A stretch of DNA of 64,000 bases. Origin: Gracilinanus agilis (taxonomy: Eukaryota). Where the stretch lies: NCBI RefSeq assembly GCF_016433145.1, contig NC_058133.1, positions 389,635,456 to 389,699,455 on the forward strand. The letters are read 5' to 3'. A model generated the notes under the pieces. The model was not told where the DNA came from. It did no database searches and saw only the letters and a list, made by a program, of their open reading frames with translations. The position numbers and the translations under genes are program-made. Below, one piece after another: positions 1 through 64,000 of the stretch (its first letter is position 1; every line of letters starts with the position of its first letter).

Positions 1-1091
1 AACCCCTTAGTTAATTTATAATATCCCGTGACCCCATTATCTTACTTATATTTCCCACACTTTCCTTGATGAATTGCCTGCATATGTGCTGCAAGTTTTG
101 CTCCCCCAAATCAATGAACCTGAGAATGAGTTCCCCAGCTTCAAGGACCTGATCAAGAAAGGTATTGGGATGTTCTCCAACTTTCTCTGTCAGTGCCTCA
201 AACTGAGTCCAGACATTTGGTCTTTTAGCTAATTTCGCCATTCCCTCCACTAAATCCTGCCTGCAGAATTTCAAATAAGTGTGGTTTTGTGGTTTCACCA
301 ACTCCATATTGTCATATACTTTAGGCCATGATGTCAGGTGATTATTTTCTCTGATCTCCCTAATAAATTGTTGGGCTTGGAATGGGCTAAATAATTCTCC
401 TAGAAGAATCTTCACATCCTGGTAAGATGGATCGTAAATTTTGATTGCACACCTAAACTCTTAAGCATTGTTAGGACTGTGAGTTCCAGTCTCCCATTCT
501 CTTTTTTAGACTGTCTAGGTCACTGCTGGTAAATGAGGTATGTATTTTTAAATGGATGATCCCCTGGTCTCCCTTTAAAATTGCCTTATCATGTAAAGGA
601 AGAAGAAGAATGGTTGCTTCTACCCCTTTTACTGTGGTGTCTTTGCCTTCATTGTCATTGCCCTGCTTTGTCTGTATTCTCTTTATTAGTCTCTGTCATT
701 ATCAATATATTGTCCTTGCCATTTGTCATTTCTCCCATCTTTTCCCCATCTTGGCTTTTTCTTCCTGTATCATTTTAGCTAATTCAGCTTTTAGGGTTGC
801 TAAAGTTACTTGTTCCTCAGCCTTGTGTCCCAATAACTGTCCCATCAGCTTTTTTAGTGCCCAGTACATTTGTAGGAATGAAGCAATAGCTGCCATAAAT
901 GATGGAGTAAATGCTATCAGTTTTTCTATTTCCATCTTTAACCAGTTGTAATAATCTATTAAATGAATGAAGTTTAATATGTAATTCGGTATAGTCTCTG
1001 TCCATAGTCCATACATCATAGTTCCAAAAGAATACAGCATAACAGAGCTACTCAGTACCACAAATAAAGCTCTTCCTATTTCCCAGGCCAT
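1..1091 (-). mobile_element. gag: Endogenous retrovirus internal region: decayed class I (gamma-like) gag running off the left edge
   Basis: Minus-strand translation across a frameshift and two stops gives ...LLPLHDKAILKGDQGIIHLKIHTSFTSSDLDSLKKRMG...IYDPSYQDVKILLGELFS... This parallels gammaretroviral capsid PFSTSDL / HQPTWDDCQQLLQTLFT. It continues to KVGEHPNTFLDQVLE, which resembles the major homology region (ORF 11..415). Confidence 0.75.
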
Positions 1092-1273
1092 GTTTCAATG
1101 TATCTGCTTAGGTAGTAAAGTTTTCTGCTTTGCTATTATTTGCTTTCTGTCCTTGTGAGGCTTCTATAGCTTTTGGGAGGATCTAATCCAAAATGACTGC
1201 CGTCTGACTACTTTTTAGTATTCTGTTCAATAAAATGATTTTTTGTGATTAAATCAGGTTCTTTGTTTGGTTT

Positions 1274-1283
1274 TGGCTCACCA
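1274..1283 (-). promoter_or_regulatory. Putative primer binding site, tRNA-Arg-like
   Basis: Minus strand reads ...CATACA|TTTG|TGGTGAGCCA, i.e. TGG four nt after the LTR-terminal CA. 9 of 10 bases match TGGCGAGCCA (recalled Arg PBS); the mismatch is a CpG-type change. The match decays after 10 nt. Confidence 0.5.
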
Positions 1284-1287
1284 CAAA

Positions 1288-2154
1288 TGTATGAGGGTGA
1301 GTATTGATGGTAGGGGGTTGTGTATCTAGACTCCCCCCTTGTTAGCTTTCAATGGGCCAGAGCAGCTAATCACTCACCCCCACCCCAGGGAAGACCTATG
1401 AGAGAATAAACTCAAAGAGGTTCCCAAACTGGCAAAGCTATAGTGGGGATGTTGAAGGAAGGTGTTAAGGTTCAGTTGTGACCCTAATGGGTTGGATCCC
1501 ACCCTCAGAGCCAGCTGTGTTGAGACAAGTCTCCCCCACTCCTAAGTTCAAATTAGCTTTTCCCCATCCATCAAGATGGAGTCAGGTAATGGTCTTCCCC
1601 TCAGCCTCCAGATCAGTCTTCCTCCCCTCCAAGCCACACCCCAAGCTACCTCTAAAACTAATAACAATTTATTGCAAAGCAAGGGAATTCAAGGATATTT
1701 GGGTAATGGATATTGGTGAAATATGAGGAAGAATCAGGATAACTTCTCTATCACCTATGAACTCCCCAACAAGAGAGCAGTTCTGGTTTCTTCTGTAGCT
1801 TGAACTCAGAAACTGATTCTCTCTCACCTAACAATATCTTAACCTTAACTCTAACTAACAAAAGGGGAATATTTGAAAGGAAGGGGCACAAGCTGGATCA
1901 AGAATAGGTCCCCTGATGCCCGCTCCCAAATGGAGTCCTGGCACTATGGCCAAGTGAAGCACGAGTATCACAGATTCCTTCTGGTTGGTAATGAAGATCT
2001 GTAGAAAGAGTTTTGCTGTTGTAGACACCAAAATGCCAGGTATTTTCAGGTTTGGAAAAGCTAACTTCTCCCAGATCCTCCCAGCCACCCTTCTTCACCA
2101 ACCCCCTTACCACCAAGCACCAGCCCAAGTCTTCTCTGGAGTCTATTTTTGACA
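1288..2154 (-). mobile_element. 5' LTR of the ERV
   Basis: Minus strand begins TGTCAAAAATAG at 2154 and ends CCTCATACA at 1288. AATAAA at 1668-1673 (minus). Directly followed by the PBS and the gag leader. The second LTR and TSD lie outside the window. Confidence 0.55.
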
Positions 2155-2759
2155 GTTAGGACCTTCAGAATTCTCTTCTAGACTCCTCTTGCTGCTGTCC
2201 TCTCCCAAATGGAATTCTCTCAGGGTTCCATGGGGTCGGCTTCCAGTCACCTTCCAAGATGAGTGCTTAGTGATCCTTGATTTACCCAAATTCCACACTT
2301 AACAGTACCTACTTATGTTATGAAAAACTCTGACTTTCTTCATGCCCATACTTTCTTATCATTCTATTTCCCATTATACTATAAACTCTCTAAACCTATT
2401 CAAAACCCATGCCTGTGTTCTTACCTTGCCTCTCTCTTTTTTGTTTCTGTTTTCAAATAGTCTCTCAAATAATCAGGAGTCACATCTCCCCACATGTATG
2501 TAGTATTATTTAACTTGGGATGACAACTAAGCTCACTTGGGGGTGTGTGGCTATGCTTTTTTGGCTCAATAAAACATATTTGTCTACATATGCCTAAATA
2601 GATATACATGTGTATATATGCACATGCATGCACATGTATATCACATACATGCATATGTATATGTATGTGTATATACACACACAAATATCTGATGTGGGTC
2701 TAAACTTAAAGAAGAAAATGTACCTGCATATATAAATATGAGAATCCTGGCATATAGTA

Positions 2760-3240
2760 GATACTGAATATATTATGTTCATTGATTTATTCATTGATGG
2801 CTGAAGAGGTGATAAACTTAGGATGATGAAGTCACAGAAAGAGTGTAGGGGCAGAAGAGAATGACTAAGATAGACCCTTGTGGAACATCCACAGTTACAG
2901 GGAATGATATTGACAGTAAGTCAGCAAAGGAGATTGAAAAGGGACGTTCAGATAAGTAGGAAGTGAACCAGGAGAAAGTAATGCCATAAAAATCCAGGAA
3001 GAAGAGGGTATCTAAGAGGAGATTACTATCAACAGTGTAAAATTCAACAGATATGTTGAGAAAATGAGGAGTGAGACTAGATCATAAAATTTGTCAGGTA
3101 AGACCATTTTTGGCACTGGTAATTTTGGAGTGAATACTTTTAGTTGAAATTGGAAGTCAGATTGTTAAGAGTTGTAGAATATTTGAGATAAGGGAAACTG
3201 GAGGAAGTGAATGTAGATAGGTATTTGTAAGTTAAGACAA
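2760..3240 (-). mobile_element. Ancient L2 LINE fragment
   Basis: Purine-rich + strand typical of antisense L2 (gtagatactgaatat...gatgaagtcacagaaagagtg...gtggaacatccacagtt). Highly diverged, boundaries approximate. Confidence 0.55.
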
Positions 3241-5498
3241 AATGATAAGGGGAAGATAGCATGAAATCTCCAGTTATCCACTCTACTTTGAGCTAGACAG
3301 ATTTAATTAGAACCATTCTAATTCAATTGCAACTAATTGCTGCAAAGAGTAGAGTTTTTTCCAACAGAATTTAAAAGATCAACAAGTTTTGCCAAGAAAG
3401 AAGAGTCACCAACTGTCACAATTTCAATCACGTGTGGGACATGGAAGCAAGATGAGAGAACCACCCTGATGGCTTAGATTTCAGTATAGGAGTCTGAGGA
3501 AAGTTTGTTGAGAAATGGAAAAATGGACAAAATTGCTCTTCCTAGAAAGACCAAGCACCACGATACCAGAGATCAAAGCAATTTTTTGGAAGGACTTTAG
3601 TAGCAGAACAGTGAGCCCCAATAGGAAAACATCTTCAAAGAGGTAGAGCTGTTTTCTTTAGCCAATATGGACTATTTGGTCACTCATGACAACCTGAGTA
3701 CATTTCATATGAGAATGGAGGTTATTTTATCAGAAATTTAGTGAAATGAGTCTTTCATGAGGATCTGGTCAAGAATAGATATCTCTCCAGAAAACAAAAA
3801 CCCTAAATCTGACCTCATCACTGTCTATTCATAGGTTGTTTCAGCTAAGACTTGTAGGGCTTCATTCAACAATGTCAATGGATAATATAGAGTATCCTAA
3901 AGCACTGGATTGTAGATATCAAGTGATATTTCCATTCTAGTCACAGAAAAACACTTGCAAAAGATAGCTTTATAGCACATGTCGGGGCTACGTCTCTACA
4001 GACTACAAATAACTGTATCTTTACTATATCAATTTGGCCTTCAGGTTTCTAAGTTCTAGGAGATGGGTACATGGTAGATACTTGTCTTTAGTGTGTCCAG
4101 ACCTGGCAAACAATTCCAGATGAGAAGGAACAAGTATTTATTAAATGACTATTCCACTCTAGGCAGTGTGCTAAGTGCTTCACAAATATTATGCCATTTT
4201 ATAATGATGTACTTCTTATTGCATCATCAGTAACTGGGACCAACTCTAAGCTGTTTGAAAAATACAGAAGGTAGGCAGGTAGGGATAAATACCAGAAAAG
4301 TTGATAGCCCTTCCTTTTATTAAATAAATCATGTCAATATGACCATGTTACATTTAGTTATAGCTTTGGAAATGCATTCGTATATGATCTCATGTGATTC
4401 TGACATTAACTCTGGCTTCTTATTTATAGTTTATATAGATGGAGAAACTGAGACTTCTTGAGGTTTAGTCATTCTGGTTAAATTTCTTAAGAGGCACAAA
4501 ACTAATAAGTGCAGGGACAACAACCAGCACTCAAGTATTTTAGCACTTTAAAATAGAGAGTTCTTCCTACTACATTTTGCTGCTACCCTGAAGGTAACTG
4601 CTTATAAGTGAATAGAATGGGCCTAGAATCAGGAATCCTTGTGTTCAAATTCAGGTTTGGACAATTCTTAGATGTGTGATCCTGAACAAGTCGGTTAACC
4701 AATGACTAACTCAGTTTTCTCAATTATAAAATGGGGAGAATAACAGTATCAAACTTATGGGGTTGTTATAAAGATCATATAATATATTTGTAAAAAGTGC
4801 TTAGCATAGCACTTGGCACATAGTAGGTTATTATATAAATATTGATTCCCTTCCTATTTCCCCTTGTCATCCCTAAAGCAACTGAGTTTTTTGAGATGGG
4901 TAAAATAAAAAAAAATCACAATATGATTATTATTACTTAATGCTGTTGTTTAGATGTTTTTTGAAAGCAGACCATCTCTTTCATTAGCTCCCCTTCAAAA
5001 TTCAGTAGCATTGTAAAAGAATAGTGACTTTAAAGTCACTATGTTCGAGTTCTTTACACAGATCTGCCATTGTTTGACTTTCCAGAATACCATTTAGTCT
5101 TTTTAGATATCAGTTGTTTTTTTTTTCATATAGAAAATAGGAAAACTAGACTAGATTATTTAATGTCTATTCACTTCTCAGAATTTATGATTTTTTCCTT
5201 CTTTCCTCCATCCTTCCTTTCCTCTGCTCCAACCTTCCTTCCTGCTAGCATGTTGTGTTCATAGAGAACACTAAGGGACATTAGAGTATAAGGAAATGCA
5301 TGAGGAAAATAAAGAATTCAGTCGACATAATCTTTACTTATTATTATTAGAATGTGAGTGTGAAATCTATATTAAATCTACTCTTTTAGGTTTTTTTAAA
5401 AAATGGATTTATTTACAATTACCTTTCCTTCTTTGGAAGAACTTTGTGTCTTCCTTGTACTATATTCCATTCTACATTATAGCTATTTTAATAGAATT

Positions 5499-5502
<4 letters not shown>

Positions 5503-5548
<46 letters not shown>
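5503..5548 (+). repeat. (GT)23 microsatellite
   Basis: Perfect dinucleotide run. Confidence 0.98.
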
Positions 5549-5550
<2 letters not shown>

Positions 5551-5701
5551 CATATCACCTAGTAAAATATCTTTGGATCTTCCTCAGAATCTAGCATAGT
5601 TTTTGCATATATTTGGCATTTAATAGTTATTGATTAAATGAATGAGTGAAGAAAGAGTTTGTCTCCTGCTTTTGGGAAATGATCTTTAAGATCATTGTGT
5701 A

Positions 5702-5912
5702 AGGGGCAGCTGGGTGACTCAGTGGATTGAGAGCCAGGCCCAGAGATGACGGTAGGTCTTGGGTTTAAATCTGGCTTCAGCATCAGACTCTTCCTAGCTG
5801 TGTGACCCTGGGCAAGTCACTTTACCTCCATTGCCTAGCCCTTACCACTCTTCTGCCTTAGAACCAATACACAATATTGATTCTAAGACAGAAGGTAAGG
5901 ATTTAAAAAAAA
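5702..5912 (+). mobile_element. Opossum tRNA-derived CORE-SINE (older SINE1_Mdo-type subfamily)
   Basis: GGGGCAGCTGGGTGACTCAGTGG head, core TGTGTGACCCTGGGCAAGTCAC, A tail. TSD AAGATCATTGTGTA (5688-5701) / AAGATAATTGTGTA (5913-5926). Confidence 0.9.
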
Positions 5913-6130
5913 AAGATAATTGTGTAGCATTATACATTGCTACATAGTAATACTAGGTAGCATTTATTTAACACTTTATAAATATGGAAAGTGCTACATA
6001 AATGTCTCCACCTAGATTCACATGCTCTCCTCTACTTTACCTCAGTTACACATAGGGCTGTTAATAACCTTATTTATCCAAATCTATACTAATTTGATGA
6101 TCTAGAACTTAGAAGAAAAATCCTTCTTCC

Positions 6131-6133
<3 letters not shown>

Positions 6134-6203
<70 letters not shown>
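6134..6203 (+). repeat. (TC)35 microsatellite
   Basis: Perfect dinucleotide run. Confidence 0.98.
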
Positions 6204-6205
<2 letters not shown>

Positions 6206-6795
6206 CTCCTTCTCTCATCCTTCTCTCTTCCTCTTTACCATGACCTATAATCATATACTTCTATTCCTCCCTCACTCCTGCTATTTCATCCTCCATTACT
6301 GTTACCTAAAGTCACTTTTCCTTTTCTTACTCTCTCTGTCCATCCTCCTGCTCTGGTCTCATTTTTTCCCCTTTCTAGTCTAGACTATATAGTAAGTAAC
6401 CAGTTTATATATCCATCTTTTACCTGTGAAAACAACTAGCTCATTCATTGGTTCTATTGCCAGGCCTAGGGCCAGAAATACTTGGTTTCAAATTCTGCTT
6501 TAAATACTAACTAGCTGTGTGACCCTGGGCAAGTAATTTAGATTCTGCCTTGATTTCCTCAACTTTGAAACAGTGAAAATGATACCACCTGCCTACCAGG
6601 GTTGTTGTGAAGATCAAATGAGATTACTGAAAAGTACTTAGCATGGTGTCTGGTATATAGGTCTTATTTTTAATGATTATTCTAATTTCCTCAGAGATAA
6701 GTCATTTAACATCTGTGAAGTTCAGTATCCTCATCAGTAGGGGAAAGGAAATGCATTAATTAAAAACCAACAAACCATCAATAACAATGTTATGA

Positions 6796-7457
6796 TGTGA
6801 AGAAGAGATTAACTCTACCCTGCCCATTTTTAGATTTAATCACCAAAAGTGTACACACCCCATCTTCAAGTGGGGGAGGTCTGGGACCCATGTGTGCAAT
6901 AGTGAGTGACAAATCAGAATCAATTGTAAGCAAAGCTTTAACTATAATTGGTACACATAAATGGGAGGAAGGCACAGGAAGTGACAAAAGGAATGGTCTT
7001 CATAAATTGCAAGAAACTCCAGTGAAGAGAGTTTTTTCTCCTTCAACTTGATCCTGGAGGAGCTCTGGCTGAGGACTGAGGACTGCTTTCCCTTAGAACT
7101 ACCACATGGGTGAGTGAAAAAGGCTGACTCACTTTCTTGGCTTTTTCCTGGAGGTACTAGTCTCTAGAGAGGCCCCTCATCTGGAGGAGGCCTTGTAACT
7201 AAAACCCTTGTCATTAACCCTTAGGCCCTCTAGCTGGGGCTACAGGAGCCCTGCCAGAGTAAGCCAGGGCTTGAGTACATAGTCTAGCTCATTAAGCTAG
7301 ATCTCTTACTCTGTCCTCTTCTCATTTTTCTACTTTCACTCTTTCCCTCTATTTTATAAATTAATTACTAAAAAATCATTTGGAATTAATTAATTAATTT
7401 TCTGGCAACCACCCTATAAAATATTCAGTTCAACCAACCATAATTTTACCCTTTACA
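6796..7457 (+). mobile_element. Solo LTR, 662 bp, ERV1-like
   Basis: Starts TGTGAAG and ends CCTTTACA. Exact 4-bp TSD ATGA at 6792-6795 and 7458-7461. Confidence 0.85.
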
Positions 7458-8350
7458 ATGATACCTTTGGTTGATGGTTAAGTCTTGAATTAAACTTTTC
7501 TCTCTATTTGAGTAGAACCTTTTTAATAAATTACAGATAAACCAGTTTTGTATTTGGGATTTGGCTTTCAATAAAATAATTTCTCAATACTGTTGATGTT
7601 TATTTTCATTAAATAAATTCTCTTAGGTTTGATGGTCTCTTCCTTCTTTCACATACTGAAACCCCCAGTTTTCATCAGATGATGATCCCATTTTACCAGA
7701 CTTCCTCTTTCTTGTTTTTTAGACTAATTCCTTCTTCTTTATGAATATTTAAATCAAGGGCAACATTAATTCTTCTTGACTCTTTTCCTCTCAGCTATCC
7801 ATACTCTCTAAGAAGATAGTGAATACAATCAATATTTCTTAAATGAATGTTAAAGGAAAGTTAACAGCACACAAGACTGACCTTCAATGAAATTATGAAG
7901 TAGGTAAAGATTTTTCATGGCATAACATCACCTAGAAACCTACTTCTTTCAAGCTGTCCCATGAATTCTTGGAGCTCCTTATGCTCTCTTACTAGAATGA
8001 ACAACATATAACATTGATAGATTTTCCTTACCTCTCCCATTTCAGCACAACCTAGCCATCCTGTATCCCACTCCTTCAGAGTCTCATTCTCTCATTCTCT
8101 GTTAGGAGATAGCTAATCAAATAATTAAACTATGCTAACTTTCTCAAACTATGTAAGTATTTTCATATATATATATAAAATAGCCAACATATAACAGTTT
8201 AAGTTTGCACAGTACATGATATAAATTTGATCCTCCTCCTAATTCTGAAGTAGGTGCTATTATTATCCCAGCCTGATAGATGAGAATACAAAGGCTGAGA
8301 AAAAATTAAGTGCCTTACCCAGGGTCAAATAGCTAAAAAATGATTGAAGC

Positions 8351-8540
8351 GGGAAGTTGGGTGGTTTAGTGGATTGAGAGCCACACCTAGAGATGGGAGG
8401 TCCTAGGTTCAAATATAGCCTCAGAAAGGTGTGACCCTGGGCAAGTCACTTAACCCCCATTGCCTAGCCCTTACTGCTCTTTTGCTTTAGAAACAATGCA
8501 CAGTATTGATTCTAAGATGGAAGGTAAGGGTTGAAAAAAA
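8351..8540 (+). mobile_element. Opossum CORE-SINE (older SINE1_Mdo-type)
   Basis: Same head, core and tail as 5702-5912. Confidence 0.85.
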
Positions 8541-8607
8541 TTATTTAAGCAGGAATTGAAATAAAATTTTCCTGCTTTATGTCAGACATCCTATCAAGTG
8601 TTACCTT

Positions 8608-8851
8608 TTGTTGTTATTATTTAGTCGATTAGTCATGTCCAACTCTTTGTGATACCATTTGGAATTTTCTTGGTAACAAAACTATGGAGTAGTTTGCCAT
8701 TTCCTTCTCCAACTCATTTTACAGATTGGGAAACTGAGGCAAAGTTAAGTGATTGCCTAGAGTCACACTGTTACTAGGTGTCTAAAGAAGGATTTAAGCT
8801 TAAGTCCTCCTAACTCCAGGGCCAGCACTTTACTGGATCACCTTGCTACCC
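8608..8851 (-). mobile_element. MAR1-type marsupial SINE
   Basis: TTTAGTC...GTCCAACTCTTTGTGA...CCATTTCCTTCTCCAACTCATTTTACAGAT..GGAAACTGAGGC: reverse complement of an RTE-like tail plus CORE. Confidence 0.8.
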
Positions 8852-9433
8852 TAGATGCATCAGTTAAATAACAATACCTTCATATAGTTAAAATATGTAC
8901 TTGTTGACAAAGTCCTTAAATTTAGAAAATGAAGAGAATTTCAGGCAGCATGGCAGGCCAGAATGGGAATATATTTGCGATCACCTTGGCATTTTACAGT
9001 TCTTCAGATCAAAGAAGTACAAGATGGCTCTGAAAACGTGTGAGCTTCTGAAGCATTTTTTCCCAGGAAATGCCTAGAGAACTAAGATTCTATAGCTGCT
9101 TTATAATTTCATCATAGCCGAGTTAGAGGAGAGTTCTTTGTCCTCCCAAATAGTTCTAAAAGAAGTGAGATAAGGAGGAATGTACACAATACTGAAGGTT
9201 ATTTTAGGTTAACTTGAGGTTAACTGAAATTTAAATACCTGCAGGTGGTTTCATTTGCATTTGCTTTATTTTTCATGTTTCTTAACTAAGATTATCTACA
9301 TGATAATCAAAAATATTATTTCTTTATTGTAATGGTCAGTAACCACAGATTCTAGATTTCTGACAATTACAAAAACAAAACAAACATCTTTTGAATTTTC
9401 TCCTCTTTTCTCCTACTTCAATAGGATAGATGA

Positions 9434-9644
9434 CATGTTGGTGAACCTGTGGCACACATGCCAGAAAATGCTGGCGTGGGCTTCTCCCTTCCCCCTCTCC
9501 ACATACTTGCATCACTTGCCCCTTTGCCCAGCAGCCCAATGGGAGGACTTCCTCCCTCTCTTGTCTGGGATAAGGTGGGGGGCTCACATGTGGCATGAGG
9601 GTTGCAATTTGGGCACTTGGTCTCTAAAAGTTTCACCATCATTG
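9434..9644. mobile_element. Non-autonomous hAT (Charlie-group) MITE, ~210 bp
   Basis: Left end CATGTTGGTGAACCT. Right end AAGTTTCACCATCATTG, whose reverse complement is CAATGATGGTGAAACTT. Both resemble TIR CAGTGATGGCGAACCT. TSD degraded. Confidence 0.75.
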
Positions 9645-10014
9645 GATTAGAGCTAAGAAAAGAAGAAATTATATCAATGAAACTGAATGGAAAATTTAAC
9701 ATTCAAACACAAGACTCAAGGGAAGTAGATATGAAAGTGTTATCATTAGAGACTTAAGGTTTGTGTTTACATTTCTAAATAGTAAGATAATATATTTAAA
9801 TCCAAAGAACTTTATTAGAGCAGTTAGAAAGAGTCTATACAGACAGAGGGCATAAGAATGACTCCACGATGTTGGAATGATCTCTAAAAATAAAGGAGTA
9901 AGAAAGAGGGTGTACTGGAGAAGGAAAAAGGGAGAGGTAGAATGGGAAAAAATTGCTCATATAAAAAGGGTGCACAAGGAAGAGATTTTATAGTAGAGGG
10001 CACACACACATACA

Positions 10015-10058
<44 letters not shown>

Positions 10059-10180
10059 TATACACTTAGAGGGCATAGAAGTTTATCTTACCCAGTAGGG
10101 AAACAGGAGGGGAGAGGAGTAAGAAATAAAGATGAAAGGTGATAAAAGGGAAGGAAGATTAAGGAAGTCAATGGTCAGAA

Positions 10181-10184
<4 letters not shown>

Positions 10185-10238
<54 letters not shown>
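10185..10238 (+). repeat. (AG)27 microsatellite inside the L1 inter-ORF region
   Basis: Perfect run. A (CA)-rich run lies nearby at ~10000-10065. Confidence 0.95.
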
Positions 10239-10241
<3 letters not shown>

Positions 10242-10933
10242 AAGGATAGATGGAACAAAATAGGATGGAGGAAAATACAATAGTAATCCTAACTATGAAT
10301 GTGAATGGGATGAGTTCATCCATAAACTGGAAGCAGATAGCAGAATGAAGACTATAGTCCTCTAGTATGTTTAGAAGAGAAATGTTTGAAATGAAAAGAT
10401 ATAACTAGAGTTAAAATAAAAGGCTGACAGAATCTTTTATGTGTCTGAACTGAAATTTTTAAAAAAAGGCAGAGACAGGAATAATGATTTCAGAGAGAGC
10501 AAAACTATAAGTAGACCTCAAAAGAGAGCCAAGGAAACTACATTTTGTTAGAAAGAACCATGAACAAACTAATATGGAAAAAACTTATAGTAAGTTTTTT
10601 GATAAAGGCCTTACTTCTCAAGTATATAGGGAACTGAGTTAAATTTATATAAATAAGAGACATTTCCAAATTGATAAATGGTCAATGGAAATTAACAGGC
10701 CATTTTCAGAAGGTGAAATCAAAGTCATCTGTAGTGATATTAAAAAAATGCTCTAAATCGTTATTGATTAGAGAACTGCACATTTAAACAATTCTGAGGT
10801 GACCTTATACCAATCAGAACTGACAAATGTTCGAGGAGACAAGGGAAAAACAACCTGATGGAGTTGTGAACTGATCTAACTATTGTGAAGAAAAATTTAG
10901 AAATATATCCAAAGAATTTTAAATTGCTCATAC

Positions 10934-11834
10934 TGTTGTGGGAGAGCTTTGGGGTGAAACCCCAAGTTTGGGACAGGTTACCCTTTTCAAGAATGCAACA
11001 CTCCAAAACTTAGCTTAAAAATAAATAGAGAAATGTATTAATTTGGAAGTGTGTGAAGGGAATCCTTTCCTAGGATCACAGATGGGATGCTGTCCTGCCT
11101 GCATCCCTGCATTCCTGGAGCTACATCACTTACATCACCAAGGTTGGTCATCTAGTTACATCATCTAGCATAGGTTACCTGACTCTGAACCTGATCAGGA
11201 CATGAATTTGCTGAATGTGAAAGGAGAGTTTAAAAGGTTTGAACAAGGAAGTGCTTGCTCTCTGTCCCTCTTGTCTGGCCAAGGGGAGCTGCTGCTGGAG
11301 GTCATGATGGGAATACCTAAGTGGGAGCTAGATTAGGCTATTTTATTCTTATCTTTCTATCTATTTCTCAACTTTTACCTATCCAAGTGATTCTAATAAA
11401 CTTTATTAAATTCTAAGGACCAGTCTCTTAATTTTAATTCTTACAGAAGTCATGTTGAAAATGTGGGAGATAATGTGCAAGGGTAGACACTGCCTCCCAG
11501 AGGAAATGGAGTATAGGGATTTTATACCCCTTGGACATTAGGGATTACAGGATAAAAAAAGGGGGTTGGGGTGATTCAGGAATGAGGTAATTGGTTTAGG
11601 TTGTGGGTATAAGGAATGATCTGTGGAATTCAAAGAATGATTAGATTAGATACCACCCAATGCTAATCAGAGTGGAACCAGGAAGTGCATATCTATATTA
11701 ATTGAAGATCTAGGGGAAAGTTCAAAGGGGGGGGGGCGGGTTTGCTCCTAGAAAGGAATTTCTTATGACTCCTTTTGACCTAGAACACTTATGGAGTTCT
11801 GGGGTGTATATGGGAAACCTATCCCCCCATATCA
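10934..11834 (-). mobile_element. Outer solo LTR (~500 bp net), split by an inner LTR
   Basis: Minus strand starts TGATATGGGGGG at 11834, has a TATA-like GGTATAAAATCCC near 11520 and ends CCCACAACA at 10934. 4-bp TSD ATAC at 10930-10933 and 11835-11838. Confidence 0.8.
11050..11445 (+). mobile_element. Inner solo LTR, 396 bp
   Basis: Starts TG at 11050, AATAAA at 11395-11400, ends TTACA at 11445. TSD GAAG at 11046-11049 and 11446-11449. Confidence 0.8.
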
Positions 11835-14274
11835 ATACTTTTTTACTCAGCAATAACACTTTTAATTCTGTATCACAAAGAGATCAAGGAAAAACAAAAT
11901 GGACCTCTATGTAAAAAAGTTTTATAGCTCTTTTTTTGTGGTGGCAAAGAATTGGAGAATGAGAAGATGCCCGTTAATTGGAGAATGTCTAAACAAATTG
12001 TGGTACATGAGTGTGATGCTGTACTATTGTGATAAAAAAAAAATGACAACTATGGTGGTTTCAGAAAAAAAAATGACAAAACCTATATGAACTGATGTAA
12101 AGTGAACTGAGAAGAACCAGAAAATCATTGTGCATAGTAACAGCAATATTGTAATGATGATCAACAATGAAAGATTTGGCTACTTTGACCAATACAAAGA
12201 TCCAAGACAATTCCAAAGGTCTCATAATGAAAAAATGCTATCCAGATTGAAGTACAGTTTTCTTGATTTCTTCATTGTTGTTTTTTTGGCAATATGGTTA
12301 ACATAGAACTATATTTGTCATGATTTCACATGCCTAATTAATATTATATTGTTTGCCTTCTCAGTGAGATAGAAGAAGTGTGGAGGGAGGGAGCAAAAGA
12401 ATTTGGAAGTCAAAATTTAAAAAGAATGTTAAAAATAAACAAAATGAGGGGATTTTACTTGATGACCAAAAAGTCCATTCCATGTGAAAATTTATGATTC
12501 TGAGATTTTATAGTTCTAAAAGAGGATAACCAACATGATGGGATTTCTCAAAACCAAAATAAATGAACATATGTTGAAGAAGGAGATGTTTAGACTGGAG
12601 AAGAGAAGATTTAGAAGAGGCTATAACTGTCATGGTATACTACCTATTTATTCACTGACTAAACTCTGAAATTTAATCTTCCTAAACCAAGGGTGTATAC
12701 TAAACTATGCCCATCTTCTTTTCTTTTGTATAACAAATTCTAAGATGGAATGGTCATTGCCCCTAAAATTCTTCCAGGATTCCCATTATTTACACTATAG
12801 AGAAAAAAGGTCCTTTTCTATTCCAAGAATTAATAAAGAACCATTTTAGAGAGGTTTTAGAGTGGATTTAAGGCAAAGAAATGCATGTACATATTTGACT
12901 ATGCATATTTATTCCAGGAAATTTATTTTTTCTTTCTTTTTTTTTCAATCAGATGGAGGGGTGGGAAGGAGAGAAAAAATATTTCTGTTATTATTATTTT
13001 TTAAATACAGAATTGAGGTAGTGCCACAGTTGGGGAAGTGTTACAAATGACATTTCAGATGAGGTCACATGCTTTTATTTAACAATTACATTTTGCTGAA
13101 AAATTCTCAGAAAATGATGGTGATCTGTAAATACTTGAAATGTTAAAACAAAATATATCAATAAATTTAAAAAATATTATTTAGGACAACAACAAAAAAT
13201 TCCTTCTAAGTAAGAATCAAGTTCAGGCTAGAATTCTCTTCACTGACTCCTCTGTCTTTTGAAGGATGCAGCTATCAGTAAGGAAAATCAACAGTTTTAT
13301 TACCTGCTCCAAATGACAGAAATCCTCTGTCTCTGTCTGAGGGGGTGGATATAGATAGTTCTATGACCTATACTGGATCCTCTTAATTAGAAAGTACTGT
13401 CAATAAAGTGCTCGGCTCCACCAACCATATTCATTACTTAACGCCAGAGGGCACTCTGGGATAATTTTTTAAGTCAGGTTCCTCATTCATTCTAGCTCTT
13501 GCTCAGCAAGTATATAAGTCTTAGCCAGGCATAGCTAAGCATAATCTATACTATTAGAAAGGAATAAAAGAAAACGACCAGCATTTTACCCAGCACCTGG
13601 TCTGACATCCTTTTCAGTAACTGTATCTGCACCTTTATCTTTAGGCTGGCCTGAAACTTAGCAGTATTGTGGCTTTGCTTTCAGTCTCTAACTCTCTCAG
13701 GAACATGCATTTATTTTACATCTTTGCTTCCATATATTCTGGTAAGGGGGATTTCTCCATTGGATGCAAACTGCAGAGCTACCTCAGTCCTATTAGGACA
13801 GTCATCGTGAAAAGTGCCAGTTCCTGCCAGTGGCTCATTGTTATCTTTTCTCTCTCCTCCTTTTAAAAATCACTTCTTTTTTATTTGGCTATGTCCTTAA
13901 TTCTTGCTATCATCATATGGATAGAATTCTTCTCATTGACTTCTCTATCTTTTGAAGGATAAAAAACTATCAGTAAGGAAAGTCAAATTATTATGACTTG
14001 CTCCAGATCATTCCATTGTAAAAGGGTAGGCATGGGGAGTCTTGTGTCCCACGCTTGATCCTATTCTTAGTAAGAAACAGGATGTATATTGTCTCTCATC
14101 TAGGTCTCTGCCAGGGGGATCTGTGGGAGGAACTTGAGAGTTATAACTACTATATTGTACTCCCATAACATACTGGTGAACCATTTTTAATCTTTCTGTC
14201 CATGTGGTCTCTAGTATACTGTTGTGTAAAGTGGAATCAGCACTAATTAAAAAATATTAAAGCTTAGTTTACTG

Positions 14275-14466
14275 TAGTGATTCCCAACGTGGGGACTACC
14301 ACCCCCTTGTGGGTGCTGCAGGGATCCATGGAGGTGGTGATGGCCACAGGTGCATTTATCTTTCCTATTAATTGCTATTAAAATTTTTAAGAATTAATTT
14401 CCAGGGGGCTAAGTAATATTTTTTCTGGAAAGGGGGCAGTAGGCCAAAAAAGTTTGGGAACCACTG
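14275..14466. mobile_element. hAT/Charlie-type MITE, 192 bp
   Basis: TIRs (T)AGTGATTCCCAA and TTGGGAACCACTG. 8-bp TSD GTTTACTG (14267-14274) / GTTTAGTG (14467-14474), 7 of 8 identical. Confidence 0.9.
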
Positions 14467-14938
14467 GTTTAGTGAATAAGTTTTGCCCTTTCCCTCAGTT
14501 TCAGTAAACCTCACTCCAAGCCCAGCCTGCTCAATCTGCATTCAAAAGGAGCCTGCCTAAAAAGACCCAGGTGATAAAAGTTTGGGAAGGCATCATAGTG
14601 ACTTGTCCCAGAGAGCCCTGGCACCCAGAGTGTATCACAAATTGTTCTAGGTTTATATGTAGATGGAAACCTCTGTCTCCAACCACTGACCATTTCTTAA
14701 AAATGTTAATTTGAAGGATACTCCCTTCAGAAAGACTTGAATATATAAAATAAATCTATAGGATGATGTCATTTAAAACTGAGAATTGTGTTTTCCTACA
14801 AATTAAGAGTTTTTCTTTAGATCTTTGGGCATTTATCTTAGGTCTATGACTTGAGACAGTGCCCCAGTGCGCTCTCTCTCTCTTTCTCTCTCTCTCTCCC
14901 TCTCTCCATCCCTGTCCCCCAATAAAGCACTGAATTTT

Positions 14939-15119
14939 TTTTAAACCCTTGTACTTTGGTGTATTGTCTCATAGGTGGAAGAGTGGTAAGGGTGGGCAAT
15001 GGGGGTCAAGTGACTTGCCCAGGGTCACACAGCTGGGAAGTGGCTGAGGCCGGGTTTGAACCTAGGACCTCCTGTCTCTAGGCCTGACTCTCACTCCACT
15101 GAGCTACCCAGCTGCCCCC
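14939..15119 (-). mobile_element. Young SINE1_Mdo-type SINE
   Basis: Full-length, with a perfect 16-bp TSD TAAAGCACTGAATTTT (14923-14938, 15120-15135). Confidence 0.95.
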
Positions 15120-16499
15120 TAAAGCACTGAATTTTAATGGATGGTTCTCCCTGGTCTCATTTTGAATAGTGACTAAAAAGGATACATCTTGTTATTTCAA
15201 GATCTTCTTAAATTTCTACTTCACACATTGTGATAATAAGATGACTTCTGCTATATTTCAGCATCCACTACTCTTCATCGAAATGTACTGAACCATGAAG
15301 TTTGTTGGGGAAAAGTCTGGATATTAGAGGGAATTTTTGGTTGGTTGGTTGGTTGTTATCCTTTGTTATTTGCAGAGGTCCAAAAGGACGTTATGCTGAT
15401 GTCTTTTATCTTGTGCAGGAATGGGATTTAAGTAAGGCAGAGTGCACAAAGTTGTTGGCTTTACTTGGAGACAATTATAAGACCTGAGTTCAATTCTATC
15501 TTCAAACACTTATTAGCTCTATGAGCTGGAAAAGGAAATGGTAATCCATTTTAATATCTTTGAAATAAAATCCCAAATGAGGTCATAGAGAGTCAGACAA
15601 AACTGAAGCCATTGAATGATATCAACAAAAAATTTATAAAAATGTTACAGAAAGAACAGTGATAAAGAAAACCCAAAACAGCAAAATATATATACTTTTC
15701 CATCCAGCCCAGGTCTGCACAAAAAGACTCTAGAATATTGCAGAAACCTAGAAATAGATAAGGTAGGTTATGTGGAAGGTGAAATAAAAAGCAGCCTGGT
15801 TCAACATCAGAAGGGAAGGCCAGATTAGTATTCAGAAGTCAAAGGAGAATCCAGTGGTCAATGGTCTCTTAATAACTAAAGACCTCTGATGCTGTTAGTA
15901 TACCTTTTTATACAGCTTAGTGGTTAAATAAGGCCCAGAAATGCCCTCTAAACTAAGATTGTGATTGGTTCTCAATTATGCTGTTTGACCACCTGACCAT
16001 GAGTCTTCACCAATCATGGTGCCTGGAAAACCCAAATTAGGTCAGCATTTCTTGGCATCAAAATCCAGATTAGGCCAATGTTCTCTTGTAAGAAGTAACC
16101 CCACAATACCCTCCCAGAGCAGGGACTTTCCAGAGTTCATGTTGTTATGGAGAAGGACATAGAATTAGTCTTCTTCCCAGAACATTCCCCAGAAGTTCTC
16201 TTATCTATCACTCCCTGTACCAGTGGAATCTAGCATGGGAAAACAACTTATGACCAGGTTGAATCATCCTTCACCCATCTTTCTTATCTTCTTCAAATGG
16301 CATCTTGTTTTGATTGCTTAGAGAAGGTTGGCACTAGATCTGCACAATAATACTCTAAACCTCAAAGTCTTAAAGGGTAGCACAGTGATAAAGCCTGATT
16401 ACAATGGACTCTACTGTGATTAGCAAAACTTTTAATTATAAATCAAGAATCAGTAATTGATAATCAATTTTTCACACAACCCATTCTCTAGCAGACAAG

Positions 16500-18447
16500 A
16501 GGCTCATATCCAACCAAATACACCAGCAGGAGGTAAGGCCAACTAACAGAAAATACTCTTTGCCACTGAACTCAGGATCAGGGAGAGGCTACCCACACTT
16601 TCTAAGACTATGGGGACCAAATTTGAGCCATGCGCAAGCTCTCAATTCAAAGACTGAGAATGGAAACAAGAGTAAAACAGACACACACACCATCAAACAT
16701 AAAAAGAACTATCATGAAATGAAAGAAATCCAAGAATAGAAAATCCAGAAGAAGAGAATAATTCTACAAGACCAAGGAGAACTTCAGAAAAAAAGAATGC
16801 CCTGGACACAAGGATTAAAAATATTCCTGGAAGAAATTGAACACTTGGTCAAGAATCATTTATTAAGTTTTTAGTATGTGCTCTGTGTGAATGCCCTAGA
16901 GGTATGAAAACAAAGACAAGTCCCTGCCCTCAAGAAGCTCAGCTGAACACCAAACCCCACCTAACAGGGCCCAGGACTAAATGATTAAGTGAGAAGCTGT
17001 GCATTGAATCACACAACTTCTCTGGTTACTTGTCCAGGGGTTAAGTTGATGGATAATGTTGATGATGAGTGAATAAATGTTAATGATAAGTGGTTAATGG
17101 GGTGACTGCAACTTTGTCTTTGCCTGAGTATTTCCTTTCCCCTTAGATGTAAAGGATATCAAACTGATCTTTAGAATAGCAATAGCCTTCACCTAAATAA
17201 GCTTTAAGGATTTAATTGTAATGAAATCAGAGGAAGAATTCAGGGTTGAAGGAAGAAGGTGCTGGGAATCTATGCTAGACTATAATTGATTAGATTTTTT
17301 GGTCAATGACTAATCGGGTTGTAACTGTTGGCTGGAGAGATTCCTCTCTCTCTGGCCCTGGTCAGGCCAGGCACCTTTGGCTTTGACCAGGTGGATTGAG
17401 GTTTGATGATGTTCTTCTTGATATACAGGTAATTGATATATATCTCAGCTCTATTCTGTAGTTGATGATGTGGTAATCAATGAAACAGGATACAGGTAAC
17501 TTAAGCAGGTTGATTGGCTTACCCACCCAGCCACCTGGGGTCACCTTCTCAAGAGTGAGAGAAAATCTTGATTCAGCTCCTGCCTTTTATAGTGCTGGCA
17601 GTAGTTGCCTTTTGCCCCCTGGCTCATGGCATCTGGGTAAATTCTAAATTCCAAACAGTTGGTTGTCACTCATCCTATTCTCCATTTTCTTGTCAGAAAT
17701 GACAATTACACTAATGAGTTCTCAATAATGAGAAATGGCACACAAAGTAGAATAGCTTGGGAGAAAAAAATGGAAAAGAGATAATACCTTAGCAGAGATG
17801 GTAGAAAATCTTAATTGAATTCCCTAAAACTTAGAATGGGACAAATAAAAAGAAATAGCAAATCTTGATTATGTCCATTTGACAACCAGAAATGTTAAAA
17901 CAACTAAAAATCAAAGACTAAAAAAATAGAAAAAAGGATAAACTGAATAATATAAAAAAATAAGGAATCTTGAAAAAAAGAAAGAAGAAATAATTTAAGG
18001 ACCAGAAGATTATCTGAAAATCAGAACCAAAAATGAAAGAGAATTTGGATATCACATTTCAAAAAATTATAAACTCTTAAAAATAATTTATTGCTTCATC
18101 ATAAAAATCTCAATTATAAAATAATTATAAACACATCTCTTAGAATCAGGGAACAAAGTCAAAATTGAAAGACTCCACCAAAAGCATCCCGAAAGAATTC
18201 TTGGGCCTGGACCTAGTGGTGGTTTTGTTCTATTTTGATGATTCTCAGGAGAAGTAAAAAAAGGTAGGGTTAGGGAACAATAATGAAGCAGGGAGGGAAG
18301 GGATAAAAAGAAGAGGAAAGGAAAGGATCTCATCTCATATAGTAGAGGTACATGAGATGAAGAGTAAGCAAACAAGAAGGAAGAGATGGGAGAAAAATAG
18401 ATATCTCATATATTTCACTTTTACTTGAATTGGACCTGTGAAGGTAG

Positions 18448-18480
<33 letters not shown>

Positions 18481-19320
18481 TTAGAAACACATTAAATTTA
18501 ACCAAGAAAAATGAAGGGACAGAGAGACAGCAAAGAGGAAAGGGAAGGTGGCAAGCATTTATTAAGTGCCTATTAAGTGCCAGTTGCTATGCTAAGTGCT
18601 TTACAAATACTGTCTCATTTTGTCTCCATAATAACCCTTTGAGACAAGTACAGTTATGATCTTTCTTTTACAATTGAGGACATGAAGATAGATAGATAGA
18701 TAGATAGAAATTAAGTGACTTATCCAGGATTGTATGACTAGAAAATGTTGGAGGCTAGATTTGAACTTCTTGACTCTAGACCCAAGGATTGATCCACTGT
18801 ACCACCTGATTGTCTCATAGTTTAAGGAGAGTTGAAGAAAGAGATTAGGATAAATGAAAGAGTAGTCATAAGCAAAACAAACTCCAATATGAGAAGAGGG
18901 GATTTGAAGACAAAATTGAAAATAAATAAAGAAACAATAAAGACCTATCAAAGGAAAGAGAAGAATGACAAGGGAATGGAAATAGATTGGGTCATTTATA
19001 GTTCACAGATATTGGGCAAAATATTCTCTCAGTCCTTCATTGTAAAGTGATGAAAGGGCAAAACATTTTTAAAAAGTACAAAAGAAGAAATAGGATAAAA
19101 ATATACAATTAACAATCATAACCATACACATTAATAGGATGACCTCGCAAATAAACTGGAAGAGGGTAGCAGACTAGATTAAAAAGAAAAAATCCAACAT
19201 GTTTATAAGAAACACATTAAAAACAAAAATAATTACATAGAGTTAAAATAAGAAGATGGAACAGAATATATTATGTTTCAGGTGAGTTTTTTAAAACACA
19301 GGAGTAGCAATAAATTTTGG
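16500..19320 (+). mobile_element. Decayed L1 5' portion (ORF1 remnants, inter-ORF region, ORF2 start), interrupted by an LTR and a MIR
   Basis: A-rich ORF1-like text (AGAAGATTATCTGAAAATCAGAACC, ATTGAAAGACTCCACC). ORF2-start-like ATAGGATGACCTCGCAAATAAACTGGAAG near 19135. Confidence 0.6.
17148..17704 (-). mobile_element. LTR-like element
   Basis: Minus strand TG start, TATA-like CACTATAAAAGG near 17590, ATTAAA near 17205, and a CCTTTACA end like the 6796-7457 LTR. No TSD found. Confidence 0.45.
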
Positions 19321-19324
19321 ATAA

Positions 19325-20220
19325 AGTCCTTTTCTCTTGCTTTGAACTCTTTCTAATATAGGCCTAGTGGTGGTATTGCTAAGTCAAAGGGTAGGTATGA
19401 ATAGTTTTATAGTGCTTTGGGCATAGTTCCAAATTGTTCTCCAGAATAACTGAACTAGTTTACAACTCCACCAATAGTGCATTTGTGTCACAGTTCTTCC
19501 TTATTACCACCTATATTTGTCATTTTCCTTTTGTCTTGGTTGCCAATTTGATAAATGTTAAGGTGGTATCCAAGAGTTTTGTTTTGTTTTTGTTTTTTTT
19601 TTAACCCTTGTACTTCGGTGTATTGTCTCATAGGTGGAAGATTGGTAAGGGTGGGCAATGGGGGTCAAGTGACTTGCCCAGGGTCACACAGCTGGGAAGT
19701 GGCTGAGGCCGGATTTGAACCTAGGACCTCCCGTCTCTAGGCCTGACTCTCACTCCACTGAGCTACCCAGCTGCCCCCCAAGAGTTGTTTTAATTTGTGT
19801 TTCTCTAGTCAGTTGTGATTTAGAAAAAAATTTCATGTAACTTTTGATAGATTTGATTCCTTCTTCTGAATATTGTTAGTTCGCCTCCTTTGAGAATTTT
19901 TCAACTGGGGAATGACTGATTTTTATAAATTTGGCTAAATTCCCTATATGTTTGAGAAATGAAGCTTTAACAGATAAATTTGTTGCAGTTTTCTCCCTTG
20001 TTTTTTGTTCTCTTTCTAATATTGGTTGCACTAGTTTTGTTTGTGCAAAAGCTTTTTAGTTTCATGTAATCAAAATTATTTTCCTTTCTATAACCTCCTC
20101 TGTCTCTTGTTTGGTCATAAACTCTTTCATTATGCATAAATTAAATAGATAAATTTTTCTAAGCTTCTCTAATTTACTAACTCATCTGTTTACTTTAACC
20201 TTATTTTAGTATATGGTATG
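19325..20220 (-). mobile_element. L1 ORF2 3' fragment, antisense
   Basis: Reverse complement of L1 C-terminal sequence (GCTTTGGGCATAGTTCCAAATTGTTCTCCAGAAT...CAACTCCACCAATAGTGCATT). Confidence 0.85.
19579..19777 (-). mobile_element. Young SINE1_Mdo-type SINE inserted in the L1
   Basis: Near-identical to 14939-15119. TSD core CCAAGAGTT on both sides. Confidence 0.95.
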
Positions 20221-21537
20221 AATGTTGGCTATGGATGGTATTTTTCATTGTGAGTCCCTTGGGGTTGTCTCAGATCCATGCACTGCTGATAATATTAAAT
20301 TATGGTCTCAAACTTTATGGATAATATGGACTGTTTTTCTCTGACTTTTTTCCCTTTTATTTTAAAACCTCTTTTATTAGCTGTATTATAGAGGCAGTGT
20401 AGTATATTGGTGAAGTAGCCAGCCTTGAAACCAGAAAGAACTGATTTCAAGTCCTGTCTCTGATACTTATTGGCTGTGTCATTCTGGGCCAGTCATTTAA
20501 ACTCCTCAGTGCTCTAGGCTTTTCCTTAAATGTTAAGTTGGAGAGAAGCAACTGAACTATCAGGTACTTTTCTCATCTGTTCTTATTCCTATCCTTGACC
20601 TTGCAAGATTCTAGGCAAATAAATTCTTACCACTCCTCCTTAGATAAACCCATCCCTAGCAAAAAGTTCATTCCCCCTCACCCCTCTATTTTAGCATTAT
20701 CACACACATTGGCAATAAAAACATGAACAAAGGTGAGAGCTCTATAAGTGCTTTGATTCAGGAGGCAAAGCAAATGCATTATTATTAATAATATTTTGTT
20801 GAATTTTAGTTGTCATTGTTATTTCCATTAATTAAAATGTAAATAGTTTAGTTTTTAAAAATTTTATTCAAAAACTTACTTCATCTCTGGTAGTGATTGT
20901 ACTTAACATTATTTGATAATTAAAAAAGAAATACAATAAAATCAATCATTTGATTCAACTTAACCATTTTCAAAATAACTCACAAATCACAATAATTTTT
21001 AAAATCATCAAATTGAAATACACAATGCTCAATAATTCTTGTTAGGTCTTTTCTTCTTAGCACTCACACCTCTTCCCTAAGGGAATTTTTTCATATGGGA
21101 TGATAGCTTTCTGCTTTAAACTTTCTCTTCCTGTACTATTGAGAGACAGGAAGTCCTTTAGAGAGATGAGAAGTGAAAAAATAAAACAAGGGAAAGATAT
21201 AAATTCCTGTAAGGTACCTTTAGTGATTATTTCAAACACTGATTCATTGAGAACTATAGGATATCATAAGATAAAGTGTTTGAAAATAATGTCTTCTAAT
21301 TAGTACATACAATCAACATTTTTTTTTAAATTTCTGGTTTGATGGATTCTTTCTGATGATTTTGAAAGGCAGTATTTATACAGATTAGACATTTTGTGTA
21401 AATTTGTCCTTCTTAATGCAGCATATCCAAATTCCAGCAATTACATATCAGGAGAAAATGAAGATTTTTTTCTATATTGAAAAGACATTGAATTCTTATC
21501 TTTACTTCTGAGTGTTTAATTGGATTTGGCTTATTTA

Positions 21538-21548
21538 TATCATTTTAG
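21538..21548 (+). promoter_or_regulatory. Candidate splice acceptor of a 5' UTR intron for TAAR locus 1
   Basis: TATCATTTTAG|CAAC, 42 nt before the ATG. ATTTTAGCAAC recurs before locus 4. Confidence 0.45.
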
Positions 21549-21590
21549 CAACTAGAGAATTAGAAATTGAGAATTTCAGAAAAGAAAGAT

Positions 21591-22610
21591 ATGGCCTCTC
21601 CTGACCAACAATCTGGAGATGTTCAGTTCTGCTTTCAGAACATCAATGGATCCTGTGTGAAGACTCCACGGTCTCTTGGCATTCGGACTTTTCTCTATGG
21701 AATCTTGGGCTTTATCACAATTCTTACAGTAGGTGGAAACATTGTGGTAATTTTTTCAATTACATATTTCAAACAGCTTCACTCTCCTTCCAATTTTTTG
21801 GTTGCCTCATTGGCCTGTGCTGATTGTTCTTTGGGATTGACTGTACTTCCCTTCAGCACATTACGGTCTGTTGAAACATGTTGGTACTTTGGGGACAGAT
21901 TCTGCAAGTTTCACTCCAGCTTAGATATCTGCTTTTGTCTAGCATCTATGTTTAATTTGTGCTTTATCTCTGTTGATAGATACATGGCTATTACTGACCC
22001 TTTGCTTTACCCAATCAGATTCACAATATCTTTGTCAGGGGTGTTCATAGCTCTTAGCTGGACTTCTGCCTTCTTGTATAGTTTCTCATTACTGTACACT
22101 GGTGCAAACGAAGAAGGACTGGAAGAAGTAGTGCGTGAGTTCCATTGTGAAGGAAATTGTCAAATATTCTTTAACAAAACTTGGGTAATTATATCTTCTC
22201 TCCTTTATTTTGTGCCGTTCTGCATCATGATTTGGTTGAATAGCAAGATTTTTGCTGAAGCTAAACGACAAGCTAGAAAGATTGAACAAATGGGTAACAC
22301 AATGTCTTCAGAGGGTGACAAGGTATCAAAAAGAGAGAGAAAAGCAGCTGTGACTCTGGGAATAGCAGTAATGGCTTTCTTGCTCTTCTGGTCTCCTTAT
22401 TTTATCACTGTAATAATTGATACTTTTTTGGGTTCCACAACCCCACCTCTTGCTTTTGACATTATGATTTGGTTTGCATACTCAAACTCTGCCATCAACC
22501 CTTTGATATATGCTTTCTTTTACCCTTGGTTTAGGAAAGCCATCAAAGTGGTCTTAAGTTGCAAAATTCTTTGGATAAATTGCTCTTCCATGAACTTATT
22601 TTCAGAATGA
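21591..22610 (+). CDS. Trace amine-associated receptor, divergent member of the TAAR6-9 clade, 339 aa, intact ORF
   Basis: Seven TM segments, N-terminal CFQNINGSC, Asp3.32 (HSSLDICFC), DRY, and TAAR fingerprint [16 protein letters not shown]. First ATG is 21591; the ORF track starts at a TTG. Confidence 0.93.
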   Translation: MASPDQQSGDVQFCFQNINGSCVKTPRSLGIRTFLYGILGFITILTVGGNIVVIFSITYFKQLHSPSNFLVASLACADCSLGLTVLPFSTLRSVETCWYFGDRFCKFHSSLDICFCLASMFNLCFISVDRYMAITDPLLYPIRFTISLSGVFIALSWTSAFLYSFSLLYTGANEEGLEEVVREFHCEGNCQIFFNKTWVIISSLLYFVPFCIMIWLNSKIFAEAKRQARKIEQMGNTMSSEGDKVSKRERKAAVTLGIAVMAFLLFWSPYFITVIIDTFLGSTTPPLAFDIMIWFAYSNSAINPLIYAFFYPWFRKAIKVVLSCKILWINCSSMNLFSE

Positions 22611-24792
22611 AAAATCTACTTCAGGAGTTCCCAGTTAAAAAAGCCTTGGACTCAGAGTCAGGAAAGTTGGTTTCATAATCTAGAAATGCCACTTACCAGC
22701 TGAATGAGCATGGACAAGTCATTTAATGTCTCTTGATCTCAATTTTCTCATATGTAATGTGATCAGGTTGGATTATATCATCTCAAAGGTTCTTTCCTGT
22801 ACTGACATTGTATGATTCAATGTCTATCTCATACACAGGTTTTTTTGTTTTGTTTTATTTTTCCAAATATGAGATTTTATTGTTTTCAGGAACTCCTAGT
22901 GAAATTGGAAGTTAGTGCCTCTTCTGAAGTTTACAGTCTTTTAAAGTTATTCATAGTACTAGTAGATTAAGTGATTTACCCATGATCATGTATTTAATAC
23001 ATGTCAGAGGTGGGATGTGAGCTCATGTTTTTCTAACTCTGAGACCAGGTCCTACAACATACTAAATTGTTGTGAGGTAATCTACATAAAAATGCTTTGT
23101 ACATTTTAAATCATTATACAAATTATGATTTTAGACTAACTTTATTACTCTTTCCAAAAACTTTGACACTAAGCACCAACCCTGGTACTTTTGCTTATAG
23201 AATGCTGAAATATATTTCCTGTATCATATTTATTATCTCAATCCTCTTTATTAATTATTACTGGATATCATTCTCAAGATATTAATTAAGGTTTTTAATA
23301 AATTCTGCAGAATGTCAATGAATAAAGTCAAGAAAAATGAAATTTCTCTTCATGTATTTTATTATATTAATAATGCTAATAAAATTCATTTGCTATTCTT
23401 AATCACAAAAAAGAGTATTTTTTTCAAAATTTTCATTCCCTTTTTAGAGCAAAGAGTAACAAGATTGTTAAAAGAATTGATTGAAGTCATGAAGGTAAAC
23501 TTGTGTTGGAAAGTATAACAAACTATACAAAGTTCTATCATTGTCATTAAATCATTAAGCATCTTCTTCAGTTTTTCCCATCATTTCCCATCATACAAAA
23601 TGAAATCTTCCTATCCCCTCTTTTGCTAAACACCTCTGTTTTCTTTGTAGTCTTTTTCTATAAGATCTAAGCTTGGGAAGTAAGAGGGGAGGGGTAAGAG
23701 AAGATATTTGCTACCTTTGTTTATGCCTTGACAAACAGCATAAGAAATTGTATTTGGGACACAGGTAGTTTATTTTTTTAAGAATGGATCTTTAAAAAAT
23801 TATTTATCCATTGTATTTTTATATCATATTTTTCCCTGAATATGCCTCCCCTGCTCTAACTAGATAACACCTCCTTGTAACAAAAGTTTAAAATTGGGGA
23901 AACAGCACCTTTTTAAAAAAGAAAAAAAATCTTTATCCACACTCAGAAATACTGTTGTGGACCCATTGTTTAGAACCTCTATAATAAAGGGAGGAAAGGG
24001 CACTTTCTCAATTTTTCTCATTTATTATTTTCTTTTAAAGTAACTTTCTGTTAATGATTGCAAAGTATTTAACAGGATATATATGATGGAGTCTTCTGTC
24101 TCAATCCAACACCTCTCTCTTAATACACATATAGATAAATATATATAAATTTGTATATATATCCATATAAACTTTTATATATGTAATATACAATATCTGA
24201 CTGTTTACTCCTGTTTACTATCAAATAACTCACTTCATCTATTTTTCCACATATAAGGATGGATTACTATAAATCTGTGCCTTTTAATTTTATTGTGGAT
24301 AGAAAGCCTATCCTTCTACTACATTCCCATCTTCAGCAATTTCACAAACCCATGTTATTTTGGGATTCTTGCACATAGAGTTTAATAGCAATGAAGTCAA
24401 AGAAGGCATTAACCTGACAAAGATTTTCAAGTTATTTTCTGGGACAAGTTCTCTGACTTCTCTGAACAAAAATACACCAAGTGACCTGGTGGGAAAGACT
24501 CCTGGGTTTAGAGTCAGAAAACAAATTAAGGATTTAGATGTATTCTAGAATATCAGTAAATGAAATTGGAAATGAAGTTCTTCTTTTAGAATCCTGATAC
24601 CACATATTACCTGTGTAGATCATCTTTGAAGTTCCTGCCAGAGTTAAAACTACAATCCTTTGGAATCATTTCTGGAGTTAAAGTTCTATAAGCAGCTGAA
24701 TATTGTTGTCTTTGGAAATGCTTATCCTATAGATTCAGGCAAAGAAGCAGTAGAAATAAAGGAATATGGGGGGGGAAGGGTTCCAGGAATAT

Positions 24793-25154
24793 NNNNNNNN
24801 NNNNNNNNNNNNNNNNNNNNNNNNNNNNNNNNNNNNNNNNNNNNNNNNNNNNNNNNNNNNNNNNNNNNNNNNNNNNNNNNNNNNNNNNNNNNNNNNNNNN
24901 NNNNNNNNNNNNNNNNNNNNNNNNNNNNNNNNNNNNNNNNNNNNNNNNNNNNNNNNNNNNNNNNNNNNNNNNNNNNNNNNNNNNNNNNNNNNNNNNNNNN
25001 NNNNNNNNNNNNNNNNNNNNNNNNNNNNNNNNNNNNNNNNNNNNNNNNNNNNNNNNNNNNNNNNNNNNNNNNNNNNNNNNNNNNNNNNNNNNNNNNNNNN
25101 NNNNNNNNNNNNNNNNNNNNNNNNNNNNNNNNNNNNNNNNNNNNNNNNNNNNNN
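24793..25154. other. Assembly gap, 362 N, abutting an (AT)n run
   Basis: Run of N followed by (AT)n to ~25191. Confidence 0.99.
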
Positions 25155-25195
<41 letters not shown>

Positions 25196-28125
25196 TGTCT
25201 TTAGCATTAGCAGAACAAAAGAGTGAGTAATAAAGGAAAGAAAAGGACAAAATCACTTTTTGAAGAGTGTAAATATATATGTATTTGTACATATATATTT
25301 GTATCTCTCTCTCTTTAAATATATACATATATTTAAATTCACACACGCACATATCCATCTTAGGACAATAATAGATTTAGAACTGGAAAGGATTTCAGAG
25401 GTGATTGCATCCAAATCTATTATTTTATAAGTGAAAAAAACAGAGGCCAAGAGAAATTAAGTGTTTTAGTCTAGTCACAAAGCTTAAATGTCTGGGTTAG
25501 AATTTGAACCCAGTTTTCCTGATGCTAAGCCCACCATGTTGCCAATAGCTATCTAGTGACAACAACACATTTTAAATAACACTATGGGAGTGAATAAGGG
25601 AAGCTTTTGTCATATGGGAAGGAATCAAATCAGAGAATGGTGCCTGAATTTCATATATTGTGTGTATGTGTGTGAATAAGATCATAAGATCATAGTCTTA
25701 GAGATGAAAGAAGTGGTTAGGTTAACTGACCATTAAGGTTTCTTTCATCTCTAAGACTCTCCCTTGAAATTATTCTGTGTTTTCACAGCTCTTGTTCATT
25801 CCTTTAAAATCCCTATGTCTAAAATATCCCAAATTCTCCTCTTAACCTCTTTAATTTTTCTTTTAACATCCAACTCAAATGCTACCTTCTCCATAAAGGA
25901 CTCTTGGGACTTCCCTGTTGATTGTCACATTCCTCCATTGGAGTTCATATAAAACTATTTTTTGGTGCCCAATAATACCCCTTTCATTTAATGTTGTTTA
26001 TTACCCACCTAGACTATAAGCACACTGGGAAAGGGATTGTATCTTATCTAAATTTTACATCTTTAGTTTCTAGCCCAATATTACACACATAGTACATGTT
26101 TAATAAATTAATTGATTCTAATTCAGAGTTTACAATAACTATCATATTGTAGAGAATTATAGGGCTGACAGTTTGGATGAATGAATAATAATTGTCAACA
26201 TTTATGTTACGATTACTGGGTGTCAGAAATTATGCTAAGCACTTTGTTGTTATGACTTCATTTGATCCTCACAACAAATCCTGCAAGGTAAGTGCAATTA
26301 TTATTCCCATTATAGAGATGAGAATAGGGAGGTAGACAGAGGTTAGGTGACTTGCCCAAGGTCCCACCACCAGTAAGTATCTCAAGCTAGATTTAAATCT
26401 TCTTGACTCCAAGTCTGGTGCTCTATCCATGGTACTTCCTAGTTGCCTAGAGTAGAAAGAGCAAAAGTGAATGAGAATCCTGGTTCACAGTGGGAAAGAA
26501 AATTTCAGTTCTTTTCTATTTTTGAGCATTATACTTCCTACCCTGGAAGAAATGACACAACTGAGCTGAAATGAGAATAAAGCAAGAATATTGGTTTCCC
26601 TGGGAGACTGAAATATTTCTATTCATACAAAGACAACATGCAGCTAATATATTGCTTTGCCTAAATGAAGAAAGAAGAAATATGAATTTGTGTTTGATGA
26701 TAACATGATCAGAGCAGTAAACTAAGATTACTTGGGCAAGAATGTAGAGGATGTATTGTACAGAAGAGGCAATAGAGGTGGGAGAACCAGGTAGGAAGAC
26801 TTTTTTTTAATGGTACAGGTAAGAAGAGAAACGGTTCTGAATTAGGGTCAGTCTAGGATCCCCAGAAATAATGGTGCAATAAGAATATTGCTCCAGTTCA
26901 CCCTAATTGAGACTCATTTGCCTGCTACTAGTTTTAAACCAAGGTGATCTCTACAATTGAGTAGTTAGTGGTTAAGTTTGAGTTTAAGGCTTTCTCCTTA
27001 TTGTGTAAATCTTCTGAAGTGAAAGTTATACTCTAATGAAAGAGTGGAAAGTTAGCCTCAAACCTTGTGGTTTACTGTGATATTAAAATGATAAACTGGA
27101 CATCCAGTGAAGGAAAATCAGGATGGTGAAAGTCCCTGAATTTATGATATATATTTGTTAAAGGAGCATCTGTTGAAAGAGCTGAAATTTAGCTTGGAGA
27201 AAAGGAGGGCCAGAGACAGACATGATAGCTACCTTCCAGGATTTGAAAGACAATCATTTGGAAAATGAATTAGATTTGTTATGTCTGATAACAGAATGAG
27301 AGAGGGAGCAATGAGTGGAAGTCACAAAGAGGCAAATAAGGATTCACTTAAAGAAAAATTTCCTTTCAATTAAAACTATCCCAAAGTGGAATAGTTTACT
27401 TTGGGACATAGTTTCCCCTAAAAGTCTCCATGGAGAAGCTGGTTGACTCCTTGGTAGGCTTATTGTAAATGGATTCTTCTTTAGGATGACCACTGAGGTC
27501 TTTTCTGACTCTAAAATGATGCTATGATTCTATGCTTATTTATATGAAACTATGCTTAGTTCTTTTATCTGATATTATTTATTTTCTGTAAATCATGTCA
27601 TGGAACTAGGCTGAGCAAATAATAGCAGAACAACTACCTTTTACTTCCAAGTTAAAAAAAAAATCTTATTAACAATGACTATTAAGAATAAACTTAGTCC
27701 TCACACCTTATACTATAGGGATTTCACAACAGCAGTGAGGGGAAGATTTTTTTTTTCTCTTTAGAGTATGAGTACTTTATCTTTGATGCTAAGATGATGA
27801 CTCAGGGGAAATCACTTTTTAAATAAAACCCTTCTATTGGGCAACCCACTCACATGCATCTCAAGTCACAGCTATTCTGGACAAAGAAGTTTACAGAAGG
27901 TAAATAATGAAAAAGAACCATTTTCCATGAATAGTAAATTATATTTTCTAGAATTTATAAATGTGCTTTTAGCTATTTAGGCATTTAGTAAATTTACTTA
28001 TCTTAGAACAATTTAGTTTCTAAATATACCAAAAGATGGGAATAATTTTTGGGTGTCAAATAATTGATATATAGACGTAATAAATAATTGGCAAAAAAAA
28101 TCGTGTTAACTTCTCATTTATGAGA

Positions 28126-28145
28126 TTTCTTTCTTCCCTTTCCAG
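28126..28145 (+). promoter_or_regulatory. Candidate splice acceptor upstream of TAAR9
   Basis: Polypyrimidine tract TTTCTTTCTTCCCTTTCCAG|AAC ending 38 nt before the ATG. An alternative TTCTTACAG|G ends at 28175. Confidence 0.55.
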
Positions 28146-28182
28146 AACTGTCAGAATCAAGAATAATTCTTACAGGAAAGTA

Positions 28183-29229
28183 ATGACCATCGATTTGTCT
28201 CAACCAGCAGCTGTGCAGCTCTGCTATGAGAATGTGAATGGATCTTGCATCAAAACCCCTTACTCCCCAGGACCTAGAGCCATCTTGTATGCTGTGCTTG
28301 GCTTTGGGGCTGTGCTGGCAGTATTTGGCAACTTGCTGGTCATCACTGCCATTCTTCACTTCAAGCAGCTGCACACACCTACAAACTTCCTCATTGCCTC
28401 CTTGGCCTGCGCCGATTTTTTAGTTGGGGTGACTGTGATGCCCTTCAGTACAGTGAGGTCTGTGGAAAGCTGCTGGTACTTTGGGGAGAGTTACTGTAAA
28501 TTTCACACCTGTTTTGATACTTCCTTTTGCTTTGCATCTCTCTTCCATTTGTGTTTCATCTCTATTGATAGATATATTGCTGTCACTGACCCTCTGGTCT
28601 ATCCGACCAAATTCACAGTGCCGGTTTCGGGGATATGTATTGCCCTCTCCTGGTTCTTCTCAGTGACATACAGCTTTTCTATTTTTTACACAGGGGCCAA
28701 TGTTGAAGGGATAGAAGACTTGGTCATTGCACTCACCTGTGTAGGAGGTTGTCAGGCTCCACTGAATCAGAAATGGGTTTTACTCTGTTTTCTTTTATTC
28801 TTTATACCCACAGTTGCCATGGTTGTAATATACGGCAAGATTTTTCTGGTGGCTAAACAGCAGGCTAGAAAGATAGAAAGTACCGGCAACCAAACCCAAG
28901 CTTCTGCAGAGAGCTACAAGGACCGGGTGGCCAAAAGGGAGAGAAAGGCTGCTAAAACCCTTGGCATTGCTATGGCTGCCTTCCTTGTGTCCTGGTTGCC
29001 ATACATTATCGATGCAGTAATTGATGCTTATATGAATTTCATAACTCCTGCTTATGTCTATGAAATCTTGGTGTGGTGTGTTTACTACAACTCAGCTATG
29101 AATCCCTTGATCTATGCCTTCTTTTACCCTTGGTTTCGGAAAGCAATAAAACTGATTGTGAGCGGTAAAGTCTTAAGGAATGATTCTTCAACAATGAATT
29201 TATTTACTGAAGAAGCAGATATAGATTAA
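28183..29229 (+). CDS. TAAR9: Trace amine-associated receptor 9, 348 aa, intact
   Basis: Diagnostic TAAR9 stretches: [104 protein letters not shown]. Same length as human TAAR9 when started at MTIDLSQ. Confidence 0.95.
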
Positions 29230-30375
29230 AAATGGCAATAATAAAAAAGAAATTTCATGTAAATCAAGAGCAAAATGTAAGCAAGTATCTAAAAATGTAA
29301 TATATGTCCAAATAGATGGAAATTTTATTCAACCATTAATGGCTTTGGAACAAATATCTGTATGTGTACTAAAAGTTATAAAATTGGATTATGTATAGTT
29401 ATGATGATACTACTGTATACATTCTTGCTTGCTGGTATCTCTGGGTTCTTTCTCATAAGTTACTAATTATATCAATCAACTAAATTCTACCTCTCCCTCC
29501 ACTTCTTCAGGTAATTTGAAACTTTTTTTTTTCTCTCAGAGATACCAGGTGTATGATACCCCAAAATTTAGGTAGCAAAAAAAAAATCCATCCTGAAAAA
29601 TCTATATGTAAAACTGAAAAACTATAGTTTCATATGAGATAAGAATTGGAAGATAATTCACCTGATTTCTCTGAAGCTCAATTTTCTCAACTTAAAACTG
29701 GGTTAAAAATAGTGATACAATCATAAGATTGTTGGAAGTAAAATGCATTTACAACTTTGAAGTACTATGTATGCATACATGATAATAACAATTATTCCTT
29801 TAGTTAGTACTAGAAACTCTTTTAAATCAATAAATTAAGACTAGAATATGAGACTTCACAATAACTGGTTTAGGAAGAAGTTACAGATTTTTAAAAATGT
29901 TTTTACTTTTTAAAAATCCTAAGCTTTGCTGGCCTGTTTATAAATAGCCCCTTTCCTTTAGGTCTAATCCCTATTACACAGTGGAATTACAAGGACTATA
30001 CATTACATGCCATTTAAAAAAAGTAATATGTATAATTTATGTTAGTAGAAAGTGAAAATGTATATGTGAGAAGTTTTTGTTTTTCTTACTTCAATATCTT
30101 CAGCTAGTTCAATAATAAATAAATTGATAATTCTCAAAAAAAATTTTTGCAACATTCTAGGACTAGGGGTGATTCTAATTATTTCAAGCTATAAGGCACA
30201 TTTCTCAAAACAAAATTAATTTAATCCAGCTTAATTACAAGATAAACTTGTGTGGTATATTTAAGTGGAGCAAGAGGGAGGAAAATGAACAAAACAAGAA
30301 ACAATAGATTCTTCACCTCCCAAAAGGTTTCAAACCCCTGTGAACACCTGTGCAGGTTATTTGTGTAGTACAAAC

Positions 30376-30566
30376 CAGTGGTGTCACATCCAAATGGAAA
30401 CATGAGCCACTGGAGCATATGTAAGGATATCTCTAGGTTCATATTGACTTCAAAAACCCACATGTCAACATTATCTATGTTTTTTTAAGTATTTCCCAAT
30501 TACATTTCAATTTAGGTCAGCTGCACTAGAGAATTTGGTGGGTCACATGTGGGTGTGACATCTCTG
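30376..30566. mobile_element. Old hAT MITE, ~190 bp
   Basis: Ends CAGTGGTGTCACA and TGTGACATCTCTG. Degraded 8-bp TSD GTACAAAC / GTATAAGT. Confidence 0.7.
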
Positions 30567-30936
30567 GTATAAGTGGTATCATAAAATAAACCTCTTTACT
30601 TTATAAACTGGGAAGAAGAGAATAAAGAGCTATAATACTTTCCCTCCTCCAAAAATGGGTTTTGCACATTTTAAAATTACCGCTCTTAGAATACCTTTTA
30701 AATTAGTGAAATTATTTCATTACTAGTATCTATTTTCATATCCCTATTTAGCAAAACTAGGGAGACTGAGTACTGACCTACTGACCAGTGTACTCCTCTC
30801 TAACTGAGGGAAACTACTGAACAATAATGTGTGAGGATCTTATCAGCTGCTTGGCAGAGAAAGAAAGAATGGATAGGTGGCAAGTAATTGTTAGAGAAAA
30901 TTCTAGAATTGAATATTGCTATCCAGGGGCTGAGTT

Positions 30937-31189
30937 TGTTGTTGTTTAGTCATTTTTCAGTTGTGTCCAACTCTTCATGACCTCATTATAGGTTTTCTTG
31001 GCAAAGATACTGGAATGGTTTGCCATTTCCTTCTCCAGTTCATTTTACAGATGAAGAAACTGAAGTAGAGCTAAGTTACTTGCCCAGGGTCACACAGCTA
31101 ATAAGTACCTGAGGTCAGATTTGAACTCAGAGAGATGAGTCTTCCTAACTTCAGGCTTGGTGCTCTATCAGCTGTGCCACTTAGCTTGT
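30937..31189 (-). mobile_element. MAR1-type SINE
   Basis: RTE-like tail plus CORE. 9-bp TSD GGCTGAGTT at 30928-30936 and 31190-31198. Confidence 0.88.
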
Positions 31190-32759
31190 GGCTGAGTTAG
31201 TTGGGTAGTAATGTAGTAGAGAAGAAAATAGAGATGTACTTGGGGTATATACCAGACCTAGAAATCAAAGGAATAGTTGTAGGATCATAAGGAAAGGAAT
31301 CTTCATACAAATGAAGAAACTGAGGTACAGAGAGAAAGAATTAGCTAAGTTTAAAAAAAAAGGTAGTACAAAATTTGAACCCAGATCCTTCAAATACATT
31401 GCTCTTTTCACTCTACCATGCTGTCCTGAGAAAACACTGTTTAGTGTCAACTTTGAGAATGGGAAGAACAATGATCTCAGAATGAGATTTCCATTACCTC
31501 AACTGTAATGGGTGTTATTGCTTCTAGCAATCCTGTATTCCAGTGCAGAAGTTATAATCTAAAGAAAAGAAAGATGTGTGCTTATAAATTTCCTCTTCTG
31601 GGTGAATCTCTGTCAAGTGTAAGCACTCCAGGATAAACCTAAAGGGGAGAATGTCCCTCACCTGAATCCCTATTTGTTTAATTTGCGAACTCTGCTGGAA
31701 AAATGAGAATGTTTGGCCAGATGAGAGAGGGAACTCTCAGGCTTTCACTGCTAATATCTAAGGGGGGAAAAGAGCACTAACTTGGAGCTGTATTGTTTCA
31801 TGGAAAGACATTGATTTGGAGTTGAGACCTGGGTTCAAATGTAGCCTCTAACATGTGGCAGTTATGTAATTTTAGACAAGTCACTTAAATTTAGACAAGT
31901 TACTGAGTCTGTTTCCTCATCTGTTAAAATAAGAGAATTAGAATAAATTATTTCTGTGGTTTCTTCTAGCTGCACATCCCATAATAGAAACAGACACTAA
32001 GGGAGATGACCAGAGGAGAGGAGTAACTACACTTGCTTGTAGAGTCACTAGGAGACCTTACCAGCAAAGAAGGATGAAGAAAGCAGCAAGGAATTACCCC
32101 AGCGAGAACTCTGACATGAATACTCTTCACCTAGCAAACAGATGACACAGAGTATCTGGGGTGGTACGGAACTTTAAGTGACCTAATGTCTGTTCGCTTT
32201 TTGTTTTCTAAGAAAATTCCCTACTAATACATGGTGGCAGTGGTTGTACAGTCATTTTATATTGTGTCTGACTCTTTGTGACTCCATTTGGGGTTTTCTT
32301 GGCAAAAATATCCAGATCATACAGCTAGTTAGGGGTCTGAAGCCAGGTTTGAATTTAGTAAGATGAGTCTTCCTGAATCCAGACTTGGCTCTCTAACTAC
32401 TGTGCTACCGTATTATTTCTCTGAAACACAGAAGGTAGAAATAATGTATTTATAAAGTGTAGAGATGGTGCCATCCTGGTACAAAGACTTTCCTGTTTCT
32501 GGGTGAGACCTCAGAGCAGAGAATTGTAGTATGTCACCTTCCCCAACAAAGTAACCCAAGTCCTTCATGCCACAGGATGGCATTTTTACATTATTTTTAT
32601 TAAGATTTATTTATTTATAATTTTTGATTGATTCTAGTGAGTTCATCCATGTAGGGATGGGGTGTGTGTGTGTGTGTGTGTGTGTGTGTCCAATCTTTAT
32701 GCACTAATGTAGATTGGCAACTGGGGCAAAGGAAAAGTCATGGGATTTGGGGTCCAAGG

Positions 32760-33002
32760 CTTTGTTTTTATTCAGTCGTGTCTGACTCTTCGTGGCCCCA
32801 TTTGGGGTTTCTTGGCAAGGACACTGGAGAAGTTTGTCATCTCCTTCTACAGCTTATTTTTCAGATGAAACTGACACATGCAGGGTTAGTGACTTACCCA
32901 GGGTTGCACAGCTAGGAAGTATCAGAGGATGGTTTGGAATACAGGAAAACAAGTCTTCCTAACTCCAGACCTGGAACTCAAGCCTCTACACCACCTAGCT
33001 TC
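32760..33002 (-). mobile_element. MAR1-type SINE
   Basis: Same structure (TTCAGTCGTGTCTGACTCTTCGTGGCCCCATTTGGGGTTTCTTGGCAA...CCACCTAGCTTCCC). Confidence 0.8.
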
Positions 33003-34879
33003 CCTCTGGACCATAAGAACTTTTCTTTAAATCCTAATTTGGACTCACAGTCTGTGTAAACTGGGGAAAGCATTTAATTTCTCTGGGCCTCTGGGTCTTC
33101 ATCTATTAAACTAAATGACTTCTTACCTCTCTACTAGTTCTAAATCTATGATCCTCTAATCATCTATGATTTATAATCTTAGTGAATTGCCCAAGGACGT
33201 TGGGTAGCTACATGACTTGTCGGTGATCACATAGTTAGTATGTCAGAATCAGTACTCAAATTCAGGTTTTCCACACCACATGGCTTGTTCTCACTTCATT
33301 GTGCCATATTCTTTCTTACACAAGCCTTATGGAATTCAAAAAGTGATTGATTGTAAATATTTAAAAGCAGAAAAAGGTGAGGGTAGGAGAAAACTTTTTA
33401 CTAGGAAGGATTCTGGAAGATTAACAGAGGTATTTTTATTAGACAAATCTTCAAGGCAACCTTTTAAAAAAGGGTGTAGATTCAAATTGCTGGGACTTAC
33501 TTCACCAATCTAATGAAGGTATAGAGTAATGCCTTATAATTCCCTCTAAAATCCATTCATTACCTTGTAAAAGAATACCGTTGGTCACATCTTGAAATAC
33601 ATAATAACAGATATATATTCCTTGAAATGTATCCCCTTTATTCACTATTAGAATGAATTCTCAGCATCTCTTAATGAATTGACCAAAGAAATAAACATGG
33701 TAAATTCTATATCCAGGCAAAATCTTGTTGACATGATCCTATTAAATAGATAGTGCACTTTGAATTAATTATATCATTTATTTTTGAATTTGTGTTTCCC
33801 AGATAAGCCAATATCCTGAGTTAAGAAAGGGAAACTAGTTGTGATTTAGGCTGATATTATCTTTGGAAGAAGAAAGGAATGTGGTTGAGAAGTTAGACAA
33901 TTATTCAATTCTTTCTGAGGGCTTTACAACAATGGTTTCCTCATTTTGCATCAAAAATTGTGGAATTCTGGAGCATTACAAAACCAGGCATATACCATAT
34001 GCCTTTATTGGTAACTCAGTGGTGCTCTGCCCCAACAGCTCATAACTCACAATCTGGTAGTACATTCCTTTTCCCCCCTTCCATGTCATAGATCTGGAAC
34101 TAGCTAGAAAGTTTTACTGACAATCTCAAATAACCTAAAATCAAGCAAAGAGGGAGGTGGAATTCAGAGAAAGTTGAAATTTAGAGAGATTCTGGTGAGG
34201 AGACATGTTTTCAAACAAGCAAATAAACCAGATTGGAACCTTAATTTCATTGAAATGGTACAGACATGGCAGATGTGAAAACTGGTCTCAGCCTTGTCAC
34301 CATATAACTATGTGATTTTGGGCAAGTTAATTAATCTCTTTGTTCTTCAGTTTCCTCTACTGGAAACTGAGACTAATAATGCTGTCTCTATCTCCAACAA
34401 GAAGTTTTAAAAAGGATAAAACATAATAGATGTGAAAATATTAATATTAATAGTTAATATACCATCTTGGGGGGACACAATTGGAATCTTATTATTTTGG
34501 GAAATATATGTTGAAAATTGTTGTTATATGTAATTGGGAAAATAAAATGACTTTTAAAATAGTTGAGATCTACATACTGCTTTGTGTTTTTATCCAAGGT
34601 ATTTTACCTAAGTTATCTCATTTAATACCCCCTACAACCCAGATAAGAATTAATGTTCTCAGTTTTGCACACAAGAAAAAGGAGGCTCAAAGGGGTAGGG
34701 TGATTTGCCTAGAGTTACATGGATATTTGCTGACAAAATGGGGACATGAATCCACATCTTTTGACCCCAAATTCAATGGTCCTTCCATTATACATAACTT
34801 TAGAATTCTGTAAATATGAGGTATTCCACCTTGAAACCAAATTTAGTTATTAGTACTAATACAGGAAAATGTAAAAACA

Positions 34880-35345
34880 AAGATGCATATTTTTTCTTTT
34901 TATATTTTTTCACATTACATGTCAATAGCATTTCTAATATTCATTTTCTGACACATTTGACAACACGGTCTCTCCCTCCCTCTTCACTCCCCAAGAAGGC
35001 AGGTAATATGATATAGATTGTGTATATATATATGTACATATATATATACATGTATATGCATATATATTATCATATAATGTATATTTCCATGTTCATCATC
35101 TTGTGAAACAAGACACATATTGCTCACACTAGAGTAAAATTTATGGAGGAAATAAAGTGAGGAATGGTTTCAGTTTGCATTTAGACTCTCTTCTTTCTCT
35201 GGAGGTGGATATTATTTTTTGACACGAATCTCTTGGCATTGTCCTGGATCCTCACCTTGTTGACAATAGTTGCTATTCGTAGTTGATCCTCATACATTAT
35301 TACTGTTATGTGTACAATGTTCTCCTGGTTCTGCTCACTTTAATT
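34880..35345 (-). mobile_element. L1 3' UTR fragment
   Basis: Similar to the left part of the 38420-39900 L1 3' end. Confidence 0.65.
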
Positions 35346-35429
35346 TGAAGATGGTTGTTTTTTATTATAATTTGGGAGTTTCCCAGGAAACATCTATTAT
35401 ACATCTACACTGTAAAATATATATGGGGA

Positions 35430-35633
35430 GGGATAGCTAGGTGGCTCAGTAGAATCAAAGCCATGTGTAGAGATGGGAGGTTCTGGGTTCAAATTTGGCC
35501 TTAGACACTGCTTAGCTGTGTGACCATGGGCAAATCACTTAACCTCCATTGCCTATCCCTTACCACTCTTCTCTGTCTTGGAATTAATACTCAATATTGA
35601 TTCAAAGGTGGAAGGTAAGGGTTTAAAAAAAAA
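35430..35633 (+). mobile_element. Opossum CORE-SINE (older SINE1_Mdo-type)
   Basis: Head GGGATAGCTAGGTGGCTCAGTAG, core and A tail. Confidence 0.85.
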
Positions 35634-37869
35634 CCATGTGGGTATACAAGCTGGGTAAAGTGGCATCAGACTAAGTGAGTTAGTCAAAGCTAATAAAGGA
35701 AAATTGAAGAATAAAGGAAAAGTTCTACATTCAATGTTTAGCGAGCATAGTAGTATGTACTATACAAAGGAAAGAAGCAGCTATAGTCTTTATTTTAGAC
35801 ATAATCATTATTATCCTGAGACAAAGGAGGGGATTATCTTGTATGGGAAATTCCCAGGCACCATCTTGAAATTCACTTCTTTCCTATCAATGACTTATAT
35901 TTCTGTGTGCTCCAGAATTATTTCTATGGCACCATTAGTACAATATTCCTGTGTAAGGCTTTATTTTCATGTGCTTTTATAATTTCATAAAGAAATCAGG
36001 GAAATCACAGGTAAAAAATGCTTAGAATTTATTTTGACACTTCAAGGGATCCATGATCTCACGAGGTTGTTGCTAGTTATGCTGAAACAGATGAAAACTC
36101 ATTCATGCTTTTCCATATTGTGCTTTCCATCAAAGTCTTTTCATAAATCTTTCATAGAAGAACATCTCTTACTCCCCCATACTGGATAAGTTCATGATTT
36201 TTAATATTTTGTGGACTTTGGGATAATGCTTTGGCTTTCCATCTATCATATCATATTCTTAATATATCAGCAGTCCATTTCCTTTTTTGGTTCCATGTAT
36301 CTTTAATGGATTACTGAAAGCTTTCCAAGTGAAGCACTAGCTCTGCCAAGTTCTTTCCAACAGGTTCTTTCTCAAGCTAGAAAACTTTATATATGGCCAT
36401 TAATAAAGGATGTGGCAGTCTATTGTACTAGGACTAGCCTAAATATAGAAAGGCTCATCAACTAAAGGTTGACCTCTAGTTGATGCATCCTTTGGTTGTG
36501 TAGACTCATAAAGTAGATTTTCAAACTACTTCAGAGCACACAACAGAAACAGAGGAATAAATACCTCGCTAGCAGCAACTATTGATATCTACAAACAGTA
36601 GTACTACCAGGTTATTTGGAGGAATTGCCATTGCCATGTGGGGCAGGCCAGGTTAATTACAGAGAAGTTATTAAGCATCCAATTTTTGTAGAATTTTTAG
36701 AGATTAAAAAAAATGAAAATTTCAAATGAGGCAAAATTTGCAAACTGGTTATCATGGTGTCTGGCACATAATAAGAGCCATACAAATGCCTATTTCCTCC
36801 TCTTTCCCTTTTAATTACATGAAACTTTTGACCCAAGGAGGTAATTCTGGTGAAAAAAATCTAGTAAGACAGTAAAGATGTTAAATTCCTGATCAACATT
36901 CAAGTCAAATCAAACACATTTGCCTTCACATGTGAAAAAAGAGATTGTTAGAGGGGAGAGTTAGGAAGGCCAGAGTTCAACTCTGCCTCAGAAACTGGTT
37001 AGCTGTATTATCCTAGCTAAGTCTTTTACTTTGTTTGCTTCAGTTTTCTCATCTATAAAAGTGCATAATAAATGCCTTTATTTCCCAGAGAAAATAAGAT
37101 AAAATTTAAAGTGCTTTGCAAACCTTCTACCCCTATACTACTGCTAGTTATTTTTATTGACTACTTTTCAAAATATCATTGAACTTAAAAGACACTGGAA
37201 TGATCCTAAGCAACTTAGCTAATTAGAGGCAAAAAAGAAAATGATTGGTATGAAAAATCATTTAAGAAGATCATTTTAAATACAGTACTATTTGACTGTA
37301 ATGGACAACAAAATCATAGACATTCATAAATGAATATGTAACCTCCTAAGACGTAACATTTTTATCCAGGACACCAAGACAAATGCCACCTCATCACCAG
37401 GGTTTAGTCATATTAGTTTGTGCACTCAAAATTAAAATCAATGTCTAAACAGAATTCCAAATTTGGTGGCTAAATGGAAAGAAGTTTCTTAAATTGGTAG
37501 AAAGGGTTAGGTTATCTGGGGAAAGGGAACACAAGGTAATTCTGACCAAGACAGTCTATATTTTAAAACTATTCTATAAAGCTCTGTAGATGGTATGTGG
37601 TCCTCAATGCCGTTCTGGACAAGGTTGTAGTATTGGTACTAAAGATGTCTACTTCTATATGTTGCAAATATGTATAACTATATAAATAATAGAGATTTAA
37701 ATACATAAATGCAAATATACAAATACAAATAATGAAGACATTATTATATTATTATAATACAAATTTGAGTTATAAATATCTCCATTAATACCACTTTTGA
37801 GGATTACTGAATGAGTCATGAACAGTTACACAAATGAGCTCCACAATTAAAACTTGGCCTTTAAAAGGT

Positions 37870-38085
37870 ATAGCTAGACACTGAGCTCAGAGTCAGAAAT
37901 ATTTGTCTTCTCGAGTTCAAATCTGGCCTCAGATACTTACTAGCTGTGTGACCCTGGGCATTGTTTGCCTCAGTTACTCATCAAAATGTGCTAGAGAAAG
38001 AATGATAAACCACTCTAATATCTTTGCCAAGAAAACCTGAAAACGAGGTCACAAAAAGTTGGACATGTTTGAAACAACTTTAAAA
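37870..38085 (+). mobile_element. MAR1-type SINE
   Basis: CORE followed by AAACCACTCTAATATCTTTGCCAAGAAAACC...GGTCACAAAAAGTTGGACATG. Confidence 0.75.
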
Positions 38086-38419
38086 GAGAAGGCAAGGACA
38101 AAAAGAGGAGAACTAGAGAGGCACTAACCAGACAGGTTCCTGCAAAGAACATTCTGGCCCCAAAGTGACAATGAGGTGGAGGAGAGAGACCTTGAGAAGA
38201 ATCAAAAAAGCACAGGAATTCCTTGACCAAACCTCATAGGGAGAAATAGAGGGTTTAATAGAAGATGATTTTATGGAAGAAAAATTCTGCTGTAATGATC
38301 AAGGGATGGGTGGAGCCTAATCCTAGCATTGTCACAGATTCCCTAGAAGTAACTGCATCATAGATCCTCTAGAAGGAGATCTTTGCTCCTTGTGTGCTTT
38401 TTTCTTTTTTTTTCTTTCT

Positions 38420-39900
38420 TTACTCTTTCAGATTAGATGTCAATACAATTTTTAGTAATTGTTTTCTGATATTTTGAGATTTATGTTCTCTCCCTCCTTC
38501 ATATTTTTTCACCTTCCCCCAGAAGACAGGTAAAATGATATAGATTGTACATATGTTATCATACAATACATATTTCCATGTCTATCATGTTGGGGAAGAA
38601 GACACATATATCACTTACACTAGAAAAAAAATCCATGGAGGAAATAAAGTGAAGAATGATACACTTCAATCTGCATTCAGACTTTATCTATTCCTTCTCA
38701 GGTGATAGATATCCTGGTTTGTCATGAATCCACTGGGATTCTCATTGTTGATTATAGTCAAGTCATTCGCAGTTGATTATCGTACATAATTGTTGTTACT
38801 GTGTATAGTGTTCTTTGTTCTGCTCACTTCTCTTTGTATCACTTCATATGTCTTTCCATGTTTTTTTGGGATCATCTTGTCATTTCTTATGCCACCATGG
38901 CATATACCACAACTTCTTCAGCCATTCCCCAATTGATGGACCTCCCTTCAGTTTGTAGTTCTTTGCCACCACAAAAAAGAGCAGCTATAAATATTTTTCG
39001 TAGGTTCTTTCCCCACATCTTTGATCATTTGGGGATACAGACCTAGTAGCAGCATTGCTGGATCAAAGGGTATGCAGTTTTATGGTCCTTTGGGCATGGT
39101 TCCAGAGTGTTCTCCAGAATAGTTGTATCAGTTTACAGTTATACCAATGGTGTACTAGTGTCCACATCCCCTTCAATATTTATCATTTTCCTTATTTCCC
39201 ATGTTAACCTTTCTGCTAGGTATGAAGTGGCACCTCAGAGTTGTTTTAATTTACAATTCTCTAATTAATAGTGATTTTGAACATTTTTTCACGACTAAAG
39301 ATTATTTTAGTTTCTTTGTCTGATAACTGAATGTTTGTATCCTTTGACCATTTGTTAATTGAGAAATGCTTTGGGGTCTTATCAATTTTATATCATTCTC
39401 TATATATCTGAACAATCAGGCCTTTGTCATAAACACTTGCCAAAAATATTTTCCCAGTTTGTTGATAGCCTTTTAATCTTGGTTGAATTGATTTTTGGGA
39501 TAAAAATTTCATTTTAATGTAGTCATAATTACATATTTTACATCTCAGAATGTTCTCTATGTCTTGTTTGGGCCTAAATTCTCTCCTTACCCAAAGGCCT
39601 GACAGGTAAACTATATTGCATGCTCCCACTTTTCTTTTTTTTCTAAATCTTGTATCCATTTTGACTTTACTGTGGTATATGATATGAGGTGATGATCTAT
39701 GTCTAGTTTCTGTCATAATGTTTTCCAGATTTCCTAGCTGTTTTGGTCAAATAGTGAGTTCTTTTTCAAAAAGCTTGGATCTTTGGGTTTGTCAAACATT
39801 GAATTAGTATGGTGATTTACTACTGTATTGACTGCCTAATCTATTCAATTGGTCTGTTTCTTTGCCAGATCCAGATTGACTTGATGATTCCTGCTTTATT
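38420..39900 (-). mobile_element. 5'-truncated L1 (ORF2 C-terminal region plus 3' UTR), ~1.5 kb
   Basis: ORF 39393..39716 (-) contains L1-like DYIKMKFL...NWxKIF...YDKGLIVQIYRE. The 3' UTR follows leftwards. Confidence 0.85.
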
Positions 39901-40612
39901 ATATACCTCTAGTATTTTTTGAGACCCTTTTCCTACAGCCTTTGGAAGGGGAAGGGACTTAAATTAAATTAGAGTTAATGCCTCTCTCTTTGGGGAGCTT
40001 CACTTTCCAGAAAATCTATGCACTCCACACCATTTTTATAGTTTGACCCTTGTTAAGACTATCCTAAAGAAAAAAGCACTTAAAATGCACAGAATGCCAC
40101 CTTCTCTAGGCCCTACATAGCCACCCAACATGCCCTGACATGGCCAACACAAATACAAATACATAAATACATATGTGCAGAGAAACACATGAAGTCACTA
40201 GAGAGTGGATATCTTTAGCCTACACACACTGATCCTGAATAAGTCATAGAAATAGGGGAAGACAAGGATTGTGATTGTTTCTTCTATCCCTTGCTATTAT
40301 GGGGCTTCATTTCTGTCTTTTCTTGGTCCAGGAACTCTACATCATCTAGGAAGTCCTCTGCTTCTCTCCAGATTTGGTCTAGAAAATGGTGTTGTCTATG
40401 GATTTTCCCTTGGTGTTCAAGATACTTTGTCCTAGATATCTTCTACATGGTGTTTTTCCCTCCAGAAACTTTCCTCCTTCAACCACTACTACTCTGTTGC
40501 TGGTATCTCCAGGACCCAAGATTCCCAGGTGAATGAGAGTCATATGTTGTGAGGATATATAGATCTTTCCCAGCCCCAGGGACCTGAGTACACTCCCTAT
40601 GAATTCCTCTTA

Positions 40613-41393
40613 TGTAGAGAAATATCTTTAATACCAGAATAAATTTCTCATCTGTAGATGGCAAAAAGGACCCATTATAATATCTGGGTACCTACACTCT
40701 ATAAATATGCATTCACAAAAAGGAGACTAGTATCCCTAGTGAAGGGGAGAATGAAATGGAAGAATTCTTCAAATCCAACTAATCTGCTTGAGAAAAAGAA
40801 GAGCTTCTAATGTAATGATATATTGGACAGCCATATTGAAGTCAACATGATGGACAGTTACCTACTTAGAATGTGGAATTAACCAAGCCTGGCAGGAGCT
40901 TGGCATGTGCCAAGGGCAGTTGAGGCTTGGGTATAAAAGCCAGGATTTTGAACTGACAAGGGTCTAAGTTTTGAGATATTGGGTTGGAAAGGGTAGTTTG
41001 GGTAAGCCTTAGGTGAGCCTTATTCAACCAGCAACCAGCAACCAACTTCGAATCTAATTCATCAATCCCTGTTCCTGGATTTCACTATCGAGAAGAACAG
41101 CACCACCTTATTCAGCAGAGTAACCTTGATTTTAGGTTGGGCCCGTCTGGCCCAGCCAAGCTGTTATCTATCAAATCTGATCAGCATTATTTTCAAAGAT
41201 AATCAATAATATCATTTGCTTTAATTAATCAAGGACTTCCTGTTCCCTTTCTCCAAGTCATTATCCTGCTTTCCCTTCCCTAAGTCTGTTAGTAATAAAT
41301 CTTTAAATTTACTTCAGACTTGTGCTTCATCAAGAATCTTAGGGCTCTAGTGAATCATATCCTGGGATAATTTGAGGGAAGAAGAGCATTACA
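40613..41393 (+). mobile_element. Solo LTR, left boundary tentative
   Basis: TATA GGGTATAAAAGCC near 40930, AATAAA near 41293, end GCATTACA at 41393. Possible 5-bp TSD TCTTA / TCTTG. Confidence 0.6.
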
Positions 41394-42559
41394 TCTTGTA
41401 GAAACTGCAATCAATATGCAGTCAACCTAAAGCATTATCCAAAGGCACAGGGCTTCAGTGGAGCTTGGATAACTGTACAATTCTAACAACAGATTCATTG
41501 CCTAGCTGGTAGCTCTGGGATACTGTTATCTTCTGGAGTTTGGGATTATCAGATTCAACATATTCAGACAGCATCCACTGCTGTGGGTGATCCTTTTGGG
41601 TTCACTATCATAACTTAAGTGTCCCATATAGGATTCAACACTAATAATTAACCCTGCTCCAGATCCACATTACAACCTTCATTTATAACACTAATCAGCC
41701 AATCCTTATTGTATGAACTAAGCTGGGGCCTGGACATAAAAAGACAAAACTGAGAATTCTGGCCCTCAGGCAGCTTTACATTTTATAAGTAGATAACATG
41801 TATATAAATGAGCATATAAATATGTATAAAAGGCATATTTTGGCAGGATGGAAGGGGACATAGTGGTCTTTAAGAAGAGTTTTGAAGGAAGTAAGGATTA
41901 TAAGAGTTGGAGATAAGGACAAAGCAGTTCTGGCATGGGAGATCGATTATGTGTGTAGAAGCAGAAAGACAGGAGATTGAAAGATATATATCTGTGAAGA
42001 ACAGCTAAACCTGTTCAGAGGGATCATAGAGTATATAAAAAGGTGAATAATTTAGGATAAACTTGGAAAGGCAGATTAGATCCAGACTGTGATGCAGTTT
42101 AAATCATAAGATAGAAAAAGAATCAGGATAGACAGAGAGGAATTCAAACCTGGGTCAAGCCTGGAAGATCAAAGGATATAACACAGAGATTGAGTGGAGA
42201 AGGGATAATGGAACAGGATTGAGGATCTTTCCATAGCAAGTAGAATCAGAGTCTCTGAAAGAGGATCTTTCTCCATTTCTAATCATAATACAGGTGAAGA
42301 CCCACAGATGTGACTAGCAAAAGAGAAATGATCCTTCCTAGAGAGAGAAACAAGGCTACAACTAGTGGCTAGCGAACACCAGATCTGTAGAAGTAGTCAT
42401 GTAGTATACATGACAAAAAATTCAAGCAGTATATATTGTCTTCCCAGGGTTTGTATCTAGGACAGGGGTTCCCAACTTTCCTTAGTAAGTCACATACATG
42501 CCCTTTAGCTTTCAATAAAACTCTGAATATACACCAAAAAAGAAACAAATTCTAACATG

Positions 42560-42882
42560 TACTATATATATATGTATATATATATATAAATATATATATA
42601 TTTATATATATAATTTGCTTTGTCCTCATCACTAACTCATAATATATATATATTGAAAGAAAAGTTTTATTTCTTAGGTATACATGTATACATATATATA
42701 TATATATAGTTTTATTTCTTAGCTATATATATCTAAGAAATAAAACTTTTCATTTTATTTTATTTATTTTTTCAAAGATTCATTATTATTTATTTTATTG
42801 TTTTTTGCTATTTATTTTATTATTTATTTAAAGTTTTATTTCTTAGGTATATTTATATACCTAAGATATAAAACTTTTCATT
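42560..42882. repeat. AT-rich patch with clustered palindromes
   Basis: AGTTTTATTTCTTAG occurs three times and its reverse complement twice (one with a mismatch), forming hairpins at 42708-42747 and 42831-42876. Confidence 0.9.
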
Positions 42883-43079
42883 CTAACATTTTGTTTCTCC
42901 CCAGTTCCAGGAGTCTTTGTAATATTTTCTGAACTTCTAATGTTCTTATAAACATTCCAAGAGTTATTTAGCATGGTGAATAAAGAACTAGAAGAAGAGT
43001 CAGAAAGACATCAGTTCAAATACTCTCAGATACTCGCAAGTTATGGAAACCTGGGTAAATCATTCATTGCTCTCTGCCN

Positions 43080-43760
43080 TGTTTCATCTCTATTGATAGA
43101 TATATTGCTGTCACTGACCCTCTGATTTATCCAACCAAGGTCACAGTGCCCATTTCAGGGATATGTATTGCCATATCCTGGGTCTGTTCAATAACGTACA
43201 GTTTTTCTCTCTTTTACACAGGGGTCACTGATGATGGGTTGGAAGAACTGGTCATTGCTCTCAGTTGTGTGGGAGGTTGCCAGGCTGCAGTGAATCAAGA
43301 CTGGGTTCTTATTGGATTTCTTGTGTTCTGTATACCAACAATTGCCATGCTTATTATCTATGGCAAAATTTTTTTAGTGGCTAAACAACAAGCTAGGAAG
43401 ATAGAAAGTAGTAGCAACCAAGCTCAGGCTTCTGCAGAGAGCTATAAAGAAAGAGTAGCCAAACGAGAGAGAAAGGCTGCTAAAACATTGGGAATTGCTA
43501 TGGCTGTGTTTCTTGTCTGCTGGCTGCCATATTACATTGATTCAATAATTGATGCTTATATGAATTTCATAACTCCTGCTTATGTTTATGAGATCTTGGT
43601 GTGGTTTGTTTACTACAACTCAGCTATGAATCCTTTGATCTATGCCTTCTTTTACCCTTGGTTTCGGAAAGCAATAAAGCTCATTGTGAGTGGCAGAATC
43701 TTGAGGAATGATTCTTCATCAATAAATTTGTTTTCTGAAGAAGTGGAAATACACAACTGA
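43080..43760 (+). pseudogene. TAAR7-like / TAAR9-related receptor lacking its N-terminus to mid-TM3; the remaining 226 codons are open
   Basis: Frame begins CFISIDRY at 43080, immediately after a single N (43079) joined to a MIR-like flank. No stop until TGA at 43758-43760. Closest paralogue in the window is locus 4. Confidence 0.8.
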
Positions 43761-44247
43761 GAAAAATTTTGGCAATAGAATTCCCAAGAAGTGTGGTAAA
43801 AGGTAAAATAGAATCTCTGATGGACAATTTAAGAAATGTTTTCAGTTTATTTCTCAAATTCATAGAAAATTGCATTCGACTGGTGTTAGTCCTGAGACAT
43901 TTCTTATCATCATATACTCAGATTTTATTTTCAAGTTCATATCATAAGTAGATAGTGCTTACAGAAAATGTCAAATTTTTATACAACTGTTGATTATGAG
44001 AGAAGTTGATCCAAAGAGGCCACAGATAGAAACAGAGATTCAATATGCACCAAAATATTCATAGCAGCCTTTCTTGAGGTAGTAAAGGACTGCAAATAAT
44101 ATAGATTCCCATTAATAAGGGAAGAAATGGTTGGGGAAATCATTATGTTTAAATTAAATGAAATGATAATTAATAAGAATTGATGAAACATAAAAAGAGT
44201 TGCATGAATTGATGCACAATGAAATAGTAAAGGTAGAACCATATACA

Positions 44248-44449
44248 GGGGCAGTTAGACAAATCAGTGAATGAAGAACCAGGCTTTGAGATGGGGGGTC
44301 CTGGGTTCAAATTTGACCTCAGATACTTCCCAGTTATGTGACTTTGGGCAAATTACTCAACCCCAATTGCCTATTTCTTACTACTCTTCTGCCTTGGAAC
44401 CAATACATAATATTGATTCTAAAATGAAAGGCAAGGTTTTTTTTTAAAA
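44248..44449 (+). mobile_element. CORE-SINE shared with the duplicate at 63136-63305
   Basis: Same insertion context (ATATACA|GGGGCA) in both 3' flanks. Confidence 0.85.
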
Positions 44450-45549
44450 GAACAATATATATAATCACTTCAAAAATGTAAATCAAAAGGTCAGTAGATG
44501 AGATCCAAATTCTGAAAAACTGAAAAATCAATAGAAGTTACAGAAAACAGATAATGAAATCTAGCTCTTTCTTCTTGGCAAAGAGGCTAGAAATTATGAG
44601 GGTGAAATGGTGGATACAAAGTCAAATGTACTTATTCTATTAGTGATTTTTTTGTATGTTTGCTTAACTAAATTTCATTGTTACAGGCAAGGTCCAGTTC
44701 TGTGTGAAGTGAGGTGAGATAAAAGTGATTTAACAGAATTCTCAGTGATATAAAAACAAAAGGCATCAATAAATCTTAGTCTGTTGAAGGGATTAAGTTT
44801 GCCATTATCCTCATCTATAACTCATTTGATAAGAAAATAGATTAGAATTGAGAAGGACTAAACTTTATACCTGTCTTTTGTTTCTTCAAATAAATTTTTT
44901 TTATTTCATCTTTATACCATTTTCATCAATGTTTGAGATCTAAAATAAAGAAACTAGCAGAAGCTAGCATTTACATAAGACTTTAAGGTTTGCAGAGTGG
45001 TTTATACGTATCATCAGTTTTTAATCTTGAAATCCCTCTGGAAGGTTGGTGTTATTATTATCTCCCTTTTCAGCTGAGGAAACTGAGGCAGAAACAGGCT
45101 AACTAACTTGTCCGGTATCACACAGTCAGTGAGTATTTGAAGTTGAGTTTGAACATAGTTCTTATTACTCCAGGATCAATGCTCTCTCTCTTTTGCCATC
45201 TAGTTGCCCCAAAATGGCAAATAATTACTGAAAACTCTCCTAAAAATAAAATATGTTCCAAATAATAAAATAGTAAGACCAGCCATGTAGTATTCTCTAC
45301 TTTCTGTGAATTTAAAATAAAACATTCTAAATTTTCTTGATGTTATGGTGACATATGTGTATTTTATTTCTGCTTTTAGGGGTTAATTAAAGTCTCTAGC
45401 TACCTCGTTAAGGGATTTGAATGAGAGAGAAAATGTAAAAAATAAAATAGTCTAGTTTCACATAAATCTATTTATATCACCTCTCTACAAGTTATTTCTA
45501 CATCTACAAAACAGAGAATTGTTTCCAAAAAATTGTAAGACATATAGTC

Positions 45550-45790
45550 AGGTGGAGCAGTGGATAGAGTGGCAGGTCAAGAATCAGAAAGACATCTTTC
45601 TGAGTTCTAATTTGACTCCAAATACTTACTAGCTATGTGACTCTGGACAAGTCTTTTAACTATTTGTCTCAGTTTCCTCATACATAAAATGAGTTGGGGT
45701 AGGAAATAGCAAACCACTCTCTGTCTTTGCCAAGAAAACCCTAGCTGAGATCATGCTGATTCAGACCAAATTTAAACAACTCAACAACAA
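45550..45790 (+). mobile_element. MAR1-type SINE
   Basis: GGTGGAGCAGTGGATAGAGTG head, CORE, RTE-like tail ending CAACAACAAC. Confidence 0.75.
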
Positions 45791-47454
45791 CAAAAATATA
45801 TACTACTAATAGGTGGTAGGTTTGAAAAAATCTTCCAAATCCTCCTTTCTTTCTTCCAAATTTCTTCTATTTCCATGCTGAAAGTTGGTTGTTATTCAGC
45901 CATGTAAGTGGATGGAAACATTTTAAACAATAAACTGGACCTAAATATAAAATATTTTTTGGAACTAGTATCTTTATCTCAATTTTTCTTTCTAAAGTGG
46001 GCATGCAACATTCCTATATCTCTGAGTTGGGCTGTTCACATTAAAATATGTTGTCTTTGAAAATGTGGCCTTTTTTTATGCATGGAGGATGCCACAAAGG
46101 AAAAGGTTCTTCTATCACTTTAGGACCTGTCCTACTATATACCAATAAAACTCCTTCACCAAATATCAAGATGTTCTTTAACCATCATGTGGACAGTAGT
46201 GTTGAAGAGATTTAACAATAATAGTACTGTGAAGCTGTATTCTTTTTTTTAAAAGTAGAATATGAGCCTTTAATTTGATTTTAGCACAAGTGCCCTTTGA
46301 GCCTGTTGGGTATCTTTAATTCAAATTAATAAATAATTATTTATTTTGAATCTGTATTCTTAATTAACTTGAAATGAAAGCTAATAAAGAATTAAGCCAA
46401 TAAAAAGCAAATATTGCTCTTTGTAAATTTTGTTAATGCACTAACATGGACACCACTGCTTCTGAGCTCTGGGTTTTAGAACTCTAAATCCTGGCTTCCT
46501 TCTGCTCCTCTATGCAGCCTCTAAGCTATCATTCCAGATGGGGCAAGTACACCAATTATTACAAAACTACCACAAGGGGAGTCCATACTATGCTTCTATG
46601 CTGTGACATTTAGGGAACTCTCGGCCATCTAGAGGGTTCAAGGACTTCTAGCCTCTGCCATTGATGCCTTGTTCTTTCCCCAGGCAGCTTGCTGAGGGGT
46701 TTCCCCCCTCTATCTTCTCAGTCTCATATTTAAACACCTGATTGTATCAAGGTTCAGACTTCTACTAGCTATAGCAACTCCCAGGCTTACCTCTGTGCCG
46801 CCTGCTATGCATCATATCTACTTCCTGAGGTACTTAAATTGAATTTCAGGCTTAAAATTCTTTGGGCCCTTTCACAATGCCCTGCTCCCTCTCACAAATG
46901 AAGAATGTGGAGCAATGTAAAAAGTGGAGGTAAGGAGATAGCATTTATGGAATTGGAGATAATGTGTGCAGAGGCATAAAGAAAAGAGATGAAAAGATAT
47001 GGAAAACAGCAAAACCTGTTTAGAGGGACCATGGAGGACAGAAAGGTGTATAATTTATAATAAGTCTGGTAAAAAAGATTGGATCCAGGCTATGATTGGC
47101 TTTAAATTACAAGGAAGAAAAAGAGTGAGCAGATGTAAAGCATTATTCAAACCTGAGGGGTCAAGAAATATTACAGAGATTGATGGGTGAAAGGACCATT
47201 GAAACTTTACACATTTGAAGTTTTTCCATAGAAAGTGGAGTTAGAATCTGAAAAAGGAAAGGTTTTCCCACATTCCACATTATGTTGGTGTAGACCTGCA
47301 GATGTCACTAACAAAGGAGAAATAGCCCTTCTCAGCCAGAGAAATTAGGTTACACTCCGTGTGTGGAGAACACTGGATCTGCCAAAGAGGCATGTGGAAT
47401 ACCAGACCAGAATACTCAAGCAGTATGCCATCTTCCCAGGGTGTGTATCTAGCA

Positions 47455-47762
47455 TAGGAGTTCCCACCCTTTCCCAGACTATCTGGCCCTTAGCTGTCAG
47501 CAAACCCCTGGGCATTCAACATGAAAGGGAACAAAATCCTGAGTATACTGTGCACATACAGCTAAAAACTAAACTATAATTAAATCATTTCATTCATTTT
47601 TATAGAGAAAAATGTATATGGAACATATATAATTTTCATTAACATTACTAACTTTTGAATAGTTCAATAAAATGGCATAATCATTTATTAATATTCTCTG
47701 TATATCTTTGACAAACTTCTCATATCCCCAAGAGTATATGTACTCCAGGTTAGGAACCTTTA
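47455..47762. mobile_element. Old hAT MITE; its left end is also present in the paralogous block at 42463
   Basis: TAGGAGTTCCCACC ... GGTTAGGAACCTTTA. The paralogue reads CAGGGGTTCCCAAC after the same TATCTAG flank. TSD not confirmed. Confidence 0.55.
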
Positions 47763-48719
47763 CTATGGAAGTGACAAAGTAATCTCCAAAGAATTGCTAA
47801 ACCTAAAAATCATTGAATCAAATTCCATCAGCCAATCATCTTCAAATGTGCCATTAATGGGAATGTTTCCATTTTATTTGGGTAGACATCTTGCCCAAGA
47901 TATCCATCTGTTCCATTCTTTTTCTTCCCCCTTTATAAAATATTGACAATGGACTTAATTCTTGATACCTCTTTAATTTAGAGATTCACAATAGAAAGGG
48001 ATATCAGAACTTAAGCAGAACTCAGAAGAAAATGAACAAAAACCTTGCCTAAATAAAATTGTCTGAACAGTGTCCCTTATGGGTAATATTTTCTTGAAAA
48101 TCTCTAAGAAGAAAGAACTCGGAATCTCTTACAACCATGTCACTTCTTTCTAGCAGAAAGCCATGACCTTTTTGAGAAACTGTAACTGTTGGTGATCTTT
48201 TTCCTTGCATGGAAAATCAATCTGGCTCTCTTCTTCCAGATCTTAGCTTCTTCTATCTGAGGTCCAGTGTATGATCTCTTTACGCAGGAAAGCCAATGAA
48301 TGAGACAATTATCTTCAAAAGTGTTATTAGTGAGATTGTTTATATCCTATATTGGTAGTCTTCTTATTCACAATGTTCATCTGCTACATTCTTTTTTCCT
48401 CCCTCCTCTTCTTACTTATGAAATGGGCTGGCAGTGGGAAGTAAGGGATAGTAATAGGAAAGGGACTCTCATACTCTGAAATCTTGGATTTCACTAGTTA
48501 GTACTAGTTAAACATCAACTGCAACACTTGCAGCTTCAGCATTGATCAAACATAAATTGTAGATTGTTTAGTTATCCACTCTGTGTATCAGACTGGTAAC
48601 ATTCTAGGCAGTATAAGGTTTGTACCCATTCTGTTTTATTAATTGCTTATATTGTTCTTAGAAATAATTACTTATAGTGGTCTTCCAATGTACTGTACCG
48701 TCAATCCATGTTCCCACTT

Positions 48720-49149
48720 TGTAAGGGCATCAAGACTTTTCCCTAACAAATAATAAGGTGGACGATTAGAGGAACCTCCCCCTGAGTTTGGAAAGGGAGA
48801 TGCCAAGCTCTTAGACCCCAATAAATACACCAATTCTGACCCTCAGGTTGTGGTAGCTCTCTCCTTGGAGGAAGCTTCCACCCTGTAGAGGAGCTACTCC
48901 CAACTATGGGTTCCAAAGAGACTGCTCTACTAGTCCCTGGGCTTATTCATCAGCCCTAGGACTGCCAGATTAGCCCTCCGAACATTAGCTATTCTAACAC
49001 CATAAACCACCTCTTCAAATAAAATTCTTTTCTAACGTCTGGACTGAATGGAATTTGAGTCTCCCATTCTAGCTGAGAGATGCTGCTACAGGCTTGGGTG
49101 TGTTTTTCCCACATCAACTACAGGCACAGGGACAAGGCTCCCGTTTCAC
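48720..49149 (+). mobile_element. Solo LTR-like element, ~430 bp
   Basis: TGTAAGGG start, AATAAA near 49018, end GGCTCCCGTTTCA. No clean TSD. Confidence 0.5.
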
Positions 49150-50059
49150 TGAGAAAACTGAGACCACTGAGCACAAAGAATTTAAATTCTTTTCATCCAT
49201 TCCTCAATCCTCCTTACCATCATTACTAACTCCTTATTTCTCTCACCAAAGAAGATGACTCTAAAGTTAATCCATCTATTTGCACTGAATTTCTCCTGTG
49301 TCCTGGAAGGTGTGACTTCAGTAAAATACACTGAAAAAGAGCCATGAATAAGTGGTTCATAACAGTAATTCTTCCTCTCAAGGAAGTTGAAGTTGGAGGA
49401 ATGCTTGAGCTTTGAAGTTCTGAATTGCAGTAGCCAAGGAAATCAGGTTCCTTAATAAATCTAGTATCAATATGGTGAACCACCAGGAGATTGTGTCTGT
49501 GAGGACTTCATATTGGCTAAAGAGGAAAACTAGGCAGTAAACGGAGCAGATCAAAGTTCTCGAACTGATCAGTAGGCCAAGTAGGCAGGGTTTTCAGCCA
49601 GAGAAAGAAAAGAAGGTACACAAGCTTGAAAAAAAAAACATTAAAGACACACGAAAACAAAATGTAGCCTTTAAAGACTTTCTTTCCAAAAAGATGTCTC
49701 AGTTTTTGTTTGGTTAGCTAACATAGCTGCAGATTGTATTTATCGTTTATATATCATACATTTATCATCTCCCTATACATTCTATGTTCTCATATTCCCA
49801 AACCTTTATGTTACCTTTCACTGCTGCTCCAGCCTCCATCTCAGATCTTTAGAAGCATCTAGAGTAAGACCTAACTTCAAATCCAGTTTCGGACATTCAT
49901 TAGCGTTATGACCCTGGGAAAGTCACTTAACTTGTTAGCTTCAGTTTCCTCATTTGTACAAGAGCACCTATCTTCCAGAAATCTTGTGATGATAAAATAA
50001 GACAATATTTGTAAGACATGTTTAAACCTTAAATGTAATTGTATGTGCTCATTTTCAGT

Positions 50060-50620
50060 TAAAAATCTTGAAAATTCTATCTGCCCTCATTTCCACTTTT
50101 CATTGACTGCCACTTACCTTTTGTGATTGGACTTCTGTCCCACACAACACTAGTGAAATTGTTTTCTTTAAGGTCACCAGTGACCAGATCATCAAATTAA
50201 ATTGTGTTTTCTCAGTCTTTCACTTCTCCATAGATTTTGACACTGATGACCATGCCATTATGCTCTTTATTTTCTCTTTCCTTGGATTCAGGAATAATAT
50301 TTGACTGGGTTTTCTTTTACCTCTTTTTCTGCCTACTATATAATATCTTATTATCCTCTTTATGACTCATCTATCTGGGCATTTCCAAGGGTCAGTGCTG
50401 GGCCCTCTCAGTCCATTCTCTCTCCAGAGCCAAGACTCTTCTTTGGAATTCTTACTCATTCGCACAATTTCAACTACAATCTAGAGCACCATCTAGGCAG
50501 ATACTTTATATATCTTCATCTCTATTCCTATCTTTTTCCTGGCATCTAGAATCACATCTTAATCTGAATGTCCCACCATCACCTAAACTTCATTACGTCC
50601 AAAATTCATCTCAGTGACAG
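50060..50620 (+). mobile_element. Ancient L2 fragment
   Basis: Pyrimidine-rich L2 ORF2-like sequence (AAGGTCACCAGTGACC...ACTCATTCGCACAATTTCAACTACAATCT). Confidence 0.6.
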
Positions 50621-52350
50621 GGAGAAAGTCACTTAATAATACTAGACTTCAGTTTCCTAATCTATAAAAATGAAATGAAAGGAGTTGAACTAGGTAATCT
50701 GTAAGGTCTTTTCCAAATTGAAGTCTCTGATTCAGCCATTCCCGCTAAAGCTATATTTGAGTTCACTATTTTTCTTCTGTCAGATTGACTTTTATGTAGG
50801 CTCCCATAATCATAGTTTTGAGGTTACTTTTTACTTTTCTTTCTCCCTTACCTCTAATATTCATTTATGTTCAGATTTGATTGAACCAACATGTAAATTT
50901 CTATTTGCAAATATTTGACAGGTGGTACCTAAAAAATATCTACGTACATATTTTATAAGACATTTTAAAGCTTAATCTGCATTATTAACATTGTCTTTCT
51001 CAGAAATAATGAAAAAAAAAATGTGAAGGATGGGGGTCTAGCAGTACCAGATCTTAAACTGTACTATAAAGCAGCGGTCATCAAAACAATATGGTAATGG
51101 CTAAGAAACAGAAGTGTGGATCAATGGAATAGATGAGAGGTAAATTATCTCAGCAAGCTAGTGTTAGATAAACCCAAAGATGCCAGCTATTGTGACAAGA
51201 AAGCACTATTTGACAAAAACTGCTGGGTAAATTGGAAAACAGTATTAGAAAAATTGGGCTTAGATAAATATCTTACACCAAGATAAATTAAAGATGGGTA
51301 AATGACAAATATAAAGAGTAAAATCATAAATAAATTAGGTCAACATAGAATAGTATACCTGTCATATCTGTGGGAAAGGAAGGAATTTAAGATGATGCAA
51401 GGGAAAACATTATAAAATATAAACTGAATGACTTTGATTATATCTAATTAAAAAGTTTTTGTACAAACATAATCAATGCAATCAAAATTAGAAGGAAAGC
51501 AACAAACTGGAGAAATAGTTTTAAAACAAAACTCTCTGACAGCTTCCGGTTAAGATGGCGGCAGAGTAAGGAGCAGCTGCTCGATCTCTCCTAACCGAAG
51601 CATACAGGACTCCTCAAGGGGACATAAAAAGGAATCCAGACGAACGAAGGAACCCCACAACAGGGCGCAGTGTTGAAGGTACGCAGAATAGGGGCATTTC
51701 CACGCTATAAAGGGGCAAAATAGCTCTCACTAAAACGTGAGAGGAAAAAGCCCCTCCCCCACCACCCCACACCGCACACCTCGCACAATGCCAAGGCCAA
51801 AGCACAAGAGTGAAAACAGGACTGGGGCAACCAGATAATCATTGGCAGCCCCAGGGCTTGTACCTGTATGCTGTAAGAGGAGGGACCCCAGGTGGCTGGG
51901 GGCACACACGGACTTTCCCCAAGGGTCCACGTGGGTGAAGGCACAGCTTCGGGCTGGGCCAAAGATCTCTAACACCCGGACTTTCCCGAGCACCTGAAGG
52001 CATCGCCTCAGGTGAGAATAAAGATCTCCATCCCACTGACTTTCCCTAGCTTCTGCGTGCATGAAGGCAGTGCCCTAAGAGTGTCTGCACTGGCAAAGGC
52101 AGCGGGGTTCCTAGGCTTGAATAAAGATCTCCAGCCCAGGCTTGGACCTCCAGTGAGGACCCGGTGAGGACCGGAGCTCGGCAGTGGAAGCAGCCCCAAA
52201 GACTGCTGAAGGAGCCTCCGGCAGAGGGGCAGACTGGGGTGTACCAGGAGACCTGACCCCTACGACAAGGAGACCAGAGGCCCCGGGAGCTTAGAAAATG
52301 CAGGCAGACCCTGAGTGTGAAGACAAAGCAGAAAAGGGGTGGGGCTAACA

Positions 52351-53328
52351 ATGGCAAGCCAAGAAATCCAGAGGAAGAAAAAGATTATCAAGAAAAACTC
52401 TGGAACACTCAACAACTTTTACACAAAGAAAATCCAGGCAACAGAGGACAAACAAGTATCCAAACCTTCCCAAAACAAGGAAAACTGGTCACAAGTTATA
52501 GAAGAGTTCAAAACTGAGATTTTGAAGAAGATGGAAGAGATCTGGCAAGAAAATAACAGTTTAAAAGGCAGAATTTCACAATTGGAAAGTGAGGCTCAGA
52601 AATCAAATGAACTGATAAGCAAATTGAACACCAGAAATGACCAGATTGAAAAGGAAAACCAGTCCCTAAAGGCTAGAATTGAACAATTAGAATCCAATGA
52701 TCTCTCAAGACAACAAGAACAAATAAAACAAAGTCAAAAGACTGAAAAAATAGAAGGAAACATGAAATATCTCAATGAGAGAGTGACAGACCAAGAAAAC
52801 CAGTCTAGAAGAGACAATTTGAGAATTATTGGTCTTCCAGAAAAGGCAGAAATTAATAGAAACTTGGACTCCATACTTAAAGAAATTATTCAGCAAAATT
52901 GCCCTGAAGTTCTACAACAAGAGGGCAATATAGACATTGAAAGGATCCATAGATCACCCTCTACACTGGACCCAGAAAAGCCAACACCCAGAAATATAAT
53001 AGCGAAATTTAAGAGTTTTCAAGTAAAAGAAAAAATCTTACAAGAAGCCAGAAAGAGACAATTCAAATATCAAGGAGCACCAATCAGGATCACACAGGAT
53101 CTGGCAGCCTCCACGCTAAAAGACCGCAAGGCTTGGAACACAATATTCAGAATGGCAAGAGAGATGGGTCTTCAGCCACAGATCAACTACCCATGGAAAC
53201 TGACTATATACTTCCAGGGGAAAGTATGGGCATTCAACAAAATTGAAGAATTCCAAGTTTTTGCACAAAAGAGACCAGGACTAAATGGAAAGTTTGATAC
53301 CCAACCACAAAAACCAAGAGAAACATGA
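52351..53328 (+). CDS. L1 ORF1p, intact, 325 aa
   Basis: ATG at 52351, coiled-coil heptads, RRDNLRIIGLPE, IERIHRSP, PRNIIAKF, IRITQDLAASTLKDRKAW. Confidence 0.9.
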   Translation: MASQEIQRKKKIIKKNSGTLNNFYTKKIQATEDKQVSKPSQNKENWSQVIEEFKTEILKKMEEIWQENNSLKGRISQLESEAQKSNELISKLNTRNDQIEKENQSLKARIEQLESNDLSRQQEQIKQSQKTEKIEGNMKYLNERVTDQENQSRRDNLRIIGLPEKAEINRNLDSILKEIIQQNCPEVLQQEGNIDIERIHRSPSTLDPEKPTPRNIIAKFKSFQVKEKILQEARKRQFKYQGAPIRITQDLAASTLKDRKAWNTIFRMAREMGLQPQINYPWKLTIYFQGKVWAFNKIEEFQVFAQKRPGLNGKFDTQPQKPRET

Positions 53329-54055
53329 AAAGGTAAATAAGAAACAGAGGGAAAAGAAAGAAAACTTATAATTCTTTAAATTTGACTCTTTAAGGGCTTA
53401 AATAAGATCTAATTATCTGTATTAATAGGTGGAGAAATGTTATGTATAATTCTCTGTAGTGAACTCTATTGACTAGTATAATATTCGCTATTATAGCAAC
53501 CAGAAGAATAATTCACAGGGAGAGGATAGGATACTAAATGGTCTAAGATGACAGAGAGGGTGGGAAAGAGGGGGGGGGGGGAATAGTAGGGGACACCAAG
53601 AAAAATCCGAGTAAATAAGAAAAATAGGATATTCTATTACACACAAAGAGGGCATGGGAAGGGGAGGGGATAAATACTATCATAAGAAGGAGAGGAAGAG
53701 AGCATTAAGAGGGAATAATCAAACCTTACTCTCAGTATAATCAACCCGGAGAGGGAAGAGTAGCATTATTATCCATTCGGATAAAAAAAAAAACAAAACT
53801 CTATCTAACCCTACTGAGAAAGTCAGAAGGGACAAAACAAAGGGAACAGGGGAGTGGGGAGGTCAAAAAAGGGAGGGGAGAAGATGGGGGAGGGAATTCA
53901 ATAGGCCTTTAAAAATAAAAAGAGGGGAATAACAAGGGAGGGGGCAGAAAGGGAAGTCAATCAAGGGAGGGGATAAGGGACACTGGCTCAAAGCAAACCA
54001 CTGGTTAAAAGAAAATCATGTAAGAGAAGGGGTGGGTCTAGAGGAAGATACAAAA

Positions 54056-57000
54056 ATGTCAGTGAATGAACAACTGATAATTGTAACTCTGAATGTGAAT
54101 GGGATGAACTCGCTCATAAAATGGAAGCAAATAGCAGAGTGGATCAGAAACCAAAATCCTACCATATGTTGTCTACAAGAAACACATATGAGGCGGGTAG
54201 ACACACACAAGTTTAAGGTTAAGGGCTTGAGCAAAATCTTTTGGGCGTCAAATGAAAAAAAGAAGGCAGGAGTGGCTATTATGATTTCTGACAAAGCCAA
54301 AGTAAAAATAGATATGATTAAAAAAGACAGGGAAGGCCATTACATCCTGATTAAATGCAGTATAAACAATGAGGAAATAACACTGCTCAATATGTATGCA
54401 CCAAGTGGCATAGCACCCAAATTCATAAAGGAGAAACTGGCAGAGCTCAAGAAGGAAATAGATAGTAAAACCATACTAGTGGGAGATCTAAATATTCCTC
54501 TTTCAGATCTAGATAAACCAAATCAAAAAATAAATAAGAAAGAGGTAAGAGAGGTGAATGAAGTCCTAGAAAAATTAGATTTAATTGATATGTGGAGAAA
54601 AATAAATAGGGACAAAAAGGAATACACCTTCTTTTCAGCTGCGCATGGTACATTCACAAAGATTGACCATGTAATAGGACATAGAATCATTGCAAACAAA
54701 TGCAAAAGAGCAGAAATAATAAATGTAACCTTCTCAGATCATAATGCAATAAAAATAATAATTAGTAAGGGCACATGGACAGGCAAATCAAAAACCAATT
54801 GGAAATTAAACAATATGATTCTCCAAAACCAATTTGTCAAAGAAGAAATCATAGAAACAATCAACAATTTCAATGAAGAGAACAACAATGATGAGACACC
54901 CTACCAAACTATGTGGGATGCAGCAAAGGCAGTACTCAGGGGGAAATTTATATCCCTGAGTGCATATATTAACAAATTAAGGAGGGCAAAGATTAATGAA
55001 TTGGGTATGCAACTCAAAAAATTAGAAAGTGAACAAATTAAAAACCCTCAGATGAAAACTAAATTAGAAATACTAAAAATTAAGGGAGAAATTAATAAAA
55101 TTGAAAGTAAAAGAACTATTGAATTAATAAATAAGACTAGAAGCTGTTATTTTGAAAAAACAGATAAAATAGACAAAGTGCTGGTCAATCTAATAAGAAA
55201 AATGAAAGAAGAAAACCAAATTGACAGTATCAAAGATGAAAAGGGAGACCTTACCTCCAATGAAGGGGAAATTAAGGCAATCATTAAAAACTATTTTGCC
55301 CAATTATATGGCAACAAATATAACAATTTAGGAGATATGGATGAATATCTACAAAAATACAAATTGCCTAGATTAACAGCAGAAGAAAGAGAATACCTAA
55401 ATAATCCCATAGCAGAAATAGAAATTGAACAAGCCATCAAAGGACTCCCTAAGAAAAAATCACCAGGACCTGATGGATTCACAAGTGAATTCTATCAGAC
55501 ATTCAAAGAGCAACTAATCCCAATACTATACAAATTATTTGATATGATAAGCAAAGAAGGAGTCCTACCAAATTCCTTTTATGACACAAATATGGTACTG
55601 ATTCCAAAGCCAGGTAGACCAAAAACAGAGAAAGAAAACTATAGACCAATCTCCCTAATGAACATAGATGCAAAAATCTTAAATAGAATATTAGCAAAGA
55701 GACTCCAGCAAGTAATTAAGAAGATCATCCACCATGATCAGGTGGGATTTATACCAGGAATGCAAGGATGGTTCAACATTAGGAAAACCATCCACATAAT
55801 TGACCATATCAACAGTCTAACAAACAAAAATCACATGATTATCTCAATAGATGCTGAAAAAGCCTTTGATAAAATACAGCATCCATTTCTATTGAAAACA
55901 TTGAAAAGTATAGAAATAGAAGGACCCTTCCTAAAAATAATAAACAGTATATATCTAAAACCATCAACAAGCATTATATGCAATGGGGATAAATTAGAAG
56001 CCTTCCCAATAAGATCAGGAGTGAAACAAGAATGCCCATTATCACCTCTATTATTCAACATTGTACTAGAAACACTAGCAATAGCAATCAGAGAAGAAAA
56101 AGAAATTGAAGGTATCAAAATAGGCAATGAGGAGACTAAGCTATCACTCTTTGCAGATGATATGATGGTCTACTTAAAAAACCCTAGAGAATCAACTAAG
56201 AAGCTGGTAGAAATAATCAACAACTTTGGCAAAGTTGCAGGATACAAAAAAATGCACATAAATCATCAGCATTTCTATTTTTCTCCAACACATTAGAACA
56301 GCAAGAGGTAGAAAGAGAAACACCATTTAAAATCACCCTAGACAATATAAAATACTTAGGAATCTATCTACCAAAACAAACACAGCAATTATACGATAAC
56401 AACTACAAAACATTTTCCAAAAAAAATAAAACTAGATCTCAACAATTGGAAAACCATTAATTGTTCATGGGTAGGATGAGCTAACATAATAAAAATGAAC
56501 ATTCTACCCCAATTAATTTACCTATTTAGCGCCATACCTATCAAGCTACCAAAAAACTTCTTTACTGAATTAGGAAAAACTATAACAAAGTTCATTTGGA
56601 ATAACAAAAGATCAAGAATATCAAGGGAAATAATGAAAAAAAATGTGAAGGAAGGGGGCCTAGCAGTACCAGATATTAAACTATACTATAAAGCAGCAGT
56701 CATCAAAACAATATGGTACTGACTAAGAGATAGAAGGGAGGATCAGTGGAATAGACTTGGGGTAAATGACATCAGCAAGACAGTGTATGATAAACCCAAA
56801 GAGCCCAACTTTTGGGAAATGAATCCTCTATTTGACAAAAACTGCTGGGAAATTTGGAAAGCAATATGGGAGAGATTAGGTCTAGATCAACATCTCACAC
56901 CCTACACCAAGATAAATTCAAAATGGGTGAATGAAATGCTGGTGGAGCTGTGAACTGATCCAACCATTCTGGCTGGCAATTTGGAATCATGCTCAAAGGG

Positions 57001-57269
57001 CTATAAAAGAATGCCTGCCCTTTGATCCAGCCATACCATTGTTGGGTTTGTATCCCAAAGAGATCATAGATAAACAGACTTGTACGAAAATATTTATAGC
57101 TGTGCTTTTTGTGGTGGCAAAGAACTGGAAAGGGAGGGTATGTCCTTCAATTGGGGAATGGCTGAACAAACTGTGGTATATGCTGGTGATGGAATACTAT
57201 TGTGCTAAAAGGAATAATAAACTGGAGGAGTTCCAGGCAAACTGGAGAGACCTCCAGGAACTGATGTAG
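54056..57269 (+). pseudogene. L1 ORF2p (endonuclease plus reverse transcriptase), open for ~730 codons, then frameshifted and deleted
   Basis: TLNVNG, CLQETH, GDLNIP, SDHN, PGPDGF, YRPISL and FADDMMVYL. First frameshift in GGATACAAAAAAATGCAC near 56250; further lesions and a deletion at ~56933. Confidence 0.93.
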
Positions 57270-59419
57270 AGCGAAAGGAGCAGAGCCAGAAGAACATTGT
57301 ACACAGAGACTGATATACTGTGGTAAAATTGAATGTAATGGACCTCTGTACCAGCAACAATGCAATGACACAAGACAGCTCTGAGGGATTTATGGTAAAG
57401 ATGCTGCCCACATTCAGAGGAAGATCTGCAGGAGAGGAAACATAGAAGATAAACAATTGCTTGAACGCATGGGCTGAGGCGGACATGATTGGGGATGTGG
57501 ACTAGAAACAACCACACCAATGCAACTATCAACAATATGGAAATAGGCCCTGAACAAGGATACATGTTACAACCAGTGGAAATGTGCGTCGACCATGGGT
57601 GGGGGGAGAGAGAGGGGTGAAGGGGAAAGTAGAGGCATAAAGTATGTAAACAGGTTAAAAATGAATATTAATAAATGTTTAAAAAAAACTTTCTGACAAA
57701 GGTTTAATTTCCCAAATATATAAGGAACTAAGTCCAATTTACACAAAATCAAGCCATTCCCTAATTGACAAAGGGCCAAATGACATCAATAGGCAGTTTT
57801 CACTTGAAGAAATCAAAACTATCAATAAACACATGAAAAGTGTTCTAAATCCCTCCTGTTTAGAGAAATGCAAATTAAAACAACTCTGAGAAAAACCTTA
57901 AAACCTTACACCTAGCAGACTGGCCAATATAGCAGCAAAGGAAAATGAAAATGTTGGAGGGGATGTGGCAAAATTGGGACACTAATACTCTGCTGGTGGA
58001 GTTATGAATTGATCCAACCATTAAAAGGATAGCAGCCCTTTGATCCAGCCAATTCCACTGCTGGGTTTGTACTTATATGTCAAATACTTATATTTCATAA
58101 TAAGTCAAAATAAGTCAAAATATACAAAGATATTTATAGCTGTGCTCTTTGTGGCAAAAAATTGGAAAATGAGGGGCTATCCATTGATTGGGGAATGGCT
58201 GAATAAATTATGCTATCTGATGGTGATGGAATACTATGGTACTAAAAGGAATGATGACCTGGAAGAACTCCAAGAACTGATGCAGAGAAAAAGGAGCAAA
58301 AACAGGAGAACATTGTATACAGAGACTGAAACATTGAGGCAAAATCAAATGTAATAGACTTTCCTACTAGCAGCAATGAGTGACCCAGGACAATCTAGAG
58401 GAACTTATAAGAAAGAATGCTATCCACATCCAGAGAAAGAACTGTGGGACTAGAAACACAGAAGAAAAATATATGATTGATCATGTAGTTTGATGGGGAT
58501 ATGATTAGGGTTTGATGTTAAAAGATCACTCTATAGCAAATATGAATAACATGGAAATAGGTTTTGAACAATGATACATGTATAACCTCATGGATTTGCT
58601 TGTCAGCTCCAGAGTGAGGGGTAGGAGGGGAGGGAAAAATCATGAATCATGTAACCATGGAAAAATATTGTAATTTTTTTTAAATTGTCTTTTTCACTTT
58701 CTTAATTCTACATGGTCTGAAAACAACAAATAAGGCACTTATTTGTAGCATTGATTTCAAATGTATAAATTCTTACACTGAAATTTTAAATAACGACTAT
58801 CTTAAGTTCAATGGGTTTGATATGACACACTTACCAACTAGTCCTTTTCTGTTAGAATCAAATTCTGTCCTCTTTCTGATTCTATTTTGAGTTTGACATG
58901 TCCATTTCCTTCTAATACTTTTCTTGAAGAAACTATTTACAGCATCTGTAGAGAAATGGCTTCTGAGTAGTTTTGGTACATTTGGCTTCCTTTGGGGTCT
59001 TTATTCGGACTGATATTTTTTAGCATTTTAAGCTGTCTTCCTCTGGGCCTACCAAAACATTAAGATCCTTTAGTATCAAGAGATTGATTGTCATAGGTAA
59101 GTTAATCACATAAAGCTCTTAAGTGGGATGGCACCCCTTGAAAGCAAGGACTACACCATTTCCAACTTGGTATCACCAATTCCTGGCATAATGCCTCTTT
59201 TATTTAATTACAGTCCAATTCAGAAAATATTCATTATGTTCAAGTTGAGAACATAGGATTGATGCAAGAGATATTTAAGGGTAGAAGTGGAGGAAAAAAC
59301 TTGGTATTTGAAACATAGGGAGAAAGAAGAACCAAGAACCAACTCCTACGAATTGTGAGCCTAAGTGGCTTAAATTGCATTATGAATAGGAGAAAATGAG
59401 GGTTTTTTAAAGTGATTTA

Positions 59420-59622
59420 TTTTATTTTATTTTTTAAAAATAAAAATCTTTACCTTCCATCTTAGAGTATTGATTCTAAGGCAGAAAGAAGAGTGGTAAG
59501 GGATAGACAATGTCAAGTGACTTGCCCAGGGTCACACAGCCAGGAAGTGTCTGAGGCCAAATTTGAACCCAGAACTTCCCATCTCTAGGCCTTGCTCTCA
59601 ATCCACAAAGCTACCCAGCTTT
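59420..59622 (-). mobile_element. Opossum CORE-SINE (older SINE1_Mdo-type)
   Basis: Reverse complement of the same head, core and tail. Confidence 0.85.
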
Positions 59623-61548
59623 CTCCAACCTGCTGTCTACCAGAGACAGTGAACAATTTTATATAGAAGTTATATTGCTATCATATATATGCTGTCATTC
59701 ATAGATAAGCCATTTTAAGTGATTTTTAGTGGAAAATGAAATACTCAATTGTTGGTGTTTCATTTTTTTTTTTTTATTGTTTGTGTGTTTGTTTTTAAGG
59801 ATGTGATTCCTTCCCAGAAGTAGTTTAGAAAACATGACTACAAAGGGACCTTCCAACTCTGAAAATTCTATAATTCCATAATTCCCTTTCCCCAAAGTCA
59901 GAAGTACTTCTTCCAGTAATTTGATCACTTTTGCCCCAACCAAAAACTTCCTTTTTCATTTTTTATTTTATCATTTCATTTCTCCCCAGCTATAGGTGTC
60001 TTTGTAATAGTTTCAGGACTTCAGATGTTCTTATAAACATTCCAGTAGCTATTTAGCACAGTGAATAAGGAACTAAACGTATTGGCAGGAAGTCACAAGT
60101 TCAAATTCTGCCTCACATACTCACTAATTGTGGAACACTGAATAAATCATTCATTGTTCTGTGCCTCAGTTTCTTCATCTATAAAAATGGATTTAATAAT
60201 AGTACCTACTTCTTACAAGCATCAAGTACAATCACATAAAAACAATATTTTGATTACCTATATTGTACATTGTATATTTGATTGCCTATATTGTACAATG
60301 CTAGCTATGGTAACTGTTGATGCTAAATTTTCATTTGTACTTCATAACTTTGCCACTGAAGAAACAAATTATAATTCAATGTAGGATGTTTTAGGGGAAG
60401 TACATCTTTGTAAGTTAGTGAAATAATTGTCTTCATCTCAAAATTCTGTCTTACTGGATATCCAAAACAAAACTCAAAAGAAAATGGAATGGAAAATACT
60501 ACAAGGATATATGTTGCTATTCTGATTTCTTGTCAGAAATATTTATTTTTCCCTCAATACATGTAAATGTAAAATACAAAACGTAAAATTTGTAAAATTA
60601 TTTTTTCAAACATTTTGAATTAAAAATATTCTCACTTTCTTCAACCCACTTTCTACCAGAGACAGTGAACAATTTAACATAGAAGTTATATTGCTCTCAT
60701 ACAAATATAAATTGTCATTCATAGATAAGCCATTTTATCAAATCCTTTTATTGCATGCTGAGCAAACCTTCCTATCCTAACCATAGAAGATGATAGACTT
60801 CAGATACCAGAGCTCTGTAATTCATGAGCCTTCAGTAATGACTTCCTTCCTAAAAGGTTAGGGGTCTTTCTCTTGAACATTGGTTATCACATATCAGAAA
60901 TAGGACATAAAGCAGGTCTCCTGGAACTCAAGTTTAGCACTTTATCGATGTTTCTATGCTGATTATCAACATTATTAAGAAACCTAAACACCTTTTTATG
61001 GTTCACACTTCACTGCTGGGGGATATCATCATAAAAGTTTGGGGGAGGTTAATTTGTTCTCTTACTTCTTGAAAGTATACATTACGATTAGCTGTTTCAT
61101 GACTCCTTAGGGAACTATATAACCTAATAAAAGAGTCTTTTGGCAACTTTCTCAACAAACACACAGATCTTCATTTCTTAATTTTCTTACATGCTAACCA
61201 ACACTAATGCCACTAGGAGTGTGAGAAAGTACCAATGAACACTCAACACTGGATTAAAGGACCAATTGAAAAGGTAAATAAATAAAGATAATTTTTAAAA
61301 TCATTACAAAATTGTATGTGCAATTAAAAGAACATTTTCTCCATGTTCTAAATTTTGGTATATGTGAAAATGACAATTTTTTCAGTCTCAAAATAATGAA
61401 GAAATTGTGAATTATTATGCAACAGATTTTGACTTTATGTAACATAGTGACTGTAATATTTCTGTGTTGACAACATATTTTCATCTCTCCTCTCAAAATT
61501 TGAAATTTTAGCAACATTCCATGTACAACTGGACTGAGGTCAAGGAAT

Positions 61549-62629
61549 ATGGAGTTACATGAAGATTCACATAGGGACGAAGGGATCAACAGTTCCTCCC
61601 AACTTATGGCTGTGCAGTTCTGTTTTGAGAATGTGAATAAATCCTGCATCAAAACCACATACTCCCCCTTTCCTCGAATGATTCTCTATGTGGTCTTTGG
61701 CTTTGGGATTCTGCTGGCAGTATTTGGCAACTTGCTGGTCATCACTGCCATTCTTCACTTCAAGCAGCTGCACACACCTACAAACTTCCTCATTGCCTCC
61801 TTGGCCTGTGCTGACTTTTTGGTTGGACTCACTGTGATGCCCTTCAGCATGGTGAGGTCAGTGGAAAGTTGCTGGTACTTTGGGGAGAGTTTCTGTAAAT
61901 TTCACACCTGTTTTGATGGATCATTTTGCTATTCTTCTCTCTTCCATTTGTGTTTCATCTCTATTGATAGATATATTGCTATCACTGACCCTCTGATTTA
62001 TCCAACCAAGGTCACAGTACGCATTTCAGGGATATGTATTGCCATATCCTGGGTCTGTTCAATAACATACAGTTTTTCTCTCATTTACACAGGGGTCAGT
62101 GATGATGGGTTGGAGGATCTGGTCATTGCTCTCAGTTGTGTGGGAGGTTGCCAGTCTGCAATGAATCAAGACTGGGTTCTCACTGCATTTCTCTTGTTTT
62201 TAATACCAACAGTTGCTATGCTCATCATATATGGCAAAAATTTTTTAGTGGCTAAACAGCAGGCTAGAAAGATTGAAAGTATCAACAGCCAAATGCAGGC
62301 TTCTGCAGAGAGCTATAAGGATAGAGTAGCCAAAAGAGAGAAAGGCTGCTAAAACATTAGGGATTGCTATGGCTGTGTTTCTTGTCTGCTGGCTGCCATA
62401 TTTCATTGATACGCTAATTGATGCTTATGTGAATTTCATAACTCCAGCTTATGTCTATGAGATCTTATTGTGGTTTATTTATTATAGTTCGGCTATGAAT
62501 CCTTTGATCTATGCCTTCTTTTACCCTTGGTTTCGGAAAGCAATAAAGCTCATTGTGAGTGGCAGAATCTTGAGGAATGATTCTTCATCAATGAATTTAT
62601 TTTCTGAAGAAGTGGAAATCCACAACTGA
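61549..62629 (+). pseudogene. TAAR7-like receptor with a 2-bp frameshift in ICL3 (would be 360 aa if repaired)
   Basis: Extended N-terminus and TM3 [13 protein letters not shown] as in rodent TAAR7s. AAAAGAGAGAAAGGCTGCTAA at 62332-62352 lacks one AG relative to loci 2 and 3, giving TAA at 62350. TM6-TM7 continue in the shifted frame to TGA at 62627-62629. Confidence 0.88.
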
Positions 62630-63135
62630 GAAAAATCTTGGCAAAGAATTCCAAGGTAATGATGATTAAAAATGAAAGGTAAAATAGAATCTCTTGGACA
62701 GTTCAAGAAATGTAATCTACTTGTTTCTCAAATTCATAGAAAACTGCTTTCAAATGGTGATAATCCTGAGACATTTTTTACCTTCATATATACTCAGATG
62801 TTATTTTCAAGTTAATATCAGAAGTAGATAGTGCTTATTGACAAGGTCAAATTTTTATAAAACTTTGTTATGAGTGAAGATGATCCAAGGATGGCAAAGA
62901 CAGAAGCAGAGATTCAATATGCACCAAAATATCCATAGCAGCCTTTCTTGAGATGGCAAAGAACTGGGTACAATATCGATTTCCATTAATAAGGAAAGGA
63001 CTAATTTGAGAAATCATCATGTTTAATTTAAATTAAATTCATATTAAATAAGAAATGATGGAGAGGAGAAATTTGACAAATATAAGATTTGTATGAACTT
63101 ATGTACAATGAAATAGCAGAGGCAGAACAATATAC

Positions 63136-63305
63136 AGGGGCAACTAGATGGCTTTGTGAAAAAAGGTTTAAGCTTTTGAGATGGGAGGTCCTGGGTTCAA
63201 ATGTATTCTCAGATACTTCTATTTCTTTGACTTTGGGCAATTTACTCTTCTGCCTTAAAACTAACAAATAGTATTAATTCTAAAATGGAAGTGAAGGTTT
63301 TAAAA
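63136..63305 (+). mobile_element. CORE-SINE paralogous to 44248-44449
   Basis: Same flank and position relative to the TAAR stop codon. Confidence 0.8.
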
Positions 63306-63871
63306 AAAAGAAATCTAAATACAATGTCCCCCAAAATGTAAAACAAAATGTCATTAGATGGGATTAAAACTCTGACAAAAAGAAAAATGAGAGAAATCCC
63401 AGAGCACAGATAATGAAACCTAAGTCCTTCTTCTAAGCAAGGAGGTGAGAAATTGTGAGAGTAGAATTGTGGAAATTAAGTCTGATGTAGTTATTCTATT
63501 AGTGGTTTTTTTTTGTGGTTTGCTTAACTGTATTTTTGTATTACCAGGAAAGGTCCAGTTCTGTGTGGAGAGGTAAGGTGACATAAAAGGGATTTAATGA
63601 ACTGTAAGTGATATAAAAACAGAAAGCATTAATAAATCTTTGTGTTGAAGGGATTAAACATGTCATTATCCTCACATATACTCATTTGATAAGAAAATAG
63701 ATTAGAGTTGGGAAAGACTAAACTTTGTCCTTGTCCTTTTGCTTCTTTCTTCAAATAACTGAAATTTTACATTTTTTATACCTTTTCCATCAATGTTTGA
63801 GGCCAAATATAAAGGAAATAGCAGCAACTAGTATTTACATGAACACTTTAAGGTTTGTAGGGAGATTTACA

Positions 63872-64000
63872 TGTAAGGGTCTCAAAAGACAAAGGTCTGT
63901 TGACCCTTGATGTCAGGTGAGGTCCAGGGTCTGAAAAGGCAAAGGTCTGTTGACACCTGATGTTAGGTATGTCCAGGTCTGGCTAAGGCCTAGGATCCCT
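63872..64000 (+). mobile_element. Start of an LTR, running off the window, with a ~49-bp tandem repeat in U3
   Basis: TGTAAGGG begins where homology to the locus-3 3' flank ends. Two copies of AAAAG(A/G)CAAAGGTCTGTTGAC.C.TGATGT.AGGT...TCCAGG. Confidence 0.7.

Follow-up and report, generated by a model that had tools for sequence, protein, structure and literature searches.

The open reading frame at 21591-22610 on the + strand of the window, i.e. of the whole 64,000-nucleotide stretch of Gracilinanus agilis DNA analyzed here, is with a probability of about 0.88 the didelphid orthologue of a receptor lineage that has been published both as TAAR M1 and as TAARR1, a gene which predates the amniote split and has been kept in marsupials, turtles and crocodilians while being lost in eutherians. 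The gene, referred to as M1 in the following, is a class A GPCR belonging to TAAR clade II and probably single-copy. It is real, intact and under constraint, confirming the observation at the base of the preceding sequence-only reading.

An intact receptor gene beyond TAAR9

The intact 339-aa TAAR claimed in that reading is represented by an ATG-to-stop frame of 339 codons without internal stops, formed by a single uninterrupted coding exon and followed downstream by three TAAR9-type loci on the same strand, which is the arrangement of a TAAR cluster. In the alignment, the start methionine coincides with that of all marsupial orthologues, each likewise comprising 339 aa. The protein matches the Pfam family 7tm_1 at 2.8e-56 between residues 49 and 307, characterizing it as a rhodopsin-type seven-helix receptor. 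All motifs quoted beforehand were recovered from the translation, namely EEVVREFHCEGNCQ in ECL2, WVIISSLLYFVP in TM5 and AFDIMIWFAYSNS in TM7, as were the shortening of ICL3 by four residues compared to the neighboring TAAR9 and the residues D3.32 (corresponding to D112), I3.33, L3.37 and S5.43. Besides, the class A core is present with N1.50, D2.50, the cysteines at 3.25 and in ECL2, DRY, W4.50, P5.50, F6.44, W6.48 and NPxxY, and the amine-binding set D3.32/W7.40/Y7.43 (D112, W294 and Y297) is kept. The TM7 fingerprint of TAARs, NSxxNPxx[Y/H]xxx[Y/F]xWF (Guo et al., 2022; PMC8890504), is intact in the form N299 S300 A I N303 P304 L I Y307 A F F Y311 P W313 F314.

Since it groups with TAAR9 from pig, bat and lemming, the neighboring gene (Table 1) is a true TAAR9, to which the M1 protein is 56% identical. 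The distance of 5.6 kb in the same orientation given previously agrees with a measured spacing of 5,572 bp, both genes being located on the + strand. Within the spacer, at 24660-25360, a run of N (24793-25154) is found with a TA-rich simple repeat on its 3′ side, the latter translating as repeated Ile-Tyr; due to the N run, the true spacing is uncertain. When using both proteins as tblastn queries against the window on both sides of 19660-19703, TAAR-like sequence was detected only at 21591, 28183, 43080-43751 and 61597-62620, with none upstream of 21591. The proposed position outside TAAR9 at the cluster end is thus borne out, as no other TAAR-like sequence of the window lies farther out than M1. 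The first of the two incomplete TAAR9-like copies starts right after a single N (43079), so that its missing 5′ third may be a matter of assembly and not a deletion, and in the second one the ORF 61549-62352 stops early. Two of the TAAR9-type loci are separated by a LINE-1 element (52339-56296, +), whose ORF1 is open and contains domains resembling L1 RBD and dsRBD, and whose ORF2 is represented by a piece of 754 aa with endonuclease and reverse transcriptase.

The surroundings of M1 can be aligned with the corresponding Sarcophilus locus (L001), where a single collinear blastn alignment connects 20599-23051 of the window with 8990-11430 at 78% over 2.5 kb, the aligning flanks amounting to about 1 kb upstream and 1.5 kb downstream. 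Petaurus has the layout of the window, with a 7TM gene of 348 aa located 8.7 kb downstream of M1 in the same orientation. In the five marsupial assemblies examined, the 10 kb preceding M1 are free of called genes. The window itself does not show the STX7 flank, nor was a CpG-island-like 500-bp stretch detected anywhere in it.

Table 1. Location of M1, its upstream flank and the TAAR9-type loci in the window, with the underlying evidence.
Feature	Position	Strand	Description and evidence
Upstream flank, collinear with Sarcophilus M1 locus	20599..21590	+	blastn; orthologous flank, promoter at most putative
TAAR M1 / TAARR1 orthologue	21591..22610	+	single-exon CDS, 339 aa plus stop; ORF, Pfam, orthologues, dN/dS
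TAAR9, intact neighbor	28183..29229	+	348-aa ORF; with Sus, Pteropus and Lemmus TAAR9, support 100/99
TAAR9-like copy, 3′ two-thirds	43080..43751	+	tblastn, 81% to residues 124-347 of window TAAR9
TAAR9-like copy, two reading frames, split near residue 250	61597..62620	+	tblastn, 80% and 82% to window TAAR9

Published names and phylogenetic placement

M1 had been presented as an extra gene. It is not an unrecognized one, as it agrees in position, strand, length and neighbor with the TAAR M1 already described from opossum, and RefSeq annotates it across many marsupials. Eyun et al. (2016, PLoS One) distinguished three ‘metatherian’ TAAR subfamilies, among them the single-copy TAAR M1 (PMC4786312). 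Their cluster listing starts with opossum TAAR M1 (XP_001380440, + strand, 1,021 nt), TAAR9h (+) beginning 4.5 kb after it and more TAAR9 copies coming next (PMC4786312, S2 Table). Opossum and tammar TAAR M1 are described as single-copy and, like the window gene with its length of 1,020 nt, are encoded on the + strand and placed first in the cluster directly before the TAAR9 copies (PMC4786312). The window gene and TAAR M1 fall into one marsupial clade, to which the Notamacropus orthologue (87% identity) belongs as well. The equation with opossum TAAR M1 rests on position, strand, length, neighbor and clade. By word-based protein search and cluster look-up, intact 339-aa orthologues with 86-89% identity to the window protein were obtained from seven marsupials (Sarcophilus, Antechinus, Notamacropus, Vombatus, Phascolarctos, Trichosurus and Petaurus), all named ‘trace amine-associated receptor 7a-like’ in RefSeq. 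The window contains one copy of M1 and the clusters have a single protein for each species, the wombat protein occurring on two contigs of one assembly.

The second published name stems from Guo et al. (2022, Mol Biol Evol), whose subfamily TAARR1 (‘R for reptile’) comprises in data S1 alligator TAARR1a-c and, under the label ‘Vombatus_ursinus-TAARR1’, a protein from wombat with the accession XP_027699582.1 (PMC8890504). This wombat protein (P0379) is a member of the M1 cluster, i.e. of the 90% cluster of P0003, and 88% identical to the window protein. Hence, the TAAR M1 of Eyun et al. and the TAARR1 of Guo et al. are one lineage, whereas the ‘TAARM1’ of the latter authors is a different gene (PMC8890504). 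In the accessible part of their text, the marsupial TAARR1 member is not discussed (PMC8890504), and Policarpo et al. (2024) treat TAARs by coarse subclades only, with M1 not being mentioned (PMC10869828). One lineage consequently bears three labels, ‘TAAR 7a-like’ in RefSeq, ‘TAAR M1’ in Eyun et al. and ‘TAARR1’ in Guo et al., and the practical value of the present assignment lies in tidier names and a tidier history.

In the protein search, the best matches following the marsupial orthologues are from turtles and alligators (62-66% identity). A eutherian counterpart is missing from the clade, as had been anticipated, with every eutherian TAAR reaching 60% identity at most and the best of these matches falling inside the TAAR7-type clade. 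For phylogenetic analysis, TAAR5 proteins of birds, squamates, turtles, alligator, mammals, amphibians, coelacanth and lungfish served as outgroup, together with further fish and lungfish representatives, the sole contribution of a 50%-identity representative search. In the FastTree analysis of 214 rows, M1 (three rows) and the turtle and crocodilian genes (40 rows) form a clade with an SH-like support of 99 that is sister to 88 therian TAAR6-9-type rows, and IQ-TREE under LG+C20+F+G4 (PMSF) recovered the M1-reptile clade from 100 rows with an SH-aLRT value of 99. In a careful IQ-TREE search on 50 rows, support (UFBoot/SH-aLRT) was 100/99 for M1 plus reptiles as well as for the therian block, 99/96 for the union of both with TAAR5 outside, and 100/100 for the marsupial M1 clade including the Notamacropus sequence (P0003). 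The maximum likelihood phylogeny is therefore in line with the earlier statement that M1 is not a simple TAAR5-9 orthologue, as neither the therian TAAR6-9 block (100/99) nor the TAAR5 clade (100/100) includes it.

M1 and the reptile genes also have the derived residues S5.43, S5.44, Y5.47, S6.49 and S7.44 in common. At 5.44, 5.47 and 6.49, a different residue is common to TAAR5 and the therian block, while at 5.43 and 7.44 the contrast is less uniform. Shared ancestral states alone were considered as cause of the grouping and rejected, because TAAR5 sides with the therian block against M1 and reptiles at the three former positions.

These results bear on the idea that M1 might be a metatherian invention, i.e. 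a TAAR6-9-type duplicate that originated in the stem lineage of marsupials or therians and diverged fast thereafter. Such an origin would fit the finding that among mammals M1 is restricted to marsupials, the long M1 stem branch of 0.3 changes per column in the 50-row tree, and the designation as metatherian-specific by Eyun et al. (2016), in whose study turtles and crocodilians were unsampled (PMC4786312). Nevertheless, it is very improbable in view of the 100/99 union with the turtle and crocodilian genes and the derived residues common to both. In line with this, forcing M1 onto the therian TAAR6-9 block with the reptiles outside was rejected by the AU test on the 50 rows at a cost of 21.6 lnL (p = 0.0029), and so was joining reptiles and therians with M1 outside (21.8 lnL, p = 0.0023). 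Long-branch attraction is not behind the tree either, because the reptile branches are short and the M1 and therian stems are long; it would have drawn M1 to the long therian stem or the outgroup and not to the short branches of the reptiles. Of the term ‘metatherian-specific’, as also used in the sequence-only reading, the part referring to a marsupial-only occurrence among living mammals stands, but the part referring to origin does not.

Hence, the separation of the M1/TAARR1 lineage from the ancestor of therian TAAR6-9 antedates the divergence of mammals and sauropsids, and placental mammals have lost the gene. That it is missing in eutherians, monotremes, birds and squamates was judged on protein collections and published counts (PMC4786312). 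The placement corrects the claim that the M1 subfamily arose within therians. Interpretation as an old amniote gene lost in eutherians is a modest refinement, which is absent from the accessible text of both papers (PMC4786312, PMC8890504). In Alligator sinensis, an R-type gene is located 7 kb from TAAR5 in convergent orientation, on that side of TAAR5 where therians have TAAR6-9 and the M genes. Two R-type TAAR genes were observed on KE696751.1 (L003, L005) of this species about 51 kb apart in opposite orientations, one of them convergent with TAAR5. A 335-aa gene call neighboring alligator P0031 was discarded, since it could not be translated in a single frame.

A separate observation concerns the ‘6-like’ TAARs, where marsupial sequences (Dromiciops, Phascolarctos and Trichosurus; P0058, P0091 and P0371) and eutherian ones (Tenrec, Rhinolophus and Hipposideros; P0122, P0375 and P0376) form one clade with a support of 98-99. 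Accordingly, a subfamily regarded as ‘eutherian-only’ or ‘metatherian-only’ (TAAR6 or E1 versus M2 or M3) may be common to both groups.

Constraint, activation residues and predicted function

Comparison of the window gene with its Sarcophilus orthologue resulted in dN/dS values from 0.22 (NG86) to 0.33 (YN00) at a dS of 0.25-0.34 for this one pair, demonstrating purifying selection on M1 across the deepest split among living marsupials. Asp3.32 (D112), I3.33, M3.40, a glutamate after the first ECL2 cysteine and N5.58 are each found in 8/8 marsupial M1 copies, and L3.37 in 7/8. Met3.40 and Asn5.58 correspond to residues 120 and 217 of the window protein, respectively. At position 5.58, tyrosine is present in 37/37 turtle genes, 88/88 therian TAAR6-9-type genes and 58/59 TAAR5 genes; beyond M1, asparagine was encountered in these sets in one of three crocodilian sequences (P0005 from Alligator sinensis). 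A set of 96 diverse TAAR and aminergic representatives shows Tyr (90) and Asn (3) at 5.58, and I/V/L (89) and Met (2) at 3.40. Both positions are part of the activation machinery of class A receptors, with Tyr5.58 serving as stabilizer of the active state in most of them. Their conserved exchange in M1, Y5.58N and I3.40M, is the only feature of the gene that is out of the ordinary, and suggests that the activation switch may be altered.

Deviation from the Tyr and I/V/L of nearly all representatives, i.e. loss of Tyr5.58 and Ile3.40, might also be read as a sign of decay, leaving M1 as a relic with an open frame that does not give a working receptor, and RNA sequencing runs containing the stretch were not found among the runs on record. 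This is the least probable of all readings, considering that eight marsupials representing three orders all have an intact frame of exactly 339 aa, that dN/dS versus Sarcophilus is 0.22-0.33, and that M1 retains the TAAR fingerprint as well as DRY, NPxxY, the CWxP-type W6.48 and the two cysteines of ECL2, with N5.58 and M3.40 being themselves fixed in 8/8 copies. Somewhat less improbable, yet still quite unlikely, is a functional receptor outside olfaction, comparable to TAAR1 in sensing an internal amine in brain or peripheral tissue. In favor of it, M1 appears to be single-copy and is length-stable in marsupials like the older TAAR1-5, while TAAR9, M2 and M3 around it expand in tandem. However, TAAR5 is single-copy as well and yet olfactory, all clade II TAARs studied (TAAR5-9) are olfactory receptors according to the literature, and M1 is located inside the cluster in the orientation of TAAR9.

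By analogy, M1 most likely works as other clade II TAARs do, namely in olfactory sensory neurons as a receptor by which volatile amines are smelled. The protonated amine would be held by Asp3.32 within an aromatic cage of Trp7.40 and Tyr7.43, and the signal would be transmitted via Golf and adenylyl cyclase to cAMP. As Tyr5.58 is replaced by Asn, ordinary Golf coupling of M1 is an assumption. Moreover, the pocket is unlike that of TAAR9 and TAAR5 at I3.33, L3.37, S5.43, S5.44, Y5.47, S6.49 and S7.44, and the ligand range is therefore probably different. In agreement with the description of the ligand as uncharacterized, none was found on record for M1. Alligator TAARR1a-c have been cloned for the ligand screen of Guo et al. 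(2022), being named 5.1a-c in table S2, and a ligand for them was not found in the accessible part of these data (PMC8890504).

The two fixed changes in the activation switch and the glutamate next to the disulfide cysteine of ECL2, all of them maintained under purifying selection, indicate that M1 may signal unusually. Still, unusual signaling in terms of basal activity or G-protein coupling, or ligands beyond the usual tertiary amines, in a lineage more than 300 million years old is considered a tentative and rather unlikely proposition. M1 is a conserved, probably single-copy orphan of TAAR clade II for which parallel deorphanization is possible in marsupials, turtles and alligators. Y5.58N and I3.40M pose a small, testable question on receptor activation. 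Taken together, these findings would hardly be a major surprise for specialists.

Comparison with other TAARs

The closest solved structures are those of mouse TAAR9 and TAAR7f (8itf, 8iw1 and related entries, 8pm2), both being clade II receptors about 55-58% identical to the window protein. As they agree with M1 in D3.32, W7.40 and Y7.43, in the cysteines of ECL2 and in the TAAR fingerprint, the same amine-binding mechanism is expected. In contrast, they stand on the opposite side of a duplication older than the amniote split, have other residues at 3.33, 3.37, 5.43, 5.44, 6.49 and 7.44 as well as an ICL3 four residues longer, and retain Y5.58 and I3.40. TAAR5, the trimethylamine receptor, is a single-copy gene which, like M1, is an old member of clade II, and has L3.37, F7.35, D7.36 and the TM7 stretch PP..FD..IWFAY in common with M1. 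However, it constitutes a clade of its own to which amphibians, coelacanth and lungfish contribute, shows 47-51% identity and is encoded on the strand opposite to M1 in the cluster. Closest in descent are the TAARR1 genes of reptiles (PMC8890504), sharing with the window gene the five residues at 5.43, 5.44, 5.47, 6.49 and 7.44, with the alligator genes being 62-66% identical. Unlike M1, they occur in several copies per genome, bear A/L/V at 3.33 and Y at 3.37, and mostly retain Y5.58 and I3.40.
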